Position numbers and translations under genes: made by a program
Assembly: GCA_021780615.1 (NCBI GenBank)
Contig: JAJXYJ010000022.1
Coordinates: 809-64,808, forward strand
Source: a bacterium
GTDB taxonomy: Bacteria > Patescibacteriota > Minisyncoccia > UBA6257 > JAGOQP01
Direction of reading: 5' to 3'
Length of the DNA: 64,000 nt
The notes under the pieces: generated by a model
What the model was told of the DNA's origin: nothing
The model's database searches: none
Seen by the model: the letters and a program-made list of their open reading frames with translations, nothing else
In this document: positions 1 to 64,000 of the stretch, in pieces
Layout: each line of letters opens with the position of its first letter
Numbering within the stretch: the first letter of the stretch is position 1

Positions 1-616
1 ATTTGATCCAGGCGATGTCATCTGAAAATACAAAAAACACGGGGTTTTCCACTTGTGCATACATAGCATCAATCGCCTTGTGATAGTACGTCTCCGAGCA
101 TACGCCATAGTTTCTTTGTAATGTCGCATTACTCACATAATCTCCTCGCCGCACATGCACCGACACGGCATTTACTTGCTGCATCGCGTCTGCTATTTTT
201 TTTGCCCGATCACTTAAAGAATTCTTGAGGGTAAAGTCTTTACGGATACTATCAGCAACATCATCAAAATATTTCCAACTTTGCCAAAAGCCGTCCAGAT
301 ATGCATTGTCACCAACATGGAACATATGCTCATCAAACCCCTTATAAAACTGACGAAATATTTTCTTCCGCGTAAAACGATAGATTTTTGAAAGAAGGCC
401 GAGGGGATATTTGAGATTATTAATTTCTGTCTTAGATGCAAAATCTTCAATAATATTAAAATTCCCTAACGCATACAATCTTTGCGTATCATTCGGATGA
501 ATGCCGGTAACAACGTCAATTTTAAAGTTAACGTTGTTATGCAAAGAAGTCGCTCTTCCCATGGCATATTGAAACATCTGATTTCCCAAACCCCCATTTA
601 ATCGAATAATAATCAT
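1..616 (-). CDS. Alpha-1,2-fucosyltransferase-like glycosyltransferase (GT11 family). The start codon is at 616; the C-terminus lies beyond the window start.
   Basis: My own reverse-strand translation from the ATG at 616 gives MIIIRLNGGLGNQMFQYAMGRA... and later ...VSVHVRRGDY.... Both are hallmark GT11 (FutC/WbsJ-type) motifs at the expected spacing. The ORF is absent from the supplied track only because it has no in-window stop. Its start overlaps the upstream gene's stop as ATGA. Confidence 0.65.
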   Translation of the reverse strand, partial: MIIIRLNGGLGNQMFQYAMGRATSLHNNVNFKIDVVTGIHPNDTQRLYALGNFNIIEDFASKTEINNLKYPLGLLSKIYRFTRKKIFRQFYKGFDEHMFHVGDNAYLDGFWQSWKYFDDVADSIRKDFTLKNSLSDRAKKIADAMQQVNAVSVHVRRGDYVSNATLQRNYGVCSETYYHKAIDAMYAQVENPVFFVFSDDIAWIK

Positions 617-1299
617 AATGATATATACGTATGAAGCGATGAGTGTCTGAACATAGGATCTTGGCTTGGTGTATAAAACACATGGGCTTTTTTTCCTATG
701 GCGGCAGCAAGTGTCGCAGTCCCAGTTACCAAACAATATATTTCCTTGACCGACGAAAGGATGTCTACAAAATCCCATATAGATGCCGCCCCCAAGAATG
801 CACCAAATGAAAGAATGGGCACAGCTCTCTTCCCAAGTATTCTCATTTGGAAGTCGGGAATGATTACATGCTTCTTAAAGTACCCGCTTACTTTAAAAGC
901 ACTTACGAACCCTGCGCTGGTAATGTAATTGGGATCGTATACGCTCGCAGATTCAAAGCCGGAAATAATTTTAGGCTTATAATACAGCTCCGGGTCATGC
1001 ATTCTCTTCCCGTCATCCAAACCGAAAGAAAGCATTTTATTATCCAGTATATTGTAGTTGTCAGAAGGAACAAAAATACCCTCAGCGCTTTTTCCAGGCC
1101 TATCAACAAAACCATCGATATAGGGATTGAGCTCCCACACTAATTTTTTATACGCCTTGTTTCTAAAATTGGATTCATTGGAAATAAGAACTCGTCGATA
1201 CACCCCTGTTTCTTTGGCGATACGCGGAATATGGCTGTAAAACAGATGATCGCCAAGCCCAGCATTGGGAATAAAAAGAGTCAGCGTTTTATCATTCAT
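613..1299 (-). CDS. Putative glycosyltransferase, possibly a GT9/heptosyltransferase-like fold
   Basis: 228-aa ORF with N-terminal LFIPNAGLGDHLF. It sits in an operon context with other glycosyltransferases. The family assignment is weak. Confidence 0.35.
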   Translation of the reverse strand: MNDKTLTLFIPNAGLGDHLFYSHIPRIAKETGVYRRVLISNESNFRNKAYKKLVWELNPYIDGFVDRPGKSAEGIFVPSDNYNILDNKMLSFGLDDGKRMHDPELYYKPKIISGFESASVYDPNYITSAGFVSAFKVSGYFKKHVIIPDFQMRILGKRAVPILSFGAFLGAASIWDFVDILSSVKEIYCLVTGTATLAAAIGKKAHVFYTPSQDPMFRHSSLHTYISL

Positions 1300-1406
1300 G
1301 AGGGTGTCTATCGATTATTTTTATAACCTTGCGTCTTGTCAGCGCAACACACAGAAAAATCCACGCCTGCTCGGCAGCACGGTATAACGTCATTGTATAC
1401 AGCTTC

Positions 1407-2381
1407 CTAATTGCCCTTGTGGTGAGTGAATGTTGCATATAGTTTCGCCTCTATTTTTCGCAAGATATTCCGATGGTAATCCTTGCACGGAAAAACGGAC
1501 TCTAAAAAACCATCTTCCACACTATACCCGAAATGTTTTTCATACAACTCCAAAAATACTCTTGTTTGAGAAACAAGCTCAAGATTATCCAGAACAAACT
1601 GACGCGGAGAAAATGTCTTTTCTTTGACAATCATGCGATCAAGAGATTCGCCAAAAGATTCTATTCCCTTTACCACAATGCCGCACCTGGCATCAAAATA
1701 AGGAGCGGCAGTGCTTTCTTTGTCGAATCGCGTATCGGAAACAGCCTTATCAATCACCAATACGGGAACACCGCATGAAAGCGCCTCCTGGAGCGCAATT
1801 CCCTGGCTCTCATACCCCCCGACCCAGACCATGAATCGCGCTTTTTGAAGAGCATTTTTATATTCGGCTTCATTATACGATCCGTAGCGCATAATTTCAT
1901 ATGGCATGCCCTTGCGCGAAAGCAAGTCGGTAACATGATGCAGATCTTCCTGCTTCCTGTTCTTAAAATAAACCAGAATAACATCTTTGTGTCCGTCGGA
2001 TGTTTTGTATTCTTCCGTATCGATGCCGACCGGCCACACTTCCATCGGCGATGCGGTATATCCTCTCGCACGCCAAACATTCTTTACTATTTCCGATGGC
2101 TGCACATAAACCGTTCTCAAAAGATTTATGCTCCGAGGAATGTTTTCCGGATTCACGAACAAGTTAGGTCCCACGATAATACCCGCATCCTTCCGTATTT
2201 GTTTCAATGCGTACAACGCTGCAACATCATCATGTATCCACAGGCGTTTGCAGCAGTTCAGGTCCTTATTAATGACATACGGATACCCCATTCTCTCCAG
2301 ACCCTTCACTAGATTATGCACAACTTTGTGTGGGCCACGGATAGTAGTATTGCGGAACGATTCGGAAATAATATTTATCAT
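1407..2381 (-). CDS. Glycosyltransferase, GT4-like (GT-B fold)
   Basis: C-terminal region VWVGGYESQGIALQEALSCGVPVLV resembles the GT4 E-x7-E nucleotide-sugar-binding motif. Confidence 0.55.
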   Translation of the reverse strand: MINIISESFRNTTIRGPHKVVHNLVKGLERMGYPYVINKDLNCCKRLWIHDDVAALYALKQIRKDAGIIVGPNLFVNPENIPRSINLLRTVYVQPSEIVKNVWRARGYTASPMEVWPVGIDTEEYKTSDGHKDVILVYFKNRKQEDLHHVTDLLSRKGMPYEIMRYGSYNEAEYKNALQKARFMVWVGGYESQGIALQEALSCGVPVLVIDKAVSDTRFDKESTAAPYFDARCGIVVKGIESFGESLDRMIVKEKTFSPRQFVLDNLELVSQTRVFLELYEKHFGYSVEDGFLESVFPCKDYHRNILRKIEAKLYATFTHHKGN

Positions 2382-3064
2382 AACACTTTAATCCCCCTGA
2401 ATCCTTTGTACCTCCCTTCCACCCCTTCTATCTGCGGACCAAAAAAATCAAGTTCGTAACCGGACAAGACTGACCGCCACCACTCCTGTGTACGCACATG
2501 CCACATAAGATGGTGATGTTCAATGCCCCACGGTTCACTAAAGCCAAGAATGCTTCCTTTGGGAGCTGACCGCAACACGGCACATATTTTCAAAACCTCT
2601 TCATCGCGCAAATGAGCAAAAACACATCCGGTAAAAAAGGCCGCCGGCTTATCAATCTTCTTCATAAGGGCGGCAAGCTGTTCTTCGGCAAATCCCTGTA
2701 TCCAATGAATGTTCCCGAATGCAGCGCCTGTATATATCTTACGTGCAATAATAATCGCTGCATCGGACGGCTCAATGGCATACACATCTTTAAAATAGCG
2801 GCTTAACTCTGCCGATAGCCAGCCCGCACCCGATCCGATATCAATAGCAATATCTCTATGATTTGGGTACATTTCTAAAAGATCTCTGAATTTATTCTCA
2901 GGACCATTGAATAGATCCTCGCGCTTATATTTTTCTGCCGTCGCCTTTTCTACGGCAAGCTTGCCCTCCTCTTCATACTCGGCATTGTGGCGCTTGTAGC
3001 TGCTCTTTTTTCCCTGAAAAAAGCGCGAAACAGTGTCTCGAATGAATATCTTTATTAGTTTCAT
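2378..3064 (-). CDS. Class I SAM-dependent methyltransferase
   Basis: IDIGSGAGWLSAELSRYF...VYAIEPS is a glycine-rich SAM-binding motif I. There is a 4-nt overlap with the flanking genes. Confidence 0.55.
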   Translation of the reverse strand: MKLIKIFIRDTVSRFFQGKKSSYKRHNAEYEEEGKLAVEKATAEKYKREDLFNGPENKFRDLLEMYPNHRDIAIDIGSGAGWLSAELSRYFKDVYAIEPSDAAIIIARKIYTGAAFGNIHWIQGFAEEQLAALMKKIDKPAAFFTGCVFAHLRDEEVLKICAVLRSAPKGSILGFSEPWGIEHHHLMWHVRTQEWWRSVLSGYELDFFGPQIEGVEGRYKGFRGIKVL

Positions 3065-4353
3065 ATCTCAGGTATATCAGAAAAAGCGGAATCAATCCAT
3101 TGCTCAAACGTTCCAATGTTGTTCTGTATAAGGAATAAAGGAGCTCCCTTTTGATATGCCGAATCGCCCATTGCAGCCAACTTCCCCTCTTTTTTTAATG
3201 AAACAAACTCTTCCATAAAAGAGGCGTACGCATCCGCATCATCGATACCAGCCACTCTGCTGAAGGAATTATCTAAATATTCAAGGTGCGCATTCCATAG
3301 ACGGGACCGGTGCGTAATAACAGGTTTTTTTGAAAGCATCGCTTCAGCTATGTTAAGCCCAAACGACTCCCCATCGGCACGAAAATGCGCCAACACATCA
3401 ATAGCAGCATAAAACGCCCACACATCTTCTTCACGAAAGCTCGGATCAAGAAAATGCACGTGGGGTATGCGTTCGTCCTCCACGATTTTTCTGAGAATCG
3501 GCGGCGGAGACATGATAAGATAATGTGCCTGGGGATATGTTTGCACAATTTTCTGAAACGCCCTGATGCCTATGGGATCAAAAATTCCATCATCAGCCCT
3601 TCCAATTCTTCCAAAAACTATATCATTGTCAGAGAGCCCCAGAGAACTCCGTAAACCAATCCCTCTCTTGAAAGAATCGGACAAGGGCCCCTCCGTTGGT
3701 ATATACATTACTTCAAGGCCCTTTTCTCCAACGTATTGAGAAACTCTTTTTTTAACCTCTTGGGAAATGCATATGCTCTTGGCGACATTTTTCTGGACCA
3801 ATGGCGATGCAAAAATATTAATCAGAATGATTGGAATAGCATTAATAAGATTAAACGGAAATTCGTTGTATCCAGATCCAGCCGTCACCAAAAGATCTAT
3901 GTTTTTTTCGCGCAGCACCTCAAAAACGGACGGACACATGCCATGCACCACATACGGATACAAAGAGTCCATGGAAGCATAGTCAAACTCAATAAGTTCA
4001 ACATCTCCGCTTTTCACATACTCAGCTCTCCCGTCCAGGCGAATACCTCCGGAACTCCCTCTGGGCTTAGGGGAGTACATGAAATACACATTATACCTTT
4101 CCTTATTCAGGTGCCTTGCTAGAATTTGCAGATTTTTTTCAGTACCACCAAAACTGAGTCCGGAAATATGGTAAAAAAGGATATTCTTTTTTCCCCCATG
4201 GGGCGTCGACACATAAGATACATCCTTTTTCTCCAAACGAAGCTGCTTTAGCGCCTTCCGTTTTCCCAATTGTTCACGCATGCGTACAACCATCCTCTTT
4301 AAAAAAAGAGGAAGACGTAAGAATATTTCTTTTGCAACGATACACATACTCAT
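3061..4353 (-). CDS. Glycosyltransferase family 4
   Basis: HFRADGESFGLNIAEAMLSKKPVI is a GT4 EX7E motif. Length is 430 aa. Confidence 0.6.
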   Translation of the reverse strand: MSMCIVAKEIFLRLPLFLKRMVVRMREQLGKRKALKQLRLEKKDVSYVSTPHGGKKNILFYHISGLSFGGTEKNLQILARHLNKERYNVYFMYSPKPRGSSGGIRLDGRAEYVKSGDVELIEFDYASMDSLYPYVVHGMCPSVFEVLREKNIDLLVTAGSGYNEFPFNLINAIPIILINIFASPLVQKNVAKSICISQEVKKRVSQYVGEKGLEVMYIPTEGPLSDSFKRGIGLRSSLGLSDNDIVFGRIGRADDGIFDPIGIRAFQKIVQTYPQAHYLIMSPPPILRKIVEDERIPHVHFLDPSFREEDVWAFYAAIDVLAHFRADGESFGLNIAEAMLSKKPVITHRSRLWNAHLEYLDNSFSRVAGIDDADAYASFMEEFVSLKKEGKLAAMGDSAYQKGAPLFLIQNNIGTFEQWIDSAFSDIPEI

Positions 4354-5285
4354 TTCAATATCTTGTTTTTTATATCGTTTGCCCGCACCACAATTGGATG
4401 AAATGTCTTTGCCTTTGGCTCGCGCCCAACTCGCCGCACGAATTCGTCATGGAGCTGGCGCACGTGCCATATCTGTAGCGGCTCAAAGAATCCGATGCCG
4501 TACTGATCGAACCAATCCAAAATCTGCTGTAAGTGCCAGGTGGGAGGAAGCGCATCCAAATGTTTAGGCAATTCTATTCCTTCAAGCCATCTTTGAGGAA
4601 CGGGCGTAAGATGCGTGTCCGGTACATCTAATGTTATGGAATAGGTATTATTAATACGTTGTGGACTTCTGTCGCCTTTTATTAATTCAACGCATCGATA
4701 CCACGCCTGTTTTATCTGCGCCCGTTCCCACGGTACAAATTGAAGATGGAGCAATGGGAACATTTCTTCCCGCACCATTCCGGTCCCCGGCCCGGGAACA
4801 CGGGTAGTATGGTCGTTTATGACAAATTCCCTTTTATAATCCATCTTCCTGTCATCCCAAAACGCTATTGGCTTATACGATTTTTGCCATGCTCCATCGC
4901 ACCGGTATCGGAACAATGATTTCCATAATTGCACCCAGTTGAATTCAAACAGAAATCCAGGCGATAATTTCCCGAGAAGATGGGGCAGTTCGTTCTGAAA
5001 AAATATCGGCAAAATGAATTCGTCCGCATCGAGGCAGAACACCATATTCTCACCATCAAAATCACGCGCCGCATCAAGCAATTGCCACCGCACCTTATTC
5101 GAATGCCCGGACTCCTTGTTGTCTATTAATACGACTTTGTGAAATTTTTTTATTATCTCCCTGGACCCATCGTTCGACATCTGATCCGCAATAATAATGT
5201 GGTCTGAAAAAATAGATGCGTTCTTCAAGAACGATTCCAATATCCAATCCTCATTTTTTGTCGGAAGAAGGGTAATTATTTTCAT
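4350..5285 (-). CDS. Putative GT-A fold (GT2-like) glycosyltransferase
   Basis: LLPTKNE...IIIADQMSNDGS...CLDADEF resembles the GT2 nucleotide-binding and DxD motifs. Confidence 0.4.
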   Translation of the reverse strand: MKIITLLPTKNEDWILESFLKNASIFSDHIIIADQMSNDGSREIIKKFHKVVLIDNKESGHSNKVRWQLLDAARDFDGENMVFCLDADEFILPIFFQNELPHLLGKLSPGFLFEFNWVQLWKSLFRYRCDGAWQKSYKPIAFWDDRKMDYKREFVINDHTTRVPGPGTGMVREEMFPLLHLQFVPWERAQIKQAWYRCVELIKGDRSPQRINNTYSITLDVPDTHLTPVPQRWLEGIELPKHLDALPPTWHLQQILDWFDQYGIGFFEPLQIWHVRQLHDEFVRRVGREPKAKTFHPIVVRANDIKNKILK

Positions 5286-6069
5286 GTTTTTTTAACTTCT
5301 TAAAAAGGGCATTCAGAAAAGCGTTTGTATTTTTAAAATATTTTAACCACCGCACTATCACATTTCCTCTTTGGGTCTTCCTATAAATCCTCCACATCTC
5401 CTTTTGCGTAATGGGTCTTTCTAAAAAATACTCAAAAATCTCTTTTCCTGAATTAAGCCAATTTTCAAAATAATCAAAAGAGTCTCTCCATTCAATCCTC
5501 AAAACAAGGTCATCTTTTTTACTTGCTTTCCGCATTTTATTAAGCACCCTATAATAAACATAAAAATATTTAAACGTAAATCTTATCTTCCCATCAACTA
5601 AATCGATAATCCATCTATGATGAGCCGCCCCAGTTAATTTTTTTGTCTCTATGCCAAAAGTTTGTTCATATATCCTTGATGGTATTTCTATATACCCGGA
5701 CTTACTCACTCGTATAATTTCTGAGCATACCCACAATGGATCCCTAATATCTTCAAGAACATGGGAACAGATGCTGTAATCAAATTGCTTATCATAAAAT
5801 GGCCAAAGTTCGCGAGAACATATATCATGCTGCACATAGGTGTCTTTTGAAAATCTCTCCTTACTATTTCCTTTCGCCTGATTCCAATGGACATTGTCAT
5901 AGGGAACAATATCTATAACAACATCAGCTCTTTTCGTAGGAGCATACGCAGCACCAACATCAAGAACCTTAAAGGAATCAGGAATTGTTTTTAAAATATC
6001 CAACAAAGGGGTTTCTGTTTTTTTAAGCATACAATCTGTAAAAGGTGTTAAAAATAAAAATATTCCCAC
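5251..6069 (-). CDS. Putative SAM-dependent methyltransferase (type 11-like)
   Basis: VLDVGAA...SICSHVLEDIRDPLWVCSEIIRVSKSGYIEIP is the type-11 methyltransferase pattern. The true start may be the internal MLKK. Confidence 0.4.
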   Translation of the reverse strand: MGIFLFLTPFTDCMLKKTETPLLDILKTIPDSFKVLDVGAAYAPTKRADVVIDIVPYDNVHWNQAKGNSKERFSKDTYVQHDICSRELWPFYDKQFDYSICSHVLEDIRDPLWVCSEIIRVSKSGYIEIPSRIYEQTFGIETKKLTGAAHHRWIIDLVDGKIRFTFKYFYVYYRVLNKMRKASKKDDLVLRIEWRDSFDYFENWLNSGKEIFEYFLERPITQKEMWRIYRKTQRGNVIVRWLKYFKNTNAFLNALFKKLKKHENNYPSSDKK

Positions 6070-6107
6070 ATCTCAAGACTAAACCAGTAATCAATTTCAT
6101 ATCTACG

Positions 6108-6851
6108 CTATTTTTTTGAAAGTTTATCAAAAACACTAAATTTCTTATAGATTCTATCATTTTCCTCAATGTGAAGGAAATTTCTTCCTCCACTCAAACT
6201 ACGTCCATTATTTTTAAATTCTCCTCCAATTTCATTTGATTTTATAAAGTTACTAACCTGAGCAGCTCTCACGCACCACTCAAAATCACCGGCTATTTTA
6301 AAGCTTTCATCAAATGGCCCAACCTTCTCATAGAAATCCTTTGAGAACATAAAAAATGGTCCGCAGTGCATGGATTCAGTAAATTCTTTTCTATCAAATT
6401 TAGGAGGAATAATAAGCTTCTTTTTAGCCAAAACATTAATGCCCGCAATCCTTATATACCTCTTGTACCAAAATGGAAAATAAACCAAAGATGATTCTTT
6501 TTGCAGCAATTTAATGCCATCAACAACAGCATTAGCATACCGAATATCATCAACATTCCAAAAGGCAATATAATCACCATGAGCCAAAGAAATGCCCCTA
6601 TTCCAACTGGCATAAAGCCCTTCTAATTCAACCTTAAGCACCCTAAACCAGTTTGACTCCGCGCTCCTTAAAAGATCTTCCTCTTTCCTCGATGTATTGT
6701 TGCTAATAATAATAATCTCAAAATCAATCTCCTTTCCAGATATATTTTTTGCAAAGCGATCAATGGCAGATAGGTATGTTTTTAAATATTTCTCTGATTT
6801 ATAAAGAGATGTTATAAATGAAATCATGTCATTTTTTTGGCTTGGCCACAA
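6108..6851 (-). CDS. Glycosyltransferase family 2
   Basis: ISFITSLYKSEKYL...GDYIAFWNVDDIR is a GT2 fold with a DxD motif. Confidence 0.5.
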   Translation of the reverse strand: MWPSQKNDMISFITSLYKSEKYLKTYLSAIDRFAKNISGKEIDFEIIIISNNTSRKEEDLLRSAESNWFRVLKVELEGLYASWNRGISLAHGDYIAFWNVDDIRYANAVVDGIKLLQKESSLVYFPFWYKRYIRIAGINVLAKKKLIIPPKFDRKEFTESMHCGPFFMFSKDFYEKVGPFDESFKIAGDFEWCVRAAQVSNFIKSNEIGGEFKNNGRSLSGGRNFLHIEENDRIYKKFSVFDKLSKK

Positions 6852-7683
6852 AACTATCGTCAGATGCGACTAATGAATCAAGATTATTTAAAGTACATTT
6901 TCCCCCGCTAAGAGAAAAAAGATCATAACCATTTTGTTCAAACCAGACGTATATATCTCTATGGTTATAGGGATAATTTTTAAGATTCAATAAAGAAATT
7001 TCCAGAAAAATTACCGGCTGGCAATGCTGTATAAAATAATGACCTCCATCAAGTATAAATAGTTCGGCACCCTCGGTATCAATCTTTATTACATTAATCA
7101 TGGGCTTACCAATACCAGCCCACCACTCGTCTAACGTCACAACATCAATTTCTATGTTCTTAAACTTCTCTCCACGTCCAGTATTTATTAATCCATCACC
7201 ACAAGAAGCCCAATCCTCATGTGAAACAAAATTTGTCCGACCAGAAATATTACTCACCCCCTGACGAAAAAGTTTTATACGCTCACCAAGCTGATTAGCA
7301 AAAATCGTGATAGAAAATAATTCACTCTGATTGTCTCCTGGCTCAAAAGCATATATATGAGCATCTAAAACCTTGCTTGCAACATACAAACTAATCAAGC
7401 CTATATTGGCGCCTATATCTAAAAATAGTTTTTGTTCTGTTTTCTCAAGTTCGTTTACGACTTTTTCACATAACTCTCTTTCATATATCCGATCAGGGCT
7501 TCCAAAACGAATTCTCTCAATAAGACCATTTCCCCTTCCATAATAAAGGTCAAACCCGCAATATTTCATGTTATTAAGGTATGGCTTAAATGTGTCAAAA
7601 AAACCATATAACAAGGACCTCATCTTGCGCAGATAAGCCAAAGAGAATTTGGGAAAAATTTTTTTAAATGTAACCATGGTCAT
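6829..7683 (-). CDS. FkbM-family methyltransferase
   Basis: FLDIGANIGLISLY...AFEPGDN...KIDTEGAELFIL are canonical FkbM-domain motifs. Confidence 0.65.
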   Translation of the reverse strand: MTMVTFKKIFPKFSLAYLRKMRSLLYGFFDTFKPYLNNMKYCGFDLYYGRGNGLIERIRFGSPDRIYERELCEKVVNELEKTEQKLFLDIGANIGLISLYVASKVLDAHIYAFEPGDNQSELFSITIFANQLGERIKLFRQGVSNISGRTNFVSHEDWASCGDGLINTGRGEKFKNIEIDVVTLDEWWAGIGKPMINVIKIDTEGAELFILDGGHYFIQHCQPVIFLEISLLNLKNYPYNHRDIYVWFEQNGYDLFSLSGGKCTLNNLDSLVASDDSFVAKPKK

Positions 7684-7686
7684 ATT

Positions 7687-8589
7687 CTATAATTTAGATT
7701 TAATGTTTCTTAAAATAGTTTTCATAAAAATCATTAAAGTAATAATTACTTTATTAAATTTTTGCACATACGAACGACCGCCTGACGCATACCATAATTT
7801 TATAAATTCCAATTCTTTATAATTTAAACGTATATTCCAAATTAATTGATGAGGGTGATCAACTTTACCAATGGGACTAGCAAATTTATGAACATCATGA
7901 ATCTTGAAATCACCCAGATATTGCCTCATAAGCAATGACAAAAGAGTGGTATCGTGTCTAAATAATTTACAACCTCTCACAAATTGATTTTTATTTACAC
8001 CCTTATTTTTCCAAAGATCCCCAGAGGAAAACCCAAGAGTTAACCCTGCCACACTTGCATCATAAAGATGGTGCGTGACCGGAGTAATAACTGAATCATT
8101 TTTGAATCCAAAAATCCCCGCAGCAATACACGTTTCCTGAAAATATTTTTCTTCTATGGGAAATAATTTTTTGAATTCATGCGGAGTAATGAGTTCCAGC
8201 GGCACATCTTGGCTAACCGAAAAATAACCATCAGACTCAATAAGATTAAATATCTCATCCAGTGGACGAAGTACTTGGCACCCGGCGTCAAGATAAAAAT
8301 TAAGGCGCGCTTTGGGATGGATAAAAATATAAGATTTCCACGTATAACAGCTTCTCCAATGATTACAAAAGGCAGGTATAGGAAGAACGGTCACTCCATT
8401 CATGCCATTCAATTCCGCAACAAAATTTGGGAGCAGACCAAGGTTGTATACAAAAATAGGAGGATGGTCCTTGTAATTCGCCTCTATGGATCCTATAAGG
8501 TTAATAAGCGAAGGGAAAAATTTGTTCGAACATGATGTTATGATGGCGCGTTCCATGGATATAGAAATATTATTTAAAATTAAACACAA
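7687..8589 (-). CDS. Hypothetical protein, possibly a nucleotide-diphospho-sugar transferase
   Basis: 300-aa ORF within the polysaccharide operon. YLDAGCQVL is DxD-like. No firm family assignment. Confidence 0.3.
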   Translation of the reverse strand: MCLILNNISISMERAIITSCSNKFFPSLINLIGSIEANYKDHPPIFVYNLGLLPNFVAELNGMNGVTVLPIPAFCNHWRSCYTWKSYIFIHPKARLNFYLDAGCQVLRPLDEIFNLIESDGYFSVSQDVPLELITPHEFKKLFPIEEKYFQETCIAAGIFGFKNDSVITPVTHHLYDASVAGLTLGFSSGDLWKNKGVNKNQFVRGCKLFRHDTTLLSLLMRQYLGDFKIHDVHKFASPIGKVDHPHQLIWNIRLNYKELEFIKLWYASGGRSYVQKFNKVIITLMIFMKTILRNIKSKL

Positions 8590-9922
8590 ACCCCTGAAGA
8601 ATGAATTTTAGTTGCTTTCTGGTTTTTTTGAAAAATGCCATAGATAAAGGGACCAGAGAATAAGATATGAGTGTGGCAATTGCCCCGCCTATAATGCCGT
8701 ATCGTGGTATGAATAATATGTTCAACAACACATTAGTAACCATGCCAACCATAGAAGAAATAAAAATTATTTTCGTATAATTCTCTGCGATAAGATACTG
8801 ATTGACTGCCACTCCCAACGATACCGCAACACCCGCCCACACGTAGATTTGCAACACAGGCACAGCTTCTCCATAAGCGCTTCCGTACAAAAAGACAACG
8901 ACAACGTGCGATAGGATAAATATGGGGACAATGATACCAAGAGAAAACCATATCAAAAGAGAATAAAGTCTCTTGAGACGAATGGCATAAAAATCTTCCC
9001 CAACTTTTTTTGCATTAATAATAGCGGGAAAAAGAGAGCTGACTATGGCTGCGGGGAAAAAATACCACGCCTCAGAAAGACGCGCCGCAACATCATACAG
9101 TCCTACCGCAGCAGAATTCATGAGTTGACCGATGATAATCTGATCAATTCGTGAATAGATTGCCGTAAAGGCAGCCGCCAAGATAATGGGCCATGAATCC
9201 ATAAGCATTCTTTTTGCAATAGAAGAGTTGAAATACCAATGAAACACGCTGTGTGCTTCCTTGTGGTAGAGATACACATAACCAATTGCATAAAGAATCG
9301 TTTCAGACATAAAAATAAAAGAGAAGTAGAAAACATTAACGCCAAGAATAACAAAAATTATTTTAAGAACAGAAAGGGTTACCGCAACAATAATGGACAT
9401 AATCGTTGGATTCCGGGAAATAACCTTTGATTGGAAATAATAGCTAATAATGGAAAACGGTTGGAAAAAGAAAGATGCGGCAATAATGGCAATCATTATC
9501 GTTGTCAGAGATATGCCATTAAGAACAGCCGACACAACGCACACCAAAAGAAATGCAAAAAAAGCTCCTATAAACTTGAGCATGAGAGCGGTACCAAAAT
9601 ATTTTCTCTGCTCATCGGGGTGAGCCACAAGTTCCCGAAATAGGATATTATCAATCCCAAGACTGGCTATGAATGAAAACAATCCAGAGAAGCTTATGGC
9701 GTAACTCAAGATGCCATAATTACTCGGGCCAAGATAGCGGGCAAGATATGCCGTCACAAAGAATGCGACTATCATCGTGATAATCTTTCCCACAAATATC
9801 CATCCGGTATTTTTAAAATACCGCCGAAACCCTTCGTGCACTCGCAAACGCGCAAACGCATCGGTAAAAAAACTTACCGTATTATCATATTGCAAAACAA
9901 TTTTTTCCTTTACACCATTCAT
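8570..9922 (-). CDS. Polysaccharide/O-antigen flippase (Wzx-like, MOP superfamily)
   Basis: 450-aa polytopic membrane protein with about 12 hydrophobic segments and an N-terminal Wzx-like region, in a glycosyltransferase operon. Confidence 0.65.
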   Translation of the reverse strand: MNGVKEKIVLQYDNTVSFFTDAFARLRVHEGFRRYFKNTGWIFVGKIITMIVAFFVTAYLARYLGPSNYGILSYAISFSGLFSFIASLGIDNILFRELVAHPDEQRKYFGTALMLKFIGAFFAFLLVCVVSAVLNGISLTTIMIAIIAASFFFQPFSIISYYFQSKVISRNPTIMSIIVAVTLSVLKIIFVILGVNVFYFSFIFMSETILYAIGYVYLYHKEAHSVFHWYFNSSIAKRMLMDSWPIILAAAFTAIYSRIDQIIIGQLMNSAAVGLYDVAARLSEAWYFFPAAIVSSLFPAIINAKKVGEDFYAIRLKRLYSLLIWFSLGIIVPIFILSHVVVVFLYGSAYGEAVPVLQIYVWAGVAVSLGVAVNQYLIAENYTKIIFISSMVGMVTNVLLNILFIPRYGIIGGAIATLISYSLVPLSMAFFKKTRKQLKFILQGFVFNFK

Positions 9923-9928
9923 AACTAA

Positions 9929-10177
9929 TTACCAATTTTTTGTTTTTTCTTTTGCTTCCGATTTTACCTTTTGGTATGCATCAGTCGCCTTTTGATCAAC
10001 TTCCGGAGAAAGCAGGCGCAAAAGCTCATGCCCCAAAATACGATATTGTCCGCCTATCTTATTGGCACGAATAAGCCCCCGTTTTAACAGGCGCTTTATC
10101 GTGCTTTCACTTATTTTAAGTATTTTGCGGGTCTCTTCGGTGGTGTATACCGCCGTTGGTTTTATCTCCTCCTGCAT
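9929..10177 (-). CDS. Helix-turn-helix DNA-binding protein, excisionase/MerR-like family
   Basis: YTTEETRKILKISESTIKRLLKRGLIRANKIGGQYRI is a classic excisionase-family HTH. Length is 82 aa. Confidence 0.55.
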   Translation of the reverse strand: MQEEIKPTAVYTTEETRKILKISESTIKRLLKRGLIRANKIGGQYRILGHELLRLLSPEVDQKATDAYQKVKSEAKEKTKNW

Positions 10178-10344
10178 AGGTCAGATTATAGCAGAAAGGG
10201 TCAGAAAGGGTCAAGAGGGCTATTCTATTATGAGAATAGAATTTTCAATTTCCAGTTTCCAATGATCAATAAATTTTAAAATTGATCAATTATATAATTG
10301 TATAATTTATTGGAAATTGGTCATTGACCATTGAAAATTTTAAC

Positions 10345-12594
10345 TTATTGGAAGTTTATCGTCTTCCACGTTCCTGCTTTGATAAAAGCCTCTATCTGAT
10401 CAATTCCCGCCGCCTTATCAGGCCGGACTTTACGCAGGCCCTCCGCGGCATCCATGGAGTGCACCGCATCGTGTTTATCGTAATAGTAACGCAACAGGAA
10501 ATAATATGCCTGCGCCATAGTGTTATCATTAAGATATGCTCCATTATTTAACGACAAAGCAGTATCCAACTCACTCAAACCTTGTGTGTAGTTTTGTTCC
10601 CCCGAAGTTACCAGAATAAGACCATAGTAGTAATGTGCCGCATATACTTTCGGATCAAATGAAATAGTTTCCTGCATTAACGACAGCGCCGCAGGAATTT
10701 GATTATCCAATGCTAAATCATATGCCAATAGATATCGCGTATCTTGCCGCTTGGGCGATAATGCCATTGCTTTGCGGTATGCATCCTCCGCATTTTTATA
10801 ATATTGCGGAAATCCTCCTTTTTGTGCCAATGCCTCGTACCCTTGTCCCAGGGTAATATAGTAGCGCGGATTCCATGGTTCTCGCGCAACCAAATCAGCC
10901 ATCTCCGCAATGCCCACCTGCATCGCCGGCAACCACTGATTTTGCGGCATCGTACCGGATTGCCCCGTAAGCGTGCTCAAAAAGTGCATGCGAGTAAGTT
11001 CCTGAATGTAGTTATACGGGGTAAACACTCCCGCCCCTTTCGTGTTTGTAATACTTTGCACACCCCCAGGGGATTGAATGGTGTTTAAATAATCTCTCAT
11101 TTGTGCAAACGGCACCCACGTCCAAGCAATTAATGCAACAGCAAAGAATATGGCGAGTGCGCCAATAACAGCATCGTAGACGATATACAATTTTGAATTT
11201 CGATTTACGAATTTTGAATCACTAACAACATTCTGCACCTCTTCTTTTATTTTTGAAATTCGAAATTCAAAATTCGAAATTGATTCAATACTTGAGCAAT
11301 AAATAAGGTATGCCAAAAATGCAAAGAATACCGGGTACGTGACAATAGAATCAAACACCGTCAGATTTTGTACAAAATACGATACGCCAAAAAAGAGGAG
11401 CGCAGCCATAGCCACCGAAAACCCTTTACGCTTGAATATCAACCACACAAATGATCCCCATATGCCCAAATATGCCGCCAACCCCACAACGCCATTCATC
11501 ACCAACACATCCATAAGTTTATCATGGGCTCGATCAAACCAGAGCTGTTCGTATTCAAAATATTTTGGATTGTAGTATGCGTTATACGCCACCGAAAAGT
11601 TTTCTGGGCCCCAGCCGATGAGAAATTCTTTCATACTGTTCTCACTTGGGTTTATGGCATGCAAGCTGACACCCAATGAAATAAGGCGGGTTTCAGTGCT
11701 GGGGTCATGGAACGTGAATGCCGCAATGCGATTAAAGCCCGGAATTTTTTGCCAAAATGTATCATGCTTGGTCGCATAAAATGCCCCTCCCAACACCACC
11801 GCAACTGCAATAGCCCACAAAGAAACTTTCTGCAATGTTGTTTTGCCGATGGAAATACTCTTTCCTTTGATGGCCATATACGCAAGCACTGCCGCAAGCC
11901 CCACAGCCGCGCCAACAATCACCCCGCGCGTTTCACTGATGAATATACCATACACCGATACCGGCACCATGACTGCGGCAAAAATTTTCCAAAACGATCG
12001 CCACCCGTGTGATACAATAACAGAATCTTCTTTTTTAGTATCAAGAAATACTAATACCCCCGCAAGAATGGTAAAAAGAAAAAACTCACCAAGATATATG
12101 GGATTACCGGTCGTTGAAGATGGGCGCACAACGCCGTTTGCAAATTGAATGAACGCGTCCAAAAACATGTATGCTCCAACACCCAACGAAATTTGAAAGA
12201 ATCGCATCCACTCCTTACGCTCAAAAAGCAATGCCGTAAGCACAAAGAACCCAAAGAAAAAGAGCATGTTTAACAGCCCCTCGGCGCGCTCCACGTCGCC
12301 AAAGAATGCACGGTACACGTCTTGGGCAAATATCGTGCTGATGATAAGCAGTCCCATAAATACGGTAGTAAAGAGTCCTACAGGGTTTTTGAGTACGCGC
12401 TTCAATTTGTCGTGCATCTCTTGGCGAAATTTTTTGGCATAAAAAAGGTAGCTGGCGAATAGAATCCAGGCCACCCCCACCGCCACGCGAATGAGAATAT
12501 TTTTGCCGCTGATGTAGGGAAAGAAAAGCGAATCAATGACGATGAGCGGGGATACCGCCAACGCGTAGAGAATATATTTGATAGTGGAACGCAT
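10345..12594 (-). CDS. O-antigen ligase/polymerase-like polytopic membrane protein with C-terminal TPR repeats
   Basis: The N-terminal ~450 aa has multiple TM helices in a Wzy/O-antigen-ligase-like arrangement. The C-terminal region has TPR-like repeats (AYRKAMALSP..., AAHYYYGLIL..., AQAYYFLLRYYYDK). Confidence 0.6.
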   Translation of the reverse strand: MRSTIKYILYALAVSPLIVIDSLFFPYISGKNILIRVAVGVAWILFASYLFYAKKFRQEMHDKLKRVLKNPVGLFTTVFMGLLIISTIFAQDVYRAFFGDVERAEGLLNMLFFFGFFVLTALLFERKEWMRFFQISLGVGAYMFLDAFIQFANGVVRPSSTTGNPIYLGEFFLFTILAGVLVFLDTKKEDSVIVSHGWRSFWKIFAAVMVPVSVYGIFISETRGVIVGAAVGLAAVLAYMAIKGKSISIGKTTLQKVSLWAIAVAVVLGGAFYATKHDTFWQKIPGFNRIAAFTFHDPSTETRLISLGVSLHAINPSENSMKEFLIGWGPENFSVAYNAYYNPKYFEYEQLWFDRAHDKLMDVLVMNGVVGLAAYLGIWGSFVWLIFKRKGFSVAMAALLFFGVSYFVQNLTVFDSIVTYPVFFAFLAYLIYCSSIESISNFEFRISKIKEEVQNVVSDSKFVNRNSKLYIVYDAVIGALAIFFAVALIAWTWVPFAQMRDYLNTIQSPGGVQSITNTKGAGVFTPYNYIQELTRMHFLSTLTGQSGTMPQNQWLPAMQVGIAEMADLVAREPWNPRYYITLGQGYEALAQKGGFPQYYKNAEDAYRKAMALSPKRQDTRYLLAYDLALDNQIPAALSLMQETISFDPKVYAAHYYYGLILVTSGEQNYTQGLSELDTALSLNNGAYLNDNTMAQAYYFLLRYYYDKHDAVHSMDAAEGLRKVRPDKAAGIDQIEAFIKAGTWKTINFQ

Positions 12595-12756
12595 AATATA
12601 AAGGTATTAAGGAATAAGTAGTATGTATTAAGGAAGAGAAGTAAAATATTCTTCCACCTTTTATATGTACTTATTTCTCATATTAATAAACGATATCAAA
12701 TACTATCAAAGAATGTAAAAAAATACCACTTAAGCCTGTATCAGGCGCCCCCTCTG

Positions 12757-12970
12757 TTATGCTGAGCGACGCATTCCTTTCTGTCATGCTGATCCGCCCA
12801 GGGCGGAGAAGCATCTCCTCCCTATCATAAGACCCCTGCCTGCCGGCAGGCATCTATACTGCCTCATCATGAGATTCTTCACTCCACTTCGTTTCGTTCA
12901 GAATGACAGAAAAAAGAATGACATTCATCATGTCATGCTGAGCCTGTCGAAGCATCTCCTCCCGATAAAT
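12757..12970. repeat. Cluster of short REP/MITE-like repeat units (core gtcatgctgaKC...gaagcatctc) plus 78-bp direct repeat copy 1 (12831-12908)
   Basis: Units of the form gtYatgctga[gt]c...gaagcatctc recur around 12757, 12786, 12941, 13476 and 13626. The 78-bp sequence gacccctgcctgccggcaggcatctatactgcctcatcatgagattcttcactccacttcgtttcgttcagaatgaca recurs at 13360-13437 with one mismatch. Confidence 0.7.
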
Positions 12971-13238
12971 CCTCAAAATGAGGATTTTGTTTTTGTATGA
13001 GAATAATTTTTTTATCCCTTTTCCATCCTTTTATTTTCTTTTCAGCGGCAATAGCTTCTTGCGGAGAAGAAAATATTTCATACCACACCAATTTATGCAC
13101 ATTGTATTTTGCCGTAAATCCTGGAACAAGTTTCTGAGTATGCTCATAGAGCCTGCGTTGAAGGTTGTTTGTTACTCCCGTGTATAAGACGGAGTTATAC
13201 TTGTTGGTAAGTATATACACAAAGTATTCTTTGCGCAT
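12933..13238 (-). CDS. GIY-YIG nuclease family protein (small, UPF0213-like)
   Basis: MRKEYFVYILTNKYNSVLYTGVTNNLQRRLYEHTQ contains the GIY-YIG motif. The C-terminal ...KGWKRDKKIILIQKQNPHFEDL is typical of the family. I chose the third in-frame Met as start. The 3' end is encoded by the repeat units. Confidence 0.65.
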   Translation of the reverse strand: MRKEYFVYILTNKYNSVLYTGVTNNLQRRLYEHTQKLVPGFTAKYNVHKLVWYEIFSSPQEAIAAEKKIKGWKRDKKIILIQKQNPHFEDLSGGDASTGSA

Positions 13239-13295
13239 AGAAATATTCATTTTAGTGTAGCAAAGACTTTGCAAAATACATAGAGAGATTATTGC

Positions 13296-13660
13296 ATGAG
13301 ACCCTTCGCTTCACTCAGGGTGACAGAAAAAAAGATGACAAATCTTTTCGTTATACCGAGACCCCTGCCTGCTGGCAGGCATCTATACTGCCTCATCATG
13401 AGATTCTTCACTCCACTTCGTTTCGTTCAGAATGACAACCCTTTCTGTTATGCTGATCCGCCATTACCACATCGTCATGCTGATCCGCCCAAGGCGGAGA
13501 AGCGTCTCATTCCCCATAACATTAATTCTCGGCATTCATAACTCACCCTAACCCTCTCTTAGCTTAAGAGAGGGGGTCTTTGATGTACGAAATTCCTGGG
13601 ATTTCGTACATCATAACGCTTCCCCGTCATGCTGAGCGGAGCGAAGCATCTCATTCTCCC
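13296..13660. repeat. Second block of the same REP/MITE-like repeats, 78-bp direct repeat copy 2 (13360-13437), and perfect hairpins at 13561-13585 and 13595-13619
   Basis: Near-identical 78-mer. Units gtcatgctgatccgcccaaggcggagaagcgtctc and gtcatgctgagcggagcgaagcatctc. Inverted repeats ccctctctt-agc-ttaag-agagggggt and tgtacgaaat-tcctggg-atttcgtaca. Confidence 0.7.
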
Positions 13661-13669
13661 ATTCATAAA

Positions 13670-13700
13670 CTAAAAACCCCCATAAAGGGGGTTTTTAGTT
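13670..13700 (-). terminator. Rho-independent terminator (bidirectional hairpin) downstream of the surface-protein gene
   Basis: aaaaaccccc-ataaa-gggggttttt is a perfect 10-bp stem flanked by A/T runs, 40 nt after the stop at 13740. Confidence 0.65.
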
Positions 13701-13739
13701 TTACAACACTCCAAAGAGCGTCGTTTCTATTCAACTTAC

Positions 13740-15659
13740 TTATTGAACAGAGACGTACGGGGTCTTGAAGATGTTGCTCATGTAGGAAGAATTCGAGAGA
13801 CCAGTAGATGATGCACTCGTGTTCCACGCTACACCGCTCATGTACATGTAGGTGCTACCCACATTCGCAGCCGTTCCGGGATGCAATGCAGTTGCATTTA
13901 CAGTAAATGTGGCAGTTGAACCCTTCGGGATATCATAGAATCCAGAGACCTGATTGTAACCAGTCGGATCTTGATATGAGACCGAAGAAGAAGCTACTGC
14001 GGCAGTTGTTGCGCCACCCAAGCTAATCTGGAATGCATTAAGGGTCGATGATGCGAGATAGATATCTGCACCATTTGCCGTCACGTTAAACGTGAAGGTT
14101 CCCGTCATGGTTCCTGTTGCACCTGCATACGTTCCCGCAGTGTAGGTTGCATTCGCGCTTGTCAAAGCAAACGTCGGAGCAACTTTCATGACATAGAACG
14201 TGTCAGATGTGCCGGATCCTGAAAGGCTAGAACCGGTGTATGTGGTGCCATCAGACTTGTAGGCAACCAAACCAGGGGTGTTGACTGTTACAACAGTGCT
14301 GCTTGCATTGTTGCCAGCATTTGAGAAATCACCTTTTACCGTGATGACTTTCGTGCTGTTAGCAGGCACCTGGAAGCCATTCATCATGTTGGTGAATGTT
14401 GCATATCCAGTTGAAGCATTGACGCTCGCTGACTGCAACAAGTTGCTGCCATCGTACAAGTACGCGACAGTCGGTGTTGCGGTGCCGGCGAAGTTTACTA
14501 CAGCCTGGTCAACTTTCGCTACATCATTGTCAGTCTTCAAATCGAAGGCGAACAACGGTGCTGCGCTTACATTACCCTGCGTGTCTGAAACAATCGCGCT
14601 TGAAAGCGGAGAGTTCGGGTCGCGGGATACTGAAAGGGTTGCGGTTGTTGACAAGCTCTTCTTTGCGTTAAACGTAGTGTTCCACGTTGCAAGCGGTCCA
14701 TACTGCTGGATGCCTGCGCCATCGGTTCCGCGAACTGCGTTCACAGGAACAGTGATGACCCATCCACCTGTAGGATAGCTTGTTCCACCCACAGCGTATG
14801 CAGAGTCGATAGTGGAGTACAACGCTGCCTTGACGTACAAGACATGGTACTGTCCATCAGCCGGAACCACATAGTTCAAGCCAGTGAGATACACATAGTA
14901 GTTGGATCCCTGCTTGGTGACAGTGCTGCTGTTCAAAGGAACAGTTGCCAATGTCGCGCCGCTGTCAGAAACAACGGAGAGGGATGACAAAATCTTTGTG
15001 TAGGTCAAGATATCATTCGAAGAACCATTACCAAGCTGAAGCTGAATGCGGTCAATGGTGATCGGTGAGTTCTGTGCCTGAAATTCGAATCCTGCGACAT
15101 TGTCGGCAGTGTCTCCTTCATAGAGATTCTGGCCGTTTGCCGGAGTCGGATTCTGCATGACGGTCAAGATACCTTCAACACCGGTGCTGGGCATCGGGGT
15201 TGGGGTTGATGAACCGGTCGGAGTCGTTGACGGGGTCGGAGTCGGGTTTACCGCAACCATTGAGTTGAGGTTCGCGCGAGTGATCGGGCCAAAGAAACCT
15301 GATGCCGGCGAAATGCCGACGGAAGCCTGATACTTCGCCAAAGCTGCTTTAGTCATAGGACCAAAGTAACCTGTCGGAGCAACTGACAAAAATCCTTTGC
15401 CATTAAGGAATGACTGCAATGCGGTCACTTCTGCACCCTTAGAACCAACAGTGAGATTGCTGGAGTAAGTGTATGAAGATGAACCGGTTGTTGAGCCACC
15501 CTGTGAGGACAATTGTGATTGCAAGGTCTGGATCTGGGCCAAGAGGGCTGCGATCTGGGCCTGCAAGTCTGCGGTGGTCTGAGCTTTCGATACTGAAACG
15601 AAAGTGACAGCCATTGCGAGAACTAACACAACTGACGCAATTTTTACGAAATTTTTCAT
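13740..15659 (-). CDS. Secreted Ser/Thr/Gly-rich cell-surface protein with a peptidoglycan-binding domain (PG_binding_1-like)
   Basis: Signal peptide MKNFVKIASVVLVLAMAVTFVSVSKA. Coiled-coil Q/L-rich stretch. SKGAEVTALQSFLNGKGFLSVAPTGYFGPMTKAALAKYQASVGI matches the PG-binding domain 1 pattern. A long T/S/G/A-rich beta-rich region follows. Confidence 0.6.
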   Translation of the reverse strand: MKNFVKIASVVLVLAMAVTFVSVSKAQTTADLQAQIAALLAQIQTLQSQLSSQGGSTTGSSSYTYSSNLTVGSKGAEVTALQSFLNGKGFLSVAPTGYFGPMTKAALAKYQASVGISPASGFFGPITRANLNSMVAVNPTPTPSTTPTGSSTPTPMPSTGVEGILTVMQNPTPANGQNLYEGDTADNVAGFEFQAQNSPITIDRIQLQLGNGSSNDILTYTKILSSLSVVSDSGATLATVPLNSSTVTKQGSNYYVYLTGLNYVVPADGQYHVLYVKAALYSTIDSAYAVGGTSYPTGGWVITVPVNAVRGTDGAGIQQYGPLATWNTTFNAKKSLSTTATLSVSRDPNSPLSSAIVSDTQGNVSAAPLFAFDLKTDNDVAKVDQAVVNFAGTATPTVAYLYDGSNLLQSASVNASTGYATFTNMMNGFQVPANSTKVITVKGDFSNAGNNASSTVVTVNTPGLVAYKSDGTTYTGSSLSGSGTSDTFYVMKVAPTFALTSANATYTAGTYAGATGTMTGTFTFNVTANGADIYLASSTLNAFQISLGGATTAAVASSSVSYQDPTGYNQVSGFYDIPKGSTATFTVNATALHPGTAANVGSTYMYMSGVAWNTSASSTGLSNSSYMSNIFKTPYVSVQ

Positions 15660-16196
15660 ATCTGAAATAATAATTGTTGTGTGATTTGTAATGGAAAATT
15701 CTGATAGCCTATAGCCGCTTCATATAATCGACCCACTGCTTCATCGGTGAGGACGAGTCAGCAAGCTCATAAAAAGCAACAAAGCTCTTATAGTAAAACA
15801 GAATTTTCGACTTCTTTTTAGGAAGTCGGATGTGAAAGCATGGTCACTCCTGCCATGTTCCCACATCCGAATGCCTAAACAATGTATGATTTACAATTTA
15901 CAGTTTACAGTTTTCAATAATCAATTAATTTTAAAATTATAAAATTTTCAATTCCTGCTTGCCGGCAGGGAAAATTTATTGGAAATTGGAAATTGATCAT
16001 TGGTCATTATCCACCCACCCTTAAAACAAAAAACTCACGGTAGATACGTGAGACAAAAAAATACCATGCACAATAAACAACACAATGTGCATATGCGCCA
16101 GAAGGCAGCATATTTTTTCCGTCTCACTCCTGTTACCACGAGGTACAGGAACAGAAAAAACAAATATGAAATTATAATGTACGTTCCACTTTCACC

Positions 16197-16546
16197 CATT
16201 CGAAATTCGGAACTCAAAATTCACTTTAATTCATCTTATCATACCTCTTATTTTTGTGCAACTCTACAGGACATTGCACAGATAGGTTTACGAGGTTTAT
16301 GAAGGGTGACTGCAAATTACAACGAGGGGTTTAAAGGACTGTTACACCCCTCCGCTTAAGCTATGGGGCACACGCACCCCTCCGCTTAAGCTATGGGGCA
16401 CACGCACCCCTCCGCCAAGGCTACAAGGCACACAGCACCCCTCCGCTTAAGCTAAGAACTGCACACAATATACCAATTACCAGTTACCGTTTACCAGTTA
16501 CTGTTTACCCCCTTTTCTTTCATTCGAAATTCGGAACTCAAAATTC
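16197..16546. repeat. 26-bp exact direct repeats (cattcgaaattcggaactcaaaattc at 16197-16222 and 16521-16546) bracketing a 4x30-bp tandem array (16345-16466)
   Basis: Direct reading of the sequence. Tandem units are cacccctccgcttaagctatggggcacacg x2 exact and x2 degenerate. Confidence 0.8.
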
Positions 16547-16569
16547 GAAATTATCTTACTAATTACCCC

Positions 16570-17493
16570 TTATCTCCTCCCCTTCACCCTCAAAAACGAA
16601 TTCGGGCCTCCAGTGCCTACCCGCTCAATTAAACGCTGATCGGCAAGGGTTTTAATATCGTAGCGTAACGTGCGATCGCTGACGCCGGGAAGTACGGCAA
16701 TAATATCATTTATATGGCACATAGCCCGCTTCTCAATAACTGACATAATCAGCTTCTTGCGTTCAGTTGAAGTAAGCTGGCGCGCATCCTGATCTGCCTT
16801 ACTATAAATCTCATGAGAGGTATTGCCGGACTCACCCTCAAACATTGCCGGACTATCTTTTGCCGGACTCTGCTGATGCGACACCGCAGCTGAAGCAGTA
16901 TCATTGCCGGACTCCATATGAACAGCATATAACAATGCGCTGTTGTGTTGAGCAGACGGCATAACAGTATCTTTTATACTTCCGGAAACATTGGTAGCAG
17001 TAGGAGATACATGCGCGTCATCAAAAGCATTGTTGCCAGACTCAAAAGCAACATTGCCGGACTCCTGAGTATCGTTTGCCGGACTATTGCCGGACTTTTC
17101 AGACACATCGCGTAACAGTCTGGCAAAGTCAGAAAAGAGCATAGGAGGCTTTGAAAAAATGCTCTCAATGGTGTTTTCTGTACGCCGATGAAGTTGAGCG
17201 GCGGCGGCATCTTCGGAAACGCGCTGAATTTCTTGCAGTGCCGTACGCAAATTTCCCGTTTCACGGAGAATGACTTTGGTATTAATATCGTTAATTTCAC
17301 CAATGTGAGACCCCAACCGAATAACCTCTTCTAACTCATCCAAAGCAACCGCATCTTTAGCAGAAAGATAAGCAAGCGCCTTTGCCTCCAACACCTTTTT
17401 AAGATCTACACGTCCCACCGCATCGGCCACCCGAAAGACAGCCCATACGACCTCAAATGATCTCTGCTTAAAAAATTCGAGGGAGTAGTTCAT
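16570..17493 (-). CDS. Putative transcriptional regulator with C-terminal winged-HTH (DeoR-like) and an internal ESGN-repeat linker
   Basis: C-terminal MSVIEKRAMCHINDIIAVLPGVSDRTLRYDIKTLADQRLIERVG is wHTH-like. Internal repeats ESGNVAFESGNNAF...ESGND...ESGNTS are encoded by about six ttgccggact DNA repeats. Confidence 0.4.
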   Translation of the reverse strand: MNYSLEFFKQRSFEVVWAVFRVADAVGRVDLKKVLEAKALAYLSAKDAVALDELEEVIRLGSHIGEINDINTKVILRETGNLRTALQEIQRVSEDAAAAQLHRRTENTIESIFSKPPMLFSDFARLLRDVSEKSGNSPANDTQESGNVAFESGNNAFDDAHVSPTATNVSGSIKDTVMPSAQHNSALLYAVHMESGNDTASAAVSHQQSPAKDSPAMFEGESGNTSHEIYSKADQDARQLTSTERKKLIMSVIEKRAMCHINDIIAVLPGVSDRTLRYDIKTLADQRLIERVGTGGPNSFLRVKGRR

Positions 17494-17796
17494 ACAATGG
17501 TTTCACCATATACCCAACCCCCCACCCCGTCAAATAACAAGTTATCCACAGGGACATTAAAAAGACAGTACGGAAAAAAACAGTACAAAAAAGGACGGCG
17601 CAAAAAAAGACGGTACAAAAATATTTTACATTTTCTCCCCCTTGCATCTCATTCCATTTATATCTTATTTCCCCTTGCATCTTTTATTTTGTTTCACGCT
17701 CCCCGATTCATACTCCTTGTGTTTCACATTCTATTTTCTACTTCCTACTTTTTTATTTTCTATTTTTTACTCACCGATCCCCACCACTCCCTACTC

Positions 17797-17840
17797 CCTG
17801 CTCCCCTTTCCGTCCCGATCGGGACGGAAAGGGGAGCAGG
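17797..17840. promoter_or_regulatory. Perfect 44-bp palindrome centred on GATC in a divergent intergenic region
   Basis: cctgctcccctttccgtcccga|tcgggacggaaaggggagcagg is identical to its own reverse complement. It lies at the end of a ~330-nt G-depleted polypyrimidine tract (17500-17830). Confidence 0.5.
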
Positions 17841-18344
17841 AAAAACATCAACGCCACCGCAAACCACACCACAAACCATCCGTTAGAAAAAAATTATCAC
17901 GCTACATATATAAAGATGTTTTTGCTTTCGTGGATGAAACTATCCACAAAAACACCTTTTAGAAAAAATAATGGTGATATAATAAAAAAATATAAAAACA
18001 TACCATTGAATATTTGCATTGTATAAAAATTACGATGCTACTCATATTTTAAAAGCATGTCGATAAAACACTCACTATGAACCGGTTATCTCTACCATAC
18101 ACCATATGCGCCGTCGTAGACGCCACGTACTTCTTTAGCGCTTTATTTAAAAAGCACACATATCATCCTGAACCGTGGGATGATTTTTATTATCTATGGA
18201 AAACCTAATTCCTTTTAATGCTCTCATTATCACCACGCTTATGTGCCTGATCATAAGCAAACGCTTCCACATACTATAAATACACATGAACCATCACACC
18301 CACTAATAACCAATTACCATTAAAGAAACCAAATTCAAACATCT

Positions 18345-18887
18345 ATGATGCACTCCGAAGACCAATTATCGCCACCCGCACATACAGCAAGCCGCACACT
18401 CCTCATCTCTATTGCCATATGTGTAGGCATTATCGCCCTCAGTGTTGGCGCTCTATTTATATGGGGAAATTATCTCTCCCCCGAAGCTCAGAGCACCCAC
18501 ACCATGCAAAAGAATTATGAGACGTACCAAGTATGGGAACAGCAACACAATCAAGATCTCACCCTGGATACCTATGGAGGCACCACTCCCGAGGAAACTC
18601 TGCAACTATTCGTGGACGCACTTGATGATGAAGATATTGAACTCGCGAGTAAGTATTTTGTACTCGATCAAAGAGAACAATGGGCTGAAGGACTTAAAAA
18701 TATACAGCGAGAAGAAAAAATAGATGAAATAATAAATACTATAAAAAACGCACAAGCGTCAGAAAGAGATACTGGATCAGAAAACCAAAAGGAATTTGTT
18801 GTAAAAAATAAAAATGGTGAAGTAGATTACGCCATTATATTAACACTTAACAACCAATCAAACATATGGAAAATAGAAAGTATGTAG
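18345..18887 (+). CDS. Hypothetical membrane-anchored protein
   Basis: 180 aa with an N-terminal TM ([22 protein letters not shown]). Its stop overlaps the start of the downstream large secreted protein. Confidence 0.4.
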
Positions 18888-21800
18888 TCCTGCTTACGCT
18901 CATTGCAGGACTTTTTATTTTTCGAGCCACAGTTGCCTACGGATATACCACCGACACTCATCAATTTCTTACTGAAACTTCGGCGCGATTGTATAACAAC
19001 ACGTATACAAATGAACAAATAAATCAAACACTCATCCCCTTTCTGCTGGATGGCGCCCGAAGGGAAGACGACGCTCCCCGATGGATGAATCATTTTTATG
19101 ACCCAATACACGAAACGGGACTTACTTATAACGCAGCTATAGATCCATGGATAAACGTGGGTAATTGGCAAAGTGCAAAGCTGTGGGCACAAGACTCCGC
19201 AAATCAAACGGGACTCAAATACACCCCCGCCATTGCAAGCATTTTATCGTTTTTTGAAACGGGAACTATACAAAAATTCCTCCCCACGTCCGATTTTACA
19301 TGGAATAAGGCACTCACCTACTGGGTGCAAGGCGACAAGGAAATGGCAATGTTTACATTAGGACACGTCATACATCTATTACAAGATGTATCAGTGCCAG
19401 ACCATACCAGAAACGATCCTCATCCAGGAGACAGCCCTTATGAAAATTACACGGCACAATTTACGCCCAATCATCCCGATGTAAATACATACGCAAATGC
19501 CCAACAAAAAGGAATTACAGCACTTGCAAATATAAACGATTATTTTAAAGGATTGGCAACATACTCAAATAATAATTTCTACAGCAAAGATACTATAGGA
19601 CTACAGAGTGGCTATTCCTTGCCACAACCGGATAGTTATTCAAAAAGTAATGGTGGCAGAGAATATGAGATTGGTACAAATTCTGATGGCGACTATAGGC
19701 TCGTAATGAGCTTATCAAATAAAGGAAGTTTAGTATTGGGAAACACAAAAGCACTGACTATAGATGATGCAGGCATACAAAACGACTACTGGAAACTTCT
19801 ATCAACGAAAGCTACACAATATAGCGCCGGCCTTATGCATGCATTCATACAAGAGGCATATGCAAAAGAAAAAGATCCATCGTTTGTTGTGCGTCCCGAA
19901 TCGTCATTTTTGGGACAAATTGTCTCCACCGCACAAAATGCTTTTAACCAAGTAAGCGGTTTTATACAGACAACAGTATTTGGAAAACCCGCATTCAGCA
20001 CTGTTCAAGAAATTCCACTTACGCAACAAGATAACACCTCATCGGGCGCATCTGACACCACATTAAGCACACCATATAACGCACCAACACAAACGCCCCG
20101 CCCATCATTCGCCCCATCTACAACACTCATTCCCACACCTTCTCCGATATCATTACCCAAAACATCCACAACACCCGTACCAATACCAAAGTCGACCACA
20201 ACACCAAAACCAAATCCAACACCAACCCCAAAACCAACAGCTACTCCAAAACCGAGCGCAACGCCAAAGCCAACCACAACACCAAGTATACAAGCAAATC
20301 AAGCAACTCCGTCATGTGCTCTTTCGTATGCATCACCGACGTGGGGACCCGTTATATTGAGCGAAGTGGCGTGGATGGGAACAGCCGCAAGTACCGCTGA
20401 TGAATGGATTGAACTCAAAAACATAGGAGCTGCATCGGTGACTCTATCCGGATGGACCATACGCAACGAAAGCGGCAGTGTCGCCATCAACCTGGGAGCG
20501 GGAACAACAAAAACCCTATCCCCCGGGGAGCACATGCTATTAGAAAGAACGGATGATACGACGTTGCCCAACATAAAAGCGGACATTATATATACCGGCG
20601 CACTGGCAAATAGCAATGAAAAACTTCAACTCTTTAACGCATCGTGCATGCTCCAAGACGCCGCATACGCATCACCACAATGGCCCGCAGGAAATGCTTC
20701 GGAAAAAAGGACGATGGAACGAAACGGGGCAACACATGGCTGGTATAGCTCAAGCGTTATCGGCGGGACACCTCATGCAAACAATTCAGCAATCCCCACT
20801 CCAACCCCAACTCCAACCCCCGCGCCATCAAATGGTGGAGGCGGTGGCGGAGGTGGAAATACAAATCAAACCCCAACACCAACACCAACACCAAATCCAA
20901 CCCCGACCCCAACTCCATCTGCGTCGCCAACTCCTGAACCATCACCAACTCCAACGCCCACCCCTACACCATCACCATCACCAACTCCAATAGTACTGAC
21001 ATCCGGCGATATACGTATAACCGAGATTATGTATAACACTTCCGACGCCGATGAAGGAAGGGAATGGATAGAAATATATAATGCATCTCTGCAAAATATT
21101 CCCACAGAAACAATCCGCATTAATGAAGGAGAATCCCACCATTATATACACACCGCAAACGATACAGATGGCATATTGCCCGCAGAAACATACATCGTTA
21201 TTGCCAACAATCCAGAAAAATTTATGGCAGACTATCCATTTTATACCGGACAACTTTTTAAAAGCGCATTTTCACTGAGCAACGAAGGAGAAATAATACA
21301 GATCACCAATCAAGATACCATTTTAGATGAGCTGTCCTACACCAAAGACCAAGGAGCAAATGGAAATGAGAAAACATTACAAAATATAGACGGCACATGG
21401 TATGAAGCAACTCCCTCGCCAGGACGAGCAAATAGCATTAACGACATAGTACATACCGACACAGCAACATCGTCAGAGATGCTCACCAAAGAACCCCAAC
21501 AAGTCCATATAACATATACTCCTGCGACCGTCAGTATAACCGCAACATGGGACTACGAGCCGCACACCTACGACACAGAAATTACCTACACCGTACATGA
21601 CATGACCGATCCCGCACACGATCAGATATTAACAACAACCACCGATATCGCCGCTACCATACCACTACGCAGTGTAGGTACGACTTATCGTATTGGTGTG
21701 CAGGCAACACAAGAAGGAAAAGATCCTTCGCCAATAACCCCGCATGAAATACAGGTTCCCAGTTTTGTAAAAAATATAGCCTTTTATGATGCGGCACATC

Positions 21801-22651
21801 CGACGGCAGACATATTTTTTGATCACTACCCATTCATACCCAATGGCATTCAGGAAGCCCTCGGAAAAAGACTGATGGTATTTTACTACAACACTGATGC
21901 AGTGCCGCAAACAATAATTGAAGGAAGTATTTTTAACACTGGCAGTGCATGGGGTCCTGAAGCAATGCACAACCTCACCGATGTTTCATATAATTTTTGC
22001 AGAAGCGGATACGGATCACAGCACACACTCATTATGGCAGACGATCTAAATACCTGTTTTGGCACGGTGACACCAGAAAGCATTGACACAAAAGAACTAC
22101 GAATATTTCCCGAAACAAGCGCTCCCGAAAATGGTTCATTTCTAACCGTTGCATTCTTTACACTCACCCAATCAAACATCTGGAGTGGTGGAACGGAAAC
22201 ATACACGTTGTTAGCTGTTGATAAAACACACTATCCATTTTTATCAACTATCACAAAAATCCCACCAACTAATCCTGACATCCTATCCGTCACAACAACA
22301 CCAATAATCAATGGTACCGGTGGACAACTTTCATTGCGTTGGAGAGTAGCAACTGATCCTGATGGATACAACAATCACATCCAATATAGTATTGCCTACC
22401 ACCTCACATCAGATGGGAGTGAACCTGTATGGCAAGACATATATTGCACTCCTTCAGATAATGAATGCACCAACACATCTCAATACATACCAACACCAGG
22501 AACCTATACCATACTTTTACGCGCCCAAGATGAACAGGGAAAATATTCTGATGTTATAGAAGCAACCACCATCGTCCAAGACGATACACTAGTCGGCATC
22601 AATAGAAAAAACATTGCTATAACTATATGTGCACAGCATCAATATGTATAA
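18866..22651 (+). CDS. Large secreted multidomain protein. It has an N-terminal Zn-dependent PLC/S1-P1 nuclease-like domain, Pro/Thr-rich linkers, two lamin-tail domains (LTD) and C-terminal beta-rich (FN3/Ig-like) domains.
   Basis: Signal peptide [41 protein letters not shown] matches the H-x3-D-x3-P-x-H zinc motif of phospholipase C/P1 nuclease (compare HYLGDVNQPMH and HFIGDMTQPLH). Two LTD-like segments: [36 protein letters not shown] and [31 protein letters not shown] linkers. Confidence 0.55.
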
Positions 22652-23049
22652 AAAAGAGGCGACCTAAGGATCAATCAACGCTCGAAATTCTCACACTTCT
22701 TGCCGTGGCCCCTCGTCACACCCTCGAAAGTGAGACAATATTCTCCAAAAGTCATTACGGGATATGTGCACAGCTCCTCCATGTTGATTCGCGCGAAACA
22801 CACCTCGAACAAATTCTGAGGACACGGGAGTACAAAATAAAAGAAAGATTTTTCCGCATTGTCTATAAACTTCGCCAAGAAGGCATGATTGAAGCATATA
22901 ATCCGCACTCCCGAACAAGCATAACACTTACTCGAAAAGGATGTCGCTTCGTACAAAAAACGGTATCAAAAGAAGTATTTGAAAAGATGAAGGATGTCAT
23001 TGGGGTTAAGAAAATACCCTTGTCTTGCTACTCCATAAGCAATATATAA
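22627..23049 (+). CDS. Hypothetical small protein, possibly a winged-helix DNA-binding protein
   Basis: 140-aa ORF overlapping the end of the upstream gene. [15 protein letters not shown] is wHTH-like. Start is uncertain. Confidence 0.3.
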
Positions 23050-23390
23050 AAAATAGAAAAAGAAAATCAAAAAAGAAAAAAATAAAAAAGAGGAATAAAA
23101 ACAGACACAATCTATTTTCTATTCAAAGGAAAAATGAAGCACGCACAAAAATAAATACTGATACTTTTCTTATCACATTGTTCCTTATAATTATAATTAC
23201 TCCCTTTGAAAAAGTTGTGGAGATTTATAGAATTTCTACGTGTATCTAGAAATGTAAGATGAAGTTTAAAGGTAAGATAAAAATTTGGGATATACATCTC
23301 ACACAATCAACGGATATAAAAAAACGTCCACTATACCATAAGATAAGGCGCCCACAGTAGACTACACGATAGCGCAAACAGCGCTCCGTA

Positions 23391-24416
23391 TTACGCTACG
23401 GGAGGAACAGGATCTTGCAGAGAACCTGAAGCAAAAAATGAAGTAATGTTAGCACTATCACCATCTAAAATACGCTGACGCGCTTCTTTTGTATCAAACG
23501 CCATGTGAGGCGTGACGATAACATTAGGCATATCCATAAGCACATGATTTGCCAACATCGCCCGAAGGTCGTGCGTAGCCGCATCCGGATGCATCACATA
23601 CGCCGCTTCATTTTGAGCAATATTTTCTTCTTCAATAACATCCAACGCCGCACCGGCAATTGTATTATTTTTTAAACCGGCGACAAGTGCTTCGGTATCA
23701 ATAAGAGCTCCTCGGGCAGTATTGATGACATACATGCCTTTCTTCATTTTTGCTATCGCATCGGCATTAATAATGTGATGTGTTTCGGGGGCATAGAAAA
23801 GATGCAAAGAAATAATATCCGATTGTGCCAACACCTCATCAAATGCCTTGTAGCCAAACCCCAACTGAGAGGCAAGTTCAGGGCGCGGAAAACGATCATA
23901 CGCAATCACCTGCATCCCAAATCCCTTGGCAATACCAATGAGGCACTGCCCAATGTGTCCGGCACCAATAACCCCCAACGTTTTTCCTTTAAGATCAAAT
24001 CCCTCCAAACCATCATATGAAAATTGATTTGTTTCTTTAATGCGGTCAGCGGCGGCAAATAATTTACGCGAAAGAGTAAGCATGAGCCCCATAGCAAATT
24101 CGGCAACGGTGTTTTCGCCGTAGTGTGACACATACCCAACTGCAATACCCTTACTGCGGGCATAGGCAACATCGATGTGATCAAACCCCGTTGAGCGAGT
24201 TGTAATAAGTTTCAGGTGAGGAAATGCATCAATAACATCCTTGGTCACATGCGAACTCACAAAAACCGAAAGAGCATCAACGTCTCGCACCTTGGGAAGA
24301 TGTTGGCTATCAAGTGCATACGGATAACAGGTAACCGTATGCCCCACGGCCGTGAGTGCGGCGGTTTGATATTGTTCTTCTTGAACATCACGAGAAAAAA
24401 GAGCGATGGATGCCAT
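23391..24416 (-). CDS. D-isomer-specific 2-hydroxyacid dehydrogenase (D-lactate dehydrogenase-like)
   Basis: GKTLGVIGAGHIGQ NAD-binding motif. Catalytic-domain layout matches D-LDH. I chose start MASIALFS to avoid a 92-nt overlap with clpP; the track ORF extends to 24524. Confidence 0.7.
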   Translation of the reverse strand: MASIALFSRDVQEEQYQTAALTAVGHTVTCYPYALDSQHLPKVRDVDALSVFVSSHVTKDVIDAFPHLKLITTRSTGFDHIDVAYARSKGIAVGYVSHYGENTVAEFAMGLMLTLSRKLFAAADRIKETNQFSYDGLEGFDLKGKTLGVIGAGHIGQCLIGIAKGFGMQVIAYDRFPRPELASQLGFGYKAFDEVLAQSDIISLHLFYAPETHHIINADAIAKMKKGMYVINTARGALIDTEALVAGLKNNTIAGAALDVIEEENIAQNEAAYVMHPDAATHDLRAMLANHVLMDMPNVIVTPHMAFDTKEARQRILDGDSANITSFFASGSLQDPVPPVA

Positions 24417-24432
24417 ATCAATAATGAATAAC

Positions 24433-25017
24433 TTATCGACTTGCTTTAATAATGTCATCAATGACACCGTATTCCTTCGCTTCGGCGGCAGAGAGATAAA
24501 AGTCACGATCGGTATCCTTTTCAATACGAGGAAGCGTCTGGCCGGTATGCTTCACTAAAATCTGGTTGAGACGATCTTTGATTTTGAGGATATGCTTTGC
24601 GGTAATTTCAATTTCCACTGCCTGCCCCTCGGCACCACCCATAACCTGGTGAAGCATAATTTCAGAATTAGGAAGAGCAAATCGTTTCCCCTTTTTACCT
24701 GCGGACAAAAGAATCGCTCCCATGGAAGCCGCCATGCCAACGCAGATAGTGGAGACATCAGGCTTGATGTGCTGCATAGTATCATAAATAGCCAATCCCG
24801 CCGTCACTGAACCACCCGGGCTATTAATATACATTTGAATATCTTTTTTGGGATCTTCGTGATTAAGAAATAGAAGTTGGGCAATAATAGAATTTGCCAC
24901 CTCATCAACGATGGGACCGCCAATAAAAACAATACGTTCTTTCAAAAGTCGAGAGTAGATATCATACGCCCGCTCTCCAAATTGAGATTTATCTATCACC
25001 ATTGGTACTAAATTCAT
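24433..25017 (-). CDS. clpP: ATP-dependent Clp protease proteolytic subunit
   Basis: [62 protein letters not shown] matches the ClpP Ser-His-Asp catalytic-triad context. The start was trimmed to [10 protein letters not shown]. Confidence 0.85.
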
Positions 25018-25116
25018 ATATGTAATAAGTATAAAGGATAAAAGAAAAAGTGAAAAGAAGGTACAAAGAATACTTAAGCGACTGCTGAACCGCATCTACT
25101 ACAGTCGTTAGTACAA

Positions 25117-26337
25117 CTACTCATTTTCTCCACCTTCCTTGGATGCCTCCTGAACGGTATCGTCAGAAACTACTTCAACGATACCACCTTCTTGCACTTT
25201 TTCAGGGTTCGCCTGAGAACGCACATCTATTTTAAAGTGAGTGAGCTTTGCCGCTAAACGTACATTTTGCCCACCTTTACCAATTGCCAAACTGAGCTGA
25301 TCGTCGGGCACCAACACACGCGCTTCGCGGGGACCAGTAACCTCAACTGACGTTGCTTGTGCCGGCGATAGGGCCGCTGCAATAAATTTTTCGGCGTCCT
25401 CAGACCAATCAATAATATCTATTTTTTCATTGCCTAGCTCACTATTGACCGCCATGACTCGTGATCCACGCTGGCCAACGCACGCTCCCACCGGATCAAC
25501 ACTTTCCACCGTTGAAGCGACCGCAACTTTCGTACGACTCCCCGCTTCCCGCACAATATTTTTAATCTGCACGACACCATCGGCAACTTCAGGAACTTCT
25601 AACTCAAAAAGTTTTGCGACAAAACGCGGATGCGAACGAGAAAGAATGAGGTTCGGACCTTTCATATTTTCCTGCACGGTAATAAGAAAGAATTTAAGCC
25701 GCTCACCGGTACGGTAATGTTCCCCAGGAATCGCCTCGGAATAAAACATGACGCCCGCCGCCTTTCCCAAATCAACAAAAACATTTCCACGTTCCACACG
25801 TTGTACGACGCCGTTAACCAATGACCCAATTTTACTTTCAAATTCTTTTTTTACAGAATCTTTTTCTATCTCACGCAACTTCTGTAACACAACCTGCTTC
25901 GCAGTCTGCGCCGCAATGCGTCCAAAATCAGAAGAGGGCTGTTCCACATCAAAGACGAGTTCATCGCCAACCATCGCGTCGGCTTTTATCTGCCGTGCAT
26001 CTTCTAACATAATATGCCGTTCGGAGGAAAAGAGCGGCAACACCGATTCGCCATCACTATCCGCCAACAAAGATTCAAGATGGGTATTTTGACCATCTTC
26101 CCCTTCAACGGGCAGTCGCACCGTCGTTAAATCAGTTACTGTTTTGACCTGATAAAATACCGTGGTGCCATCTTTATTATTGAGACGGCAACGAATAATT
26201 TCGCCGCGCTTGTTATATTCTTTTTTATACGCTGATGCGAGTGCAGCCTCAATCGCTTCGATAATCTGATCAGCCTGCATATCCTTTTCAGCTGCCAACT
26301 GCTCGATCGCTTTATGTAATGTTTTGATATCCAACAT
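25117..26337 (-). CDS. nusA: Transcription termination/antitermination factor NusA
   Basis: S1 domain followed by tandem KH domains (VGACVGQRGSRV..., AIGKGGQNVRLAAKL). Length is 406 aa. Confidence 0.85.
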   Translation of the reverse strand: MLDIKTLHKAIEQLAAEKDMQADQIIEAIEAALASAYKKEYNKRGEIIRCRLNNKDGTTVFYQVKTVTDLTTVRLPVEGEDGQNTHLESLLADSDGESVLPLFSSERHIMLEDARQIKADAMVGDELVFDVEQPSSDFGRIAAQTAKQVVLQKLREIEKDSVKKEFESKIGSLVNGVVQRVERGNVFVDLGKAAGVMFYSEAIPGEHYRTGERLKFFLITVQENMKGPNLILSRSHPRFVAKLFELEVPEVADGVVQIKNIVREAGSRTKVAVASTVESVDPVGACVGQRGSRVMAVNSELGNEKIDIIDWSEDAEKFIAAALSPAQATSVEVTGPREARVLVPDDQLSLAIGKGGQNVRLAAKLTHFKIDVRSQANPEKVQEGGIVEVVSDDTVQEASKEGGENE

Positions 26338-26532
26338 ACCTCTCTATTCTATTATTATATAATGATACTCTTAACAATACATCCGCTTCGAGGCGGATGT
26401 AACTGATAAAAAAAGTGTATACCTTTTTTATAAAAAGTCAACGCACGCAAAACAATACCCACCAGAAAAAAAGAAGTAAAAACGCCCACGCTTACCATGA
26501 GTTAGTACCTCAAAAACTCCCCACATTCGCTT

Positions 26533-27219
26533 CTATGAGCTATGGTTTTTAAGCGTGTTAATCAATGAAGCGGCATAGTCCTTGCCACCCAATCCAAAAG
26601 CAATACCTCCGGCCAATGCAATCATGGCAATAATACCGGTTACCATAGTTTGAATAAGTTGTGCGGCAATACCCAATTGCAACAAGGCCGCCAAGAAACC
26701 AAAGACAACCGTCGCCCACCAGGTAAGTGCTCCTAGAAACTTAGATGCATGCAATTTTGCACTTTTAATAGAGCCGCCCACCAACGTCCGCAGAAAATTA
26801 GCAACAATAACTGCGACTAAAACAATAAGAACTGCCACAATGATGTTGGGAAAATATAACAACACCGATCCCAAAAAACTAGACAAACCCCATAAACCCA
26901 AAATATCCGAGGCGGCAAGCACAATAACAATCACAAAAAACCAATAGACTAATCCCCCGACAAATCGACCGCTATCCAACTGAAATCCCCCGCGATGCAA
27001 AAAATCCTCCACATGTACCTTTCGCAACAGCGCATCAATTTTAAGCGCAGAAATAATTTTTGCAAAAATACTTCGCAAGACAGAGGCAATAAGCACCCCC
27101 ACAATAAGCACGATAAGCGCGGCAATGAGCGAGGGAAGAAAACCAATAATCACCCCCCAGGTATTTTGAAACGATTGAGTGATGAGGTCCGTCCACGTAT
27201 ATGCGTTTGATGTATACAT
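26533..27219 (-). CDS. Polytopic membrane protein with conserved TM-helix repeats (MscS-associated TM_helix-like)
   Basis: Repeated hydrophobic helices with GG/GL motifs. Start chosen at MYTSNAY. No enzymatic motif found. Confidence 0.35.
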   Translation of the reverse strand: MYTSNAYTWTDLITQSFQNTWGVIIGFLPSLIAALIVLIVGVLIASVLRSIFAKIISALKIDALLRKVHVEDFLHRGGFQLDSGRFVGGLVYWFFVIVIVLAASDILGLWGLSSFLGSVLLYFPNIIVAVLIVLVAVIVANFLRTLVGGSIKSAKLHASKFLGALTWWATVVFGFLAALLQLGIAAQLIQTMVTGIIAMIALAGGIAFGLGGKDYAASLINTLKNHSS

Positions 27220-27403
27220 ATTAATAGTAAAAATGAAGTTAATTATTAGTAGCAATAATGAACAGTAGCACAATGAATTTTCCAATGGAGACAACGGTAC
27301 ATATGCCCCACTGGCGGCCTTTCGTATATATACAAGTATACCTCATATATACAAAAATAAATATCCACTGTATACACTCACATAAATACGATATACTATA
27401 CGC

Positions 27404-27769
27404 ATGTCTCTTATAAACCGCATCATTACTCACTTCGTCGCCAATGTGCTTGCTCTCATTGGAGCGGTGTACTGGATTCCGGGCATTGCAGTTAGTGGAT
27501 CGTGGGTTGCCTACGCGAAGATAGCCCTCGTCCTCACTGTTCTCAATATGACCATCAAACCGATTCTCAAGCTCATCCTGAGCCCCTTTATTTTTATCAC
27601 GCTGGGATTAGGAATTATTGTCGTAAATGCTCTCGTCTTATACGTACTTGATATACTCATGAATGAATTGACCATAACTGGACTTTATCCGCTCGTCTAT
27701 GCTACCCTTCTTATCAGTGTGGTAAATGTCGTTATTGTAGCGATAACACGCCGAAAAACAACGTCATAA
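27404..27769 (+). CDS. Small 4-TM integral membrane protein (PF04020/phage-holin-4-like family)
   Basis: 121 aa. ITHFVANVLALIGAVYWIPGI... shows a typical four-helix arrangement. Confidence 0.4.
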   Translation: MSLINRIITHFVANVLALIGAVYWIPGIAVSGSWVAYAKIALVLTVLNMTIKPILKLILSPFIFITLGLGIIVVNALVLYVLDILMNELTITGLYPLVYATLLISVVNVVIVAITRRKTTS

Positions 27770-27798
27770 ACGGCACACGCTTTTTATCTACAACATCT

Positions 27799-28026
27799 AT
27801 GGATATAAAAACTATCATTTCCGCGCTTCAACTCCTTGTGGCTGGAGCCCTCGTTGTTCTTGTGGTCATTCAAGATAGTGGCTCAGGCATGGGTGAAGCG
27901 ATTGGTGGAGGATCACAAGGATTTTCCCAACAACGTCGAGGTCTTGCTAAAGGCATGTTTGTGGCGACCATCGTTGGCCTCGCCCTCTTTATTGCAACGT
28001 CTTTGGCAAACTTACTTATCAAATAG
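27799..28026 (+). CDS. secG: Preprotein translocase subunit SecG
   Basis: 75 aa with two TM helices separated by a Gly-rich loop (QDSGSGMGEAIGGGSQGFSQQRRGLAKG). Confidence 0.65.
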   Translation: MDIKTIISALQLLVAGALVVLVVIQDSGSGMGEAIGGGSQGFSQQRRGLAKGMFVATIVGLALFIATSLANLLIK

Positions 28027-28037
28027 CATAGTAACAC

Positions 28038-29696
28038 ATGATCACATCGATCATACAAACGTTCTCGCGCAGGGAGCGGGTATGGGCTATTATTGCCCTC
28101 ATTGCGGCATGTATATCAGGCGCCTATATTTTTGTGGCATTCATTAATAAGGTAACGTATCTGGCGCCGGCAACAGGAGGGATATACACCGAAGGGATTG
28201 TCGGACAGGTGGCGTTCGTTAACCCCGTCTTGGCAAGTGATGGTACCCCAGATGAAGACGTGGTATCTCTCACTTTTGCCAACATGCTTGATTTGGCAGA
28301 AAGCATAAAGCCCAGTAATAATTTTCAAACATGGAACGTTCGTCTCAAAGCGGGAGCCACATGGCAAGACGGCACTCCCCTGACCAGCGATGATGTTATT
28401 TTTACCGTACAAACAATAAAAAATCCCGATACCGGATCTCCCCTCGCACACGATTGGCAAAATATTACGCCGGTGTATGTGAGCGCCCGAGAGGTTCAGT
28501 TTCAACTCACCAGCCCCTATGCCCCTTTTGAAAATCTCTTGCGTCAACTCCGCCCTATTCCCAAAAAACTATTTGCCACCATCGCACCGGCAAACATAAA
28601 GCTCTCAGCCTACAACTTGCAACCCATTGGCAGTGGTCCTTTTAAATACAAAGAACTCAGTAAAAAAAGCAACGGATTTATCACGTCTTACACGCTTGTC
28701 CGTAATAACCAGTATCAACATATCGGCCCAAAGCCATACATAGACGGTATTACCATTCACTTCTTTGAAAACGACATTGATTTACTTAATGCATTTAACA
28801 TGGGGATTATTGATGGATTCGGCACCACCAACCCGCTCATAACCGATGGCATCGACATTAATGCCACCATTCACGACATTCCCATGATGAAGTATTACGC
28901 CGTATTCTTTAATCAAAATGCCGATCCCGTTCTTGCCGACAGCGCTGTCCGAGAAGCATTAAATGTTGCCATAGATCGCAACGCACTCATTACTAATGTG
29001 TTTAAAGGGAAGGCAACTCCAGAACAGGGCCCTATCCCCCTCATGGAAAATAGTACATCCACAACATCATCAAGCACTTCTCAACAAAGCCCATCAACAC
29101 AAGCGCAACAAATTCTCACTGCTGACGGATGGACACAGGGAGCCAGTGGATGGCAGAAAACAGGTAAAAATGGCACCCAACAAATTCTCCCGACACTCAC
29201 CGTTCCCAATGTACCCATCCTTACGAATCTCGCTCACGAATTACAGAACCAATGGAAAGCGGCAGGAATATCAATTTCTCTGCAAATTGTTGACCCTGCA
29301 ACACTACAAAGCACTATTATTCAAACGAGGAATTATAGCATGCTCCTCTTTGGCAATGTTCTTCTCCCCGATCCTGATTTGTTTAATTTTTGGGCATCAA
29401 CACAAAGCTACTATCCCGGTCTCAATTTGTCCCTCTACAGCAATACTACTGTTGATAATCTCATTCAATCACTCAAACAAATTCCTTCACCCAGTGATGC
29501 GCGCACCCAGGCATTACAAACCCTCAATAACACCATCACCGCCGACCTTCCCGCATTATTTTTAGTTTCCCCACAATATATCTACGTCACTCGGACCAAT
29601 GTACAGGATATTTCTATCCCTACCATTTCACTCCCCGAAGATCGTTTTAACAACGTCACATCCTGGTACTTACGTACCAGCCGCGTATTTAAATGA
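28038..29696 (+). CDS. ABC transporter substrate-binding protein, family 5 (OppA/DppA-like)
   Basis: 552 aa with an N-terminal membrane anchor. SBP_bac_5-like core (TWNVRLKAGATWQDGTPLTSDDVIFT...). Confidence 0.55.
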   Translation: MITSIIQTFSRRERVWAIIALIAACISGAYIFVAFINKVTYLAPATGGIYTEGIVGQVAFVNPVLASDGTPDEDVVSLTFANMLDLAESIKPSNNFQTWNVRLKAGATWQDGTPLTSDDVIFTVQTIKNPDTGSPLAHDWQNITPVYVSAREVQFQLTSPYAPFENLLRQLRPIPKKLFATIAPANIKLSAYNLQPIGSGPFKYKELSKKSNGFITSYTLVRNNQYQHIGPKPYIDGITIHFFENDIDLLNAFNMGIIDGFGTTNPLITDGIDINATIHDIPMMKYYAVFFNQNADPVLADSAVREALNVAIDRNALITNVFKGKATPEQGPIPLMENSTSTTSSSTSQQSPSTQAQQILTADGWTQGASGWQKTGKNGTQQILPTLTVPNVPILTNLAHELQNQWKAAGISISLQIVDPATLQSTIIQTRNYSMLLFGNVLLPDPDLFNFWASTQSYYPGLNLSLYSNTTVDNLIQSLKQIPSPSDARTQALQTLNNTITADLPALFLVSPQYIYVTRTNVQDISIPTISLPEDRFNNVTSWYLRTSRVFK

Positions 29697-30502
29697 GTAT
29701 AGACACCCTGCTCACCGCACGACTTCATACCCACACCACACTCCCTCTTGCATACCACAAGGGCACTTTACATATACCCCCATCTCTTTCCTATGAATCG
29801 TATCAGGAAAAACGGTACCATACCTGGCATCACTCATTTGAAGCGGACCATCTTGACGGGGATAAGCTCCTCTACTATACTTACCGGACTGTATGCCACA
29901 GGAATCATCGACGTATATTTGCCCAAGGGCACATACACTATGATTTGACGGTACTTGTGGCCACCGCTATCGGAAACGAACCAAATAGAACTGTCGGACA
30001 CCTTCATGGTCTTATAACATCACAGGGAGTGCGCCCTCCTGAACTATACGAAGTCATCAGCGGCAGTGCGCTCTTTATTTTTCAACCAGTACACGAAAAA
30101 AAAATCTATACCCTTCGCGCAAAAACCGGTGACATTATTCCTGTCCCCGGCGATTGGGGACACATTACCGTTAATGCAAGCGCGCGCCGTCCACTTATTA
30201 TCAGCAATCTTTTTTGGACAGACGCACCGGTATCTGATTATAATTTTTTTGAAAACACATCTGGTCCCGCATGGTACCCCCATGGACATGGGTCAAAGAT
30301 TTCTTTTCACAAAAATTATCATCAGAAAAAAATGTATCAGCGCATCTCGCTGGCGCGCCCCACATTGCCCAAAGGCATCCTACGAGGTATCCCGCTCTAC
30401 CGCCAATACCAGCACCACCCCGATGCCTTTTCATTTCTCATACCGACACCCCACCATGATTCATTGCACCTTACAGACTGTTACACCCCCCACCATGCCT
30501 AG
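29693..30502 (+). CDS. His-rich cupin-domain protein, possibly a cupin-type sugar-phosphate isomerase
   Basis: GHLHGL...PPELYEVISGSALFIFQ resembles the cupin motifs G(X)5HXH...E(X)6G. There is a 4-nt overlap with the SBP gene. The function is speculative. Confidence 0.35.
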   Translation: MSIDTLLTARLHTHTTLPLAYHKGTLHIPPSLSYESYQEKRYHTWHHSFEADHLDGDKLLYYTYRTVCHRNHRRIFAQGHIHYDLTVLVATAIGNEPNRTVGHLHGLITSQGVRPPELYEVISGSALFIFQPVHEKKIYTLRAKTGDIIPVPGDWGHITVNASARRPLIISNLFWTDAPVSDYNFFENTSGPAWYPHGHGSKISFHKNYHQKKMYQRISLARPTLPKGILRGIPLYRQYQHHPDAFSFLIPTPHHDSLHLTDCYTPHHA

Positions 30503-30676
30503 GTGGCGAAATTGGTAAACGCGTTCCGATTTTTTGGGGATGTGGTGAAACTGGTAGACACGCAGCGTTCAGAGCGCTGTGACCGTACCGGTCGTGGGAG
30601 TTCAAATCTCCCCATCCCCACCCGACACTTCGGAATGAGCAAGAAGCTCATGGGAGTTCAACTCTCCCTCTAGGCA
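30497..30676 (+). tRNA. Split/interrupted Leu-type (class II) tRNA. The 5' half is at 30497-30528 and the 3' half at 30631-30676, separated by a 102-nt insert that contains a complete tRNA-Leu(CAG).
   Basis: Acceptor GCCTAGG pairs with TCTAGGC followed by A. D-arm GTGGCGAAATTGGTAAACGC. Anticodon-stem halves TTCCG and CGGAA. Long variable arm GAGC-AAGAA-GCTC. T-arm GGGAG-TTCAACT-CTCCC. No intact anticodon loop remains. Confidence 0.4.
30536..30620 (+). tRNA. tRNA-Leu (anticodon CAG)
   Basis: GGGGATG acceptor pairs with CATCCCC+A. D-arm GTGAAACTGGTAGACAC. Anticodon stem CAGCG/CGCTG with loop TTCAGAG. Long variable arm GACCG-TAC-CGGTC. T-arm GGGAG-TTCAAAT-CTCCC. CCA is not encoded. Confidence 0.8.
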
Positions 30677-30815
30677 CATATGTCGTAATACAGATCTCCA
30701 CACTATATGCGCGAGACTGGACCTTACACATCAGCGGCAACGCTATGCGCCGCGCATTCATAAGTAATCACATTATAAAATAAACAGTGTACATAGCGTA
30801 CACGTACAACACAGT

Positions 30816-32612
30816 ATGCAACAAACATCATCGCGCCCTCCGCAGCGCAGGTCACGGTCTCCACGACCAGTTGACACATCACGCGGAACAGAACGGCACC
30901 TGCGGCCAGTGCGCTCTCCACAAGGAGAGGCGTTCACCGAAACCGGCCCCGTACTTAAATTCACTCCGTTAGGAGGATTAGAAGAAATCGGCAGAAATAT
31001 GTCGGTCTTTGAGTATGGAGATGAAATCGTGCTTATCGACATGGGACTCCAATTCCCCGAAGAAGAAACTCCGGGCATTGACTACATTATTCCCAACGTC
31101 GCCAGCCTCGTGCCCAAGAAAAAGAATATCAAGGGAGTTATTATCACCCACGGACACTACGACCACATCGGGGCTATTCCCTACCTTATTTCGCAGTTAG
31201 GCAACGATATCCCCATTTACACAGCAGCGTTTACCAAAGCCATTATTGCCAAGCGCCAAGAAGAATTTGCCACTAACCATGGAAAGCTCAATATTATTAC
31301 CGTGAAGCCAGGTGAGCACATACAAGTATCAAAAAGTTTCCGCGCGGAATTCTTTGATGCCGACCACACTATTCCCGATTCTCTATCCATTATTCTCAAG
31401 ACTCCGGTAGGTAACATGGTATATTGTTCCGATTTAAAAGTGACTCGAGATACCCATGGAGAACCGCATTTTACGGATATCTACAAAAATGTCGGCAAAG
31501 AAGGAATTCACACCTTGTTTTTGGAAAGTACGAACGCCTGGAAACCAGGGAAATCAGTATCGGAAGAAACAGTTATCAATAACCTTGATGAATTCTTCGT
31601 CAACGCAAAAGGACGTATTATCATCGGTTTATTTGCCTCACTCATTACGCGCGTTGTTGATATCTTTCGTATTGCCGAAAAACACAATCGTAAAATATTT
31701 TTGAGCGGATTTTCCCTCAAAAATAATGTGCAAATCGCACAAAACCTCGGCTACCTTAAAGCAAAGAAAGGAGCCATTGTCCCCGTAGAGCAAATCAGCA
31801 AGTACCGCGACGAAGAAATTTTAGTATTGAGCACCGGAGCGCAAGGGGAATCTCGCGCCAGCCTGAATAAAATCGTTACCGGAGAGCATAAAAATATCAG
31901 CATCAAAAAAGGTGATACCATCATCTTTTCATCATCGGTCATTCCCGGAAATGAGCGGCCCATTCAAACATTAAAAGATAACCTCACCCGCCAAGGAGGA
32001 CACGTATATCAAACACAACACATTGATATCCATGCCAGCGGACATGGACCGGCAGAAGATCTCAAACTTGTCACGCAACTCATTCATCCGAAATTCTTTG
32101 TGCCAATTCATGGTATGTATTTTATGCGCGCCGCAAACGCAGACCTCGCTCAAGAAACCGGCATTCCTGAAAAAAATTGCATTCTTGCCGACAACGGACA
32201 GGTAATTAATATCTATCCCGATAAAACGGTACTCTCCAAAGAAACTATTCCTACCTCATACGTGATGGTGGATGGTCTCGGCGTGGGCGATGTAGAAGAA
32301 GTTGTTATTCGTGACCGCGTCGCGCTTTCTCAAGAAGGTATGTTTGTAGTCATTATTACCTTGGATCGTCGCACCGGACAGTTCCTCAAGAATCCTGATA
32401 TTATCTCTCGCGGATTCATCTTCTTAAAAGATAATAGAGAATTTATTGAAGAGGCTCGCAAAAAAATAAAAAGTCTCATTAGCCGCATCCCTCACTTCCA
32501 ATCAGTGGAATCCGACTACATCAAAACACTCATGAAGGATCAGCTGGGACAATTCATCTATCGCAAAACAAAGCGACGTCCGATGATACTGCCAGTTATT
32601 ATAGAAGTGTAA
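30816..32612 (+). CDS. rnj: Ribonuclease J (metallo-beta-lactamase/beta-CASP)
   Basis: VIITHGHYDHIG (HxHxDH), beta-CASP region and C-terminal domain. Length is 598 aa with an Arg-rich N-terminal extension. Confidence 0.75.
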   Translation: MQQTSSRPPQRRSRSPRPVDTSRGTERHLRPVRSPQGEAFTETGPVLKFTPLGGLEEIGRNMSVFEYGDEIVLIDMGLQFPEEETPGIDYIIPNVASLVPKKKNIKGVIITHGHYDHIGAIPYLISQLGNDIPIYTAAFTKAIIAKRQEEFATNHGKLNIITVKPGEHIQVSKSFRAEFFDADHTIPDSLSIILKTPVGNMVYCSDLKVTRDTHGEPHFTDIYKNVGKEGIHTLFLESTNAWKPGKSVSEETVINNLDEFFVNAKGRIIIGLFASLITRVVDIFRIAEKHNRKIFLSGFSLKNNVQIAQNLGYLKAKKGAIVPVEQISKYRDEEILVLSTGAQGESRASLNKIVTGEHKNISIKKGDTIIFSSSVIPGNERPIQTLKDNLTRQGGHVYQTQHIDIHASGHGPAEDLKLVTQLIHPKFFVPIHGMYFMRAANADLAQETGIPEKNCILADNGQVINIYPDKTVLSKETIPTSYVMVDGLGVGDVEEVVIRDRVALSQEGMFVVIITLDRRTGQFLKNPDIISRGFIFLKDNREFIEEARKKIKSLISRIPHFQSVESDYIKTLMKDQLGQFIYRKTKRRPMILPVIIEV

Positions 32613-32749
32613 CCAAGACGCAGACAGATGCGGACACAACGCAGACGAACGCGGAAAATGAAAGTATACACGATTCCCGAAATCCAGAAGGATTTCGGGA
32701 ATCAGACAAGGCCACATAACACCAAAAAATTCTAAGCCCTTATATAAGG

Positions 32750-32778
32750 CAAGAGTCCCACTCGGGACTCTTTTTTAT
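32750..32778 (+). terminator. Rho-independent terminator after rnj
   Basis: agagtccc-actc-gggactct followed by tttttt. Confidence 0.6.
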
Positions 32779-32812
32779 TTTCTTTAACGAATCGCCTCAT
32801 TGAAAATTCTCG

Positions 32813-34162
32813 CTAAGTGAGGTCCACCTTCTCTCCCGGCTTAGGAACTTCTGCATCAACACCCAATGTTTCTTTAATTTTAGTTGCTAATATAGTACTT
32901 TCATCAGTTTCTCCCTGTACCACAAACACTTTTTTAACAGAATTTTTCATGGCGGCAACCCATTTTAAAAGCAACGGCTGATCGGCGTGAGCCGAATAAG
33001 CGCCAATTGTCTCCACTCGCGCACGCACCGGCACAACTTCTCCCATGATAGTAACCTCAGGGGCACCTTCTTGAATAAGTCGTCCCAAAGAATGCTCCGG
33101 CTGAAATCCAACAAAAAGAATGGTATTTTTTTCATCAGACAAATACCGCACCTCATGATGCAAAATACGTCCTCCCTGAGACATACCCGAACCCGCAATG
33201 ATGATTTTGGGCGGAAGAATGGTATTAATTTTTTTTGATTCATCAGTTGTCGGAGTAAAATGAAGTCCTTTAAAATTAAAAATATCATCGTGGGCCGCTT
33301 CTGCTAATGAAGCATCATCAAAGAATTCAGGATCATGGGCATACGCTTCATATATACTGGTAAGTTTGATGGCTAAAGGACTATCAACAAAAATAGGTAC
33401 CGTTGGTAACTGCCCCGCATTCACCAACTCATTAAGTTCAAATAATAATTCTTGGGTGCGTTCCATAGAAAACGCGGGGATCATCAGCGTCCCCCCACGA
33501 CGAACAACATCATCAATGATACGTTGAAGCGCGTATTTTCGTTCGGACACCACCTCATGCACCCGTCCTCCATACGCCGATTCAATGAGCGCGTAGTCCG
33601 TATCGGGAATATATTCCGTATCCTTAATGAGCGGAGCGGGCATATTTCCCAAGTCTCCTGAAAAAACAACACGCGTAGTTCCCGTTGTTACTCGCACCGA
33701 TGCGGATCCCAAAATGTGTCCAGCATCAAAAAGCTCAATCAAAAAAGGCCCTCGTTGCAACAGTTCGTGATAATGCAATGTCTTCCACAACGTCAACGCT
33801 GTATCAATATCTTTTATTTCATAGGGTGGCTTTTGACCCTCTTTTAATTCATGCGTCATGAGAGTATATGCATCAACAAGCAAGTCATAGGCAACATCAC
33901 GAGTCGGTGCCGTTGAATAAATAACCCCTCGAAAACCTGCGGCGATAATAAAAGGAATACGCCCGATATGATCGATGTGCGCATGAGTAATAATAATGGC
34001 ATCAATAGTGGTAGGATCAAAGGCAAAAACATCAGCACGATCTTTTGACGTATCACTTCCCTGCTGAAGTCCACAGTCAATCAACATACGAACACCATCT
34101 TGCTCGCATAAATATTGAGAACCCGTAACACTCTGAGCACCTCCTTCAAATGTAAGCTTCAT
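32813..34162 (-). CDS. MBL-fold beta-CASP family RNA-metabolising hydrolase (CPSF/RNase J-like)
   Basis: IIITHAHIDHIGRIP (HxHxDH), beta-CASP motifs. Length is 449 aa. Confidence 0.6.
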   Translation of the reverse strand: MKLTFEGGAQSVTGSQYLCEQDGVRMLIDCGLQQGSDTSKDRADVFAFDPTTIDAIIITHAHIDHIGRIPFIIAAGFRGVIYSTAPTRDVAYDLLVDAYTLMTHELKEGQKPPYEIKDIDTALTLWKTLHYHELLQRGPFLIELFDAGHILGSASVRVTTGTTRVVFSGDLGNMPAPLIKDTEYIPDTDYALIESAYGGRVHEVVSERKYALQRIIDDVVRRGGTLMIPAFSMERTQELLFELNELVNAGQLPTVPIFVDSPLAIKLTSIYEAYAHDPEFFDDASLAEAAHDDIFNFKGLHFTPTTDESKKINTILPPKIIIAGSGMSQGGRILHHEVRYLSDEKNTILFVGFQPEHSLGRLIQEGAPEVTIMGEVVPVRARVETIGAYSAHADQPLLLKWVAAMKNSVKKVFVVQGETDESTILATKIKETLGVDAEVPKPGEKVDLT

Positions 34163-34192
34163 ATAGTAAGATAATAATGAATAGTAAATAAT

Positions 34193-35407
34193 TTAGTTAT
34201 GAATCGGCGGAGCACAACTTGCAAGAGCACGACGCACTTCATCAGCCTCAGACCAAGGAAATTTCTTCCCATGAGCACCGTGGATCCATCGTTCAGATCC
34301 TTTTCCACTCAACACCACCACATCACCCGGATTGGCAAGTTGCAACGCAGCAGCAATTGCCTCTCGACGATCAATAATGATGCGAACCTGATCGGAAGGA
34401 TATACAGAAGGAACACCTTCATGCACCGCATCAAGAATGGCTTCCGGATCTTCATCGTATGGATCTTCATTGGTAAGAAAAATAAAATCTCCATACTGTG
34501 CGGCAATAGCACCAAACTTTTGACGCTTCCAGGCATCACGTCCTCCTCCCGCAGAACCTAAAAGACATATGAGTTTTTTTCCTGACGCTACATAGCGCTT
34601 TTTTAAAAATTGATAAAGTGCCTCAAGTGATTCGGGGGTGTGCGCATAATCCACCACCACTGAAAATGGCGTACGCACAATAAACTCCATACGTCCCGAA
34701 ACACCTGGAAACGAGCGGAGTGCATCCGCAATAACTGGTGTTTCAATCTTTTCATGCACCGCAATTGCCTGCGCACAAGCGGCATGAATTTTTCCAAAAG
34801 GACTCTGGAGAGTTTCAGCAAGAGCATCGTCCGACATCACGTTAGGAGAAAAAAGCTCCACCGGCAATGGCGATGCCGCCGCAACAAAATGATTTTTGTA
34901 CGCATCCTGTGCATACACAAATGCCGCCGCTCCCTTTCGGGCATGCGTCGCCGCATATGAAAAAAATGATGCCTTAGCGGCAAGATAGTTTTCAAACGAC
35001 CCATGTGACTCAATGTGTTCGGGATGAATACCCACAAAGGCAACTCCTTTCCAAAAAATATGACGATGACGATGCTGCACCACCCCCTGCGACGTTACTT
35101 CAAGGAATGCATATGAACATCCTGCCTGTACCGCCTGGTGCAAAAAACGCTGTATGAAAAATCTTCCCGGCATCGAATTCCCCGTCATATTTTTATGAAC
35201 GCTATCACCAATACGTACTGACGCAGAAGAAAGAGAGGCAACAGAAAATCCAGCCGCACGAAACACATGGTCCAACAATGCAATAGTTGTCGTTTTCCCC
35301 TTCGTTCCCGTCACACCGATGACATATATATGCTTCGAAGGAAACCGGTAGACAACCGCTCCCGCCCAACTGAGAAGATAATGGTAGATAGAATAGAAAA
35401 ATCGCAT
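34193..35407 (-). CDS. Mur ligase family protein, MurE-like (short form)
   Basis: YVIGVTGTKGKTTT P-loop and DYAHTPESLEAL (MurE DYAHTPDAL-like). At 404 aa it is shorter than canonical MurE. Confidence 0.55.
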   Translation of the reverse strand: MRFFYSIYHYLLSWAGAVVYRFPSKHIYVIGVTGTKGKTTTIALLDHVFRAAGFSVASLSSASVRIGDSVHKNMTGNSMPGRFFIQRFLHQAVQAGCSYAFLEVTSQGVVQHRHRHIFWKGVAFVGIHPEHIESHGSFENYLAAKASFFSYAATHARKGAAAFVYAQDAYKNHFVAAASPLPVELFSPNVMSDDALAETLQSPFGKIHAACAQAIAVHEKIETPVIADALRSFPGVSGRMEFIVRTPFSVVVDYAHTPESLEALYQFLKKRYVASGKKLICLLGSAGGGRDAWKRQKFGAIAAQYGDFIFLTNEDPYDEDPEAILDAVHEGVPSVYPSDQVRIIIDRREAIAAALQLANPGDVVVLSGKGSERWIHGAHGKKFPWSEADEVRRALASCAPPIHN

Positions 35408-35507
35408 AAAAATAAATTTACAATGACTAATTTCTAATGACTAATAAGGAGATATACATGACAATTCACATTTGAACATTGGTAATTAGATATTAGACAT
35501 TTTCAAG

Positions 35508-36086
35508 TTATCTTCCCCCCGCTTTTCTCCGTGCCCCCAGGTATTTAAGAGCGGCTTTTGTTCGCGCCTCAATGCCTGACAATGAACCATCTATGTGTTC
35601 CAAAGCATCGAGAATATCTTTACGACCATATCCCAAGGAATCAAGTGCTTCGGTAATATCATTGTCATCACGACGTCCTTCTCCTTGATCAAGGCTCCCC
35701 ACCTTCTCACGAAGTTCCAAAATTATTTTTGAGGCGGTTTTAACACTTACTGAACACGATCGAGCAAGCGCATCCTTATCACCCGACGCAATATACAAAC
35801 GAAGGGATGCTAAAGGAAGAGCTCCCATAATTTTAAGGGCAATACGCGGACCAATTCCCGAAATGCTATTGAGGAGCGTAAACATATCTAATTCAGATAC
35901 AGTGGCAAACCCATAGATATCAAACGCGTCTGGTTGCATAAAACATACCACTGATTGTGTTGCTCCAATATGTACCGCACCCCGCAATGCCGGCAAGGTA
36001 CGCACCTTAAACCCAATACCCATGGTTTCAATAACAATAAAATCATCACCGCTATGTGTCACCGTTCCCCTCAAGCTATATAACAT
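35508..36086 (-). CDS. ruvA: Holliday junction DNA helicase subunit RuvA
   Basis: MLYSLRGTV...IVIETMGIGFKV...FGF...ELDMFTLLNSISGIGPRIALKI has the RuvA OB-fold and HhH motifs. Confidence 0.8.
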   Translation of the reverse strand: MLYSLRGTVTHSGDDFIVIETMGIGFKVRTLPALRGAVHIGATQSVVCFMQPDAFDIYGFATVSELDMFTLLNSISGIGPRIALKIMGALPLASLRLYIASGDKDALARSCSVSVKTASKIILELREKVGSLDQGEGRRDDNDITEALDSLGYGRKDILDALEHIDGSLSGIEARTKAALKYLGARRKAGGR

Positions 36087-36151
36087 ATCAGGCTAGTATA
36101 GCTTAAAATACATTGACTTTAAAGGCTGTTTTTGGTAGTGTGGAGAAACAT

Positions 36152-36430
36152 ATGCCAATTACTAAATCAGCCCACAAAGCATTGCGTCAGAGCACCCGCC
36201 GACGAGTACAAAACACACAGCGAAAAATTGTGGTTAAAAAAGCCGTCAAAGACCTTAGAAAGCTTGTCGCGGAAAAGAAAGAAAAAGAAGCACGTGAGGC
36301 GCTTGTTCGCGTGTACGCCATCGCCGACAAAATCGCAAAAACAAAGTTCATCAAAAAGAACAAAGCGAATCGCATTAAATCTCGAGCGGCAAAACTTCTC
36401 AAGAAAGAATTTGAAAAGAAAGCGGCATAA
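36152..36430 (+). CDS. rpsT: 30S ribosomal protein S20
   Basis: MPITKSAHKALRQSTRRRVQNTQRKIVVKKAVKDLRK... is basic and about 92 aa. Start trimmed from the track ORF. Confidence 0.8.
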   Translation: MPITKSAHKALRQSTRRRVQNTQRKIVVKKAVKDLRKLVAEKKEKEAREALVRVYAIADKIAKTKFIKKNKANRIKSRAAKLLKKEFEKKAA

Positions 36431-36461
36431 AGCCGTTACCGCATCAAAAGCCCTACCAACT

Positions 36462-36490
36462 AAAAGCCCATATACCTATGGGCTTTTTAT
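36462..36490 (+). terminator. Rho-independent terminator after rpsT
   Basis: aagccca-tataccta-tgggctt followed by tttta. Confidence 0.6.
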
Positions 36491-36523
36491 GTACACAAAA
36501 AACTCTCTCACAAGTAACTCTTC

Positions 36524-37330
36524 TTAGACCAGGAGGGTGTGCAATAGAGCGCTATCAAGATCAAGTTTTCCTGACTTAACGGCTTCATCAACGGATGCCA
36601 ATGCCACAATAGTTTCCGCATCCCCCGTCGCTTTTGCAAGATAATAAAAAAGTCCGTATCGATCGGCTGTATACGCACACGCCCGTTCCCACGCAGTGAG
36701 ACGAGTTGCGATATTTCCTCGCCCTCCCAATATCTGCGCATCAGTAAAAAAAGAATACGGAAGCGTATCATCACCATGAATGTTCAGAAATGCCGCATCA
36801 ATAGTATCGGTTATCAACGACCATTTAGCTACATCCAACATACTGGCCTGCAAATCATTGCCATGTACTGACACTAATAATCGCGCCGCATCGGTAGTGA
36901 CTCGCACTCCCTGCGCGTGCGCCTCCTGTATGAGAAATGCAGCACACGCACTCTCAGAAAGAGACGGAAAAAATTGACTCTTGTAGGGTGTTGACTCAAG
37001 CACCGCAAGAATTTTTTTAGGAAGATCCTTACGTGACCACGATTCAGATAGGATACAAACCACATCAGAGGCGGCCGCCGCAAGGCAAAGACGAGGCATC
37101 AGCGGATGCGCAAGAGCATCACTGAGTCCCGAAAGGCGCACTAATTTTTTTTCTTCTGCAAATAATGACACGGGCGCAAGCGCATCAAACGCCTCTTCAA
37201 CGGCACCATCTTCATCAAGAAAAATACGCCGTTCCAACAACGATGGTGCGCGCATCCGAACTGTAGCGGCAAGCTCACGAGCTTTTTTGTCACGCGTATA
37301 TGTATCGGGGCCGTACAAAAGATATATCAT
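36524..37330 (-). CDS. holA: DNA polymerase III delta subunit-like
   Basis: The N-terminal MIYLLYGPDTYTRDKKARELAA is HolA-like. Length is 268 aa. Confidence 0.5.
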   Translation of the reverse strand: MIYLLYGPDTYTRDKKARELAATVRMRAPSLLERRIFLDEDGAVEEAFDALAPVSLFAEEKKLVRLSGLSDALAHPLMPRLCLAAAASDVVCILSESWSRKDLPKKILAVLESTPYKSQFFPSLSESACAAFLIQEAHAQGVRVTTDAARLLVSVHGNDLQASMLDVAKWSLITDTIDAAFLNIHGDDTLPYSFFTDAQILGGRGNIATRLTAWERACAYTADRYGLFYYLAKATGDAETIVALASVDEAVKSGKLDLDSALLHTLLV

Positions 37331-39054
37331 GCGGATAGCTGTCGTCGAGCATGTGCGGCGGCAATAAATTTTTTAAAGAGTGGATGCGGATCAAGCGGCC
37401 AAGAACGAAGCTCGGGATGAAATTGTGTCCCCACAAAAAACGGGTGCACCGAGGGGGGAAGCTCAATAATTTCGGCAAGTTTTCCTGAGGGAGAAATGCC
37501 CGAAATAATCAATCCGGCGTCACGCAATGCCTGATGGTAATCGGGATTAATTTCATACCGATGGCGATGGCGTTCTGATATGACTAGATCCTGTGCATGA
37601 GAAGACATTGATGATTTTTTCCCACGAGCCGCTTGTGCAAAACGAGGCGCATGAACATACGCGTGATACGCAATCGTACCCTTTTGAATGCAGGCCGGAA
37701 ACGCCCCCAAACGCATCGTTCCTCCCAAACGATTGCGGGCAATAAGTTCTTTTTGATCAGGCATAACATCAACAACCGGATATGGCGTATGAGCGTCAAC
37801 TTCGACGGTATGTGCTCCCGCAAGACCAATGACGTGACGCGCGTATTCCACAACCGCCAATTGCATACCATAGCAAAGTCCCAAAAACGGAATTCCCTCA
37901 CGACGTGCGTAGGCAATCGCCTCTATTTTTCCCTCGATACCACGTGCCCCAAACCCTCCCGGAACCACAATACCATCATAGCCTCGCAGTCGTTCAAGAT
38001 TTTTAGAGACATCAGCGCGACTAGTTTCTGACGGATCAAAGGCGCCCGCATCTATCCAATCAAAAGCAACTGCGCTCCGCTGAGCAAATCCCGCATGACG
38101 CAATGCTTCAATAACCGAAAGATATGAGTCAGCGAGCATAAAAGCCCCTGACGAGAAGTACTTCCCCACAATACCAATACGCACCGTACTGGTAGTATGC
38201 GCCGTACGAGAAATAAATTGTTTCCAAGCATCCGATGTATCAGTACGGCGGCGAATATGGAGCTTGCGCAGAAGTAACGTGTCAAGATGCGCGCGCTTAA
38301 AATTGAGCGGAATGTCATAAATACTACCCACATCAGGAGCGGCAACAATGGACTCCTCGCTCATATTGCAATTAAATGCAATTTTTTGTTTTCGTTTCAG
38401 ATCAATGGGATGTGCCGACCGGGCTAAAATAAAATCAGGCTGCAATCCTGCTGAATTAAGCGTACGCACTGCGTATTGCGTCGGTTTTGTTTTTAATTCA
38501 TTGTCCTTATTTAATAACGGCAGGTAACTCACCAAAACCAAGGTCACATCATTTGGGTGTTGTTGTTGCAACATACGAACCGCTTCAAGAAAAACAATGT
38601 TCTGATACTCTCCAATGGTACCGCCAATTTCAATAACACCAATATCCGCATGTGTTCGATGGAGCGCTTTTTGTATTTTTTCAATAACTGCCAATGGCAC
38701 GTGTGGCACCACCTCCACACACTTCCCTTCGTATCCCAAATTTCGTTCTTTTTGAATGACTGACAAATAGACACTACCCGTCGTCATATAATTTCCTCCC
38801 GAAAGATCCTCTTCTAAAAACCGCTCGTAGTTTCCCATGTCCTGATCACACTCAGTACCATCATTAAGCACAAACACTTCTCCATGTTCAGTCGGATTCA
38901 TCGTACCCGCATCCACATTTACATACGGATCTATTTTAAAAGCGGTTACATGGTAACCGCTGTCCTTTAAAATACGCGCAATAGATGACGCAGCAACTCC
39001 CTTACCGACCCCCGACATAACACCGCCCGCAACAAAAATATATTTGCGAATCAT
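37327..39054 (-). CDS. pyrG: CTP synthase
   Basis: MIRKYIFVAGGVMSGVGKGVAASSIARILK...; C-terminal glutamine amidotransferase domain (GLCYGMQLAVVE). Length is 575 aa. Confidence 0.9.
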   Translation of the reverse strand: MIRKYIFVAGGVMSGVGKGVAASSIARILKDSGYHVTAFKIDPYVNVDAGTMNPTEHGEVFVLNDGTECDQDMGNYERFLEEDLSGGNYMTTGSVYLSVIQKERNLGYEGKCVEVVPHVPLAVIEKIQKALHRTHADIGVIEIGGTIGEYQNIVFLEAVRMLQQQHPNDVTLVLVSYLPLLNKDNELKTKPTQYAVRTLNSAGLQPDFILARSAHPIDLKRKQKIAFNCNMSEESIVAAPDVGSIYDIPLNFKRAHLDTLLLRKLHIRRRTDTSDAWKQFISRTAHTTSTVRIGIVGKYFSSGAFMLADSYLSVIEALRHAGFAQRSAVAFDWIDAGAFDPSETSRADVSKNLERLRGYDGIVVPGGFGARGIEGKIEAIAYARREGIPFLGLCYGMQLAVVEYARHVIGLAGAHTVEVDAHTPYPVVDVMPDQKELIARNRLGGTMRLGAFPACIQKGTIAYHAYVHAPRFAQAARGKKSSMSSHAQDLVISERHRHRYEINPDYHQALRDAGLIISGISPSGKLAEIIELPPSVHPFFVGTQFHPELRSWPLDPHPLFKKFIAAAHARRQLSA

Positions 39055-39087
39055 GAGTCTATTGTATCAAGAAATGACATCAAGGGG

Positions 39088-39130
39088 AAACTCAAAAAAA
39101 CCGCGCAATATCGAGGTTTTTTTGAGTTCA
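39088..39130 (-). terminator. Long perfect hairpin between pyrG and the histidine kinase gene (putative terminator)
   Basis: actcaaaaaaacc-gcgcaatatcga-ggtttttttgagt is a 13-bp perfect stem. Confidence 0.4.
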
Positions 39131-39132
39131 TA

Positions 39133-40461
39133 CTACAAGCCGACGAATTCATCCTGGGGAACTTTTGAGGCATCAGTTGGAAGAGTGACATAAAAGGTGG
39201 TACCTCGATTAAGCTCGGATTCCACACGCACTTCACCACCATGTCGTCTAATAATATTACGCACAATATATAATCCCAACCCCGTCCCATCAGCAACGGT
39301 CTTCACTGCATTATCTGCTCTGAAAAATTTTGTAAAAAGTTTATCAACTTGATGAGGAGGAATACCAATACCAGTATCCTTAATGGTGATTTCAACAAAT
39401 GGATCGGGGTCAAGGGCGCGAACCGCAATAGTAACGCTCCCGTGCTCAACATTGTATTTAATGGCATTATCCAAAAGATTGTAGAACACCATACTCATCT
39501 TTTGCGCATCAATATACACCGGCGGAAGCGGCGTGATGGGGCGATCAAAATAAAGAGTAATCGCATATTGTTTTGCCAATGTTTGAACCTGTATCAAAAG
39601 TTCATCAAGAAATGGCAGCAGGTCAGTCTGTTGTATATTATACCCAAATCTTCCCTCTTCTATTTTTGAAGCATCCAAAAGATTATTCACTGTCCCCAAC
39701 GCATTTTTTACTGCCGCAAATGCCGTGTCGACGAGATTCTTTTGATCAACTGTCAGTGATTCACTTTCAAGAGCTTCAAGTCCCCAGTTAATAGCCGTCA
39801 ATGGCGTACGCAACTGGTGCGCCGCCACTGCAATAAACTCAGTTTTCGATTTCAGCAGTTCCTGTTCACGCGTGGTATCGGTAATAATTTTGATAAATCC
39901 GACGATTGTATTTTTTTCATCATAGATACGATCAGTAATCACTCGTAAATCTTTTTTAACATCATCAAAAGAAATATCCACCACCTGAGGATATACCCCC
40001 GGTTCAGAACGAGTAATCACCACAGGCGCCAAGGAAGAAAAGACAACTTGCACTAACATTCGCAAGTGTTCATCAGATGCTTGTGATGCATCCAACGTCA
40101 TTCCTAAAACTTGCTGTGCGGGAACCTCAAAAATAGCCTCTGCCGCCGCGTTAAAAAGAATCACATGAAAATTAGCATCATATGCAACAATACCCGCGGG
40201 AACATGGTGGAGCACCCCTTCTTGCTGACGCACAGTCAATTGCAAACGAGCCTCATCGTGCATGAGACGAAACACAAATACGGTAATTAACGCAAAAAAT
40301 ACAGCAACTCCCAGAGCGGCAACATAGGAAATCGGAGCAGGGAGAAAGAAAAGACTTCCTCCAAAAAGGACTACGCCTAAAAGAATACACGCGGAAAAAA
40401 GCACTGGATATTGCCAAAGTGCCTGCGGAGAGGAGTTTGTCGATGGCGCCGATGATGCCAT
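39133..40461 (-). CDS. Sensor histidine kinase (two TM helices, PAS-like domain, HisKA, HATPase)
   Basis: H-box AAHQLRTPLTAI. N-box LLDNAIKYN. G-boxes DTGIGIP and GTGLGLYIV. Confidence 0.75.
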   Translation of the reverse strand: MASSAPSTNSSPQALWQYPVLFSACILLGVVLFGGSLFFLPAPISYVAALGVAVFFALITVFVFRLMHDEARLQLTVRQQEGVLHHVPAGIVAYDANFHVILFNAAAEAIFEVPAQQVLGMTLDASQASDEHLRMLVQVVFSSLAPVVITRSEPGVYPQVVDISFDDVKKDLRVITDRIYDEKNTIVGFIKIITDTTREQELLKSKTEFIAVAAHQLRTPLTAINWGLEALESESLTVDQKNLVDTAFAAVKNALGTVNNLLDASKIEEGRFGYNIQQTDLLPFLDELLIQVQTLAKQYAITLYFDRPITPLPPVYIDAQKMSMVFYNLLDNAIKYNVEHGSVTIAVRALDPDPFVEITIKDTGIGIPPHQVDKLFTKFFRADNAVKTVADGTGLGLYIVRNIIRRHGGEVRVESELNRGTTFYVTLPTDASKVPQDEFVGL

Positions 40462-40510
40462 ATAAAAGCAGTATACGCAAAAAGAGCCTTAAACTCAACT
40501 ATAAAAATTC

Positions 40511-41755
40511 CTATAACGAAAATGCGTATAAGTGTTGCGTTCGATGATCAATGAAAAACAGTGTCCCTGCTGTTGCCGCCACGTGCGACACATCCAAAGA
40601 AAGTGCGGTGCCATCAAGAATGGGAACGGATGCATTGTCAGTAGTATCTATTTGATACAACTCATCACTGCTAAAAATAGCATTTTCCAAATAGCTATCG
40701 GGAAGTGTTGTATTTGATCCTTGGCTAAATGATGCGGGCACTCCACAAAAGAGGTGCAATCCATCAGAAGAAAACGCGCATTTTTGAGCAAGCGTCGAAA
40801 ACGGAATAGACGTCATAATATTTCCCGAAACACTGTTGGCAAAAAATCCAAGCATATGAGTGCTATCTTTTGAAATGAAGTATGCAAAAGTAGATCCATT
40901 GGGTGAAAAACGTATTGCCAGCCCTCTACCGGATACCAATGATTGAATTGTTTTTTGAGTAAGATTAATTGTCCACACTTGAGCATTATATAGAGAGGAC
41001 TGCTTAGGAAGCAGTGCGATGGTTGTCGAAGAAGGCCATGCAAGCAGAACATCGCTCAGATATAATGTTGTTACTAACGTCAAAGGTCTTTTACTTGTAG
41101 AAATATTTTGTATATACAATGATTCAGCGCCGGTTCCCGGATCAGTGAGAAATGCAAGAGAAGAACCATTTGGAGAAAATGCCGCACTCACCGCGCCATC
41201 AAGAGGAATCCACACGTTTTGCGTTACATCAAAAAGAGCAATAACTCCTGAATCAAAGGTTACTAATGCTTTTGTGCCAAGCGCATTACCCACCACCGAA
41301 AGAGGCCTCCCATACTGCGACGATGCAATTTTTTGCTCCTTACCTTGTCCCGTAAGTAGGACCACATCTCCCTGCACCGTTACATAAAAAACAGGGTTTG
41401 GAAATGATGGATCATATGGCAACGAAAGCGAGGTAAGTGCCGTGGATGAGGCAACCCAGTAACCCGCAACGAAAGCTGTTGAAAGTTGCGTGAGGCGACT
41501 CAATTGAGATTGGAGTCCTTCGTCACCCTCAACGCCATTTAATCCACCTCCACCACCTTGTACCCCACTTATTCCACCACCCTGGGACGATACTGATCCG
41601 AATCCATTTTGCCCCGAAGAAGATGCGACAGGGAGAGATCCTCCGGGAACAGGAAGAATAAATGATTTTGACTTTTGTAATCCAAAGTAAACACCAACAA
41701 TAATAGCAATAATAACAACAATAAAAATTATAGTGAGGAGTACTTTGCGAGACAT
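40511..41755 (-). CDS. Membrane-anchored beta-propeller protein (TolB/WD40-like repeats)
   Basis: N-terminal TM. Repeated FSPNGSSLAF / FSPNGSTFAYF blades. Confidence 0.4.
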   Translation of the reverse strand: MSRKVLLTIIFIVVIIAIIVGVYFGLQKSKSFILPVPGGSLPVASSSGQNGFGSVSSQGGGISGVQGGGGGLNGVEGDEGLQSQLSRLTQLSTAFVAGYWVASSTALTSLSLPYDPSFPNPVFYVTVQGDVVLLTGQGKEQKIASSQYGRPLSVVGNALGTKALVTFDSGVIALFDVTQNVWIPLDGAVSAAFSPNGSSLAFLTDPGTGAESLYIQNISTSKRPLTLVTTLYLSDVLLAWPSSTTIALLPKQSSLYNAQVWTINLTQKTIQSLVSGRGLAIRFSPNGSTFAYFISKDSTHMLGFFANSVSGNIMTSIPFSTLAQKCAFSSDGLHLFCGVPASFSQGSNTTLPDSYLENAIFSSDELYQIDTTDNASVPILDGTALSLDVSHVAATAGTLFFIDHRTQHLYAFSL

Positions 41756-41763
41756 AATAAAGA

Positions 41764-42741
41764 TTAAAAGTTTATATGGAGATGACGATTTCCTGAAGCG
41801 CTATCGACAATATGCTGGCCAACGGTACTGCTCGTTGTATAACATGTTGTATGACCACATACAGAATTATCAGTGGTTGTAAACTCGTAATGCGGATCAG
41901 CACCGATGCTCTTAAAATAGTTAAAAATGTTTTGCCAACTCGCTAACGTACCAGCATTGGACGTAATATCAGCAGCCGAACCATTGTAATGATTTGATGT
42001 TGCCGCATGAGATCCTCCTGTTAAACTTGATACGGTAAAATTGTCAACGCCACCAGTCTTTCTTGCTTGTTCAGCAGTAGTTAATTTTTTTAAAAGATTG
42101 TAGGTTAGCGTAACCGTACCACTTGGCCCTCCTGCAGTACACGAACAATCAGGAGAACATACGTAAGGATATCGCCCCATAGAGACATCTTGCATAATAG
42201 CTCGGGGACTCGATTCTGCAACACATGTCGCAGAAGAACTCAATCCATCCCCCCCTTTAATGGCAAGATATTTTAATGCAAGTTGTGATTCTTGTGTATC
42301 AGTATTGGTAGTACTTGAGGGGGGAACTCCCGTTGTTCCCAGTCCCGTCGGCGTCGGTGTAACAATTTGAACCTGTGTTAACCCTGGATTTTTAAGAACC
42401 GTCAACGTCGGATTAATAGTATTTAAAATAAGAAATGCACCTCCCAAAAGCACAATCCCCCACACCGCACTCTTAATAATTTCTGTCGCATCCTTTTGAG
42501 CAGAGCTATTACCGCCAGTCACCACATACTTAACGCCCCCATACACAATCATAACCACCGCAAGCGTTCCAGCGATACCAAGCGCATACATATAAATATT
42601 ATTAACCAAACTTGCCGGATCAGTTGAGTTGGCAAACGAAGGAAGTCCTAAATCATAGGCATGTGCAACGAGAGGAGAAAAGAACGTTGTTATAAAAGAA
42701 AGGGTGTGGGAAAATAAATACATAGTTAAGTAATAATACAA
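41764..42741 (-). CDS. Membrane protein with a VirB2/TrbC-like two-helix N-terminal region and a C-terminal peptidase M15 (VanY/LAS-type) zinc peptidase domain. It is a probable cell-wall hydrolase of the T4SS-like cluster.
   Basis: Signal/TM region ...AHAYD; two hydrophobic helices separated by a short loop (ALGIAGTLAVVMIVYGG...AVWGIVLLGGAFLIL). C-terminal SNHYNGSAAD fits the M15 S-x-H-x-x-G-x-A-x-D motif, and the terminal HLH supplies the third zinc ligand. Confidence 0.45.
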   Translation of the reverse strand: MYYYLTMYLFSHTLSFITTFFSPLVAHAYDLGLPSFANSTDPASLVNNIYMYALGIAGTLAVVMIVYGGVKYVVTGGNSSAQKDATEIIKSAVWGIVLLGGAFLILNTINPTLTVLKNPGLTQVQIVTPTPTGLGTTGVPPSSTTNTDTQESQLALKYLAIKGGDGLSSSATCVAESSPRAIMQDVSMGRYPYVCSPDCSCTAGGPSGTVTLTYNLLKKLTTAEQARKTGGVDNFTVSSLTGGSHAATSNHYNGSAADITSNAGTLASWQNIFNYFKSIGADPHYEFTTTDNSVCGHTTCYTTSSTVGQHIVDSASGNRHLHINF

Positions 42742-42744
42742 TAA

Positions 42745-43455
42745 TTACTGCGTAAGGGAAAAAGAATAAGAAGCATTTCCTTGTTCAAAAGGATCTTGAT
42801 TGCTCGAGAGAGCCACTCCCACATTCACTGGTCCTGCGGCCCCCGAGGGAATGGATAGTGGTAACGCCAATGATGACACTTCCGTTGCGGGCACTTGATT
42901 GCCATTCACCGTCCATGTGGCAACAAGAAACTGATCAGCGGTATTAAAAAAGAAAGGAATCGCAGTAATGGTCGAGGTGGTGTTTGTTGGTAAAGATGAT
43001 GTAGGCAAAGAAAGAAAAACTAATGGGTTGGTAACGGGAATAGAAAACCAACACTCGGGAAAATAGGCGCTGTTGTCAGTCGGATCATAATATGAAAAAG
43101 CGACACTGCCGGTAATGTTGCTTCCCGAAAGATCATTATTGGCAATCGTAAGCTCCTGCATGCCTGTGCCCTTACGCACTAAGTCGCCATTGAGATACCA
43201 GCGCACCTCTTTATTTGAGAGATCTAATATTTTCCCCTTATCAGCCGGATTTTGACTCACTGCCTCAAGCGTAACCCGTACGGACGACTGACGAATGGGA
43301 ATAATTTTTCCCATAAACCATGTCGGTGCATGATTTTGAGATTTCCACGTAATAATACACTGCGGATCAGCGGCATGGGCAAAAGAAAAGCTACCCAATA
43401 CCCCTATCACACCTATTCCCATACACAATAATAATTTTTTATACATGGTACCCAT
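42745..43455 (-). CDS. Secreted hypothetical protein
   Basis: Signal peptide MYKKLLLCMGIGVIGVLGSFSFAHA. Length is 236 aa. Operon member. Confidence 0.35.
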   Translation of the reverse strand: MGTMYKKLLLCMGIGVIGVLGSFSFAHAADPQCIITWKSQNHAPTWFMGKIIPIRQSSVRVTLEAVSQNPADKGKILDLSNKEVRWYLNGDLVRKGTGMQELTIANNDLSGSNITGSVAFSYYDPTDNSAYFPECWFSIPVTNPLVFLSLPTSSLPTNTTSTITAIPFFFNTADQFLVATWTVNGNQVPATEVSSLALPLSIPSGAAGPVNVGVALSSNQDPFEQGNASYSFSLTQ

Positions 43456-43511
43456 CTCGTATTCTTATAAAGGGTAGTATATCAAAAAAGCAGTAAGAGA
43501 TAAAACACCCT

Positions 43512-43979
43512 TTAGGGTTTTTTATTCCCCATTTTTTCCAAAACCTCCCCTGCCACTCCAAACCATTGCTGAAACTTTTCAGGATGATTAACGGCAATAA
43601 CCGTCATAATCGCCGCGACCGTACTGATAGGAAGCACATCAAGTCCAGGAATTAACTCAACCGCCTGTGCAATTGCATTCTTTGAAATAACCTGATGTAC
43701 GCCTTTGAGCCATAGCCAAAGAACGGTCGCTGGACCAAATAAAAAGCGAGTAAACCAAAAGGGATCGGTTAAATCGCCAATGACTGCCATGGAAACATAA
43801 AGAAATATTTCAATGTGATCAAAATGTGGCCCAAGTGAATCGTTAACATCCGCCTCCCCATCAGTCAAAGTATCGTCCACATCTTCGTCGTCATCCGACG
43901 CAGCGGAAACATCCTCATGGTACCGAGGGACATATTCCTGACTATCTTGATTTTGCTGTTCTTGGATATCGTCAGGCAT
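43512..43979 (-). CDS. Small membrane protein with an acidic N-terminus
   Basis: 155 aa with a D/E-rich N-terminus and 3-4 TM helices. Operon member. Confidence 0.35.
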   Translation of the reverse strand: MPDDIQEQQNQDSQEYVPRYHEDVSAASDDDEDVDDTLTDGEADVNDSLGPHFDHIEIFLYVSMAVIGDLTDPFWFTRFLFGPATVLWLWLKGVHQVISKNAIAQAVELIPGLDVLPISTVAAIMTVIAVNHPEKFQQWFGVAGEVLEKMGNKKP

Positions 43980-44076
43980 AAAATTGAAAAATGAAGTATG
44001 GAATATGTATCAAGTATTAAGGAAAAATATTTTTTTCTTCCATACTACATATTCCATACCCCTTATCCCACATTAG

Positions 44077-45834
44077 TTACACCAACCCCTCCTCTTCTCC
44101 TAAAAGTTGCTGCGGCTTGGTGGTAATAATTTTATCCTCAAAATACGAAGCGACCACTTGCATGGCTACGTGCTTCAGACCGGCAAAAAAGAGTCCTTGC
44201 CCCACCCCTGCCTCGAGCAACAAATTCTTTTCCGCTTCAGTTAAATTAAATGTTTTTGCCACCGTATCGATAGTTGCGGGAGATTGTTTTAAAAGCAACT
44301 GCAACGATGAGTTGGTAATAATAGGCTTGCCGTAGGGGGAATTCATAAAATCATCAACTTCTTGCGTAATCGTTGAAAGTCCTAAGTAGTACTTGCGTCC
44401 GCGCTTTGCAAGACCATACAGAAACGCCGCACCCTCAGGATATTTCATCATCACCCAGGCTTCATCAATAACCAAAATGCGCCGCTTTAACTGTGACCGC
44501 ACCAGGTTCCAGATAAAATTCAAAATGACATACATCGCGATCGGACGCAGTTCATCCTCAAGATCGCGAATAGAAAATACGATAAGACGATTATTCACGT
44601 CAATGTTCGTTTTTTGATTCACAAATCCGGCATAACTTCCCTGAGTAAATTTATACAATCGCTCAGCCAAGGAACGCCCTCCTTCCATATTTCGCAACAC
44701 CGTCTCAAAATCAGACAAAAGAGGTGGTTCCATCTTTAAGAAATTAGGATTGTCCGGCGTAATATCATAGGACGCATATGTTTCGGTCAGCGCGCGATCA
44801 AGCAGCGACTCTTCTTCCACACTAATCTCTCCTAACATAATTTTAAGCAATCCGGTAAGAGTTAAAATGTGTGACTTAAAAACGTCGGCAGGATCTTCAC
44901 CCTTGGGAACCATAGGAATATCAAACGGGTTAATGTGCTGATCAGAGGTAAGGGATATTTTAAAATAGGTGCCACCCACCGTATCACTAAGATTTTTATA
45001 TTCATTTTCAGGATCGATAACCAATACGTCAGTACCGATCATAAGTGAGCGCAGTATTTCCAGCTTTGTCGCATACGATTTTCCACCACCTGATTTTGCA
45101 AAAACAACCTGATTCGCATTTTCCAATGAAAATCGATCAAAAATAACCAAAGAATTATTATGCAAATTAATGCCATAGAGAATGCCGCTCTCGCTGGTTA
45201 AATCCATTGATACAAAAGGGAAAAAAGAAGAAACCGGACCCGAATTGAGTGGTGTGTGTATACCGAGTTTATCCTGACCCAAGGGAAGCGTGGAAATAAA
45301 TCCATCGACTTGCTGAAAGAGTGCCGGTTTTACATAAATAAGCTTGCTCTCAAAGAGGTTAATAATCATTTCTTCAAGCTCATTGATCTTTTCAATGGAG
45401 TCTCCGTACACCGTAATGTACACCCCCACATCAAAGAGGCGCTCCTGAGCCTGTTGCAGATTGTCCCGCAGAGATTCAATGTCATTAAATGCTGTCTCTA
45501 ACATAGGATCGCGCACAAACCCTTTGTCTTGTCGATCAATAACCTCAGCTTCTACCTGTGCCGCCTTTTTACGCAGATTTCGCAACGCCAGCGCGGTATC
45601 AACGGGATGAATAAAAATGGATATGTCAAAAAGTTTTGACAAATTAATAATAGGAGAAAACCAGCTACTGGAAAGATAGCGTGGATATGAAAAGATAAAA
45701 AATGTTTTTGAATATTTATCTCCTATTTTGACGTAGTTTTGACCAACCTCAAGAGCGGCGGGAGCAATGATATTTTTAACCCCTCCTCCTTGCTCATCGA
45801 TTTGATTATTGGATGTGTGTGTAGTGTCTGACAT
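44077..45834 (-). CDS. Type IV secretion VirB4/TraC-family ATPase, C-terminal ATPase portion
   Basis: Walker A FAKSGGGKSY. Walker B ILVIDEAW. CagE/TrbE/VirB domain organisation. Length is 585 aa. Confidence 0.8.
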   Translation of the reverse strand: MSDTTHTSNNQIDEQGGGVKNIIAPAALEVGQNYVKIGDKYSKTFFIFSYPRYLSSSWFSPIINLSKLFDISIFIHPVDTALALRNLRKKAAQVEAEVIDRQDKGFVRDPMLETAFNDIESLRDNLQQAQERLFDVGVYITVYGDSIEKINELEEMIINLFESKLIYVKPALFQQVDGFISTLPLGQDKLGIHTPLNSGPVSSFFPFVSMDLTSESGILYGINLHNNSLVIFDRFSLENANQVVFAKSGGGKSYATKLEILRSLMIGTDVLVIDPENEYKNLSDTVGGTYFKISLTSDQHINPFDIPMVPKGEDPADVFKSHILTLTGLLKIMLGEISVEEESLLDRALTETYASYDITPDNPNFLKMEPPLLSDFETVLRNMEGGRSLAERLYKFTQGSYAGFVNQKTNIDVNNRLIVFSIRDLEDELRPIAMYVILNFIWNLVRSQLKRRILVIDEAWVMMKYPEGAAFLYGLAKRGRKYYLGLSTITQEVDDFMNSPYGKPIITNSSLQLLLKQSPATIDTVAKTFNLTEAEKNLLLEAGVGQGLFFAGLKHVAMQVVASYFEDKIITTKPQQLLGEEEGLV

Positions 45835-45855
45835 ACGTGTTATATACCTATCATG

Positions 45856-46545
45856 TTATGACTGTGTGCTCGGCGAAGTGCCGACTGCCGAAACAGATTC
45901 TTGTGAGGGAAGCTTTTTTTCTATCGCCTCGGGATTATACAAATTATAATACAGCTCAAGAAGCTCCTCATCGTTTAACGAAACCGCTCGCAAGCCAATC
46001 CGTTCAAGACCATTCAACACTTCATCAACGCGCTGTTGTAACTGAGCATATTTTTCTTCGTCCGATTCTTCTTGCTGATGTTTATTTTTTTTACCCGCCA
46101 AAAACGGCAGAAAACGGGCGGCACCTTTTTGTAACTCTCGAATGCCCCCACCATCATAAGGAATGACGGCAAAAAACGTTTTGGTCATAATTTCATTCTG
46201 TTTCACAAACCCACGAATAAATTCAATATATTCCGCTGTTTGATTTTTAAGAAGTTCGTTTGTTTCAGCATCACGAACCCCTTCCATTTTATGAAGGTAT
46301 CCACTGATATTTAATTTACGGGAATGAATAACGATTTGAATGGAAAAATCGAGTGCATTTAAAAAATTCTGATAGGCGCTGGTAATACCATCTTGTTCTT
46401 CTTCTGATTTGAGCTCAAAATTAACACCAGCCACCATCACTACCGCCCGCAACCCACCCGTTTTCAAACGAATAACGCCATTTTTTATCTCTTCCACATC
46501 AATGAATTGCTGCGTTGCATTTTGAGGAAATGTTGCTTGTGGCAT
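45856..46545 (-). CDS. VirB4 N-terminal domain-like protein. It is in the same frame as the downstream ATPase ORF, separated by one TAA and 7 codons.
   Basis: VIRLKTGGLRAVVMVAGVNFELKSEEEQDGITSAYQNFLNALDFSIQIVIHSR resembles the conserved VirB4/TraE N-terminal block. 229+7+585 aa is about the canonical VirB4 length. Confidence 0.5.
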   Translation of the reverse strand: MPQATFPQNATQQFIDVEEIKNGVIRLKTGGLRAVVMVAGVNFELKSEEEQDGITSAYQNFLNALDFSIQIVIHSRKLNISGYLHKMEGVRDAETNELLKNQTAEYIEFIRGFVKQNEIMTKTFFAVIPYDGGGIRELQKGAARFLPFLAGKKNKHQQEESDEEKYAQLQQRVDEVLNGLERIGLRAVSLNDEELLELYYNLYNPEAIEKKLPSQESVSAVGTSPSTQS

Positions 46546-46647
46546 AAAAATAAGTACGTACTCAAAAAATAATTATCTTAAAAATCGATACGGCTATCTA
46601 TACACGTAGTATACCATAAAATACAACGAAACTCAGCGAAAGCCGGC

Positions 46648-47172
46648 TCACCGATAATCAATACGCCGCGCAACTTCACGCTCGCCCGTGATACGTCGCA
46701 ATACCTGATATTGCTCTTGGATTTCTTTGATCGATTTTCGAGGAGGTGTTTTTTCTCGTTTAGGTATGGGATTTTTTGTGGTTGTTAAATCTTGAAATAA
46801 TTTTCCAACTTTGGAAAAATCGGGAACGATATCTTTTAAATTTTGTCGAGTATGTTCAACCGAAGGAATGGCTATTGCTTCATGAAGCACAAGAGGACGA
46901 CGCCACAAAAATAATTTTGGTTCCCAAAAAAACTTGAGGCCATACAGGGCAACCATATAGAGCGGCCTCCCGCCAATTTTAATAAACGCAAACGTTGCAC
47001 CAACTGAAAGTAATACGATTGCCACCAAAATCCACACAACAATGTTGAGTACAAAAAACAAAAAGAAGCAAATGAGCGCTGGTAATGCAATGAACGCAAA
47101 CTGCTTCAACGTCAGCGGGCCGACGATTTTACTCTCAAAATCAATAAATTGTGGAACGGTAAACTGAGCCAT
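46648..47172 (-). CDS. PrgI/VirB3-like small membrane protein
   Basis: MAQFTVPQFIDFESKIVGPLTLKQFAFIALPALICFF matches the PrgI-family N-terminal signature (xVPQFIDxExKIxGPLTxKQF). Two TM helices. It lies immediately upstream of virB4. Confidence 0.5.
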   Translation of the reverse strand: MAQFTVPQFIDFESKIVGPLTLKQFAFIALPALICFFLFFVLNIVVWILVAIVLLSVGATFAFIKIGGRPLYMVALYGLKFFWEPKLFLWRRPLVLHEAIAIPSVEHTRQNLKDIVPDFSKVGKLFQDLTTTKNPIPKREKTPPRKSIKEIQEQYQVLRRITGEREVARRIDYR

Positions 47173-47232
47173 AGGTAATGATAGTAAGTATCAAGGATTA
47201 AAAGCTATATATCAATAGCCTCAGACAACCCA

Positions 47233-48240
47233 CTATGAAAGCGGCGTCTTAAATCCCGTATAATTTACCACCTTCGCTTTTTCTTGAATTTGAGGATTAG
47301 GTGCCCCATATTTTTTCACCGTAACAGGAATCTGCTGCGAGGGGGCCACTGGTGATGAAGGGGATTGCGGAGAGGCAGGGGGTTCTTGGCGGAGTATCGA
47401 CGATGACGCATCCCGCTCAGGAAACGGTTGTAAAGGAATTTCAACGCGTGCTCGCGATGCTGGCGCCTGCCGTTGTTGAGAAAAGGCTGTTTTAAAGGAT
47501 CCCATAAAACTGCCATACGACATTGGACGATATGTTTGCTGTGGTGTTTGGCGAACAATGGGCTTTGCCTCACCTTCCGTATGAAGAATAAAAGGCATTT
47601 CTCCTTGAGGTGTTGGAGAAGGAGTGGGTATAGGCTCGGAGGCAACGGGAGGCAAAGGAACAGTGTTTATTGAAATACTTTCTGTGGGCATGGGCGCGGG
47701 AGGGGGCAAAGGAACATCTTGGCGCAACACTAACGGTGCCGCTTCCATGGTGGATATAGTTTCTGGAGAAACAACGGTATCATTCGATGCGGGTATCGGC
47801 TGTTGCTCTTCTTCTTTTTTAAGATTAAGAGATTCGTCAATATGAACAAGCGGATCAGTAATAACCAATTTTTCTTCCAACTGTACATCATCAAATTCAG
47901 GATGAGGAACCTCTTGCATGGCACGACGAAATGATTCTATATCAGCCCGTACTGGCGCAAAAACATCACGATCAACTTGCTGATAAATATCTAACGCTGT
48001 TTTTGCATCAACGCCAATATCGCTCTGGAGAGAATCAAAAAATTCTTTACTTTGAACAAAACCAAGGAGCACAAACATACAAAGCCGCTGTAACGTTCGA
48101 TGCTGTTGCTTGGTCAACACATTATTTTCTCGAAAAGAGTACAGCACATCATCTGTTACAGGAGAAAAAAGCGCCTCTCGAATTGTATCGGGTGCCCTTT
48201 CCCATCGTTCATTTATGTCATGTTGAGGATATGTGTGCAT
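47233..48240 (-). CDS. Pro-rich hypothetical protein
   Basis: 335 aa with PLPPPAPMP and PTPSPTP tracts. Operon member. Confidence 0.3.
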   Translation of the reverse strand: MHTYPQHDINERWERAPDTIREALFSPVTDDVLYSFRENNVLTKQQHRTLQRLCMFVLLGFVQSKEFFDSLQSDIGVDAKTALDIYQQVDRDVFAPVRADIESFRRAMQEVPHPEFDDVQLEEKLVITDPLVHIDESLNLKKEEEQQPIPASNDTVVSPETISTMEAAPLVLRQDVPLPPPAPMPTESISINTVPLPPVASEPIPTPSPTPQGEMPFILHTEGEAKPIVRQTPQQTYRPMSYGSFMGSFKTAFSQQRQAPASRARVEIPLQPFPERDASSSILRQEPPASPQSPSSPVAPSQQIPVTVKKYGAPNPQIQEKAKVVNYTGFKTPLS

Positions 48241-48284
48241 GTGTTATGTATAAAATGAGCCACTCTATTTTAAGGAGTTGAAGA

Positions 48285-50828
48285 TTATTTTCCGCCACCA
48301 GAAGGGGTGGGGGAGGGGGTGGGGGTAGTGGGTCCTTTTTCTTCCTCAGCATAAGAACCTCCGATGACTGATGCAATGCTTTTTTCCATCTTCTTGCCAA
48401 GTGCTTTTATGGATTGCACCCGAGATTTTTGAAGTGTCTCCGCGATAGCGTCCATATCCTTGCCGGCAATATTAACTATAAGCTCAGTCGTGTATTCCTT
48501 TTCTATTTCCGTCTGAGCATCTCGAGCAAGACTCACAAAGAAGTTTTCAAGTTCTTCTTGCGTCTTTAACTTTGATGCCGTTGAATGCATTGCCTTTCCA
48601 GGATCTCTGCGAATTGCCTGAATATATGCATTGCGCACCTCTTCAGATTGTTTCTCGCTCATCCCGCTAATATCTTTATATTTTCCTGTTTCTTTATCAA
48701 GAGAAAAAGCCGATCCAGCCATATTATCGGCAATATCTTTCCAATCTTTTTCAGAAAATCCATTAAAAAATTTCTCTGATTCACTAGCAACTGTCGCGTT
48801 AGGAACCTCTTTTCCATCTTTATCTAAAGCACTTTGTCCTAAAAGAAGGCGTGCCATATTCAGATTCATGCCCCGCTTTTTTTCAATAGATCCCATTTCT
48901 TTAACTCGCCCCATCTTCTTCATATACTCGAGCGTGCTTACCATGTTTTGCGGAGAAATATCTATTCCTCCTATTTTATTCTTATCCGCAAGCATTTCAT
49001 ATGCGGCAACTTGCTGGCTCTTATTAAGAGTTGGTATTAATTTTTTAATCTGATCAGGACTCAAGTCTTTATTCTGTTTTTTAAAATCATCAATGTAAAC
49101 CTGAGACCCTTTTTCAGTCGTTGTCTGTGTGCGAGACATACCACGAGCCAATCCTCCAAAAGCCATTTTCCCCACAGGTCCCTTCGATCCCCATGAGGTT
49201 ATAGTGCTTTGAACACGTTGTCCTGACTTACTCTTAAGCGCCCCTGAGGTGACGCGATCCCTCCCCCATTTTGCACCTGTCTGTGCTTTTGTTTTTGCCC
49301 ACTTTCCCGTTTTATCAGCAAAATTGAGCGCCATCTTTGATCCACCATATCCCATTTTTTGAGCCATCTTAAGTCCACCAATAAGCATGGCAACTGCGAT
49401 AAGTGATGTCATGAGACTTCCAAAGGAAAGACCTGTGTTGAAAAATTGCGTCGCCCCGCTCATCGTAGTAGCAACTTGTTTTGAGTATTGTGAAAATTGA
49501 TTCATTACTGCAATAGATATATATAAGAAGAGCAGTAGTGTTGGGGCGTAGAGTGACCAATGAATAAACGTATCCCACCACTGTTTCCAATATTTATTAG
49601 TACTGGGAAACACCCACATCAACCATACCAGTGGAGCAACAATAAGAAGGAATGAAAGATAAAAATATCGCATAAAAAGCATCCCCGCCATACCAATGAG
49701 CGTCAGAAATATAATAAGACCAAAAACAATAAGTATCACCATCGCAAGCAAGTCTCCTAAGGTGGCTCCAAAAAGATTATGAATAAAATTGGCGGTTGGA
49801 CTATATCCACTTATCATACCCGAAAAACCAAAAGAGTCTCCAAGTTTTGCAACAGCAGTAGAACTCATACCGGGAGTGCCTAAGGGACTTGGACCCGCAA
49901 TAAAACCAAGCAACCACGCTGATATGGAATTAGTTATTTTAATAAAAATACCTCCAATCAAAAGACTAAAGTTAACCAAAAGCGCGGCAATAATAAGTTT
50001 CCATAACAAACTCTGCATCTGATAACTTTTATTGCGTAAAATAGTGGCAATCGCAATAACAATAATTCCCAACACAAATCCAAGATTGGCAATATCACGA
50101 AAAATAGTCCATCCCGTAATAATAAATGGTGGTTGAAAATTTAATATAGAATCATTAAATGAAAGAGCCGCTTGTATAAGGTATCCCGCAAGCGTAATAA
50201 ACGCACTTACAATAATAAGAATTAAATATAGTATTGTCTGAATAACAATTCCCACAAGAGGAATAGGGGTATCCGCAACATTACTCTTAGTATTATTTGA
50301 CGCAGACGCAGTACTATTCAATTTTTGATTCTCCGTACCAATTGCAGCATTAATCGCATTAATACGATCTTGAACCGCTTTTATTTGTGCGGGCGTTGCA
50401 TTATCTGGTAATTGCTGTTGGTCACTTTCCGCCTTTGTAAGTAAGCTTTGTAACCCTGCTTGATCACAATTACTCAAGTGTTGTTCATCACATGGGTTTG
50501 TGATGTTAACATTTTTTTGAGCATTTTCAATAAGCTTGAGTTGATTTATAAAATCAGCCTTTGCTGCTAATTGTTGAGGGGTTCCAGGCGGATTATTTAC
50601 TATAGCAGATTCATTAATTAAAGCCTGTTCAGTAATACTATTATGTAACTGACTTAACTGGTCCGCAGTACACTGATCTAGATGCTGAACATCACAAGAA
50701 GGAGTCGTCTGCGCGGATGCAAACTTTAGCGTACCAAATGTCATAAAAATAATGACGCCAAAAACCGCTACCCACATAAGAATGCGAGCACGGCGAGATG
50801 TATGCATGGTATTAGTAAATAAAGTCAT
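48285..50828 (-). CDS. VirB6-like polytopic membrane protein with an N-terminal secreted Cys-containing domain and a large C-terminal hydrophilic domain
   Basis: 847 aa. Signal/TM, then 8 or more TM helices in the middle, then a Lys-rich C-terminal ~350 aa. The architecture resembles Gram-positive VirB6 homologues (PrgH/TcpH/ConG). Confidence 0.45.
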   Translation of the reverse strand: MTLFTNTMHTSRRARILMWVAVFGVIIFMTFGTLKFASAQTTPSCDVQHLDQCTADQLSQLHNSITEQALINESAIVNNPPGTPQQLAAKADFINQLKLIENAQKNVNITNPCDEQHLSNCDQAGLQSLLTKAESDQQQLPDNATPAQIKAVQDRINAINAAIGTENQKLNSTASASNNTKSNVADTPIPLVGIVIQTILYLILIIVSAFITLAGYLIQAALSFNDSILNFQPPFIITGWTIFRDIANLGFVLGIIVIAIATILRNKSYQMQSLLWKLIIAALLVNFSLLIGGIFIKITNSISAWLLGFIAGPSPLGTPGMSSTAVAKLGDSFGFSGMISGYSPTANFIHNLFGATLGDLLAMVILIVFGLIIFLTLIGMAGMLFMRYFYLSFLLIVAPLVWLMWVFPSTNKYWKQWWDTFIHWSLYAPTLLLFLYISIAVMNQFSQYSKQVATTMSGATQFFNTGLSFGSLMTSLIAVAMLIGGLKMAQKMGYGGSKMALNFADKTGKWAKTKAQTGAKWGRDRVTSGALKSKSGQRVQSTITSWGSKGPVGKMAFGGLARGMSRTQTTTEKGSQVYIDDFKKQNKDLSPDQIKKLIPTLNKSQQVAAYEMLADKNKIGGIDISPQNMVSTLEYMKKMGRVKEMGSIEKKRGMNLNMARLLLGQSALDKDGKEVPNATVASESEKFFNGFSEKDWKDIADNMAGSAFSLDKETGKYKDISGMSEKQSEEVRNAYIQAIRRDPGKAMHSTASKLKTQEELENFFVSLARDAQTEIEKEYTTELIVNIAGKDMDAIAETLQKSRVQSIKALGKKMEKSIASVIGGSYAEEEKGPTTPTPSPTPSGGGK

Positions 50829-50837
50829 TGTAACTTG

Positions 50838-52562
50838 TTATGTCCGTGCCTCACAATAAAATGTATTATCGCCCGGATACATAGGGTATGCGGGAACAGA
50901 AAGTCCGGTTAAAACATTCTGCAACACATTGACTAGCGTTACGGATCCTCCACTGGTCCCTGGCCCATTTCCTGCATTAGCCGCTTGCTGAATCACAGCG
51001 CTTGAAACCAGATCACTATATTGTGTCGTAAAAGTATTAAAATCATTTTCTACCGTACTCAGAAGTTGTGCAGAGGTGGTAGCGCTTTGTAAATCATCGG
51101 GAGTAATCGCCTGCACTACTGCTACATTTTTTTGAGCAATCGGAAGTGCCTGATTAATAGAAGTCAGTAAATCGTTAAAATATCCATTATGTGCAACCGC
51201 TGTTGCTGACGTAGGAAATCCTTGGAGTGGATAAGGAACAAGATCTCCAAGATTTGCATACGCTTGTGTCTTATTTAAATCATCATAGCGCAGATATCCA
51301 TAGTTTGGCGGTCCAATTGCCTGATCGCTCCCCCACGCTTGATTTGTCACAAAGCGATTGAAACAGAATTTTACCGCATTAAGCGCCATGTCATTTCCCT
51401 GTGTCGCCAAATTCTTAAGTGTTGCAAGATAAGAAATGATATTAGTATAGTTTTTTATAACGCCATTAATGGCATTCTGATTTTGTTGTATCTGCTGATC
51501 GCGAGATCCCTGTGTGAGATTTGAGTAATCCAAAGTAACGCCTCCGCCAGAGGATGGACTACTTTGAAGCAACCCCTGGCCGGCATTAAAGACTTTACCA
51601 ATAACCACATTTACCAGGGCCGATATGACACTTTGCACATTGGATGCATAGTCGAAATTACTCAAAACTCCTTTTGTTGCCGCCTGCGCCGCCACTTCTC
51701 CGGGGGTCACTGTTTGGTTCTGCGTACAGTAGGTGCTTTCCATACTTTTCCATTGCGCATCACTGTCTTGTCTGTTACTTGTTCCTCCTGTTTGAGAATT
51801 AACCTGCCATCCCGCATCAAGGAATGCCTGCTCACTATGAAGAGTTGTTCCATCCAAAGGACTCTGCCAAGCAACGCATTGTTTCACATCCAAAAATCCA
51901 TTTGATGCCGCCGCCTCACTTTGTGCCGCTTGTTGATTTTGTGCCGCGGTTGCCATATAGGCATTTTCTAACGTTAATGACATGCCAAAATAATTATTTT
52001 CGGGATAAAACAATTGTTGAAAAGAAAGCCACCCTCCCTTTTGTATGAAATCCTGCGTATTCTTCAAGTTTGCTTGAAAATCCTGATAACGACACTGTAC
52101 AGGAAGCCCTAAATTATTTTGAGCATATTGCGATGCAAATGAAAGTTGTAATTCAGGAGCAAGAGGGGCACACAAATTAACTCCTTGTGTTTTAAGATAG
52201 TTGTTTACCGTATCAAAGGCGATATCTCCTGATTTTGCCAAATACCCTTTCCAATCAGTCACAAAAAGAGGTTTCCCCCCATTTTGAATAGAATTAACAA
52301 TCTGGTTAGTCATATCATCAACGATGCGCTTGACGATTTGATCGCGCAATGTTTTAAGCCCTTCCTCAGCAGCCCATTGAGCAATATCCGCAAGATGACT
52401 TGTTACCAATTGCACAAGCTCTGTTGGATTAAAAACAACCCATTGAGCATTGGTTTGCAAAGGAGAAAACACCATAGTGGCAACAAATATACCCAAGAGT
52501 ACTCCACCAATAATCTGACGAGATGATTCCTTTAAAAAAGTTTTAATAACTTTAGTCAGCAT
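50838..52562 (-). CDS. Membrane-anchored Q/N-rich hypothetical protein
   Basis: 574 aa with an N-terminal TM and a large extracytoplasmic domain. Operon member. Confidence 0.3.
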   Translation of the reverse strand: MLTKVIKTFLKESSRQIIGGVLLGIFVATMVFSPLQTNAQWVVFNPTELVQLVTSHLADIAQWAAEEGLKTLRDQIVKRIVDDMTNQIVNSIQNGGKPLFVTDWKGYLAKSGDIAFDTVNNYLKTQGVNLCAPLAPELQLSFASQYAQNNLGLPVQCRYQDFQANLKNTQDFIQKGGWLSFQQLFYPENNYFGMSLTLENAYMATAAQNQQAAQSEAAASNGFLDVKQCVAWQSPLDGTTLHSEQAFLDAGWQVNSQTGGTSNRQDSDAQWKSMESTYCTQNQTVTPGEVAAQAATKGVLSNFDYASNVQSVISALVNVVIGKVFNAGQGLLQSSPSSGGGVTLDYSNLTQGSRDQQIQQNQNAINGVIKNYTNIISYLATLKNLATQGNDMALNAVKFCFNRFVTNQAWGSDQAIGPPNYGYLRYDDLNKTQAYANLGDLVPYPLQGFPTSATAVAHNGYFNDLLTSINQALPIAQKNVAVVQAITPDDLQSATTSAQLLSTVENDFNTFTTQYSDLVSSAVIQQAANAGNGPGTSGGSVTLVNVLQNVLTGLSVPAYPMYPGDNTFYCEART

Positions 52563-52568
52563 GATAAA

Positions 52569-53381
52569 TTATTTCATAATCGTTTTAGCATCTTGTGAAA
52601 CAACATCCCATTGCGACGACAGCTGTGGCAAATATTGTAGCGCAACATATGCACTTAAAGGATCAGTAGATTCGTTACGGAGCGCATTAAAAACAATCAC
52701 CATATTTTCAAAAAAGAGTACGTTCTCTTTATGGAAAGATAAAAATGCACGGGGAACACTCATGGTCAGTAACCCATCACGTATATTTTGATATTTTTGA
52801 ATCAAAGTATCAAGGGCTGTTGTGTCTCCTCCACTAAAAGAGCTGTTGAGAGCAGAAATAATTTGTACCTGGGAAAACGCAGAAATACTCGAAAGATATC
52901 CTGCGTACGTTTGCTTGTACATTGTTATATCACTTGATGATGCGCCATCAATAATATGAAGGGACGAATCATTAATGGATGTCTGTATGCCGATGGCCGA
53001 TGGTGTTAATTGACCCGAAACATCCGAAAGATTTTGAAATTTCCCCGTCTGAATTTTACTGAGAAGCGAGGGTGTATCAGTTGCTCCTTGTTGCACCAAC
53101 TGTGATACAAACTGGCTTTGTAAATCAGTTGCTACCTGTTGAGTCAAATTACTTGGTTGCGGAGAAGCTGCTAATAACACCGTAGAAGATCCGGTATTGT
53201 ACGTATTAGAAAGAATATAGGGAGATGATGTTGCCACCACAGAGATGTGACCCGGGGATGTGGTGTTATGAGAAGTAGCACCAGAAAAAACCCACCCCTC
53301 TAAAAACCAATAACCGACAAATACAATTGCCGCAATAAAAAAAATGAGAAGGTATTTTTTCTGAATATCATACATAACCAA
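52569..53381 (-). CDS. Membrane-anchored hypothetical protein; first gene of the T4SS-like operon
   Basis: 270 aa with an N-terminal TM (LLIFFIAAIVFVGYWFL) and an S/T-rich domain. Confidence 0.3.
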   Translation of the reverse strand: MVMYDIQKKYLLIFFIAAIVFVGYWFLEGWVFSGATSHNTTSPGHISVVATSSPYILSNTYNTGSSTVLLAASPQPSNLTQQVATDLQSQFVSQLVQQGATDTPSLLSKIQTGKFQNLSDVSGQLTPSAIGIQTSINDSSLHIIDGASSSDITMYKQTYAGYLSSISAFSQVQIISALNSSFSGGDTTALDTLIQKYQNIRDGLLTMSVPRAFLSFHKENVLFFENMVIVFNALRNESTDPLSAYVALQYLPQLSSQWDVVSQDAKTIMK

Positions 53382-53415
53382 ACAGCGCTACGCCTCCTTA
53401 TAGTATACAAGGAAA

Positions 53416-54198
53416 TCACCAAGAAGAAAACTCTTCAAACAATCGCATAAGCAGTGCCGGAGAAAGAAGGTGCGGACGAGACGAGGGGGCAACACCTACG
53501 CGATCCAAGAGAGCCATCAGCGCCGCACGATCGGGAATAATATGTATAAGATTATTAAAAATTGTTTTCCGCGGTTGTTTAAAAAGCGCGCGAATAAAAA
53601 TATAGTATTGTTGAGCCAACTCCTGCGTACCACGAGACGGAATTCCCTCAAAAACCACCACCGCTGAATCAACTTTTGGAGGCGGATTAAAAGCTCCGCG
53701 CGCTACACGCATATCCAAGTGAGGCTGTGCCCACCACAGCACCGACGAAGCCAAAAGATTAAGCGCCCCCTCAGAAGCCACAATCCGTTCGGCTACTTCT
53801 TTTTGCATCAAAAGAACAGTCCGCTGTGGCCGATAAGAAAGCTCTCCAATAACACGCAATATATGTCCTGTTATGTAGTAAGGAATATTCCCCGCAACAG
53901 CATACTCACTGCCACGTTCTTGATATGCTTTGCTCAGCAAAGGAAGTTCATGCAACGCATCGCCGTGCACAACACGCAATCCATTTAAAGACGTTGTCAC
54001 AAGAGTATGGGCAAGCGCATCATCTTTTTCAATAGCCGTCACCTGATGCCCACGCGCAAGCAACGCGTGCGTCAGCTCCCCGTGCCCGGGACCAATCTCA
54101 ATAACAGGCAATGGAACGACGCCTACCGCATCAGCAATAGCGGCTAACACACGTTTATCCGTAAGAAAATGTTGCCCAAGAGATTTTTTTGCGAACAT
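53416..54198 (-). CDS. rsmA: 16S rRNA (adenine1518/1519-N6)-dimethyltransferase
   Basis: LGQHFLTDKRVLAAI...VIEIGPGHGELT is the KsgA signature. Start trimmed to MFAKK. Confidence 0.8.
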   Translation of the reverse strand: MFAKKSLGQHFLTDKRVLAAIADAVGVVPLPVIEIGPGHGELTHALLARGHQVTAIEKDDALAHTLVTTSLNGLRVVHGDALHELPLLSKAYQERGSEYAVAGNIPYYITGHILRVIGELSYRPQRTVLLMQKEVAERIVASEGALNLLASSVLWWAQPHLDMRVARGAFNPPPKVDSAVVVFEGIPSRGTQELAQQYYIFIRALFKQPRKTIFNNLIHIIPDRAALMALLDRVGVAPSSRPHLLSPALLMRLFEEFSSW

Positions 54199-54279
54199 AA
54201 TGTGGTTACAATTTGAAATTTTTCCTGCCTGCCAGCAGGTAGGAATCAAATCTTAATTTTAAATTAAAAATTCTCACGT

Positions 54280-56070
54280 CTATTCGTACACAATGTACTG
54301 TTCATCCTCATCAGGAAGTTCTCCGCGATCAAAAAATACTTGTTGAGGAGGAAGTTCGTACAAGAATCGAGACGCTACACTATAAAAATGAAGTTGCAGT
54401 TCACGCCGTGCCCGTGTCATTGCCACATACATCAATCGGCGCTCTTCCTCGACGTCTTCTGGGGAAAAAAGCGATCGCTGATGAGGTAATGTGCCCTCAT
54501 TAACACCCGCAACAAGTACTCCATCAAACTCAAGTCCTTTGGCTACATGAATGGTCATTAAGTTAATAACCGGAACCCCCTCGTGCCGCTGAGCACTGCG
54601 CAACGACTGCGCATCAAGCGTATCAGCCAACGACACTCGTTCAAGAAACGATGCGGCGTCGGAAAAATGTTGTGCAAACGCCATGAGTTCCTGTATGTTT
54701 TCGGCGCGATCAGAGGCGTTATCATATTTTTTATCCAATCGATTCATAAAATCGGCGGCGGTGACAAACGCACGAAGAATATCCAAAGGGCGCGTCTCAG
54801 AAGTATAGCCGGACAACTTCTCCCGTACCGCGGCGGCGAGACGTTTGCCAAGATTTTTTTCCAAGCGTATAAAACTCAATGTGTCCTGCGGATTACACAC
54901 CATGCGCACTCCGGCAATAATATCTTTAATTTCTTGCCGATCATAGAAACTCACCGTCCCAAAGATCTGGTAGGGTACCTGGTGCTCAATGCACATCTGC
55001 TCCAACGCACGAGACTGTGCGTTCGTGCGATACAAAATACCCACTCGCATACCGCTCTTTTGCATGCGCTGAGCTTCATCCAATATGGCATCTGCTTGTG
55101 AAAATTCATCACGATGCTCAATGACGCGCACCGGTGATCCAATTTCATTTTCCGTCCACAAATTTTTCTTCTTTTGCACTTCGTTGTGCGCAATGAGCGC
55201 CGACGATGATTCAATGATTTGCTTCGTAGATCGATAGTTCTGCTCAAGCATAATGACCAGTGCCTTGGGCCATTCGCGCTCAAACTGTAAAAAATTGCGA
55301 AAATCAGAAAATCTGAATTTATAAATAGATTGTGCATCATCACCTACTACCATCACATTTCCATGTGATGCGGCAAGCAATTTTACCAAAAGATACTGCG
55401 CGGTATTTACGTCTTGATATTCATCAACTAAAATATAACGAAACATTGCTTGATATTTTTCTCGCGCCCCCGCATCATTGCGCAGCAACCACACGGGCTT
55501 ATGAATAAGATCATCAAAATCAAATGCATTATTATCTTTGAGCGCCGCTTCATATCGGGTAAATAAATCCCACACCGTTTCATCATGAGGACTCCGCACA
55601 TATGCCGCCGCATCTATATATTCACTTTTAATACGAGAAAATTGTCGCGCCAACGACGCAGGAAGAAGGTAGGGACTTTTAGGAAGATCTGCAACGAGTC
55701 GCTTAATAAGTCGTTGCGAATCATCGCTATCAAAAATAGAAAACGCATTTGTACGAGAAAATCTCTTTGCCTCATGGCGCAAAAGCCACGCACCAAAAGA
55801 ATGAAACGTTCCCACAAACGGATCACCCTCTCCCTTAAGGCCGTGCGATGCAATTAATTTTTCAACCCGCTCCTTCATCTCCCGTGCCGCCTTGTTAGTA
55901 AAGGTAATTGCCAAGATTGCCTGCGGTGGCACCTGTCGTTGAGAAATAAGATATGCAAGCCGCGCGGTAAGCGTTTTTGTCTTACCAGAACCCGCTCCCG
56001 CCACCACTAAAATAGGACCATCAGGAGCATACGCCGCCTCTCTTTGTTTATTATTTAAATCAGAATTCAT
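54280..56070 (-). CDS. UvrD/PcrA/Rep-family DNA helicase (short form)
   Basis: Motif I VVAGAGSGKTKTLTARLAYLI; DEYQD-type motif II (ILVDEYQDVN). Length is 596 aa. Confidence 0.75.
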   Translation of the reverse strand: MNSDLNNKQREAAYAPDGPILVVAGAGSGKTKTLTARLAYLISQRQVPPQAILAITFTNKAAREMKERVEKLIASHGLKGEGDPFVGTFHSFGAWLLRHEAKRFSRTNAFSIFDSDDSQRLIKRLVADLPKSPYLLPASLARQFSRIKSEYIDAAAYVRSPHDETVWDLFTRYEAALKDNNAFDFDDLIHKPVWLLRNDAGAREKYQAMFRYILVDEYQDVNTAQYLLVKLLAASHGNVMVVGDDAQSIYKFRFSDFRNFLQFEREWPKALVIMLEQNYRSTKQIIESSSALIAHNEVQKKKNLWTENEIGSPVRVIEHRDEFSQADAILDEAQRMQKSGMRVGILYRTNAQSRALEQMCIEHQVPYQIFGTVSFYDRQEIKDIIAGVRMVCNPQDTLSFIRLEKNLGKRLAAAVREKLSGYTSETRPLDILRAFVTAADFMNRLDKKYDNASDRAENIQELMAFAQHFSDAASFLERVSLADTLDAQSLRSAQRHEGVPVINLMTIHVAKGLEFDGVLVAGVNEGTLPHQRSLFSPEDVEEERRLMYVAMTRARRELQLHFYSVASRFLYELPPQQVFFDRGELPDEDEQYIVYE

Positions 56071-56293
56071 CGTGATACTATAGCATACATCATCATGTCA
56101 TAAAGCACATCATACACACACATCGCATAGCATCCACACTCTAAAAATTACCATCATTATTACCATCATCTCCACCATCATTATTATTATCATTATTACC
56201 ACCACCCCTACCACCATCATTATTATTACCACCACCCCTGCCACATCCATATACACCCCCTCACTCACACACACCATACACATACACCATATA

Positions 56294-56349
56294 TTCAATA
56301 TATTGAAGATAGTCTCAATTTCAAACGATCGTAAAAATTGAGATAATTT
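56294..56349. promoter_or_regulatory. Copy 1 of a ~58-bp direct repeat containing a 9-bp inverted repeat (tctcaattt-N14-aaattgaga); candidate operator/promoter element
   Basis: attcaatatattgaagatagtctcaatttcaaacgatcgtaaaaattgagataat. A second copy is at 56995-57052. The loop contains the palindrome cgatcg. Confidence 0.5.
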
Positions 56350-56368
56350 TTACAGATAATAAATGATG

Positions 56369-56950
56369 TTATTTATGTTGTTGAGTGTGGACATGTTTAT
56401 ATTGAAGAGTTCCCTTTCCCGACAACTCTATAATTTCCACATATTGAACAATGTCCAAATCACGCAAATGATGCAAAAAAGACGACGGTATTTTTGTGCT
56501 ACCAATCCACACACTTCGCCGAAGAAAGGTAAATTCCAAAGTCTTAAGCGCTTCACGTAGCCACGCCCTATATAATTTTTTACTTTCAGGAATATCAAAG
56601 ACAATAACAATGGGAGTCTTTGTATAACAAATATTATACGAACATTTTGGAAGCATATTTCTCTTTTTTGTAAAAAACTGTTTAATACATGCAATTCCTT
56701 TTTTTGTTATAGACATATCAGAAGAAAGTAAGCCATCTTTTCTGAGACGTGACGACATAACCGCGTATCGACGCTTTAATATACGAAATTCATCACCGTC
56801 ACCATAATCCCTACCACTCTCCTCGAGCGTATGTACATTCGCCCATAATTGACGCGTGGAACCAGCCGAAAAAAGAAACGCCTCAAAAGCACTTGAAAAT
56901 TTTCTACTTTGCACATTTTTTAAAAAATCAACCTTAGAAACCCTTCTCAT
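56369..56950 (-). CDS. Hypothetical protein with an N-terminal wHTH-like region and a C-terminal Cas2-like ferredoxin-fold region (PaaX-like architecture)
   Basis: YAVMSSRLRKDGLLSS is wHTH-like. IVIVFDIPESKKLYRAWLREALKTLEFTFLRRSVWIG...IVQYVEIIEL follows the beta-alpha-beta pattern of Cas2/PaaX C-terminal domains. The assignment rests on pattern similarity only. Confidence 0.3.
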   Translation of the reverse strand: MRRVSKVDFLKNVQSRKFSSAFEAFLFSAGSTRQLWANVHTLEESGRDYGDGDEFRILKRRYAVMSSRLRKDGLLSSDMSITKKGIACIKQFFTKKRNMLPKCSYNICYTKTPIVIVFDIPESKKLYRAWLREALKTLEFTFLRRSVWIGSTKIPSSFLHHLRDLDIVQYVEIIELSGKGTLQYKHVHTQQHK

Positions 56951-56994
56951 ACCATATTAAGTAAAAACATCGCCATAACATCATATTCATATAT

Positions 56995-57052
56995 ATTCAA
57001 TATTATGAACATTATCTCAATTTCAAACGATCGTAAAAATTGAGATAATGAA
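56995..57052. promoter_or_regulatory. Copy 2 of the 58-bp hairpin-containing direct repeat, immediately upstream of the 56369-56950 gene
   Basis: attcaatattatgaacattatctcaatttcaaacgatcgtaaaaattgagataatg. Confidence 0.5.
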
Positions 57053-57098
57053 AGATGGCTACTAAAAACCATCGTAGATAATAATTCTTGCCACATTA

Positions 57099-58649
57099 TT
57101 ATGCGGGCAGATTTGATGGCATTCGATATGAGAATGCTTCCTGTACACACACGTCATCAACAACATCTTTGTCGTCAATGTCAGCAATTGTCTGCGCTAT
57201 TTTAAGAAGCTTAAAATAGCCACGCGTAGAAACATGTGCTTGATCCAAAAGAACATCAAGCATTCGTTGCGCTGAAGGAGTCACACGCACACATCGAGTT
57301 GCATCTTTAGATGAAAGGCTCCCGTTCATTTGTGCATGCACACCAGCCATATCATACCGTGCCGCCTGTTTCATGCGCGCCGCGGTAACCCGCGCGCGCA
57401 CGTATGCTGACGTCTGATGATCATCGGTAATTGCCGCACGCAAATCATCCGAAGCAATTCGCCCAATCCACACATGTAAATCGATTCGGTCCAAAAGTGG
57501 TCCGGATATTTTTTTATGGTACCGAATAATATCATACGCACTGCATGTGCATGCTCGCTTATCATCTTGATAGTAACCACAAGGACAAGGGTTTGCCGCA
57601 GCCACTAAAAGAAAATCAGATGGAAACACCACTGTATTTTTTGATCGCGCAACATGTACTACGCGATCCTCAAGAGGTTGTCGCAATGACTCAAGAACAT
57701 CCCGATGAAATTCAGGAATCTCATCCATAAACAACACCCCTCGATGCGCAAGACTAATTTCTCCAGGACGAGGATTTTGACCACCCCCAACCAACGACAC
57801 CAATGAAGCACTGTGATGCGGCGCACGAAAAGGACGGCGAGTAATAAAAGGTTGTCCTACTAAAAGTCCCGCCGCGCTATACACCCCCGTAATCTCAAGC
57901 GCTTCAGCAAAAGAAAGCGGTGGTAAAATAGAAATAAGTGACTGTGCAAGCATTGTCTTTCCCGCTCCCGGGGGACCTGAAAAAATAATATTATGTCCTC
58001 CGGCCGCGGCAATAGTCAGTGCACGTTTTGCCGCATCATGTCCACGCACATCAGCCATATCAACTCCTCCAACATCTACCCCGGGAATAAAAGGCGATGC
58101 CTTACAGGCATCGATAGGATTTTTCCCTTCAAGATGTTCAATAAGTCCTCCGAGTGAATCTAATGGAATAATTTGTATGCCATCGATAAACGCAACCTCG
58201 GCACAATTGTGCCGAGGAATGTATGCCACCAAAAATCCTTTTTGGCGAGCCATGAGGCAAATATTTAAAATACCCGGAACGGGACGTACCGCGCCATCAA
58301 GAGCAAGCTCTCCAACAAAAAGAGCATGAGCCACATCGCTCTGTCCGATTTGTGCTGAAGATATAAGATATCCCAACGCAATCGCCACATCATGTAACGA
58401 CCCATTCTTTTTAACATCCGCCGGAGCAAGATTAACCGTTACGGTACGATTTTCACTCGTCGGTGGTTTACAGTCAGTATTTTTTAACGCAGCCGCCACA
58501 CGCTCCTTGGCTTCAGATACCGCCTTATCAGCAAGTCCAACGATAGAAAAAGAAGGGAGCCCCACATGCATATCCACTTCAACCTCAATAACACGAGCAG
58601 TAATCCCTTCAACTTCTGCAGAAAAAATTTTTGCGACCGCGTGACGCAT
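57099..58649 (-). CDS. comM: YifB/ComM-family Mg-chelatase-like AAA+ ATPase
   Basis: N-terminal Lon-like domain. Walker A GPPGAGKTMLAQSL. 516 aa with a C-terminal ChlI-like domain. Confidence 0.8.
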   Translation of the reverse strand: MRHAVAKIFSAEVEGITARVIEVEVDMHVGLPSFSIVGLADKAVSEAKERVAAALKNTDCKPPTSENRTVTVNLAPADVKKNGSLHDVAIALGYLISSAQIGQSDVAHALFVGELALDGAVRPVPGILNICLMARQKGFLVAYIPRHNCAEVAFIDGIQIIPLDSLGGLIEHLEGKNPIDACKASPFIPGVDVGGVDMADVRGHDAAKRALTIAAAGGHNIIFSGPPGAGKTMLAQSLISILPPLSFAEALEITGVYSAAGLLVGQPFITRRPFRAPHHSASLVSLVGGGQNPRPGEISLAHRGVLFMDEIPEFHRDVLESLRQPLEDRVVHVARSKNTVVFPSDFLLVAAANPCPCGYYQDDKRACTCSAYDIIRYHKKISGPLLDRIDLHVWIGRIASDDLRAAITDDHQTSAYVRARVTAARMKQAARYDMAGVHAQMNGSLSSKDATRCVRVTPSAQRMLDVLLDQAHVSTRGYFKLLKIAQTIADIDDKDVVDDVCVQEAFSYRMPSNLPA

Positions 58650-58685
58650 ATACTATCATCTACCACGCAACGCTTTTAATAATAG

Positions 58686-59051
58686 TTATGCCGCCGCATT
58701 GTCATGGTGCTCTTTGGCATATGCAGGATCAAACCGCGCCTCAGGATTTACCTCAAGAACAGCGGCAGAAATCTCTTTTCCCGTTGCTTCACAAACGCCA
58801 TATGTTTTTTTCTCAAATTTTCCAAGTGCGTGTTGCACCTCTGCGAGTTGCTCACGAAGTGCACGAGCGGAAGCGACGCGATTAAACAATTCTTCTGATT
58901 CATCGGTATTATCGTCAGGTCCCGGATAATCACCAAAATCAGGAGGCGTCTCAAGTTCCTTTATTGTTGCCTCAAGCGCATCTTGCCGTTCCAACAATAA
59001 ACTATGAAAATGTTTTTCTTGTTCCAATGAAAGCATATATTGTATATACAA
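58686..59051 (-). CDS. DksA/TraR-family-like protein with a degenerate zinc finger
   Basis: The N-terminal region is coiled-coil. YGVCEATGKEISAAVLEVNPEARF resembles the DksA C4 region but retains only one Cys. Confidence 0.35.
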   Translation of the reverse strand: MYIQYMLSLEQEKHFHSLLLERQDALEATIKELETPPDFGDYPGPDDNTDESEELFNRVASARALREQLAEVQHALGKFEKKTYGVCEATGKEISAAVLEVNPEARFDPAYAKEHHDNAAA

Positions 59052-59259
59052 TTACTATTATTATGGAGGGCGCCCAAAGCGCACCACACTACATAAAAAT
59101 AGTATAGCAACCATAGCACGAATAACAAGCGGGCGTGTGTGGAATACTTCATCCACGATATGTCATCGTTCAAAAAACCACGACCCGAGGCAATCACATT
59201 GTATAGCACATTACATTGCGGTCTCTTCAAAAAAACCTTACAATAACCCATATCACATT

Positions 59260-60441
59260 ATGAGTGCTGCAAAATCATACGCAATTTTTTTTTCTATTAT
59301 TGCGGCAACCGTGGGATTGATTGCAGGACTTCGCGCGACCACTCATGGACAACCAACAGCAATAATACAAGCGGCGGCAGAACAGACAAAAACCCCACCA
59401 CAAAATCCGTATCCACTTGCCACACCACTTTCTCTCAAACAAAAAGTGGGACAACTTTTTATGGTAGGAATACCCGGAACCACTATTGACGCAACAGCAC
59501 ACGCACTACTCACTCAATACTATGTTGGCGGTATATTTCTTTTAGGAAAAAATATAGAATCCCCCCAACAACTACTCTCCCTAACAACAACAGCACAACA
59601 CCAAGCGCTATATGCGGATAACGCAATTCCTCTATTTATCGCCACTGACCAAGAAGGAGGCGAGGCATCTCGCATATCATTCGGGGCTCACGCCGCCACA
59701 CCCCAAAGCGCCATCACTGATACTATTCAAGCATACATTCTAGCGCGTGAACGCGGAGAAGCTCTTAAACAACTCGGTATCAATACCAATTTTTCTCCAG
59801 TTGTAGACAGCATTCACTCCTCCTCATCATTCCTTTTCCCACGCACCTTTCATGTGCCAGATAATCAAATTGCATCACTGGCAAGCGCCATGATTAGAGG
59901 ATATCAAGAAGCAGGTATTATTGCCGTCGCAAAACATTTTCCGGGACACACTGATCAGGCACAAGATCCTCACCTTACCGCATCCTACAGTGCCGTTTCC
60001 ACAACAACTCTTCAAGAAAACGAACAACCATTTCAAAAACTCATTGCGATATCACATCCTCTTATGATGATGGTTGATCACGTTATCTACACACACATTG
60101 ACCCCCAAAATCCTGCAAGCATGTCTCCAACCATCATACGAACACTCCGCACTGATATGGGTTACCAAAATATTATCATTACCGATGATATGGAGATGGC
60201 GGCAGTAACTCAGCACACAACCTCTTTATCTGATGCGGTTATACAAGCACTTAAAGCAGGTGCAGATATTGTGCTTCTTTCTGGATTTACCGTTTCCCCA
60301 CAAGAACACGAAGCGGTAATACAAGCAGTACAAAATGCAGTACAAAATGGCATCATTTCAGAATCAACACTCAATCAAAAAGTTGAACGAATTCTTGAAA
60401 TAAAAAAACAAGCACTCGCCCAAACTCAAGAAAATAATTAA
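59260..60441 (+). CDS. nagZ: Beta-N-acetylhexosaminidase, glycoside hydrolase family 3 (NagZ-like), membrane-anchored
   Basis: KHFPGHTDQAQDPH is the GH3 KHFPGHG motif. There is an N-terminal TM helix. Start trimmed to MSAAKS. Confidence 0.7.
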   Translation: MSAAKSYAIFFSIIAATVGLIAGLRATTHGQPTAIIQAAAEQTKTPPQNPYPLATPLSLKQKVGQLFMVGIPGTTIDATAHALLTQYYVGGIFLLGKNIESPQQLLSLTTTAQHQALYADNAIPLFIATDQEGGEASRISFGAHAATPQSAITDTIQAYILARERGEALKQLGINTNFSPVVDSIHSSSSFLFPRTFHVPDNQIASLASAMIRGYQEAGIIAVAKHFPGHTDQAQDPHLTASYSAVSTTTLQENEQPFQKLIAISHPLMMMVDHVIYTHIDPQNPASMSPTIIRTLRTDMGYQNIIITDDMEMAAVTQHTTSLSDAVIQALKAGADIVLLSGFTVSPQEHEAVIQAVQNAVQNGIISESTLNQKVERILEIKKQALAQTQENN

Positions 60442-60466
60442 TACAAAAAATACTATTCTCTAGTAT

Positions 60467-60496
60467 AAAACCCCTCGCAAGACGCGAGGGGTTTTA
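60467..60496 (+). terminator. Rho-independent terminator after nagZ
   Basis: aaaacccctcgc-aaga-cgcgaggggtttta followed by a T-rich run. Confidence 0.6.
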
Positions 60497-60526
60497 TACT
60501 ATCAAGATATATTTTTCTGCTATGTG

Positions 60527-61798
60527 TTATTGCGTTGCTGATGATGTCGATGCGCTTGGAGACACCGGAATAACGGGCGCCGCAGCATCAGGCGAAGACG
60601 TTGGTGTTGCTGATGGTGTCAGAGTAGGAATTGGCGTTGAGGTCGCAATCGGTTGAGCAGACAGACGTTTGAGAATATCCACCATCTGATTGTATGACGT
60701 CGTTATAATGAGCACATTGCGGCCATTCACCACAGCTGGCGTATATTCAAAAACTTGTTGATTTTTTATCGAAAAAACGAGATAGCGCACCATCAATCCT
60801 CCAATAAGGCCTCCTTTAAATGTTGCGGGAGTCGGAAGTGTGACGGGGGAAAGGAAAAATTGCGGAATGTCACTGGGAGATCCTTCTATAAGGGTGAATG
60901 CTGATGCAACTTGATCAGGAGTAGTAGCGGTATTAAGTGTTAAAACAACGCCAAGCTTAGAACCTCCGGATTTATCACCGTACAGCCACGTTGTAAAATC
61001 TTTTTCAAAAAATGATGAGAGTGATGATGCCGCTGAAGGCAAAAATGCCTGAAGAAAAACATCGGAAGTTATCGGCGTGCCACTTGCATCGGTAAAAGCA
61101 ATGTCACGCACCGTGCCAGCAAGAAGCGTATTTTTTGATGATGATGCAATGGCAGTTTGGAACGAACTCAGATCAGATCCAGTAAGCGCAAGTGTTGCCG
61201 ACGAATCAGGAGAAGGAATAAGTGATGTGTGCACAATCGGTGCAGGCGTCGATACGGGCGTCGATGAAGGAGTGGGTGTCGCTGTTGTGCTTGTGTCGGT
61301 TGCTGTAGAGAGCGCCCCTTGTGATGTTGGTGTTGGAGTCACAGGAGCGCTTTGATTTAATGCAGATACTAAATAAAACACTCCAAATCCTACCACCACC
61401 GCAAGCACAATAATACCCAAAATAACCAAAATTGTTTTTGATGATTTTGTTTTGGGAGGAAGGTCTGTCGCCGTATCACCAACAGCGGGCGTACCAGGGA
61501 CCCCATATTGATACGATGCGAAAGGAGGTTGTGACGAGGGACTACTTGATGATGATTGAGCAGAAGAAGGGGTTGGTTGTGCTGAGGCGCCAAATACTTC
61601 AGACGCACTCATAAATTGAGGTTCGGGAGCACCACCGCCCATCTGCTTAATTGATGCCGCATCGGATTGCATGGTACGCACCCCTATTTGTTGGTCAGAA
61701 GGAGGCGGTGGGGGAACGGCATTGTTAGGAGTCGACTGCGGTTGTCCCGATCCAAATGGATTGGTGCCCGAAGGAAATGAAGTGGGGTCTTGAGCCAT
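60527..61798 (-). CDS. Pro/Ser/Thr-rich membrane-anchored hypothetical protein
   Basis: 423 aa. N-terminal PPPPPS low complexity, a central TM (ILVILGIIVLAVVVGFGVFYLV), and T/S/P-rich extracellular tracts. Confidence 0.3.
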   Translation of the reverse strand: MAQDPTSFPSGTNPFGSGQPQSTPNNAVPPPPPSDQQIGVRTMQSDAASIKQMGGGAPEPQFMSASEVFGASAQPTPSSAQSSSSSPSSQPPFASYQYGVPGTPAVGDTATDLPPKTKSSKTILVILGIIVLAVVVGFGVFYLVSALNQSAPVTPTPTSQGALSTATDTSTTATPTPSSTPVSTPAPIVHTSLIPSPDSSATLALTGSDLSSFQTAIASSSKNTLLAGTVRDIAFTDASGTPITSDVFLQAFLPSAASSLSSFFEKDFTTWLYGDKSGGSKLGVVLTLNTATTPDQVASAFTLIEGSPSDIPQFFLSPVTLPTPATFKGGLIGGLMVRYLVFSIKNQQVFEYTPAVVNGRNVLIITTSYNQMVDILKRLSAQPIATSTPIPTLTPSATPTSSPDAAAPVIPVSPSASTSSATQ

Positions 61799-61971
61799 AA
61801 TAAATAATGTTACTAATTATGTGTAAAGTATTTTTTTGTGCGACGAACGTTACACATAAAATAAATGTATGTGTACGCATTGCACATAGTATACCACACT
61901 CTTTCTCATTCATCTTGTCGTGCTGTGGATAAGATAAAAAAGAATGCGCGTAGCACGAAAGAAACACAGTA

Positions 61972-61980
61972 TGGTACAAT
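61972..61980 (+). promoter_or_regulatory. Extended -10 promoter element (TGgTACAAT) 6 nt upstream of the polA ATG, suggesting a leaderless or near-leaderless transcript
   Basis: tggtacaat at 61972-61980; the ATG is at 61987. Confidence 0.3.
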
Positions 61981-61986
61981 GCCCCT

Positions 61987-64000
61987 ATGGCAAAAAAAGA
62001 GGAACAAAAACAAGCAATACTTATTGATGCCCATTCACTCATTCATCGATGTTTTCATGCTGTTCCCCCACTTACCAATAGCAAAGGAGAACCGACGGGA
62101 GCATTATACGGAGTCGCATCAGTGTTGCTTAAAATCATACAGCGACAACACATCGACTACATTGCTGCCGCATTTGATCGCCCCGAACCAACTCTGCGAA
62201 AACAACGCTATGACCAATATAAAATTCATCGCCCTGCCGCATCCGACGAACTCGTTTCACAACTCATTGAATCACGCAATCTTTTTACAAGCTTTTCCAT
62301 ACCCGTACTTGAAAAACCGGGCCACGAAGGCGATGACATCATCGGCACATGCGTAGATCTCTTTACCAAACAACAAAATAATATACACGTTACCATTCTT
62401 ACTGGAGACCTTGATTCTCTCCAGCTTATTGACGATGAACGCATTGTGGTAGAAACATTTAAAAAAGGAATTACTGACACTGTTATATATGATGCCGCAG
62501 CGGTCGCCGCTCGCTACCACATTACTCCTGCACAATTTATTGATTTTAAAGCACTTGTTGGTGATGCATCAGACAATATTCCCGGCGTTGCCGGTATCGG
62601 CGAAAAAACCGCAACAGAAATTCTTACCACGTATGGATCCCTTGAAACATTTCTTGCGCAAGGTACCAACGAACGCTTTTATAAAAAAATTGCTGATCAA
62701 CGCAAGCAAGCATTTCTCTCAAAAGAACTTGCCACCATCAACCGCGCAGTCCCTCTTGATATATCCCTGAAAGATTTAGTTTTTTCATACGATCCTGAGC
62801 GGATACAATCATATTTTATAGAACAAGACTTCACCTCACTTACAAAACGTCTCAGTTCACAAAACACACTCCACCCCATCACTTCCGCGCGCGCAGCAAA
62901 GAACGCAACACCTATAGATGCTATGCCGCTGTGCCCCTGTACTGATGCTCATGGAAACATGGTGCATGTTGGCTATGATATAAAAAACTTTTTCAAAGAA
63001 GGGTCCGTTCCCGTTCCATACTTTGATGTCCGCCTTGCCCACGAACTCATTGGTATCAATGCGCGAACATGGCGCGAGTTGTCATTAAAACTTTTTAAAA
63101 AAGAATTGTCTTATGAGGATTGTATGCAACAAGCATACACCACCCTCTCTCAACGCATCGCCGAAAGCCCCGCGGTCAATGTATGGGAAAATATAGAGCT
63201 TCCCCTTATTCCCATTATCGCCCGCATGGAAAAAATTGGCGTCCTTATCGATCGCCTCCATCTAACTCAGGTAGGCGCCGCCCTTGACAAGGCGATTGCG
63301 GAAAAAGAAACGCTTATACACAAAACAACGGGGTTAATTAATATTAATTCTCCCAAACAGCTTGGCACATTTCTTTCAACCACCTACCACATTCCCGTCA
63401 CCTCAACGGCCGCTGATAAACTTAAAAAAATAGAAGAAAAAATTCCGCTCGTCAAAGATATTGTAGCCTATCGCGAACTCTTTAAACTACAAACCACCTA
63501 TGTGCGTGCCTTTGAAAAATTAGTCGCCGCCGATGGAACGATACACCCCACGTTCCTCCAACTTGGCGCCGCAACAGGAAGACTTTCATGCACCAATCCA
63601 AACCTTCAAAACATTCCCCAGGAATCATCGTGGTCACATGACATACGAAATATATTTATCGCGCCGCCACATACCACCTTCGTCGCATTTGATTATTCCC
63701 AAATTGAACTCCGTGTAGTAGCAACATTGGCCAATGACATGCACATGATTGAGGCCTTTCGACGAGGTGATGACATTCACACACTGACGGCACATAAAAT
63801 TTTTCACACACCCATTCATGAGATCACCAAAGCACAACGACGGCTCGCAAAGACGCTCAACTTCGGCATGGTGTACGGCATGGGTTCCCGCGCGCTTGCC
63901 CAGCAAAGCGGACTCTCCAGCGCTCAAGCAAAAGAATTTATAGAAACATACTTCAAAGAATTTTCCTCCATTAAGCACTGGCAAGAACAAGTCCTTCGCG
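61987..64000 (+). CDS. polA: DNA polymerase I (5'-3' exonuclease plus polymerase domain); 3'-partial, continuing beyond the window
   Basis: N-terminal AILIDAHSLIHRCFHA...GEPTGALYG is the 5'-nuclease domain. HhH region GVAGIGEKTA. Downstream polymerase motifs ...LLQTYVRAFEKL... and ...DYSQIELRVVA... are consistent with PolA motif A. Confidence 0.85.
   Translation, partial: MAKKEEQKQAILIDAHSLIHRCFHAVPPLTNSKGEPTGALYGVASVLLKIIQRQHIDYIAAAFDRPEPTLRKQRYDQYKIHRPAASDELVSQLIESRNLFTSFSIPVLEKPGHEGDDIIGTCVDLFTKQQNNIHVTILTGDLDSLQLIDDERIVVETFKKGITDTVIYDAAAVAARYHITPAQFIDFKALVGDASDNIPGVAGIGEKTATEILTTYGSLETFLAQGTNERFYKKIADQRKQAFLSKELATINRAVPLDISLKDLVFSYDPERIQSYFIEQDFTSLTKRLSSQNTLHPITSARAAKNATPIDAMPLCPCTDAHGNMVHVGYDIKNFFKEGSVPVPYFDVRLAHELIGINARTWRELSLKLFKKELSYEDCMQQAYTTLSQRIAESPAVNVWENIELPLIPIIARMEKIGVLIDRLHLTQVGAALDKAIAEKETLIHKTTGLININSPKQLGTFLSTTYHIPVTSTAADKLKKIEEKIPLVKDIVAYRELFKLQTTYVRAFEKLVAADGTIHPTFLQLGAATGRLSCTNPNLQNIPQESSWSHDIRNIFIAPPHTTFVAFDYSQIELRVVATLANDMHMIEAFRRGDDIHTLTAHKIFHTPIHEITKAQRRLAKTLNFGMVYGMGSRALAQQSGLSSAQAKEFIETYFKEFSSIKHWQEQVLR

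Follow-up and report, generated by a model that had tools for sequence, protein, structure and literature searches.

What is a 101-residue GIY-YIG nuclease gene doing inside a dense field of short repeats, at the boundary of a polysaccharide locus, in a member of the Patescibacteriota? The initial annotation of this DNA proposed a small selfish or mobile GIY-YIG cassette lying in a REP/MITE-like field. That proposal largely agrees with our findings: the module does recur, and gene-less pairs of its repeats are dispersed elsewhere; the 78-bp direct repeats that were taken for its boundaries are not its boundaries. The reading that we prefer, and to which we give slightly better than even chances, is that the locus belongs to a widespread family of compact nuclease-plus-repeat elements and is REP/RAYT-like, with an Slx1-like GIY-YIG nuclease as the enzyme. 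The architecture of this system is described below from direct observation, and we infer from it that the nuclease acts on the repeat units and that the units are mobile.

The field is made of a recurring unit, GTCATGCTGA...GAAGCATCTC, and its variants, from which a covariance model was built. Scanning the whole stretch of DNA analysed (64,000 nucleotides, hereafter ‘the window’) with this model placed all seven significant units within positions 12781-13654, and beyond these seven no match with E<1 was found in the 64 kb. The field contains the following features (bit scores are those of the covariance model):

12933..13238, minus strand: GIY-YIG nuclease gene, 101 aa from the ATG of MRKEYF; an alternative ATG at 13250 gives 105 aa
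12931..13325, minus strand: core cassette, 395 bp, consisting of a TGTCA-unit, a short leader, the GIY-YIG ORF and an inverted unit-TGACA
13296-13326, minus strand: upstream hairpin unit, TGTCACCCTGAGTGAAGCGAAGGGTCTC (model R1, 43.5 bits, E=5e-9)
12930-12960, plus strand: downstream hairpin unit, pointing against the gene (model R1, 31.9 bits)
12781..12909, both strands: gene-less inverted unit pair, with a long-stem unit at 12781-12819 (plus), a 49-nt spacer and a unit at 12869-12909 (minus)
12831..12908, plus strand: 78-bp direct repeat, copy 1, equal to the palindromic spacer and the minus-strand unit of the gene-less pair
13360..13437, plus strand: 78-bp direct repeat, copy 2, with one mismatch, equal to the same spacer and the unit at 13398-13438 (minus; 36.1 bits)
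13472-13510, plus strand: long-stem unit (17.2 bits, E=0.03), 90% identical to 12783-12822 (repeat family D2)
13624-13654, plus strand: solo unit with the apex GCGGAGC, a mini-hairpin DNA motif (44.1 bits)
12755..12774, plus strand: truncated unit (TGTTATGCTGAGCGACGCAT), lying just outside a full unit (repeat family D4)
13446..13462, plus strand: 5' half-unit (TGTTATGCTGATCCGCC), duplicated directly outside the unit at 13472-13510 (repeat family D4)
12917..12924, plus strand: duplicated unit end (GAATGACA) after an A-run, directly outside the unit at 12869-12909 (repeat family D3)
13334..13340, plus strand: duplicated unit end (GATGACA) after an A-run, directly outside the unit at 13296-13326 (repeat family D3)

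Besides the cassette at 12931-13325, the 1-kb repeat field comprises a complete gene-less pair, a fragment of a pair and two units standing alone. In the cassette, the upstream unit is oriented as the gene and stands 59 nt ahead of its ATG, while the downstream unit (12932-12958) encodes the last eight codons of the nuclease (GDASTGSA) and its TGA stop, bearing out the earlier remark that the repeats supply the C-terminal residues. This layout of unit, gene and inverted unit recurs in homologous loci. The two units of the gene-less pair score 28.3 and 36.0 bits, their spacer contains the palindrome CCTGCCGGCAGG, and the pair is of the FR (convergent) type, the commonest arrangement of adjacent units elsewhere. 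Three of the seven units are on the minus strand, two of them inside the 78-mers, and the two D3 stretches (12887-12923 and 13304-13340) match at 81%. The three perfect hairpins that had been noticed among the recurring units are present at 12967-12987, 13552-13574 and 13667-13701. The field also lies where it was said to lie, at the edge of the polysaccharide locus, between a PG_binding_1 gene and a glycosyltransferase/flippase cluster whose leading gene is of the Wzy_C type.

The two 78-bp copies do bracket the gene with a single mismatch between them; none of the shuffles of the window (0) yielded such a match, and ungapped similarity reaches 96 nt at 91% (12813-12908 / 13342-13437). Under the interpretation suggested in the initial annotation, they would mark where a mobile cassette ends or was inserted, or form a recombination hot-spot mobilising or varying the adjacent polysaccharide cluster. 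Two nearly identical copies flanking a gene, direct repeats 529 bp apart that could recombine, and a field abutting the Wzy_C-led cluster would all suit that explanation, which we nevertheless consider very improbable. Each 78-mer is accounted for as a fragment of a unit pair, i.e., spacer plus one unit, and in the second copy the partner unit is absent, with the cassette in its place. The conserved boundaries are the two inverted hairpin units, and no homologous locus is bounded by long direct repeats. Since the 113 isolated elements analysed for target-site duplication carry no flanking direct repeat beyond chance, the 78-bp repeats are not what insertion of a family member leaves behind. 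The 78-mer core had no exact match in JGI metagenome contigs. The independent assemblies of the same organism that were recovered are identical over 12300-14000, with no polymorphism. Neither an empty site nor a target duplication was found for this locus, and the nearest homologue of the flanking Wzy_C protein is 47% identical, so that the databases contain no close relative. Recombination between the copies would delete the nuclease gene only and leave the glycan genes in place, and we found no indication that the field rearranges that cluster. It had also been allowed that the repeats might be structured intergenic DNA, unique to this locus and constant in copy number: the units turn out to be far from unique in nature, while within the window they occur only here and the locus shows no variation.

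The hairpin unit is ~27-45 nt long, has the form 5'-TGTCA[5-bp stem]GA[inner stem-loop]GA[stem']TCTC, and folds on itself. Across 129 distinct units, pairing is 99.4%, double-sided changes are seen at 6 of 7 pairs, and the covariation score was reached by 0 shuffles. The outer stems of the two units that flank one gene often differ, so that the self-pairing of each unit is the conserved feature. About half of these best-scoring units (69/129) have the apex GCGNAGC or GCGNNAGC, exactly the motif of the mini-hairpin DNAs d(GCGNAGC) and d(GCGNNAGC). The mini-hairpin is a feature of DNA structure, as distinct from a genetic element, and longer Watson-Crick inner stems replace this apex in many units, three of them in the window. 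Mini-hairpins of the GCGNAGC type melt at 76.5 °C as DNA versus 39 °C as RNA, and the motif marks single-stranded initiation sites recognized by primases and the N4 RNA polymerase (PMC13037366). Three features, namely the occurrence of units in both orientations relative to the gene, the scarcity of G.U pairs (5 of 903 cells in the unit alignment) and the mini-hairpin apices, lead us to argue that the unit probably acts at the level of DNA and not of RNA. With nearest-neighbour DNA parameters, four of the five unit types in the window folded no better than shuffled sequences, and thermodynamic support for the short hairpins was not significant.

Several other identities were considered for the units and rejected. 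The only Rfam 15 match in the window is a tRNA; in 12550-13800 the best E-value is no better than 0.1, all scores lie far below the gathering thresholds, and no intron family appears. Weak matches resembling C/D-box snoRNAs are attributable to chance, and a hammerhead-like reading of CUGA...GAA fails on an unfit core and has no counterpart among the Rfam matches. The units are not intrinsic terminators: 0 of 7 were called, no T-runs follow them, and the sites that were called are 12967-12987, 13552-13574 and 13677-13690. Finally, a CRISPR-like reading of the unit arrays at two homologous loci (L072 and L058) fails because the spacer is repeated along with the unit, in plain tandem.

The nuclease matches Pfam PF01541 with 70.5 bits (cut-off 22.6, E=1.5e-19). 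Its AF2 model (pLDDT 84.9) has the three-stranded sheet flanked by helices (E5-11, E18-23, H26-34, E49-56, H59-70, H74-84). Residues Y8, Y19, G21, R29, H33 and E66, which include the conserved catalytic residues, are invariant among 70 homologues; from Y8, Y19, R29, H33 and E66 and the nearest folds, UPF0213 and Slx1, the protein is predicted to be an active enzyme. Every Foldseek match of the model is a GIY-YIG domain, with 1zg2 first, Slx1 entries next and UvrC after them, and the closest phmmer matches are 1zg2 (E=8e-5), 1ywl and SLX1. By both phmmer and Foldseek, the nuclease belongs to the Slx1/UPF0213 lineage as a catalytic domain on its own, and not to the UvrC/homing-endonuclease lineage. 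It is standalone and minimal, ending 10-15 residues past the catalytic domain, with the unit-encoded residues 95-101 disordered in the AF2 model. N85, a possible counterpart of the Asn of UvrC and I-TevI, is conserved in at least 90% of homologues. A C-terminal Asn marks the UvrC+ lineage of GIY-YIG enzymes in the published classification, which puts bacterial GIY-YIG proteins of the standalone kind in one group with Slx1 and predicts that they act in repair (PMC1564403).

Among characterized proteins, the minimal GIY-YIG domains of the UPF0213 family (BH0048, 1zg2; EF2693, 1ywl) and Slx1 are the closest in sequence and structure, but identity is only 20-30%. The E. coli protein YhbQ is a bacterial UPF0213 member too. 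Slx1 cuts branched and flap DNA without requiring a particular sequence, in keeping with a substrate that is a hairpin or cruciform; unlike the nuclease described here, it needs Slx4 and has a RING domain. No association with repeats has been described for the UPF0213 structures, and the 2006 phylogenomic survey mentions none. The protein family is large, with 12,072 clusters at 50% identity. It does not belong to a defence system (no PADLOC match), the gene is rare in plasmid records (32/72,556), and tblastn over 50,697 phage records gave no match.

A survey of 80 homologous loci from many phyla, in which 79 genes were scored for nearby units, shows that the arrangement seen here is general. 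A unit lies within 150 bp of 74/79 genes, versus 6/79 after shuffling, and the strict combination of an upstream unit in the same orientation with an inverted downstream unit is found at 38/79, versus 0. The proximal upstream unit has the orientation of the gene in 25 cases and the opposite one in 9, and downstream the figures reverse (23 opposite, 8 same). Of 291 units found with a strict pattern, 204 are within 700 bp of the gene, the shuffled total being 15. Near the gene and elsewhere, units also form gene-less inverted pairs and tandem arrays, or stand alone as whole or half copies. Adjacent gene-less pairs are FR in 90 instances, with a median gap of 22 nt, versus 8 RR, and another 32 FR pairs enclose a gene, with a median gap of 316 nt. 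Where one genome has paralogous cassettes, their similarity begins at one unit and stops at the other, over 352 bp at 74% (L005/L015) and, for the two cassettes of L032, over 405 bp at 85%. The cassette is a discrete module of ~0.35-0.4 kb that recurs across phyla. Near-identical non-coding units are found in unrelated phyla, and in 87% of cases a nuclease shares its unit class with its nearest protein neighbour, versus 49% after permutation. The linkage is not obligatory: IMG/VR contigs hold 94 exact units without a GIY-YIG gene within several kb, and phage records lack the gene, so another factor could move units.

Such abundance of units where no gene is near is also what would be expected if the units were an independent class of intergenic repeat, kept by the host or by another enzyme, and a free-standing GIY-YIG ORF cut empty pairs and was copied into their spacer by break repair. 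Homing of this kind would always leave the ORF with one unit upstream and an inverted one downstream. It would account for gene-less pairs that match the cassette geometry minus the ORF (gap 22 versus 316 nt), and for an ORF that extends into the downstream unit and takes its TGA stop from there, as if squeezed into an existing structure; a unit-encoded tail forms the C-terminus in 21/120 homologues. The lack of target duplication is consistent with copying by repair. We nonetheless judge homing into pre-existing repeats unlikely. Its homology arms would be only ~27-45 nt, it leaves the dispersal of the pairs unexplained, and the tracking of unit class by enzyme clade across phyla fits an enzyme that services the units too. 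The protein itself is another difficulty. GIY-YIG homing endonucleases such as I-TevI and the free-standing Seg-type enzymes share the catalytic fold and residues, are likewise encoded by small, selfish-looking intergenic genes, and depend on host repair after cleavage for their spread, as the nuclease would. In contrast, the nuclease has no C-terminal sequence-specific DNA-binding module, the extension that gives homing endonucleases their long targets, its last seven residues (95-101) are disordered, it lies in the Slx1-like lineage (PMC1564403), and it has no intron or phage context. It reaches 21.1 bits with the group I intron endonuclease model TIGR01453, below the cut-off of 56.05, and matches PHROG homing-endonuclease families weakly. 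In CPR bacteria, GIY-YIG ORFs have been reported in non-intron insertions of rRNA genes (PMC11270868); rRNA genes are absent from the loci surveyed here.

Evidence of change in the repeats comes from Planktothrix. On plasmid p1, a cassette with its repeat field stands between two DISARM genes, and unit pairs lie in frame within the adjacent MmeI-type (methyltransferase) gene. Orthologues in other Planktothrix strains differ in the copy number of pairs and half-units at both sites, and outgroup orthologues have neither. The gene-carrying cassette is quieter: neither cleavage nor excision nor insertion was observed, and paralogous cassettes within a genome, at 74-85% identity, are old. In one lineage, the homologue P0095 occupies the same site in all 24 contigs read, the apparent differences being a scaffold gap and one 74-bp intergenic indel. 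This stability, shared by the present organism, is a point in favour of a housekeeping role, in which the hairpins would serve a vertically inherited repair or structure-resolving nuclease by regulating or insulating its gene (as operator, promoter-proximal structure or transcript-end hairpin) and local duplication would have made the field. The placement of standalone bacterial GIY-YIG proteins with Slx1 among predicted repair enzymes agrees with such a role, as does a TATAAT box found directly after the upstream unit in several loci. A housekeeping nuclease is, in our estimation, a decidedly improbable explanation, because it leaves three things unaccounted for: the dispersed gene-less pairs, the in-frame pairs whose number changes from strain to strain in another gene, and the near-identical non-coding units of unrelated phyla. 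The units themselves, without T-runs, terminator calls or an Rfam family and nearly devoid of G.U, also speak against it.

For the preferred REP/RAYT-like system, a working model can be rationalized into three steps. (i) Recognition: once extruded as a single strand or a cruciform, the unit would be recognized by the nuclease, the likely substrate being the strand with tandem G.A mismatches and a GCGNAGC-type mini-hairpin apex. (ii) Cleavage: a nick would be introduced at or near the conserved TGTCA / TCTC flanks. (iii) Copying: host repair, template switching or gene conversion would copy units, pairs and, occasionally, the whole cassette, without target duplication. We know of no strand-transfer activity on record for GIY-YIG enzymes, which are hydrolytic nucleases, and conjecture that spread must therefore rely on host repair. 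Because nuclease-driven copying would extend to units and pairs and only occasionally to cassettes, the gene-less pairs would be non-autonomous derivatives served in trans, in parallel to REPIN/RAYT with a different enzyme, and the half-units duplicated just outside units would be traces left by repair after nuclease cutting. Some observations pull the other way. The co-variation of enzyme and unit could equally be expected from simple co-inheritance, the copy-number changes in Planktothrix could reflect slippage or unequal recombination alone, and the units of the 64-kb window are confined to a single locus.

The closest parallel is offered by REP/REPIN-RAYT systems, which likewise combine short hairpin repeats, mostly in inverted pairs, with a low-copy nuclease gene flanked by repeats in inverted orientation. 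In both, target duplication is lacking, the gene can be stably placed while the repeats vary, and enzyme type tracks repeat type. The differences are that the enzyme here is a 95-101-aa GIY-YIG hydrolase and not an HUH/Y1 transposase, that each unit folds on itself and the stems of a pair often differ, giving no single long hairpin, and that the unit sequence is conserved across many phyla. Also unlike REPINs, units in the window are clustered at the gene; related loci have dispersed unit pairs in their flanks. Further repeat families with unidentified enzymes were anticipated when REPINs were described (PMC3116915).

Similarly, MITEs, Rickettsia palindromic elements and Correia elements resemble the gene-less inverted pairs (60-130 bp), which can lie in frame within genes and give peptide insertions and spurious ORFs. 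Inverted ends are present here as in a classical MITE/DDE transposon, but target-site duplication is missing (113 elements), there is no DDE transposase parent, and the only associated gene is the GIY-YIG nuclease. The small dispersed repeats of cyanobacteria, reportedly treated by Elhai et al. in 2008, are a candidate comparison for the units. IS200/IS605 elements are also small, have hairpin ends recognized as single-stranded DNA and make no target duplication; in contrast, they encode an HUH transposase, their two hairpins are on the same strand and not inverted, and they are about twice the size or more. An IS200-like HUH/Y1 transposase is absent from the cassette, whose sole gene is the GIY-YIG nuclease.

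We suggest, more tentatively, that the cassettes represent a new class of minimal autonomous mobile element of ~0.4 kb, possible though short of probable, in which a 95-aa Slx1-like nuclease, the sole encoded function, would cut DNA mini-hairpin termini and propagate itself along with a much larger population of gene-less pairs. If so, this would be the first GIY-YIG-driven repeat/transposon system in prokaryotes, and the source of a large, cross-phylum and unexplained class of hairpin repeats together with their spurious peptides (VILSEAKDL, DSSLRSE, AQNDK and similar). In the literature searched by full text, no published description of the association between a GIY-YIG gene and repeat units was found. 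Should the nuclease service the units, it would be a candidate enzyme for a very common family of small hairpin repeats that have had no explanation for how they arose and spread, and its defined hairpin substrate would make it a structure-specific nuclease for single-stranded DNA. The REP/RAYT lifestyle would then have been invented a second time, independently and with a different nuclease fold, and the system would be among the smallest self-contained nuclease-repeat modules known.

Regardless of mechanism, the protein family is large, and the units account for peptides inserted in frame into real genes. Many spurious ORFs in annotation, and artificial C- or N-terminal extensions, are likewise due to them. 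That the repeats generate spurious ORFs had been noted at this locus, and the point is both right and general, as the unit-tailed homologues show; the example given for it, MRFFTPLRFVQND, is not the start of the ORF at 13296-13541. That ORF begins MRPFASL and has MRFFTPLRFVQND internally, whereas the same peptide stands at the start of the ORF at 12869-13000.

A minimal GIY-YIG nuclease gene held between inverted, self-folding repeat units is a conserved module, and the window carries one example of it. Its source is an uncultured bacterium with a Patescibacteria-like genome, represented by GCA_027355965.1 and by an assembly in ENA. The repeat field is flanked on one side by a Wzy_C-type gene, at the head of a glycosyltransferase/flippase cluster, and on the other by a gene for a peptidoglycan-binding protein (PG_binding_1). 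The recurring unit, 27-41 nt long, starts with GTC and ends with CTC; within these, two complementary 5-nt arms form a stem, and a GA on either side separates the arms from a variable inner stem-loop. A covariance model trained on 45 units from other genomes matched seven units, all inside 12781-13654, with no further unit at E<1 in the 64-kb window. The main features of the field are:

12755-12774, incomplete unit copy (half-unit repeat, outer arm)
12781-12909, the one complete gene-less unit pair in the window, with a palindrome in its spacer
12831-12908, first 78-bp direct repeat
12917-12924, duplicated unit end (half-unit repeat)
12960->12930, unit overlapping the stop codon, inverted relative to the gene
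12933-13238, minus strand, GIY-YIG ORF of 101 codons (alternative ATG, 13250)
13326->13296, nearest upstream unit, same direction as the gene
13334-13340, duplicated unit end (half-unit repeat)
13360-13437, second 78-bp direct repeat
13446-13462, incomplete unit copy (half-unit repeat)

As the initial annotation stated, the 78-bp copies differ by a single base and enclose the ORF, and C-terminal residues of the nuclease are repeat-encoded. The final eight (GDASTGSA) and the stop codon come from the unit at 12930-12960, and this tail is disordered in the AlphaFold model. The similarity of the two copies reaches beyond 78 bp, to 96 nt at 91%. They are, however, not the cassette boundaries they were taken for: these are the two inverted units, which delimit a 395-bp module (TGTCA...TGACA), and the same layout recurs in homologous loci. 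The earlier reading as a cassette bounded by direct repeats, or as a hot-spot for the glycan cluster, fits the data less well.

The comparison set comprised 80 loci encoding nuclease homologues (53-69% identity) from Patescibacteria, Chloroflexota, Cyanobacteriota, Bacteroidota, Acidobacteriota, Firmicutes, Nitrospirota, Planctomycetota, proteobacteria, and others. Their 1.21 Mb contained 291 strict-pattern units, of which 204 were no more than 700 bp from the gene; shuffling left 15. A unit lay within 150 bp of 74 of 79 genes (6 of 79 shuffled), and, under a perfect-stem criterion, 38 of 79 had both a co-oriented upstream and an inverted downstream unit, compared with none after shuffling. 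Within 60 bp, upstream units ran with the gene in 25 cases and against it in nine, while downstream units were opposite in 23 and co-directional in eight. Other unit classes (ATTGC-GA... and ATTCC/ATCCC-GA...) keep this layout. An ORF that extends into the downstream unit was seen for 21 of 120 homologues, with a tail of the form ...D[SPA]S..S[E/G] and the unit's TGA as stop. Paralogous cassettes of the same genome are alike from unit to unit only (L005/L015, 352 bp, 74%), as are the two cassettes of locus L032 (405 bp, 85%). In several CPR loci (L008/L083, L010, L051, L054), the upstream unit is immediately followed by a TATAAT box, 6-12 nt before the GIY-YIG ATG, so that promoter and unit may overlap and transcription may yield an almost leaderless mRNA.

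The unit is a conserved hairpin that probably acts as DNA rather than RNA. In an alignment of 129 different units to the model, 99.4% of cells were paired, a figure biased toward pairing by fitting to the covariance model, and both sides had changed at six of seven stem pairs (131 cells); no shuffled or slid-register control came near the observed covariation, and stem variants were also recovered by a search needing the flanking GTC...C alone. Outer stems often differ between the two units of one gene (ACCCT vs ATGCT in the window), so it is the self-pairing of each unit that is kept, not end-to-end pairing. Action at the DNA level is argued by the occurrence of units in either orientation relative to the gene, the near-absence of G.U pairs (5 of 903 cells), and the apices GCGNAGC or GCGNNAGC, found in 69 of 129 units, which are 'mini-hairpin DNA' sequences; the tetraloops also depart from the RNA GNRA rule. 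Such sequences melt at 76.5 C as DNA versus 39 C as RNA, with a stability missed by standard thermodynamic models, and are recognized single-stranded by primases and N4 RNA polymerase (2026 review, PMC13037366). In nearest-neighbour DNA folding, the long-stem window unit reached -10.1 kcal/mol (z=-3.3 vs shuffles), whereas the short window units did no better than shuffles (z~0); the case for the hairpin therefore rests on covariation, and the z of the short units is consistent with mini-hairpin stability escaping such models. Only one strand of the unit has the G.A/G.A internal loop and the G...A loop closure, and this strand would be the functional one. Hairpins of other families have the GTCAT...ATGAC ends in common with the unit but carry different, fully Watson-Crick cores (e.g., GTCATGCTGAACTTGTTTCAGCATC, GTCATTCCCGCGAAAGCGGGAATC), which suggests a broader superfamily:

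L010, 12545-12597
L015, 7383-7465
L023, 8190-8352 and 17197-17275
L074, 3309-3379
L025, 7248-7271

The nuclease model is confident (pLDDT 84.9), and Y8, Y19, G21, R29, H33, and E66 are invariant in 70 homologues. Its nearest solved structures are, in order, UPF0213 protein BH0048, the branched-DNA nuclease Slx1, and the UvrC N-terminal domain; PHROG matches were weak, PADLOC gave none, and the score with the intron-endonuclease model was below threshold. Standalone bacterial GIY-YIG proteins were grouped with Slx1 as predicted repair enzymes, with repeats unmentioned, in a 2006 phylogenomic survey (PMC1564403). A housekeeping nuclease with cis elements fits the present data less well. The family comprises 12,072 clusters (50% identity) at E<=1e-3 and 4,019 at E<=1e-10. 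Across phyla, the nearest protein neighbour shares the unit class in 87% of cases versus 49% when permuted (permutation maximum 67%), which fits joint movement of gene and ends, enzyme-unit specificity, or both, and could also arise from co-inheritance alone.

Gene-less unit pairs are dispersed. Adjacent units with no gene between them mostly formed convergent pairs (90 FR, median gap 22 nt), besides 54 RF, 56 FF (tandem arrays), and eight RR pairs; of pairs enclosing the gene, 32 were FR (median gap 316 nt). The gene-less pair is therefore a cassette minus its ORF. The main rival explanation is a homing-type gene that targets pre-existing unit pairs. The second 78-bp repeat has the spacer and unit of the window's gene-less pair but lacks the partner unit, the cassette occupying the partner's expected place; this arrangement is compatible with repair-associated copying, with tandem duplication, and with unequal exchange between pairs. 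At 113 isolated elements, with ends T|GTCA...TGAC|A (T at -1 in 82%, A at +1 in 78%), no target-site duplication was found.

Planktothrix agardhii plasmid p1 (NZ_LR882964.1, locus L094) carries a cassette in a repeat field much like the window's, between an MmeI-type methyltransferase gene and drmA of a DISARM system. Within this methyltransferase gene (...VILSETKDLSGVVKDNRDSSQAQND...), in-frame unit pairs (15454-15532 and 17092-17254) add the peptides VILSETKDL...RDSSQAQND. The number of pairs and half-units varies at both sites among orthologues of other Planktothrix strains, and none occur in the orthologues of Laspinema, Anabaena, or a Microcoleaceae genome; pair copy number thus changes between strains, the clearest sign of activity. 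Outer-side half-unit duplications are common to the window and the plasmid: the outer arm alone recurs one to three times outside a full unit, in many cases preceded by an A/T run (in L094, 18544-18590, 19170-19230, and 19320-19390), and such half-units may be traces of hairpin cutting and subsequent repair. Between Daviesbacteria-like population variants, a 74-bp intergenic LemA-PolX indel (L083 4863-4936 vs L086 4371-4373) was also seen, its extra segment in L083 weakly resembling a degenerate unit.

We infer a nuclease-driven system like REP/RAYT, with a similar nuclease-repeat relationship but a different enzyme: the nuclease would recognize the unit once extruded and nick it, with units, pairs, and occasionally the gene then spread by template switching or host repair. 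Against it, a gene-carrying cassette was never seen to insert or excise, the window locus was invariant among recovered assemblies, one homologue occupied the same site in 24 of 24 contigs, and a hydrolytic nuclease is unable to join DNA alone. A 2024 study described 30 GIY-YIG ORFs located in CPR rRNA gene insertions other than introns and judged them outside classical homing (PMC11270868), and Patescibacteria have been inferred to be the donors in a horizontal transfer of a GIY-YIG gene (2025, PMC12455944). No published account of the nuclease-unit association was found in the limited literature collection searched, and with moderate confidence we regard it as previously undescribed.

Exact copies of the unit consensus GTCATTCTGAGCGNAGCGAAGAATC were found in 92 putative viral stretches of IMG/VR (L095-L174), mostly solo or in pairs, in both orientations and often within 10-30 nt of a gene start; none of the stretches, as fetched, contained a GIY-YIG gene of this family. 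Long tandem arrays occur in L072 (2690-3342, period 68 bp), L058 (9223-9864, 39/152/191 bp), and L057 (9320-9900, 78 bp); a CRISPR-like reading was rejected, as their spacers are repeated too. In the window's glycan cluster, a small excisionase/MerR-like HTH_17 gene (9929-10177, minus strand) sits between the Wzy_C and Polysacc_synt flippase genes, as judged from the L081 gene calls. A perfect 9-bp hairpin, AAATCCTCA AAA TGAGGATTT (12967-12987, plus strand), followed by a T-rich run, lies inside the nuclease codons that specify the conserved NPHFEDL motif, in antisense, and could be a chance occurrence. Three more hairpins (13552-13574, 13581-13613, and 13667-13701) separate the last units from the PG_binding_1 gene 3' end, and the last, a 15-bp perfect stem with T-runs on either side, looks like a bidirectional terminator.

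Follow-up and report, generated by a model that had tools for sequence, protein, structure and literature searches.

The window analysed here, a contiguous 64-kb stretch of DNA, belongs to a metagenome-assembled genome of an uncultivated member of the Paceibacterota (CPR). Within it, an 850-bp gap (17494-18344) is flanked by two back-to-back genes. The gene on the minus strand (16570-17493) encodes a 307-amino-acid DNA-binding protein, here called the regulator, which consists of an N-terminal four-helix bundle, a disordered linker of roughly 100 amino acids and a C-terminal DeoR-type winged helix–turn–helix (wHTH) domain (residues 245-292, Pfam HTH_DeoR); the start at 17493 and the wHTH assignment agree with a preliminary description of the region. 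A Foldseek search with an AlphaFold model of the N-terminal domain matched 2gsc and Avd, both weakly. The protein has 56 homologues, one of them named as Paceibacterota, and a profile search recovered 629 cluster representatives of the family at E<=1e-10. On the plus strand, a gene for a single-pass membrane protein of 180 amino acids (18345-18887) is followed by one for a lamin-tail-domain protein of 1261 amino acids (18866-22651). The membrane-protein gene is syntenic with and divergent from the regulator gene in about 24 loci. Neither dnaA nor dnaN is among the 46 open reading frames (ORFs) of the window scanned with Pfam, as the preliminary description had held for the neighbourhood, and the sole Rfam 15 match in the window at gathering score is one tRNA. 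The gap is best read as a control region common to two divergently transcribed units.

To place the region in a comparative frame, we used 35 distinct lineages of the neighbouring regulator (loci labelled L0xx). Five contigs of the same strain (L001-L005) carry a spacer 100% identical to that of the window and are thus uninformative; L006, a relative with 87% protein identity, is used below for close comparison. Several transcribed or translated features of the gap were considered and set aside. A 129-amino-acid ORF (17497-17886; a gene call in GCA_021837645.1) and a 70-amino-acid ORF (17468-17680; called in ENA contigs) both span unconserved repeats and lack a Pfam match, and a 43-amino-acid ORF (18077-18208) has no conserved counterpart. 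A candidate small RNA at 17988-18195 folds with a z-score of only -2.0 and is unconserved. The membrane-protein gene has a long 5′ region, which contains a terminator-like hairpin with a T-run (18162-18184, plus strand) of uncertain status.

A consensus scan predicts a promoter for the regulator at 17505-17533 on the minus strand, with a -35 element TTGACG (17533-17528), a G-rich spacer of 17 nt and a -10 element TATGGT (17510-17505). Transcription from these elements would begin so close to the gene that the regulator mRNA would be almost leaderless. The segment 17494-17569 is near-identical in L006, and a TTGACN element is found at the equivalent place in many relatives. A perfect DnaA-type box, TTATCCACA (17542-17550, plus strand), overlooked in the preliminary description, lies 9 nt upstream of this -35 element, points away from the regulator and is kept in L006 and L007.

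Toward the membrane-protein gene, an extended -10 promoter, TGATATAAT, is predicted at 17975-17983 on the plus strand. Upstream of it, at 17930-17948, we find both DnaA-box-like motifs that had been reported previously: an inverted GTGGAT (17930-17935) and CTATCCACA (17940-17948), an 8/9 match to the DnaA box. The latter is the counterpart of a conserved box, TTAT(C/A)CACA, which some 20 lineages carry upstream of the regulator in one constant orientation. By chance alone the 290 kb of loci should hold about two perfect boxes; the enrichment over chance in the loci is about 15-fold. In the window alone TTATNCACA is unenriched (5 found, 3.1 expected), and its significance comes from conservation across relatives only. 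In ten lineages, the window (26 nt) among them, the box is followed after 26-28 nt by TGnTAnAAT; the others are L010, L012, L013, L014, L017, L019, L022, L027 and L035. A BLAST alignment pairs 17941-18001 with the box and promoter of L013. A consensus TTATNCACA box thus holds a fixed core-promoter position and is conserved among relatives, as in DnaA-box-regulated promoters, and on these comparisons we take TTAT(C/A)CACA to be an element of the divergent membrane-protein gene promoter. DnaA-box-controlled promoters are familiar from dnaA autoregulation and from the DnaA regulons of E. coli and B. subtilis. The arrangement here resembles them in that TTAT(C/A)CACA has its centre near -46 relative to a sigma-70-type extended -10 in many lineages, and differs in having a single box and in its targets, a membrane/surface protein operon and a wHTH regulator. 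DnaA is the presumptive reader of the box, although the regulator could take that part instead.

The same boxes bear on the suggestion, made in the preliminary description, of a replication-related site. One perfect and one 8/9 DnaA box, together with A/T-rich repeats and a palindrome beside a wHTH gene, give the spacer a superficially iteron-like look, but we regard a chromosomal origin or other DnaA-dependent replication site as extremely improbable. The skew check finds GC skew negative over all 64 kb with no turning point at the locus, and its sign is the same on both sides in 16 of 20 relatives; in a complete genome of 562 kb its position is about 187 kb. The two boxes are 390 nt apart and form no cluster, dnaA and dnaN are missing from the window, the box has a fixed promoter geometry and the AT-rich repeats are unconserved in L006. 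Skew, gene content and the missing box cluster led us to reject an origin and a terminus of replication alike.

Between the two promoters, much of the spacer is simple sequence. A 15-nt tandem repeat, AAAAAGACAGTACAA, is present in 4.2 copies at 17559-17621 and carries A-tracts. These tracts had been described as helically phased; they are present, but their centre-to-centre spacings of 16, 12.5, 15.5 and 14 nt are not those of a helical repeat (~10.5), and intrinsic curvature, which requires a period of about 10-11 bp, is rejected for A-tracts with a period of 15 nt. The repeat is absent from L006 at 87% identity and is fast-evolving filler. It is followed by a G-depleted, C/T-rich tract of short degenerate repeats (17619-17796, plus strand), in which G makes up 4.5% (18.9% in the window), C+T 78% and A 17%, and CCCCTTGCATCT occurs twice, at 17638 and 17671. 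The strand asymmetry noted previously is thus real, but extends over 178 nt rather than ~300, is less pure than described, and is not unique, as four further tracts of the window have <=7% G. An H-DNA-forming element, also proposed earlier, finds no basis in the tract, which lacks a long homopyrimidine mirror repeat: its longest pure pyrimidine run is 13 nt, its best mirror repeat has 8-nt arms and 17% of its bases are A. No sequence match to 17619-17796 was found in L006; relatives share the composition of the tract without sharing its sequence, and in many loci the regulator-sense strand beside the palindrome is C-poor and G-rich. Together with A/C-rich repeats, the 15-nt units and the G-depleted tract make up simple sequence that is strand-skewed and evolves fast.

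At 17797-17840, directly after the G-depleted tract, lies a flawless 44-bp palindrome (22 + 22 bp, zero spacer) centred on CGATCG, as the preliminary description had stated. It is upstream of both predicted promoters, that is, between them. It occurs once in the window even when three mismatches are allowed, and no comparable palindrome appeared in 100 shuffles. Folded as single-stranded DNA it reaches -27 kcal/mol (z = -9.6). Its core reads TCC-CGATCG-GGA. On one strand the palindrome is flanked by AAAAACATC and on the other by GAGTAGGG, and a U-tract is therefore absent from both. The site does not look like an intrinsic terminator: it has no loop spacer and no T-run after the stem on either strand, and it lies between divergent gene starts. 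In a permissive Rfam scan of 15600-18400, only sub-threshold microRNA-hairpin matches fell on the palindrome.

This palindrome is the local member of a Paceibacterota-wide family. CGATCG-centred dyads occur in the intergenic DNA flanking the regulator in 21 of the 35 distinct regulator lineages, upstream in 19 of 32 and downstream in 3 of 34, and none was found elsewhere in those loci (~190 kb); about 40% of lineages are without one. The collection comprises 23 distinct palindromes that are perfect over 34-52 bp (median 40) and six near-perfect ones. Among the CGATCG-centred members tabulated, CGATCG is invariant, and three palindromes from the same scans are centred otherwise (TGGCCA, CGGCCG and CACGGGCGTG). 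At the three positions next to it, 18 of 24 have A, 20 of 24 have G or C and 18 of 24 have T, and the conserved core is T-S-A-CGATCG-T-S-A. Beyond the core, the arms are unrelated in sequence from lineage to lineage, while the centre is kept across lineages whose proteins share only 35-45% identity. The distance from palindrome to regulator start ranges from 73 to 876 nt across loci. Our literature search found no earlier description of such a palindrome family, and we conclude that the CGATCG-centred perfect palindromes are a previously undescribed family accompanying small DNA-binding-protein genes in Paceibacterota. Viral contigs gave 11 exact matches to the core, none of which extends past the searched pattern; a phage or mobile origin of the core was rejected on the ground that these matches never grow into long palindromes. 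The long arms are specific to the Paceibacterota lineage.

The composition of the arms indicates at which level the symmetry is maintained. Watson–Crick pairing holds at 576 of 586 arm positions, and the perfect members contain no wobble pair at all; selection on RNA would permit G-U pairs, and the wobble-free arms thus place the symmetry at the level of DNA. This bears on whether the palindromes act when transcribed, as an RNase III site, a stabiliser or a terminator without a U-tract. Such a role would suit the very stable fold, the members that at other loci follow a stop codon at a distance of 0-130 nt and the short U-runs that follow the copies in L057 and L059. The zero count of G-U-type positions in 23 perfect members argues against it, as do canonical terminators with loops and U-tracts at the same loci (in L010 one precedes the palindrome), the U-tract-less position of 17797-17840 between divergent promoters with no gene end nearby, and the failure of Rfam to return more than sub-threshold matches. 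We therefore consider an RNA hairpin very doubtful. The recurrence at transcript ends anticipated in the preliminary description is accordingly seen in part: class members do lie just after stops at other loci, but a consistent U-tract is absent and this copy is at no transcript end. Origin, terminator, H-DNA and known RNA all fail as descriptions of the region. A further RNA-linked comparison was with TIGR arrays, which are tandem hairpins with box C/D motifs and two spacers, adjacent to a Nop-domain Tas gene (PMC12045711). We rejected these stem-loop arrays for the present palindromes, which are single and spacerless and have no internal loop or box motifs, and no Nop-domain gene is present in the window.

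The window holds a second locus with the same kind of element. A PaaX/Cas2-like gene (56369-56950, minus strand; Pfam PaaX_M/Cas2-like) is bracketed by a CGATCG-centred quasi-palindrome of 35 nt (56313-56347), 22 nt after its stop codon, and an identical 35-mer (57015-57049), 65 nt upstream of its start. The imperfections of the two copies share the same polarity, so that the copies are direct duplicates. Relatives have perfect versions of 40-50 bp, and dyads flank this gene in the window and in all seven genomes examined (one with the centre CGGCCG), in most of them on both sides. The two bracketed proteins show no BLASTP similarity, and common wHTH ancestry was set aside. A literature lead to a PaaX operator (PMC6651687) proved to concern a TetR-family protein. 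Among the 13 CGATCG hexamers of the window, dyad arms are found only at the three gene-bracketing intergenic sites; neither the fourth intergenic site, at 63249, nor any of the nine intragenic ones has them.

Such bracketing raises the alternative that the palindromes are boundaries of gene cassettes, that is, att-like or REP-like ends at which a recombinase or hairpin nuclease acts on CGATCG, with 17797-17840 as a solo site. Each gene with its two palindromes would then be mobilised, or else maintained, as one unit. The direct-duplicate copies on both sides of the PaaX/Cas2-like gene in most genomes fit this idea, as does the distribution of that unit, which is found in five different gene neighbourhoods while the ComM-PcrA slot of L074 and L075 holds other genes and no palindrome. 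The varied neighbourhoods are weak evidence, since CPR genomes are heavily rearranged anyway. Also in keeping are the identical palindromes on either side of the regulator in L010 (the downstream one after an intrinsic terminator), three palindromes in a row in L060 and a gene for an XerC/D-type integrase just upstream in L061. Enzymes that recognise hairpins are expected to show a conserved tip with variable stems, which is the pattern seen here. Sites of tyrosine recombinases have the opposite one, conserved arms and a variable centre. The regulator, moreover, keeps one syntenic position in all lineages, irrespective of palindromes; inversion of a bracketed gene was not seen; no recombinase or transposase gene is present in the window; and the arms differ between loci of one genome, unlike those of REP families. 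Cassette boundaries are, on balance, an unlikely explanation.

Two known types of element sharpen this comparison. REP/REPIN sequences form many near-identical copies per genome, and the gene of their RAYT, a Y1 HUH transposase, is flanked by copies. The present elements are likewise palindromes outside genes, about 35-40 bp long and sharing one short conserved motif, with a small gene flanked by copies and a hairpin-type recognition pattern. In contrast to REP/REPIN-RAYT systems, however, no HUH/Y1 transposase is present, the bracketed genes are PaaX_M/Cas2-like and wHTH genes, the 64 kb hold three copies of two unrelated arm types and 17797-17840 lies between divergent promoters, where REPs are unusual. 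The sites of Xer/dif, pdif and attC systems are built as arm, 6-bp centre and arm. That layout is shared here, as are genes bracketed by two sites and, in one relative, an adjacent XerC/D-like gene; the invariant centre with variable arms, the lack of a skew switch at the locus and the several sites per 64 kb are not. A fully symmetric palindrome is also without polarity, unlike Xer-type sites.

How the arms can be at once perfect and unrelated is suggested by close relatives. Between the window and L006, a T>C change in one arm is mirrored by an A>G change in the other. The outermost 6 bp of the window palindrome are complementary (right arm AGCAGG, the reverse complement of left arm CCTGCT), whereas L006 has CCTAGT and ACCATA at these positions. 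In L018 and L027, the arms have taken in the adjacent box. These comparisons suggest that the arms evolve in concert. Template switching homogenises and expands inverted repeats, according to three reports (PMC7202029, PMC8604942 and PMC13100816), and quasipalindrome template-switch mutagenesis as described there fits substitutions that mirror each other, arms that reach further in the window than in L006 and the uptake of the neighbouring box into the arms of L018 and L027. That process is known from E. coli and yeast, whereas here it is deduced by comparing sequences of an uncultivated lineage.

If template switching can grow any short non-coding palindrome in repair-poor genomes, with CGATCG as the commonest seed, the elements could be a by-product of mutation without function. 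The neutral-looking, lineage-specific arms, the repeat-rich, fast-evolving DNA around them and the absence of the element from about 40% of lineages all allow this reading. A parS core is 16 bp long, and in L045 a genuine parS site sits inside a perfect palindrome of 40 bp. A by-product would not, however, account for arms at only three, gene-bracketing sites among the 13 CGATCG of the window, for the lack of extension at other 6-bp palindromes that are far commoner, for a centre invariant at 35-45% protein identity, or for a position limited to the flanks of two specific genes with a tight length range. We judge a functionless origin improbable.

The invariant centre, which contains GATC, led us to consider also an epigenetic switch, in which methylation of GATC or CGATCG would gate protein binding or cruciform formation. 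HIP1, the octamer GCGATCGC of cyanobacteria, is hyper-abundant genome-wide, genes included, and is tied to CGATCG-specific methyltransferases. A recent preprint links HIP1 to methylation (10.1101/2024.09.10.611283). The CGATCG core is common to HIP1 and the present elements, and the full GCGATCGC lies inside the palindrome in L010 and in the downstream copy of L011. The elements described here are, in contrast, rare, long and intergenic, and GCGATCGC is at chance level in the window (2 found, 1.2 expected). The window has no DNA methyltransferase gene, neither GATC (210 found, 246 expected) nor CGATCG (13 found, 9.8 expected) bears a mark of selection, and methylation leaves the 17-26 bp arms unexplained. 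The same near-expected frequencies led us to reject restriction-site avoidance and HIP1-like abundance. A methylation switch is compatible with the control-region reading set out below, but is in itself quite improbable.

We put at roughly 0.5 the probability that the spacer is a divergent-promoter control region in which the palindrome is a DNA-level dyad or cruciform site, likely an operator or insulator. Under this reading, one unit would be the wHTH protein gene, with a promoter abutting its own start codon, and the other an operon of the membrane-protein and lamin-tail-domain genes, driven from the extended -10 at 17975-17983, to which a DnaA-type box with its centre near -46 would belong. 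The palindrome would lie in spacer DNA that is transcribed from neither promoter and would act as DNA. Its short core, T-S-A-CGATCG-T-S-A, is probably recognised by a sequence-specific factor, and intrastrand template switching or gene conversion would keep the long arms self-complementary. Perfectly self-complementary arms make the site able to extrude as a cruciform, and negative supercoiling between the divergent promoters may drive such extrusion. Most likely it would serve the promoters on either side as operator or insulator. The neighbouring regulator is one candidate binder; another is the PaaX/Cas2-like protein, since elements of this kind bracket the gene that encodes it.

An operator or cruciform role had been among the earlier proposals, and its outline holds up: the class is conserved, the symmetry is at the DNA level and the palindrome, an inverted repeat with a conserved core beside a wHTH gene, lies between predicted divergent promoters. 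The choice of the adjacent regulator as binder fares less well. Its recognition helix, SxRTLRYDI, is identical with or without a palindrome (for example, in L035 and L048), and co-variation of the helix with palindrome presence or core flank was sought and not found. This identity, together with the ~40% of lineages that are without the element, indicates that the regulator is not an obligatory partner of the palindrome. The sharing of one centre by the genes of two unrelated proteins is likewise awkward for binding of each protein to its own operator. The distances of 73-876 nt are unlike those of a classical promoter-overlapping operator. Neutral extension of the arms would not by itself predict lengths confined to 34-52 bp.

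The closest precedents for the control-region reading are dyad operators of autoregulated wHTH regulators in divergent promoter regions, such as the ~40-bp bioO operator of BirA, and the multi-operator system of DeoR. As in those systems, a palindromic site of about 40 bp, with its core near the dyad axis, lies beside a wHTH gene and between divergent promoters, and sometimes a second copy lies beyond the gene, as for DNA looping. Unlike them, the putative site described here has perfect symmetry over 34-52 bp in more than 20 lineages with fully turned-over arm sequences, stands at a variable distance from the promoter, is lacking in ~40% of lineages and shares its centre with an unrelated gene. 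A bolder and rather unlikely possibility is that the CGATCG palindromes represent a new CPR class of structure-dependent element: hairpin or cruciform sites with an invariant tip and self-perfecting arms, which would travel with, and may be serviced or mobilised by, small wHTH/Cas2-like genes and mark palindrome-bounded cassettes. Such a system would parallel REP-RAYT or att systems while relying on proteins unrelated to theirs.

Almost nothing is known about the cis-regulatory DNA of CPR bacteria, which are largely uncultivated. The locus offers a concrete, lineage-conserved promoter architecture, an extended -10 with a DnaA-type box near -46, and a class of long perfect palindromes that is unusually clean, its centre being invariant and its arms evolving in concert. 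The analysis also removes a tempting but wrong annotation as an origin of replication and exposes as spurious two genes that public assemblies place across the spacer. As operators, whether bound by protein or extruded as cruciforms, the palindromes would define a small regulon and provide a testable handle on a widespread, uncharacterised wHTH family; as boundaries of cassettes, they would be a sign of a new system of mobility or maintenance. Either way, they show in nature how palindromes grow and become perfect, which has until now been studied chiefly as a curiosity of mutation.

The palindrome at 17797–17840 is a dyad element of a conserved class, symmetric at the DNA level, and lies in the spacer between two predicted divergent promoters, where no transcription is expected; a conserved DnaA-type promoter box stands beside it. 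The spacer (17494–18344) divides the gene for a 307-amino acid winged helix-turn-helix (wHTH) regulator (16570–17493, minus strand) from the plus-strand genes for a 180-amino acid membrane protein (18345–18887) and, downstream of it, a 1,261-amino acid lamin-tail-domain protein. Homologues of the regulator bear the names Candidatus Paceibacterota, Wolfebacteria or Parcubacteria, which makes the organism a member of the CPR/Patescibacteria; an exact-protein look-up assigned the window to contigs assembled from metagenomes (ENA ERZ27236853 and samples related to it, GCA_021837645.1 and GCA_027355965.1). The regulator comprises an N-terminal four-helix bundle that Foldseek weakly matches to 2gsc and Avd (a protein of diversity-generating retroelements), a disordered linker of roughly 100 residues and a C-terminal DeoR-type wHTH domain. 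The bundle resembles Avd and 23S-rRNA intervening-sequence proteins, the linker is of low complexity with ESGN and SPA repeats, and no curated model fits the protein family in full. A profile search returned 629 cluster representatives at E ≤ 1e-10, a large, uncharacterised family of unusual architecture. Pfam scans of 46 ORFs from the window found no dnaA, dnaN, parB, Xer-type recombinase or DNA methyltransferase.

The palindrome is as flawless as first described, with two 22-bp arms meeting without a spacer at a CGATCG centre. It is single-copy in the window, far exceeds chance expectation and folds as single-stranded DNA at −27 kcal/mol (z = −9.6). Only three of the 13 CGATCG sites in the window carry dyad arms, all of them intergenic: this one and two identical 35-nt copies flanking a gene for a PaaX_M/Cas2-like protein. 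Because same-strain contigs are 100% identical and hence uninformative, we fetched distant relatives of the regulator, representing 35 distinct lineages, and sought palindromes in their loci by an unbiased scan. Long, spacer-less CGATCG-centred palindromes lie in intergenic DNA beside the regulator in 21 of the 35 lineages (upstream in 19/32, just downstream in 3/34), and none was found elsewhere in the roughly 190 kb of scanned regulator loci. The 23 distinct perfect palindromes span 34–52 bp (median 40), and a further six have one or two mismatches. Their arms are unrelated from lineage to lineage, and conservation is confined to the centre: CGATCG is invariant among the tabulated CGATCG-centred members and is preceded by A (18/24), G or C (20/24) and T (18/24). 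Other centres occur in three palindromes of comparable length from the scanned loci, namely TGGCCA (downstream copy of locus L015) and CACGGGCGTG (locus L019) beside the regulator, and CGGCCG (locus L061) beside the PaaX-like gene. Watson–Crick pairs occupy 576 of 586 arm positions across the CGATCG palindromes, and perfect members are wholly devoid of wobble-type positions, which argues that the symmetry is upheld at the level of DNA, not RNA. Viral contigs, searched as a control, yielded 11 exact matches to the most frequent cores, none of which reached beyond the searched pattern. No earlier description of such palindromes turned up in the literature searched.

A promoter for the regulator is predicted directly 5′ of its ATG (TTGACG, 17 nt, TATGGT; 17533–17505, minus strand). 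This segment is near-identical in L006, a relative with 87% protein identity, and many relatives have a TTGACN element at the same place. The DnaA-box-like motifs of the preliminary description are present (CTATCCACA at 17940–17948 and GTGGAT at 17930–17935); a perfect box that it overlooked (TTATCCACA, 17542–17550) is an additional copy next to the regulator promoter, common to L006 and the related locus L007. Within the window alone, DnaA-type boxes are not enriched. Some 20 lineages carry TTAT(C/A)CACA 5′ of the regulator, invariably oriented towards the membrane-protein gene, and in 10 lineages it stands 26–28 nt ahead of an extended −10 element, TGnTAnAAT. The corresponding pair in the window is CTATCCACA and TGATATAAT (17975–17983), and its 26-nt gap puts the box centre near −46 of the membrane-protein gene promoter. 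The motif fits the DnaA-box consensus down to the alternation of C and A at its fifth position, and we infer that DnaA may be its reader, with the regulator as an alternative.

The palindrome adjoins this box in most loci. In the window it sits upstream of both predicted promoters, and at the related locus L010 a canonical terminator precedes the downstream copy; together these positions disfavour an RNA role for the copy at 17797–17840. Only a tRNA reached the gathering score in Rfam, and a permissive scan gave, on the palindrome, only sub-threshold matches to microRNA hairpins. The replication-related role once entertained for the site finds no support: GC skew stays negative over the full 64 kb and does not turn at 17.8 kb, 16 of 20 related loci keep one skew sign to either side, and a complete genome of 562 kb has the locus near 187 kb. 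We regard readings of the region as an origin, a terminator, H-DNA, curved DNA or a known RNA as rejected or unlikely.

The patterns of arm change are those that intrastrand template switching would produce, a mechanism reported to homogenize and expand inverted repeats (PMC7202029, PMC8604942, PMC13100816). One mirrored pair of substitutions, T>C / A>G, separates the arms of the window from those of L006. The window palindrome owes its greater length to the outer 6 bp, where the right-arm AGCAGG is the exact complement of the left-arm CCTGCT; the L006 equivalents are CCTAGT and ACCATA. At two related loci (L018 and L027), the arms have taken in the neighbouring TTAT(C/A)CACA box, yielding an inverted second copy, and at a third (L045) a 40-bp perfect palindrome (L045:105–144) encloses a genuine parS site (TGTTTCACGTGAAACA), which suggests a general extension of palindromic protein sites in these genomes. 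A second parS lies at L045:73–88.

The remainder of the spacer appears to be fast-evolving, strand-skewed simple sequence. The tract before the palindrome, reported as almost free of G, is indeed G-depleted but shorter than claimed (17619–17796; 4.5% G versus 18.9% in the window), and four equally G-poor tracts occur elsewhere in the window. It is 78% pyrimidine and 17% A, no pure pyrimidine run in it exceeds 13 nt and a long mirror repeat is absent, so the suggested H-DNA is not expected. L006 shares its compositional character, not its sequence, and in many loci the regulator-sense strand next to the palindrome is C-poor and G-rich. The A-tracts are real, belonging to a 15-nt unit repeated 4.2 times in tandem, but their spacings of 12.5–16 nt are inconsistent with the suggested helical phasing; the repeat is missing from L006. 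Tandem-repeat analysis (TRF) found both intergenic regions beside the regulator crowded with short repeats. No ORF across the spacer is conserved in the relatives compared. A 129-amino acid ORF (17497–17886, plus; called in GCA_021837645.1) spans the repeat tract and palindrome and has no Pfam match, and a 70-amino acid ORF (17468–17680, minus; called in the ENA contigs) lies across the repeat tract; both are unconserved in L006 and are probably spurious gene calls. Downstream of the regulator, the 910-nt gap at 15660–16569 contains a 30-nt repeat of 3.6 copies (16345–16454) and other short repeats, and 16018–16376 is 92.6% identical to L006, versus 85% for the regulator coding sequence. The 1,145-nt gap from the PG-binding gene to the Wzy_C gene contains another near-perfect palindrome (13581–13613; 33 nt, TGATGTACGAAATTCC G GGGATTTCGTACATCA) and, as called in the same-strain locus L001, a small GIY-YIG ORF.

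At the second locus, the quasi-palindromes at 56313–56347 and 57015–57049 bracket the gene for the 193-amino acid PaaX_M/Cas2-like protein (56369–56950, minus). CGATCG dyads stand beside the PaaX-like gene in 7/7 relative genomes (one with a CGGCCG centre), with perfect palindromes of 40–50 bp. They accompany the gene itself, since the ComM–PcrA neighbourhood of two relatives (L074 and L075), where other genes occupy the slot, has no palindrome. That this gene is bracketed mostly on both sides, in five different gene neighbourhoods, favours the main rival explanation, in which the palindromes are boundaries of palindrome-bounded gene units; we consider it rather unlikely. The PaaX_M/Cas2-like protein is unrelated to the regulator, whose recognition helix is the same in palindrome-bearing and palindrome-less lineages. 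The adjacent regulator is therefore one candidate binder among others, and a cassette-boundary role is retained as a candidate. At L061:1492–2480, a 36-bp perfect palindrome centred on CGGCCG (TAGTGTCCTATTTGACGGCCGTCAAATAGGACACTA) comes 65 nt after a XerC/D-type tyrosine recombinase gene and is followed by a PaaX-like gene. G is scarcer still in another intergenic tract of the window (56071–56368; minimum 1.1% G), which is built of ccaccatcattattattaccaccacccct-type repeats and lies upstream of a pcrA/uvrD-like gene whose promoter appears to be leaderless (TGCTATAGT, 6 nt ahead of the ATG).

Elsewhere in the window, a conserved leader of about 75 nt (approximately 15715–15800, minus) precedes the PG_binding_1 gene (13740–15659), with the core AGCUUGCUGAYUCGUCCUCACCGAUGAAGCAGYGGGUCGAUAAUA. 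It is 75–94% identical in about 35 Paceibacterota loci with unalignable flanks, and its outer stem has compensatory changes (UUAUUA:UAAUAA, CACG:CGUG, CUGUUA:UAGCAG; local MAFFT and RNAalifold). It matches nothing in Rfam at E ≤ 5 and is a candidate new cis-regulatory RNA of a cell-wall-related gene. Across the whole window, GGCC (73 found versus 141 expected) and CTAG (19 versus 54) are strongly under-represented, and GATC and CGATCG are not; a possible cause of the shortage is a restriction system specific for GGCC and encoded elsewhere in the genome.

The original proposal of an operator or cruciform gains support in that a conserved DNA-level dyad lies between predicted divergent promoters, but the regulator it named is not the sole candidate binder. 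With a probability of about one half, we favour a regulatory site that would be bound by protein and/or extrude a cruciform, its arms kept symmetric by template switching. The finding extends beyond a one-off palindrome to a class conserved among relatives.

Follow-up and report, generated by a model that had tools for sequence, protein, structure and literature searches.

A complete tRNA-Leu(CAG) gene nested in the anticodon arm of a second tRNA-Leu gene, and the recurrence of this arrangement in Patescibacteria

In the 64-kb window, which is the whole stretch of DNA that was analysed and belongs to a Paceibacteria/Wolfebacteria-like genome of the Patescibacteria, a complete tRNA-Leu(CAG) gene lies between the two halves of another tRNA-Leu gene. 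It is probable that the inner gene is the working one, and that the outer gene is a non-decoding shell left behind when a helix-bounded copy of the same isoacceptor entered the anticodon arm of the resident gene. What remains of the older tRNA-Leu gene would be two halves, still able to pair into a cloverleaf, with the inner gene in place of the anticodon loop. Because it has no anticodon, the outer tRNA cannot decode. This arrangement, called here a nest, is proposed to be one instance of a recurrent process in Patescibacteria.

Interrupted tRNA genes are a classic feature of Archaea, and to our knowledge those of bacteria were thought to be limited to group I and, rarely, group II introns. 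The original prediction of the nest knew of no bacterial precedent, and no description of a tRNA in the anticodon arm of another tRNA was found in the literature searched.

Results

The same nested sequence is present in the NCBI MAG contig and in an ENA MEGAHIT contig, and the junction between the 3' ends of the inner and outer tRNAs was also found in a Logan contig. Given that independent assemblies carry the same nest, it is not an assembly artefact. The nest lies between a cupin-type glucose-6-phosphate isomerase gene and the gene for RNase J (Table 1), which was used as the marker for synteny and relatedness between loci, in the conserved order SBP_bac_5 - cupin - tRNA-Leu - RNase J. The cupin gene adjoins the nest, as had been pointed out originally, and its TAG stop codon (30500-30502) falls within the outer acceptor stem. 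A 39-nt-spaced repeat, ACMCCCCACCATG, found upstream is a coding TPHH repeat outside the nest. A promoter hidden in the 5' half of the shell was considered and rejected: the hexamers found by eye are weak and would start transcription inside the inner tRNA, and a consensus promoter scan gave none between 30333 and the inner tRNA.

Table 1. Features of the nested tRNA-Leu locus and its neighbours (positions in the window).
Feature	Position	Strand	Sequence or basis
Cupin-type glucose-6-phosphate isomerase ORF	29693..30502	+	upstream neighbour
Outer (shell) tRNA-Leu, 5' half	30497..30528	+	sequence; ARAGORN on collapsed insert; stem counts
Outer acceptor stem, 5' strand	30497-30503	+	GCCTAGG, then TG
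Outer D arm	30506-30522	+	GCG-AAATTGGTAAA-CGC (sequence)
Shell D arm of the window		+	GCGAAATTGGTAAACGC (sequence)
Outer G26	30523	+	G
Outer anticodon stem, 5' strand	30524-30528	+	TTCCG
Inner tRNA leader	30529..30535	+	ATTTTTT (sequence)
Inner tRNA-Leu(CAG)	30536..30620	+	complete class-II, 85 nt including A73; no encoded CCA
Inner tRNA trailer	30621..30630	+	CCCGACACTT (sequence)
Outer (shell) tRNA-Leu, 3' half	30631..30676	+	sequence; ARAGORN on collapsed insert; stem counts
Start of outer 3' half		+	CGGAA (3' strand of the anticodon stem), T44, GAGC-AAGAA-GCTC (variable arm)
Outer T arm	30652-30668	+	GGGAG-TTCAACT-CTCCC
Outer acceptor stem, 3' strand	30669-30675	+	TCTAGGC
Outer discriminator	30676	+	A
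RNase J	30816..32612	+	downstream neighbour

The inner gene has the covariance score and the cloverleaf of a canonical bacterial tRNA gene. ARAGORN calls one tRNA here, as Leu(CAG), and it scores 53.2 bits with the Rfam model RF00005, for which the gathering threshold is 29; both results agree with its first description as a textbook tRNA-Leu(CAG). Every stem is intact, the T loop is TTCAAAT and the anticodon loop has 7 nt. In alignments it is 65% identical to the outer tRNA and 91% identical overall to that of L005, a more distant relative, and its flanks do not repeat those of the outer gene. The leader is similar to the 5' flank of another nest (L041), with a 10-nt gap, a likeness that is weak evidence.

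The intron modes of ARAGORN (30400-30760) left the outer tRNA uncalled, and nothing but a spurious antisense call was gained by relaxing the threshold. For this reason, the outer tRNA was tested on spliced constructs in which the 102-nt insert was collapsed to any 7 nt. With the insert collapsed, ARAGORN calls a full class-II cloverleaf, which bears out the claim that the outer halves form a Leu-type tRNA. The acceptor stem has 7 bp including one G-T pair, the D stem 3 bp with G18 G19, the anticodon stem 5 bp, and the T stem 5 bp with the loop TTCAACT; a long variable arm and A73 complete the structure (stem counts: acceptor 7/7, D 3/3, T 5/5). The outer stems had been said to pair perfectly. 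This holds for the acceptor stem, its G-T pair included, and for the anticodon stem, which can however be read as 6 bp since A30529 pairs with T30630. Beyond these 6 bp the helix of the window is no longer than expected by chance; the shuffle test used is too permissive for short helices, and by it the 6-7 bp of the window are not significant.

Rfam does not call the unspliced outer halves (30497-30528 and 30631-30676). In an Rfam E-value search, the outer variable and T arms gave only a weak tRNA-Sec-like match of 13.5 bits. As it stands, the outer sequence departs from a canonical tRNA in that its stem strands are 102 nt apart and it has neither U33 nor an anticodon loop, the other features of the cloverleaf being present. 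That the insert deprives the outer tRNA of its anticodon loop had been stated originally and stands; the ends of the insert yield no Leu anticodon. The minimum-energy structure of the 181-nt nest has -78.3 kcal/mol (z = -5.5; 0/200 shuffles as good) and contains the outer acceptor, variable and T arms together with the inner acceptor, anticodon, variable and T arms. Positions 1-26 of the outer tRNA are identical at 24 of 26 sites, counted from the alignment, to the single tRNA-Leu(CAG) of a relative (L004). Gene conversion between the layers is visible: a segment that takes in the shell T arm (30648-30668) directly repeats 30592-30612 of the inner tRNA at 90% identity.

Further nests were looked for by scanning metagenomes for two Leu-type D arms 10-40 nt apart. 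The pattern of the first collection, GGTGGYGAAAYTGG...GTGGYGAAAYTGG, picked up nothing except coding repeats for Gly-Gly-Glu-Thr from viral contigs and was replaced by a longer D-arm pattern. The scan gave 38 loci with paired Leu D arms; an outer 3' half that includes a T arm, the complement of the acceptor strand and A73 is present in about 15 distinct nests. Because acceptor complementarity was required for calling the outer 3' halves, the intactness of the shell acceptor stem is biased in this set. These nests come from many Patescibacteria. Several of them share the SBP - cupin - tRNA - RNase J locus, with an RNase J that is only 43-56% identical to that of the window, and on the RNase J tree the nests are scattered among single-tRNA lineages. 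A nest of tRNA-Pro(TGG), with a connecting helix of 21 bp, was also found. In L062 and L070 there are three concentric tRNA layers, which point to serial invasion; the break in the outermost falls precisely at the A35/G36 boundary of TTCAGGG, and the variable and T arms of this layer are gone. Wherever the remnant of the outer loop is readable, inner and outer tRNAs are the same isoacceptor (CAG in L041, L062 and L065; CAA-like in L073). The phage genomes and viral contigs searched contained no nest.

Stem and loop counts across the nests find all 15 inner tRNAs flawless. The 15 shells comprise 9 that are flawless, 2 with one stem mismatch and 4 with an aberrant T loop or arm. One shell carries a 45-nt insertion in the T loop, only the 5' half is left in L040 and in the L048 group, and a substitution breaks the shell anticodon stem of L070. 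Across nests, the T-loop mutations, insertions and losses of 3' halves appear to show relaxed constraint on the shells. This relaxation in homologous shells, together with the missing anticodon loop, gives the outer tRNA of the window the marks of a tRNA pseudogene. Between L046 and L047, the shell 5' half and leader differ at 1 of 131 nt while the flanks diverge. The acceptor stems of inner and outer tRNAs differ in nearly every nest, L069 sharing the 5' strand GCCGGGG. In L039, L050 and L073 the two D arms are identical, and the T or variable arms are similar or identical, a further sign of gene conversion between inner and outer tRNAs.

The ends of the inserts are complementary and have no consistent target-site duplication. 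They read YCCCG...CGGGR in about 13 of 21 Leu cases, in genomes with a GC content of 29-62%. There is one copy in the window, where TCCCG...CGGGA hairpins are not enriched. Uninterrupted helices of 14-15 bp occur in L050, L062 and L069, which are apparently younger nests. Short direct repeats lie at the junctions of L073 and L050, and in L057 and L072 small inserts are flanked by 19-26-nt direct repeats of the 3' end of the shell's tRNA.

The closest relatives have one uninterrupted tRNA at the position of the nest. In the closest of these (L075; RNase J 93% identical), the single tRNA has the flanks of the window and is chimeric, with positions 1-7 and 66-72 of the outer type and positions 8-65 matching the inner tRNA of the window at 56 of 58 sites (97%); its body shares derived states with the inner tRNA against L005. 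This tRNA looks like a collapsed nest, which implies that the nest is older than the window genome. Neutral divergence between the two loci is large, the four-fold sites of RNase J being 44% identical and the intergenic DNA 60-62%. An intact single tRNA in related genomes, with the inner tRNA a recent local duplicate, had been named as evidence against the original prediction. The relatives do carry the single tRNA, but the inner tRNA is no recent local duplicate, being far closer to that of L005 than to the outer tRNA.

The single tRNA of L076, whose RNase J is 76% identical to that of L053, has the D arm, the variable-arm stem and, identically, the T arm of the L053 outer tRNA, and exactly positions 27-43 are replaced in L053 by TCCCG-helix-inner-helix-CGGGA. 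This comparison and that with L004 appear to show that the outer gene is the resident one. Outer shells elsewhere also match the resident tRNA of sister lineages, and their decay is graded. Spread of the nest by homologous recombination via the outer halves finds no support at L053, where the outer tRNA matches that of its sister L076 up to positions 26 and 44. Nests may nonetheless be transferred between close relatives.

Discussion

According to the explanation favoured here, a tRNA copy with complementary, helix-forming flanks would have entered the anticodon arm of a resident gene of the same isoacceptor, decoding would have passed to the new copy, and the resident gene would have turned into a shell. 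Gene conversion, with the inner tRNA or paralogues as donors, could then keep the shell partly alike, or the shell could decay, lose its 3' half, or be left outermost by a re-invasion that gives three layers, while recombination between inner and outer copies could collapse the nest to a single, sometimes chimeric, tRNA. After transcription, the inner tRNA would be released at its G1 by RNase P and completed by 3' trimming and the addition of CCA, with the shell halves as by-products of this maturation. Of the options proposed originally, a tRNA gene disrupted by another tRNA gene is the closest to the evidence, except that the disrupting gene is not a recent local duplicate. Release of the halves by RNase P/Z is an expected outcome of processing, and no evidence for a role of the released halves was found.

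That the outer gene is split or intron-containing, so that the inner tRNA is excised and the halves are joined or act in trans as a second decoding tRNA, is hardly credible. The outer halves do pair perfectly, anticodon-loop introns of Patescibacteria tRNAs exist, including some at 35/36 (PMC13011429), and the inserts of L062 and L065 lie at or adjoining 35/36. Nonetheless, a second tRNA as the product of splicing is excluded, since the insert ends offer no way to restore an anticodon: all 8 ways of leaving 7 nt give CAC, TAC, TTC or TTT with T at position 37, and in the other nests no U33 follows the stem. The option of a tRNA acting as an intron, with a second tRNA as product, fails on this lack of a 7-nt loop with a Leu anticodon or a consistent U33. 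The junctions, read by eye, contain no bulge-helix-bulge of the archaeal type, with no 3-nt bulges separated by a 4-bp helix and no loop that could be rebuilt. In L062 and L065 the junction is a 3 x 7 internal loop with the strands opposite each other. Group I introns have a P3-P8 ribozyme core, are usually longer than 200 nt, and follow a 5' exon ending in U and end themselves in G. The insert of the window, with 85 of its 102 nt belonging to a tRNA, has no such core, restores no anticodon, and has the boundaries ...CCG|A and T|CGG, which are not of the group I type and offer neither the exon U nor the terminal G; an Rfam E-value search of 30440-30740 gave no intron family.

A one-off accident in this genome, by local duplication or illegitimate insertion that left a pseudogene, or else an assembly chimera, is very improbable. 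It would fit the single tRNA at this position in relatives, but the NCBI, ENA and Logan assemblies agree, about 15 other nests have a like architecture, several of them at the same locus, the inner tRNA is closer to L005 than to its own shell, and the L075 chimera implies an earlier origin. A scar of an integrase-driven element that lost all its cargo except a tRNA is improbable too, although elements often integrate into tRNA genes, which are also a source of tRNA fragments (PMC9897764), and direct repeats accompany the inserts of L057, L072, L073 and L050. The window has no integrase and no tRNA repeat at the junctions, its only direct repeats being the paralogous T arms; the insert has no ORF and just 17 nt of DNA outside the tRNA, and it is surrounded by housekeeping genes in conserved synteny. 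The precise loss of positions 27-43 that sets L053 apart from L076 is not what conservative site-specific recombination would produce, and phage genomes and viral contigs gave no matches. Neither L062 nor L065 has a copy of the anticodon loop at each junction, and the classical attL/attR model was ruled out on this ground.

Selection on the outer halves and the connecting helix, that is, a functional shell, is less improbable than such a scar but still unlikely. The shell might be a scaffold for processing or folding, by which RNase P and the 3' nucleases gain access to the inner pre-tRNA, or it might be a two-piece tRNA-like RNA without an anticodon, chargeable with Leu and acting outside decoding, with A73 kept. 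The flawless shell of the window despite the large neutral divergence from L075, the 9 flawless shells among 15, the long perfect helices whose pairing is kept while their sequences vary among nests, the conserved YCCCG/CGGGR ends, and the conserved 5' half and leader of L046 and L047 beside diverged flanks all speak for such a function, and unlike inner and outer acceptor stems would limit mis-pairing. On the other side, the closest relatives manage without a nest, nests are sporadic on the RNase J tree, 4 of the 15 shells have broken T loops or arms, one shell has the 45-nt insertion, L040 and the L048 group lack whole 3' halves, the T arm is missing from the outermost layer of L062, the shell anticodon stem of L070 is broken, and the helix of the window itself has just 6 bp.

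Some of these observations weigh against the shell as a mere relic. If the nest predates the split between the window and L075, the shell has stayed flawless through near-saturated neutral divergence, and gene conversion explains its local hairpins but not easily its 7-bp acceptor stem. Shell 5' halves and leaders are unexpectedly conserved in L046/L047 and, after loss of the 3' half, in the L048 group, and selection or recent transfer may lie behind this. Judged from sequence, the YCCCG...CGGGR ends and the long perfect helices imply a specific mechanism or function beyond the relic. One tentative possibility is that the helix-bounded tRNA is a protein-less, self-replacing genetic element of a new kind, which homes into the anticodon arm of a resident gene of the same isoacceptor, kills that gene and becomes indispensable as its replacement. 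The cassette would be YCCCG - leader - tRNA - trailer - CGGGR, repeated rounds would give nests and collapse would give chimeric tRNAs; in a variant, shell and helix would form a functional tRNA-like RNA without an anticodon.

Several known systems resemble the nest in part. Functional RNAs can occupy tRNA introns; the intron of archaeal tRNA-Trp, for instance, contains a box C/D RNA. In Archaea and some eukaryotes, disrupted tRNA genes are intron-containing, split or permuted (PMC4390854, PMC3978253, PMC4090602). As in these, the interruption lies in or beside the anticodon arm, and a helix joins the parts, as the GC-rich helix beside the halves does for the 5' and 3' parts of archaeal-type split tRNAs. 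In contrast to them, the host is bacterial, no bulge-helix-bulge is seen, the outer tRNA cannot regain an anticodon, and the insert is a complete tRNA of the same isoacceptor. Some tRNA genes of Patescibacteria carry group I introns in the anticodon loop (Nakagawa et al. 2026, PMC13011429, a paper in which nested tRNAs go unmentioned). The phylum and the target are the same, with the outermost layer of L062 and L065 interrupted at or beside 35/36, and in both cases standard tRNA finders miss the interrupted gene; the nest differs from these introns (PMC13011429) in its short insert, which has neither ribozyme core nor exon U and terminal G and gives no splicing product. Integrative elements leave tRNA gene fragments at attL/attR (PMC9897764), and there, too, a partial tRNA stands beside a complete one in a gene that is a hot-spot for incoming DNA. 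In the nest, however, both old halves flank the new gene within 180 nt, integrase, cargo and direct repeat are absent, and the new tRNA is complete instead of a restored chimera (PMC9897764).

Nests are recurrent, up to three layers deep, and found for at least two amino acids (Leu and Pro). Nesting, shell decay and chimeric collapse would constitute a route of tRNA gene turnover, which may account for the patchy sequence types of tRNA-Leu(CAG) among Patescibacteria. Were the self-replacing element real, tRNA alleles would be turned over horizontally across Patescibacteria; if insertion is active and sequence-specific, it would represent a new class of selfish element, and if the shell is functional, a new class of tRNA-like RNA. 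For annotation, standard finders give only the inner tRNA, and half-tRNA shells may pass for split genes or att sites.

Bacterial rRNA intervening sequences are cut out by RNase III without re-ligation, and rRNA genes with insertions are a known feature of CPR bacteria. The nest is likewise a helix-bounded insertion in a structural RNA gene, but fragmented rRNA is functional, whereas a tRNA without an anticodon loop cannot decode. An engineered 'tRNA scaffold' (Ponchon and Dardel 2007) reportedly expresses RNAs inserted at the anticodon loop. Its topology is identical, with a structured RNA grafted by a closing helix onto the anticodon stem, and in both the acceptor, D and T arms remain intact; the scaffold is an artificial construct that retains its passenger, whereas the nest is natural and its passenger tRNA has its own RNase P site. 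Whichever explanation holds, the nest is a natural counterpart of this scaffold.

Structure of the nest in the window

The arrangement described in the original prediction, a complete tRNA-Leu(CAG) lying inside the anticodon region of a second, split Leu-type tRNA (a nest), matches the actual window sequence. ARAGORN calls the inner tRNA-Leu(CAG) as the sole tRNA across 64 kb, and Rfam scores it at 53.2 bits versus a gathering score of 29, which agrees with the identity proposed for it. The outer halves are called neither by the intron mode of ARAGORN nor by Rfam. When the outer tRNA was tested with ARAGORN on constructs in which the 102-nt insert was swapped for any 7 nt, a complete class-II cloverleaf was obtained, bearing out the proposal that the two halves fit together as a second Leu-type tRNA. 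In this cloverleaf the acceptor stem has 7 bp, one of them a G-T pair, and the D arm (GCG/CGC) carries G18 and G19. The anticodon stem (TTCCG/CGGAA) is 5 bp long, the variable arm is long, and the T arm reads GGGAG-TTCAACT-CTCCC, with A73 as the discriminator. In the MFE structure of the 181-nt RNA (z = -5.5), the acceptor, variable and T arms form in both layers, and the inner tRNA also forms its anticodon arm. Splicing of the outer halves into a second tRNA is excluded, given that a Leu anticodon is absent from all eight 7-nt loops available from the insert's own ends; the triplets there are CAC, TAC, TTC or TTT, and position 37 is T.

The nest is real and is seen in several assemblies. The two proteins encoded beside it recur unchanged in an NCBI MAG contig (GCA_027355965.1), in ENA MEGAHIT contigs and in a Logan contig; the ENA contig carries the nest with 100% identity, and the Logan contig spans the inner-3'/outer-3' junction with one mismatch in 255 nt. 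Neighbouring genes encode an SBP_bac_5 protein, a cupin-type glucose-6-phosphate isomerase and RNase J, and MAGs with a related RNase J are labelled Paceibacterota, Wolfebacteria or Patescibacteria. ENA ERZ27236897 has an assembly break between the nest and RNase J, with contigs k141_151598 (L022) and k141_612602 (L019) overlapping by ~165 nt, which may reflect strain heterogeneity at this locus.

The TAG stop of the cupin gene lies inside the outer acceptor stem (GCC-TAG-G), unlike that of L075, the closest relative available, where the stop is 10 nt upstream of the tRNA. The His-rich cupin C-terminus has a repeated TPHH motif, encoded by a 13-nt direct repeat, ACMCCCCACCATG; its 39-nt spacing equals the outer-to-inner offset, but the remaining unit sequence is unmatched and the repeat was therefore treated as a coincidence. 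A perfect 11-bp hairpin, TCCCGAAATCC-AGAA-GGATTTCGGGA, separates the convergent genes for RNase J and beta-CASP and probably terminates transcription in both directions. Its ends are TCCCG/CGGGA, as at nested inserts, and hairpins with such ends show no enrichment in the window (2 observed versus 0.94 expected).

Coordinates of the features in the window and in the comparison loci (L-numbers)
Feature	Sequence	Position	Strand
Predicted sigma-70-like sites	window	30215-30244; 30306-30333	
Cupin-type isomerase ORF	window	29693-30502	+
TAG stop of this ORF	window	30500-30502	
13-nt direct repeat	window	30446-30458; 30485-30497	
Outer 5' half	window	30497-30528	
Inner tRNA-Leu(CAG)	window	30536-30620	
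Outer 3' half	window	30631-30676	
Stretch containing the shell T arm	window	30648-30668	
RNase J	window	30816-32612	+
11-bp hairpin	window	32675-32700	
Single chimeric tRNA-Leu(CAG)	L075	693-778	
Leu 5' half then full tRNA	L044	215-330	
tRNA-Pro(TGG) nest	L044	7422-7604	+
Three-layer nest	L062	2491-2892	+
Small GC-rich insert	L057	~12845-13400	+
Small GC-rich insert	L072	~300-470 nt past nest start	-

Recurrence of nested tRNAs

Contigs were scanned for two Leu-type D arms 10-40 nt apart, a spacing that only nested or partly duplicated genes can have, because no tRNA is shorter than 70 nt. This pattern gave 38 matches in metagenome contigs and 0 in viral contigs. Parsing of the 38 matches left ~15 distinct sequences that are true nests, in the order outer 5' half, helix strand, complete tRNA-Leu (CAG, TAG or CAA), complementary strand, outer variable arm, T arm, acceptor strand and A73. 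Other matches hold the outer 5' half alone (L040 and the L048 group) or are plain partial duplications (L056, L074). The window nest thus belongs to a recurrent arrangement without known prior description, and no nested tRNA in bacteria was found in the literature searched. The SBP - cupin - tRNA - RNase J neighbourhood is shared, at least partly, by L040, L050, L053, L062/L070, L065 and L069, whose RNase J is just 43-56% identical to that of the window, and in the RNase J tree the nests are dispersed among single-tRNA lineages. Nesting goes beyond leucine, given that a search of all fetched loci found in L044 a tRNA-Pro(TGG) enclosed by a Pro-type shell, the two being joined by a 21-bp helix that extends the anticodon stem of the shell (MFE z = -4.7).

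In L044, L051, L060, L071, L074 and L056 a full tRNA follows a Leu 5' half and the outer 3' half is absent; the last two are exact tandem partial duplications within the gene. Nest collapse, slippage or misassembly may account for these loci.

Insert ends and insertion sites

The insert starts with YCCCG and ends with CGGGR in ~13 of 21 Leu cases, from genomes of 29 to 62% GC. Uninterrupted helices of 14-15 bp are found in L050, L062 and L069, and one of ~22 bp with one bulge in L041. The helices are more degraded in older-looking layers, such as the outermost one of L062 and the window, with just 6 bp, which suggests that they arise together with the insertion. Parts of the helix recur in different contexts: the sequence CACCAAAAT is common to the outermost layer of L062 (at 35/36) and L069, with near-variants in L068 and L072, where the anticodon arm is replaced. 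Insertion sites vary, from replacement of 27-43 to insertion at 26/27 (L041) and at or adjoining 35/36.

L057 and L072 also carry small GC-rich non-coding inserts (~150-270 nt) between direct repeats (19-26 nt) of the 3' end of the shell's tRNA, with an att-like look; that of L072 resembles the sequence between its inner tRNA and outer 3' half.

Origin of the layers

A single uninterrupted tRNA-Leu(CAG) is found directly upstream of RNase J in each of 14 genomes with an RNase J 56-81% identical to that of the window. The inner and outer tRNAs are 65% identical to each other; the inner is 91% identical to the tRNA of L005, and the first 26 nt of the outer match the tRNA of L004, a nearer relative, at 24 positions (counted by hand from the alignment). 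The genomes closest to L053 (RNase J 70-76% identical) each have a single tRNA at the conserved position, except L082-L084, which have other genes upstream of RNase J and no tRNA. The outer of L053 agrees with the tRNA of L076 in its D arm and the stem of its variable arm, and the two T arms are identical, with precisely positions 27-43 of L053 replaced by TCCCG - helix - inner - helix - CGGGA, and the outer of L069 is similar to the resident tRNAs of L079 and L085. These matches make the outer the former resident, and the inner with its helix the newcomer.

Insertion can be repeated. L062 and L070, from independent metagenomes and differing by 3 SNPs in 480 nt, hold three-layer nests, in which the outermost Leu shell has intact acceptor stem, D arm and anticodon stem, a loop (TTCAGGG) split precisely between A35 and G36, and lost variable and T arms. 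This 402-nt stretch folds into three concentric layers (z = -5.2).

In L075 (RNase J 93% identical), a single tRNA lies between window-like flanks. Its acceptor stem (GCCTGGG/CCTAGGC) is of the window outer type, positions 8-65 match the window inner at 56 of 58, and it has in common with that inner the derived states GGTAGA, TTCAGAG and variable arm, as compared with L005. It is a chimeric tRNA that joins the outer acceptor stem of the window nest to the inner body. In the simplest history, the nest would already have been present in the common ancestor and would have collapsed in L075 when inner and outer segments, being direct repeats of each other, recombined.

State of the shells and possible working

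The inner tRNAs are flawless in all 15 nests, while 9 of the outers are flawless, two have one stem mismatch and four are abnormal in the T loop or arm: T54 is mutated in L041 and L058, 45 nt are inserted in L046, and the arm of L045 is degenerate. In L070 a substitution disrupts the shell anticodon stem. This graded decay, together with the losses and collapses, points to relaxed constraint on the shells. The inner gene is ordinary, and the outer is rather likely a non-decoding shell. That the shell is itself functional seems unlikely, even though neutral divergence between the window and L075 is large (RNase J four-fold sites 44% identical, intergenic DNA 60-62%) and, if the nest is as old as this comparison implies, the flawless window shell is hard to square with pure neutrality. 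The shell 5' halves and leaders are also more conserved than the flanks (L046 versus L047, 1 change in 131 nt). Gene conversion between the layers is visible: in the window, the stretch that holds the shell T arm directly repeats its inner counterpart at 90% identity, and inner and outer D arms are identical in L039, L050 and L073. Such conversion could keep shell hairpins intact locally, without selection.

The engineered tRNA scaffold is among the nearest known things. Others are the disrupted tRNA genes of Archaea (PMC4390854, PMC3978253), the group I introns that Patescibacteria carry in anticodon loops, including at 35/36 (PMC13011429), and tRNA fragments at integration sites (PMC9897764). 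The nest falls within the broad class of disrupted tRNA genes, but does not pass the tests that define intron-containing tRNAs, split tRNAs and att scars, and a tRNA pseudogene fits its outer layer only. Neither a ribozyme in the insert nor a BHB motif at the junctions was found. An integrase scar is quite improbable: no integrase was found at the window nest, no consistent target duplication at the nests and no nest match among phages.

As a non-decoding shell around an ordinary gene, the nest would be transcribed from upstream, where sigma-70-like sites are predicted; no terminator is predicted between it and RNase J. RNase P would cut at G30536, the inner 3' end would be trimmed and CCA added, since none is encoded, and the shell halves would be by-products of this maturation. 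The nest may be an intermediate step in tRNA gene replacement.

The 45-nt T-loop insertion of the L046 shell, also present in L055, holds a hairpin (TCCCGCT-GGA-AGCGGGA) with the same ends as those that bound the nested tRNAs.
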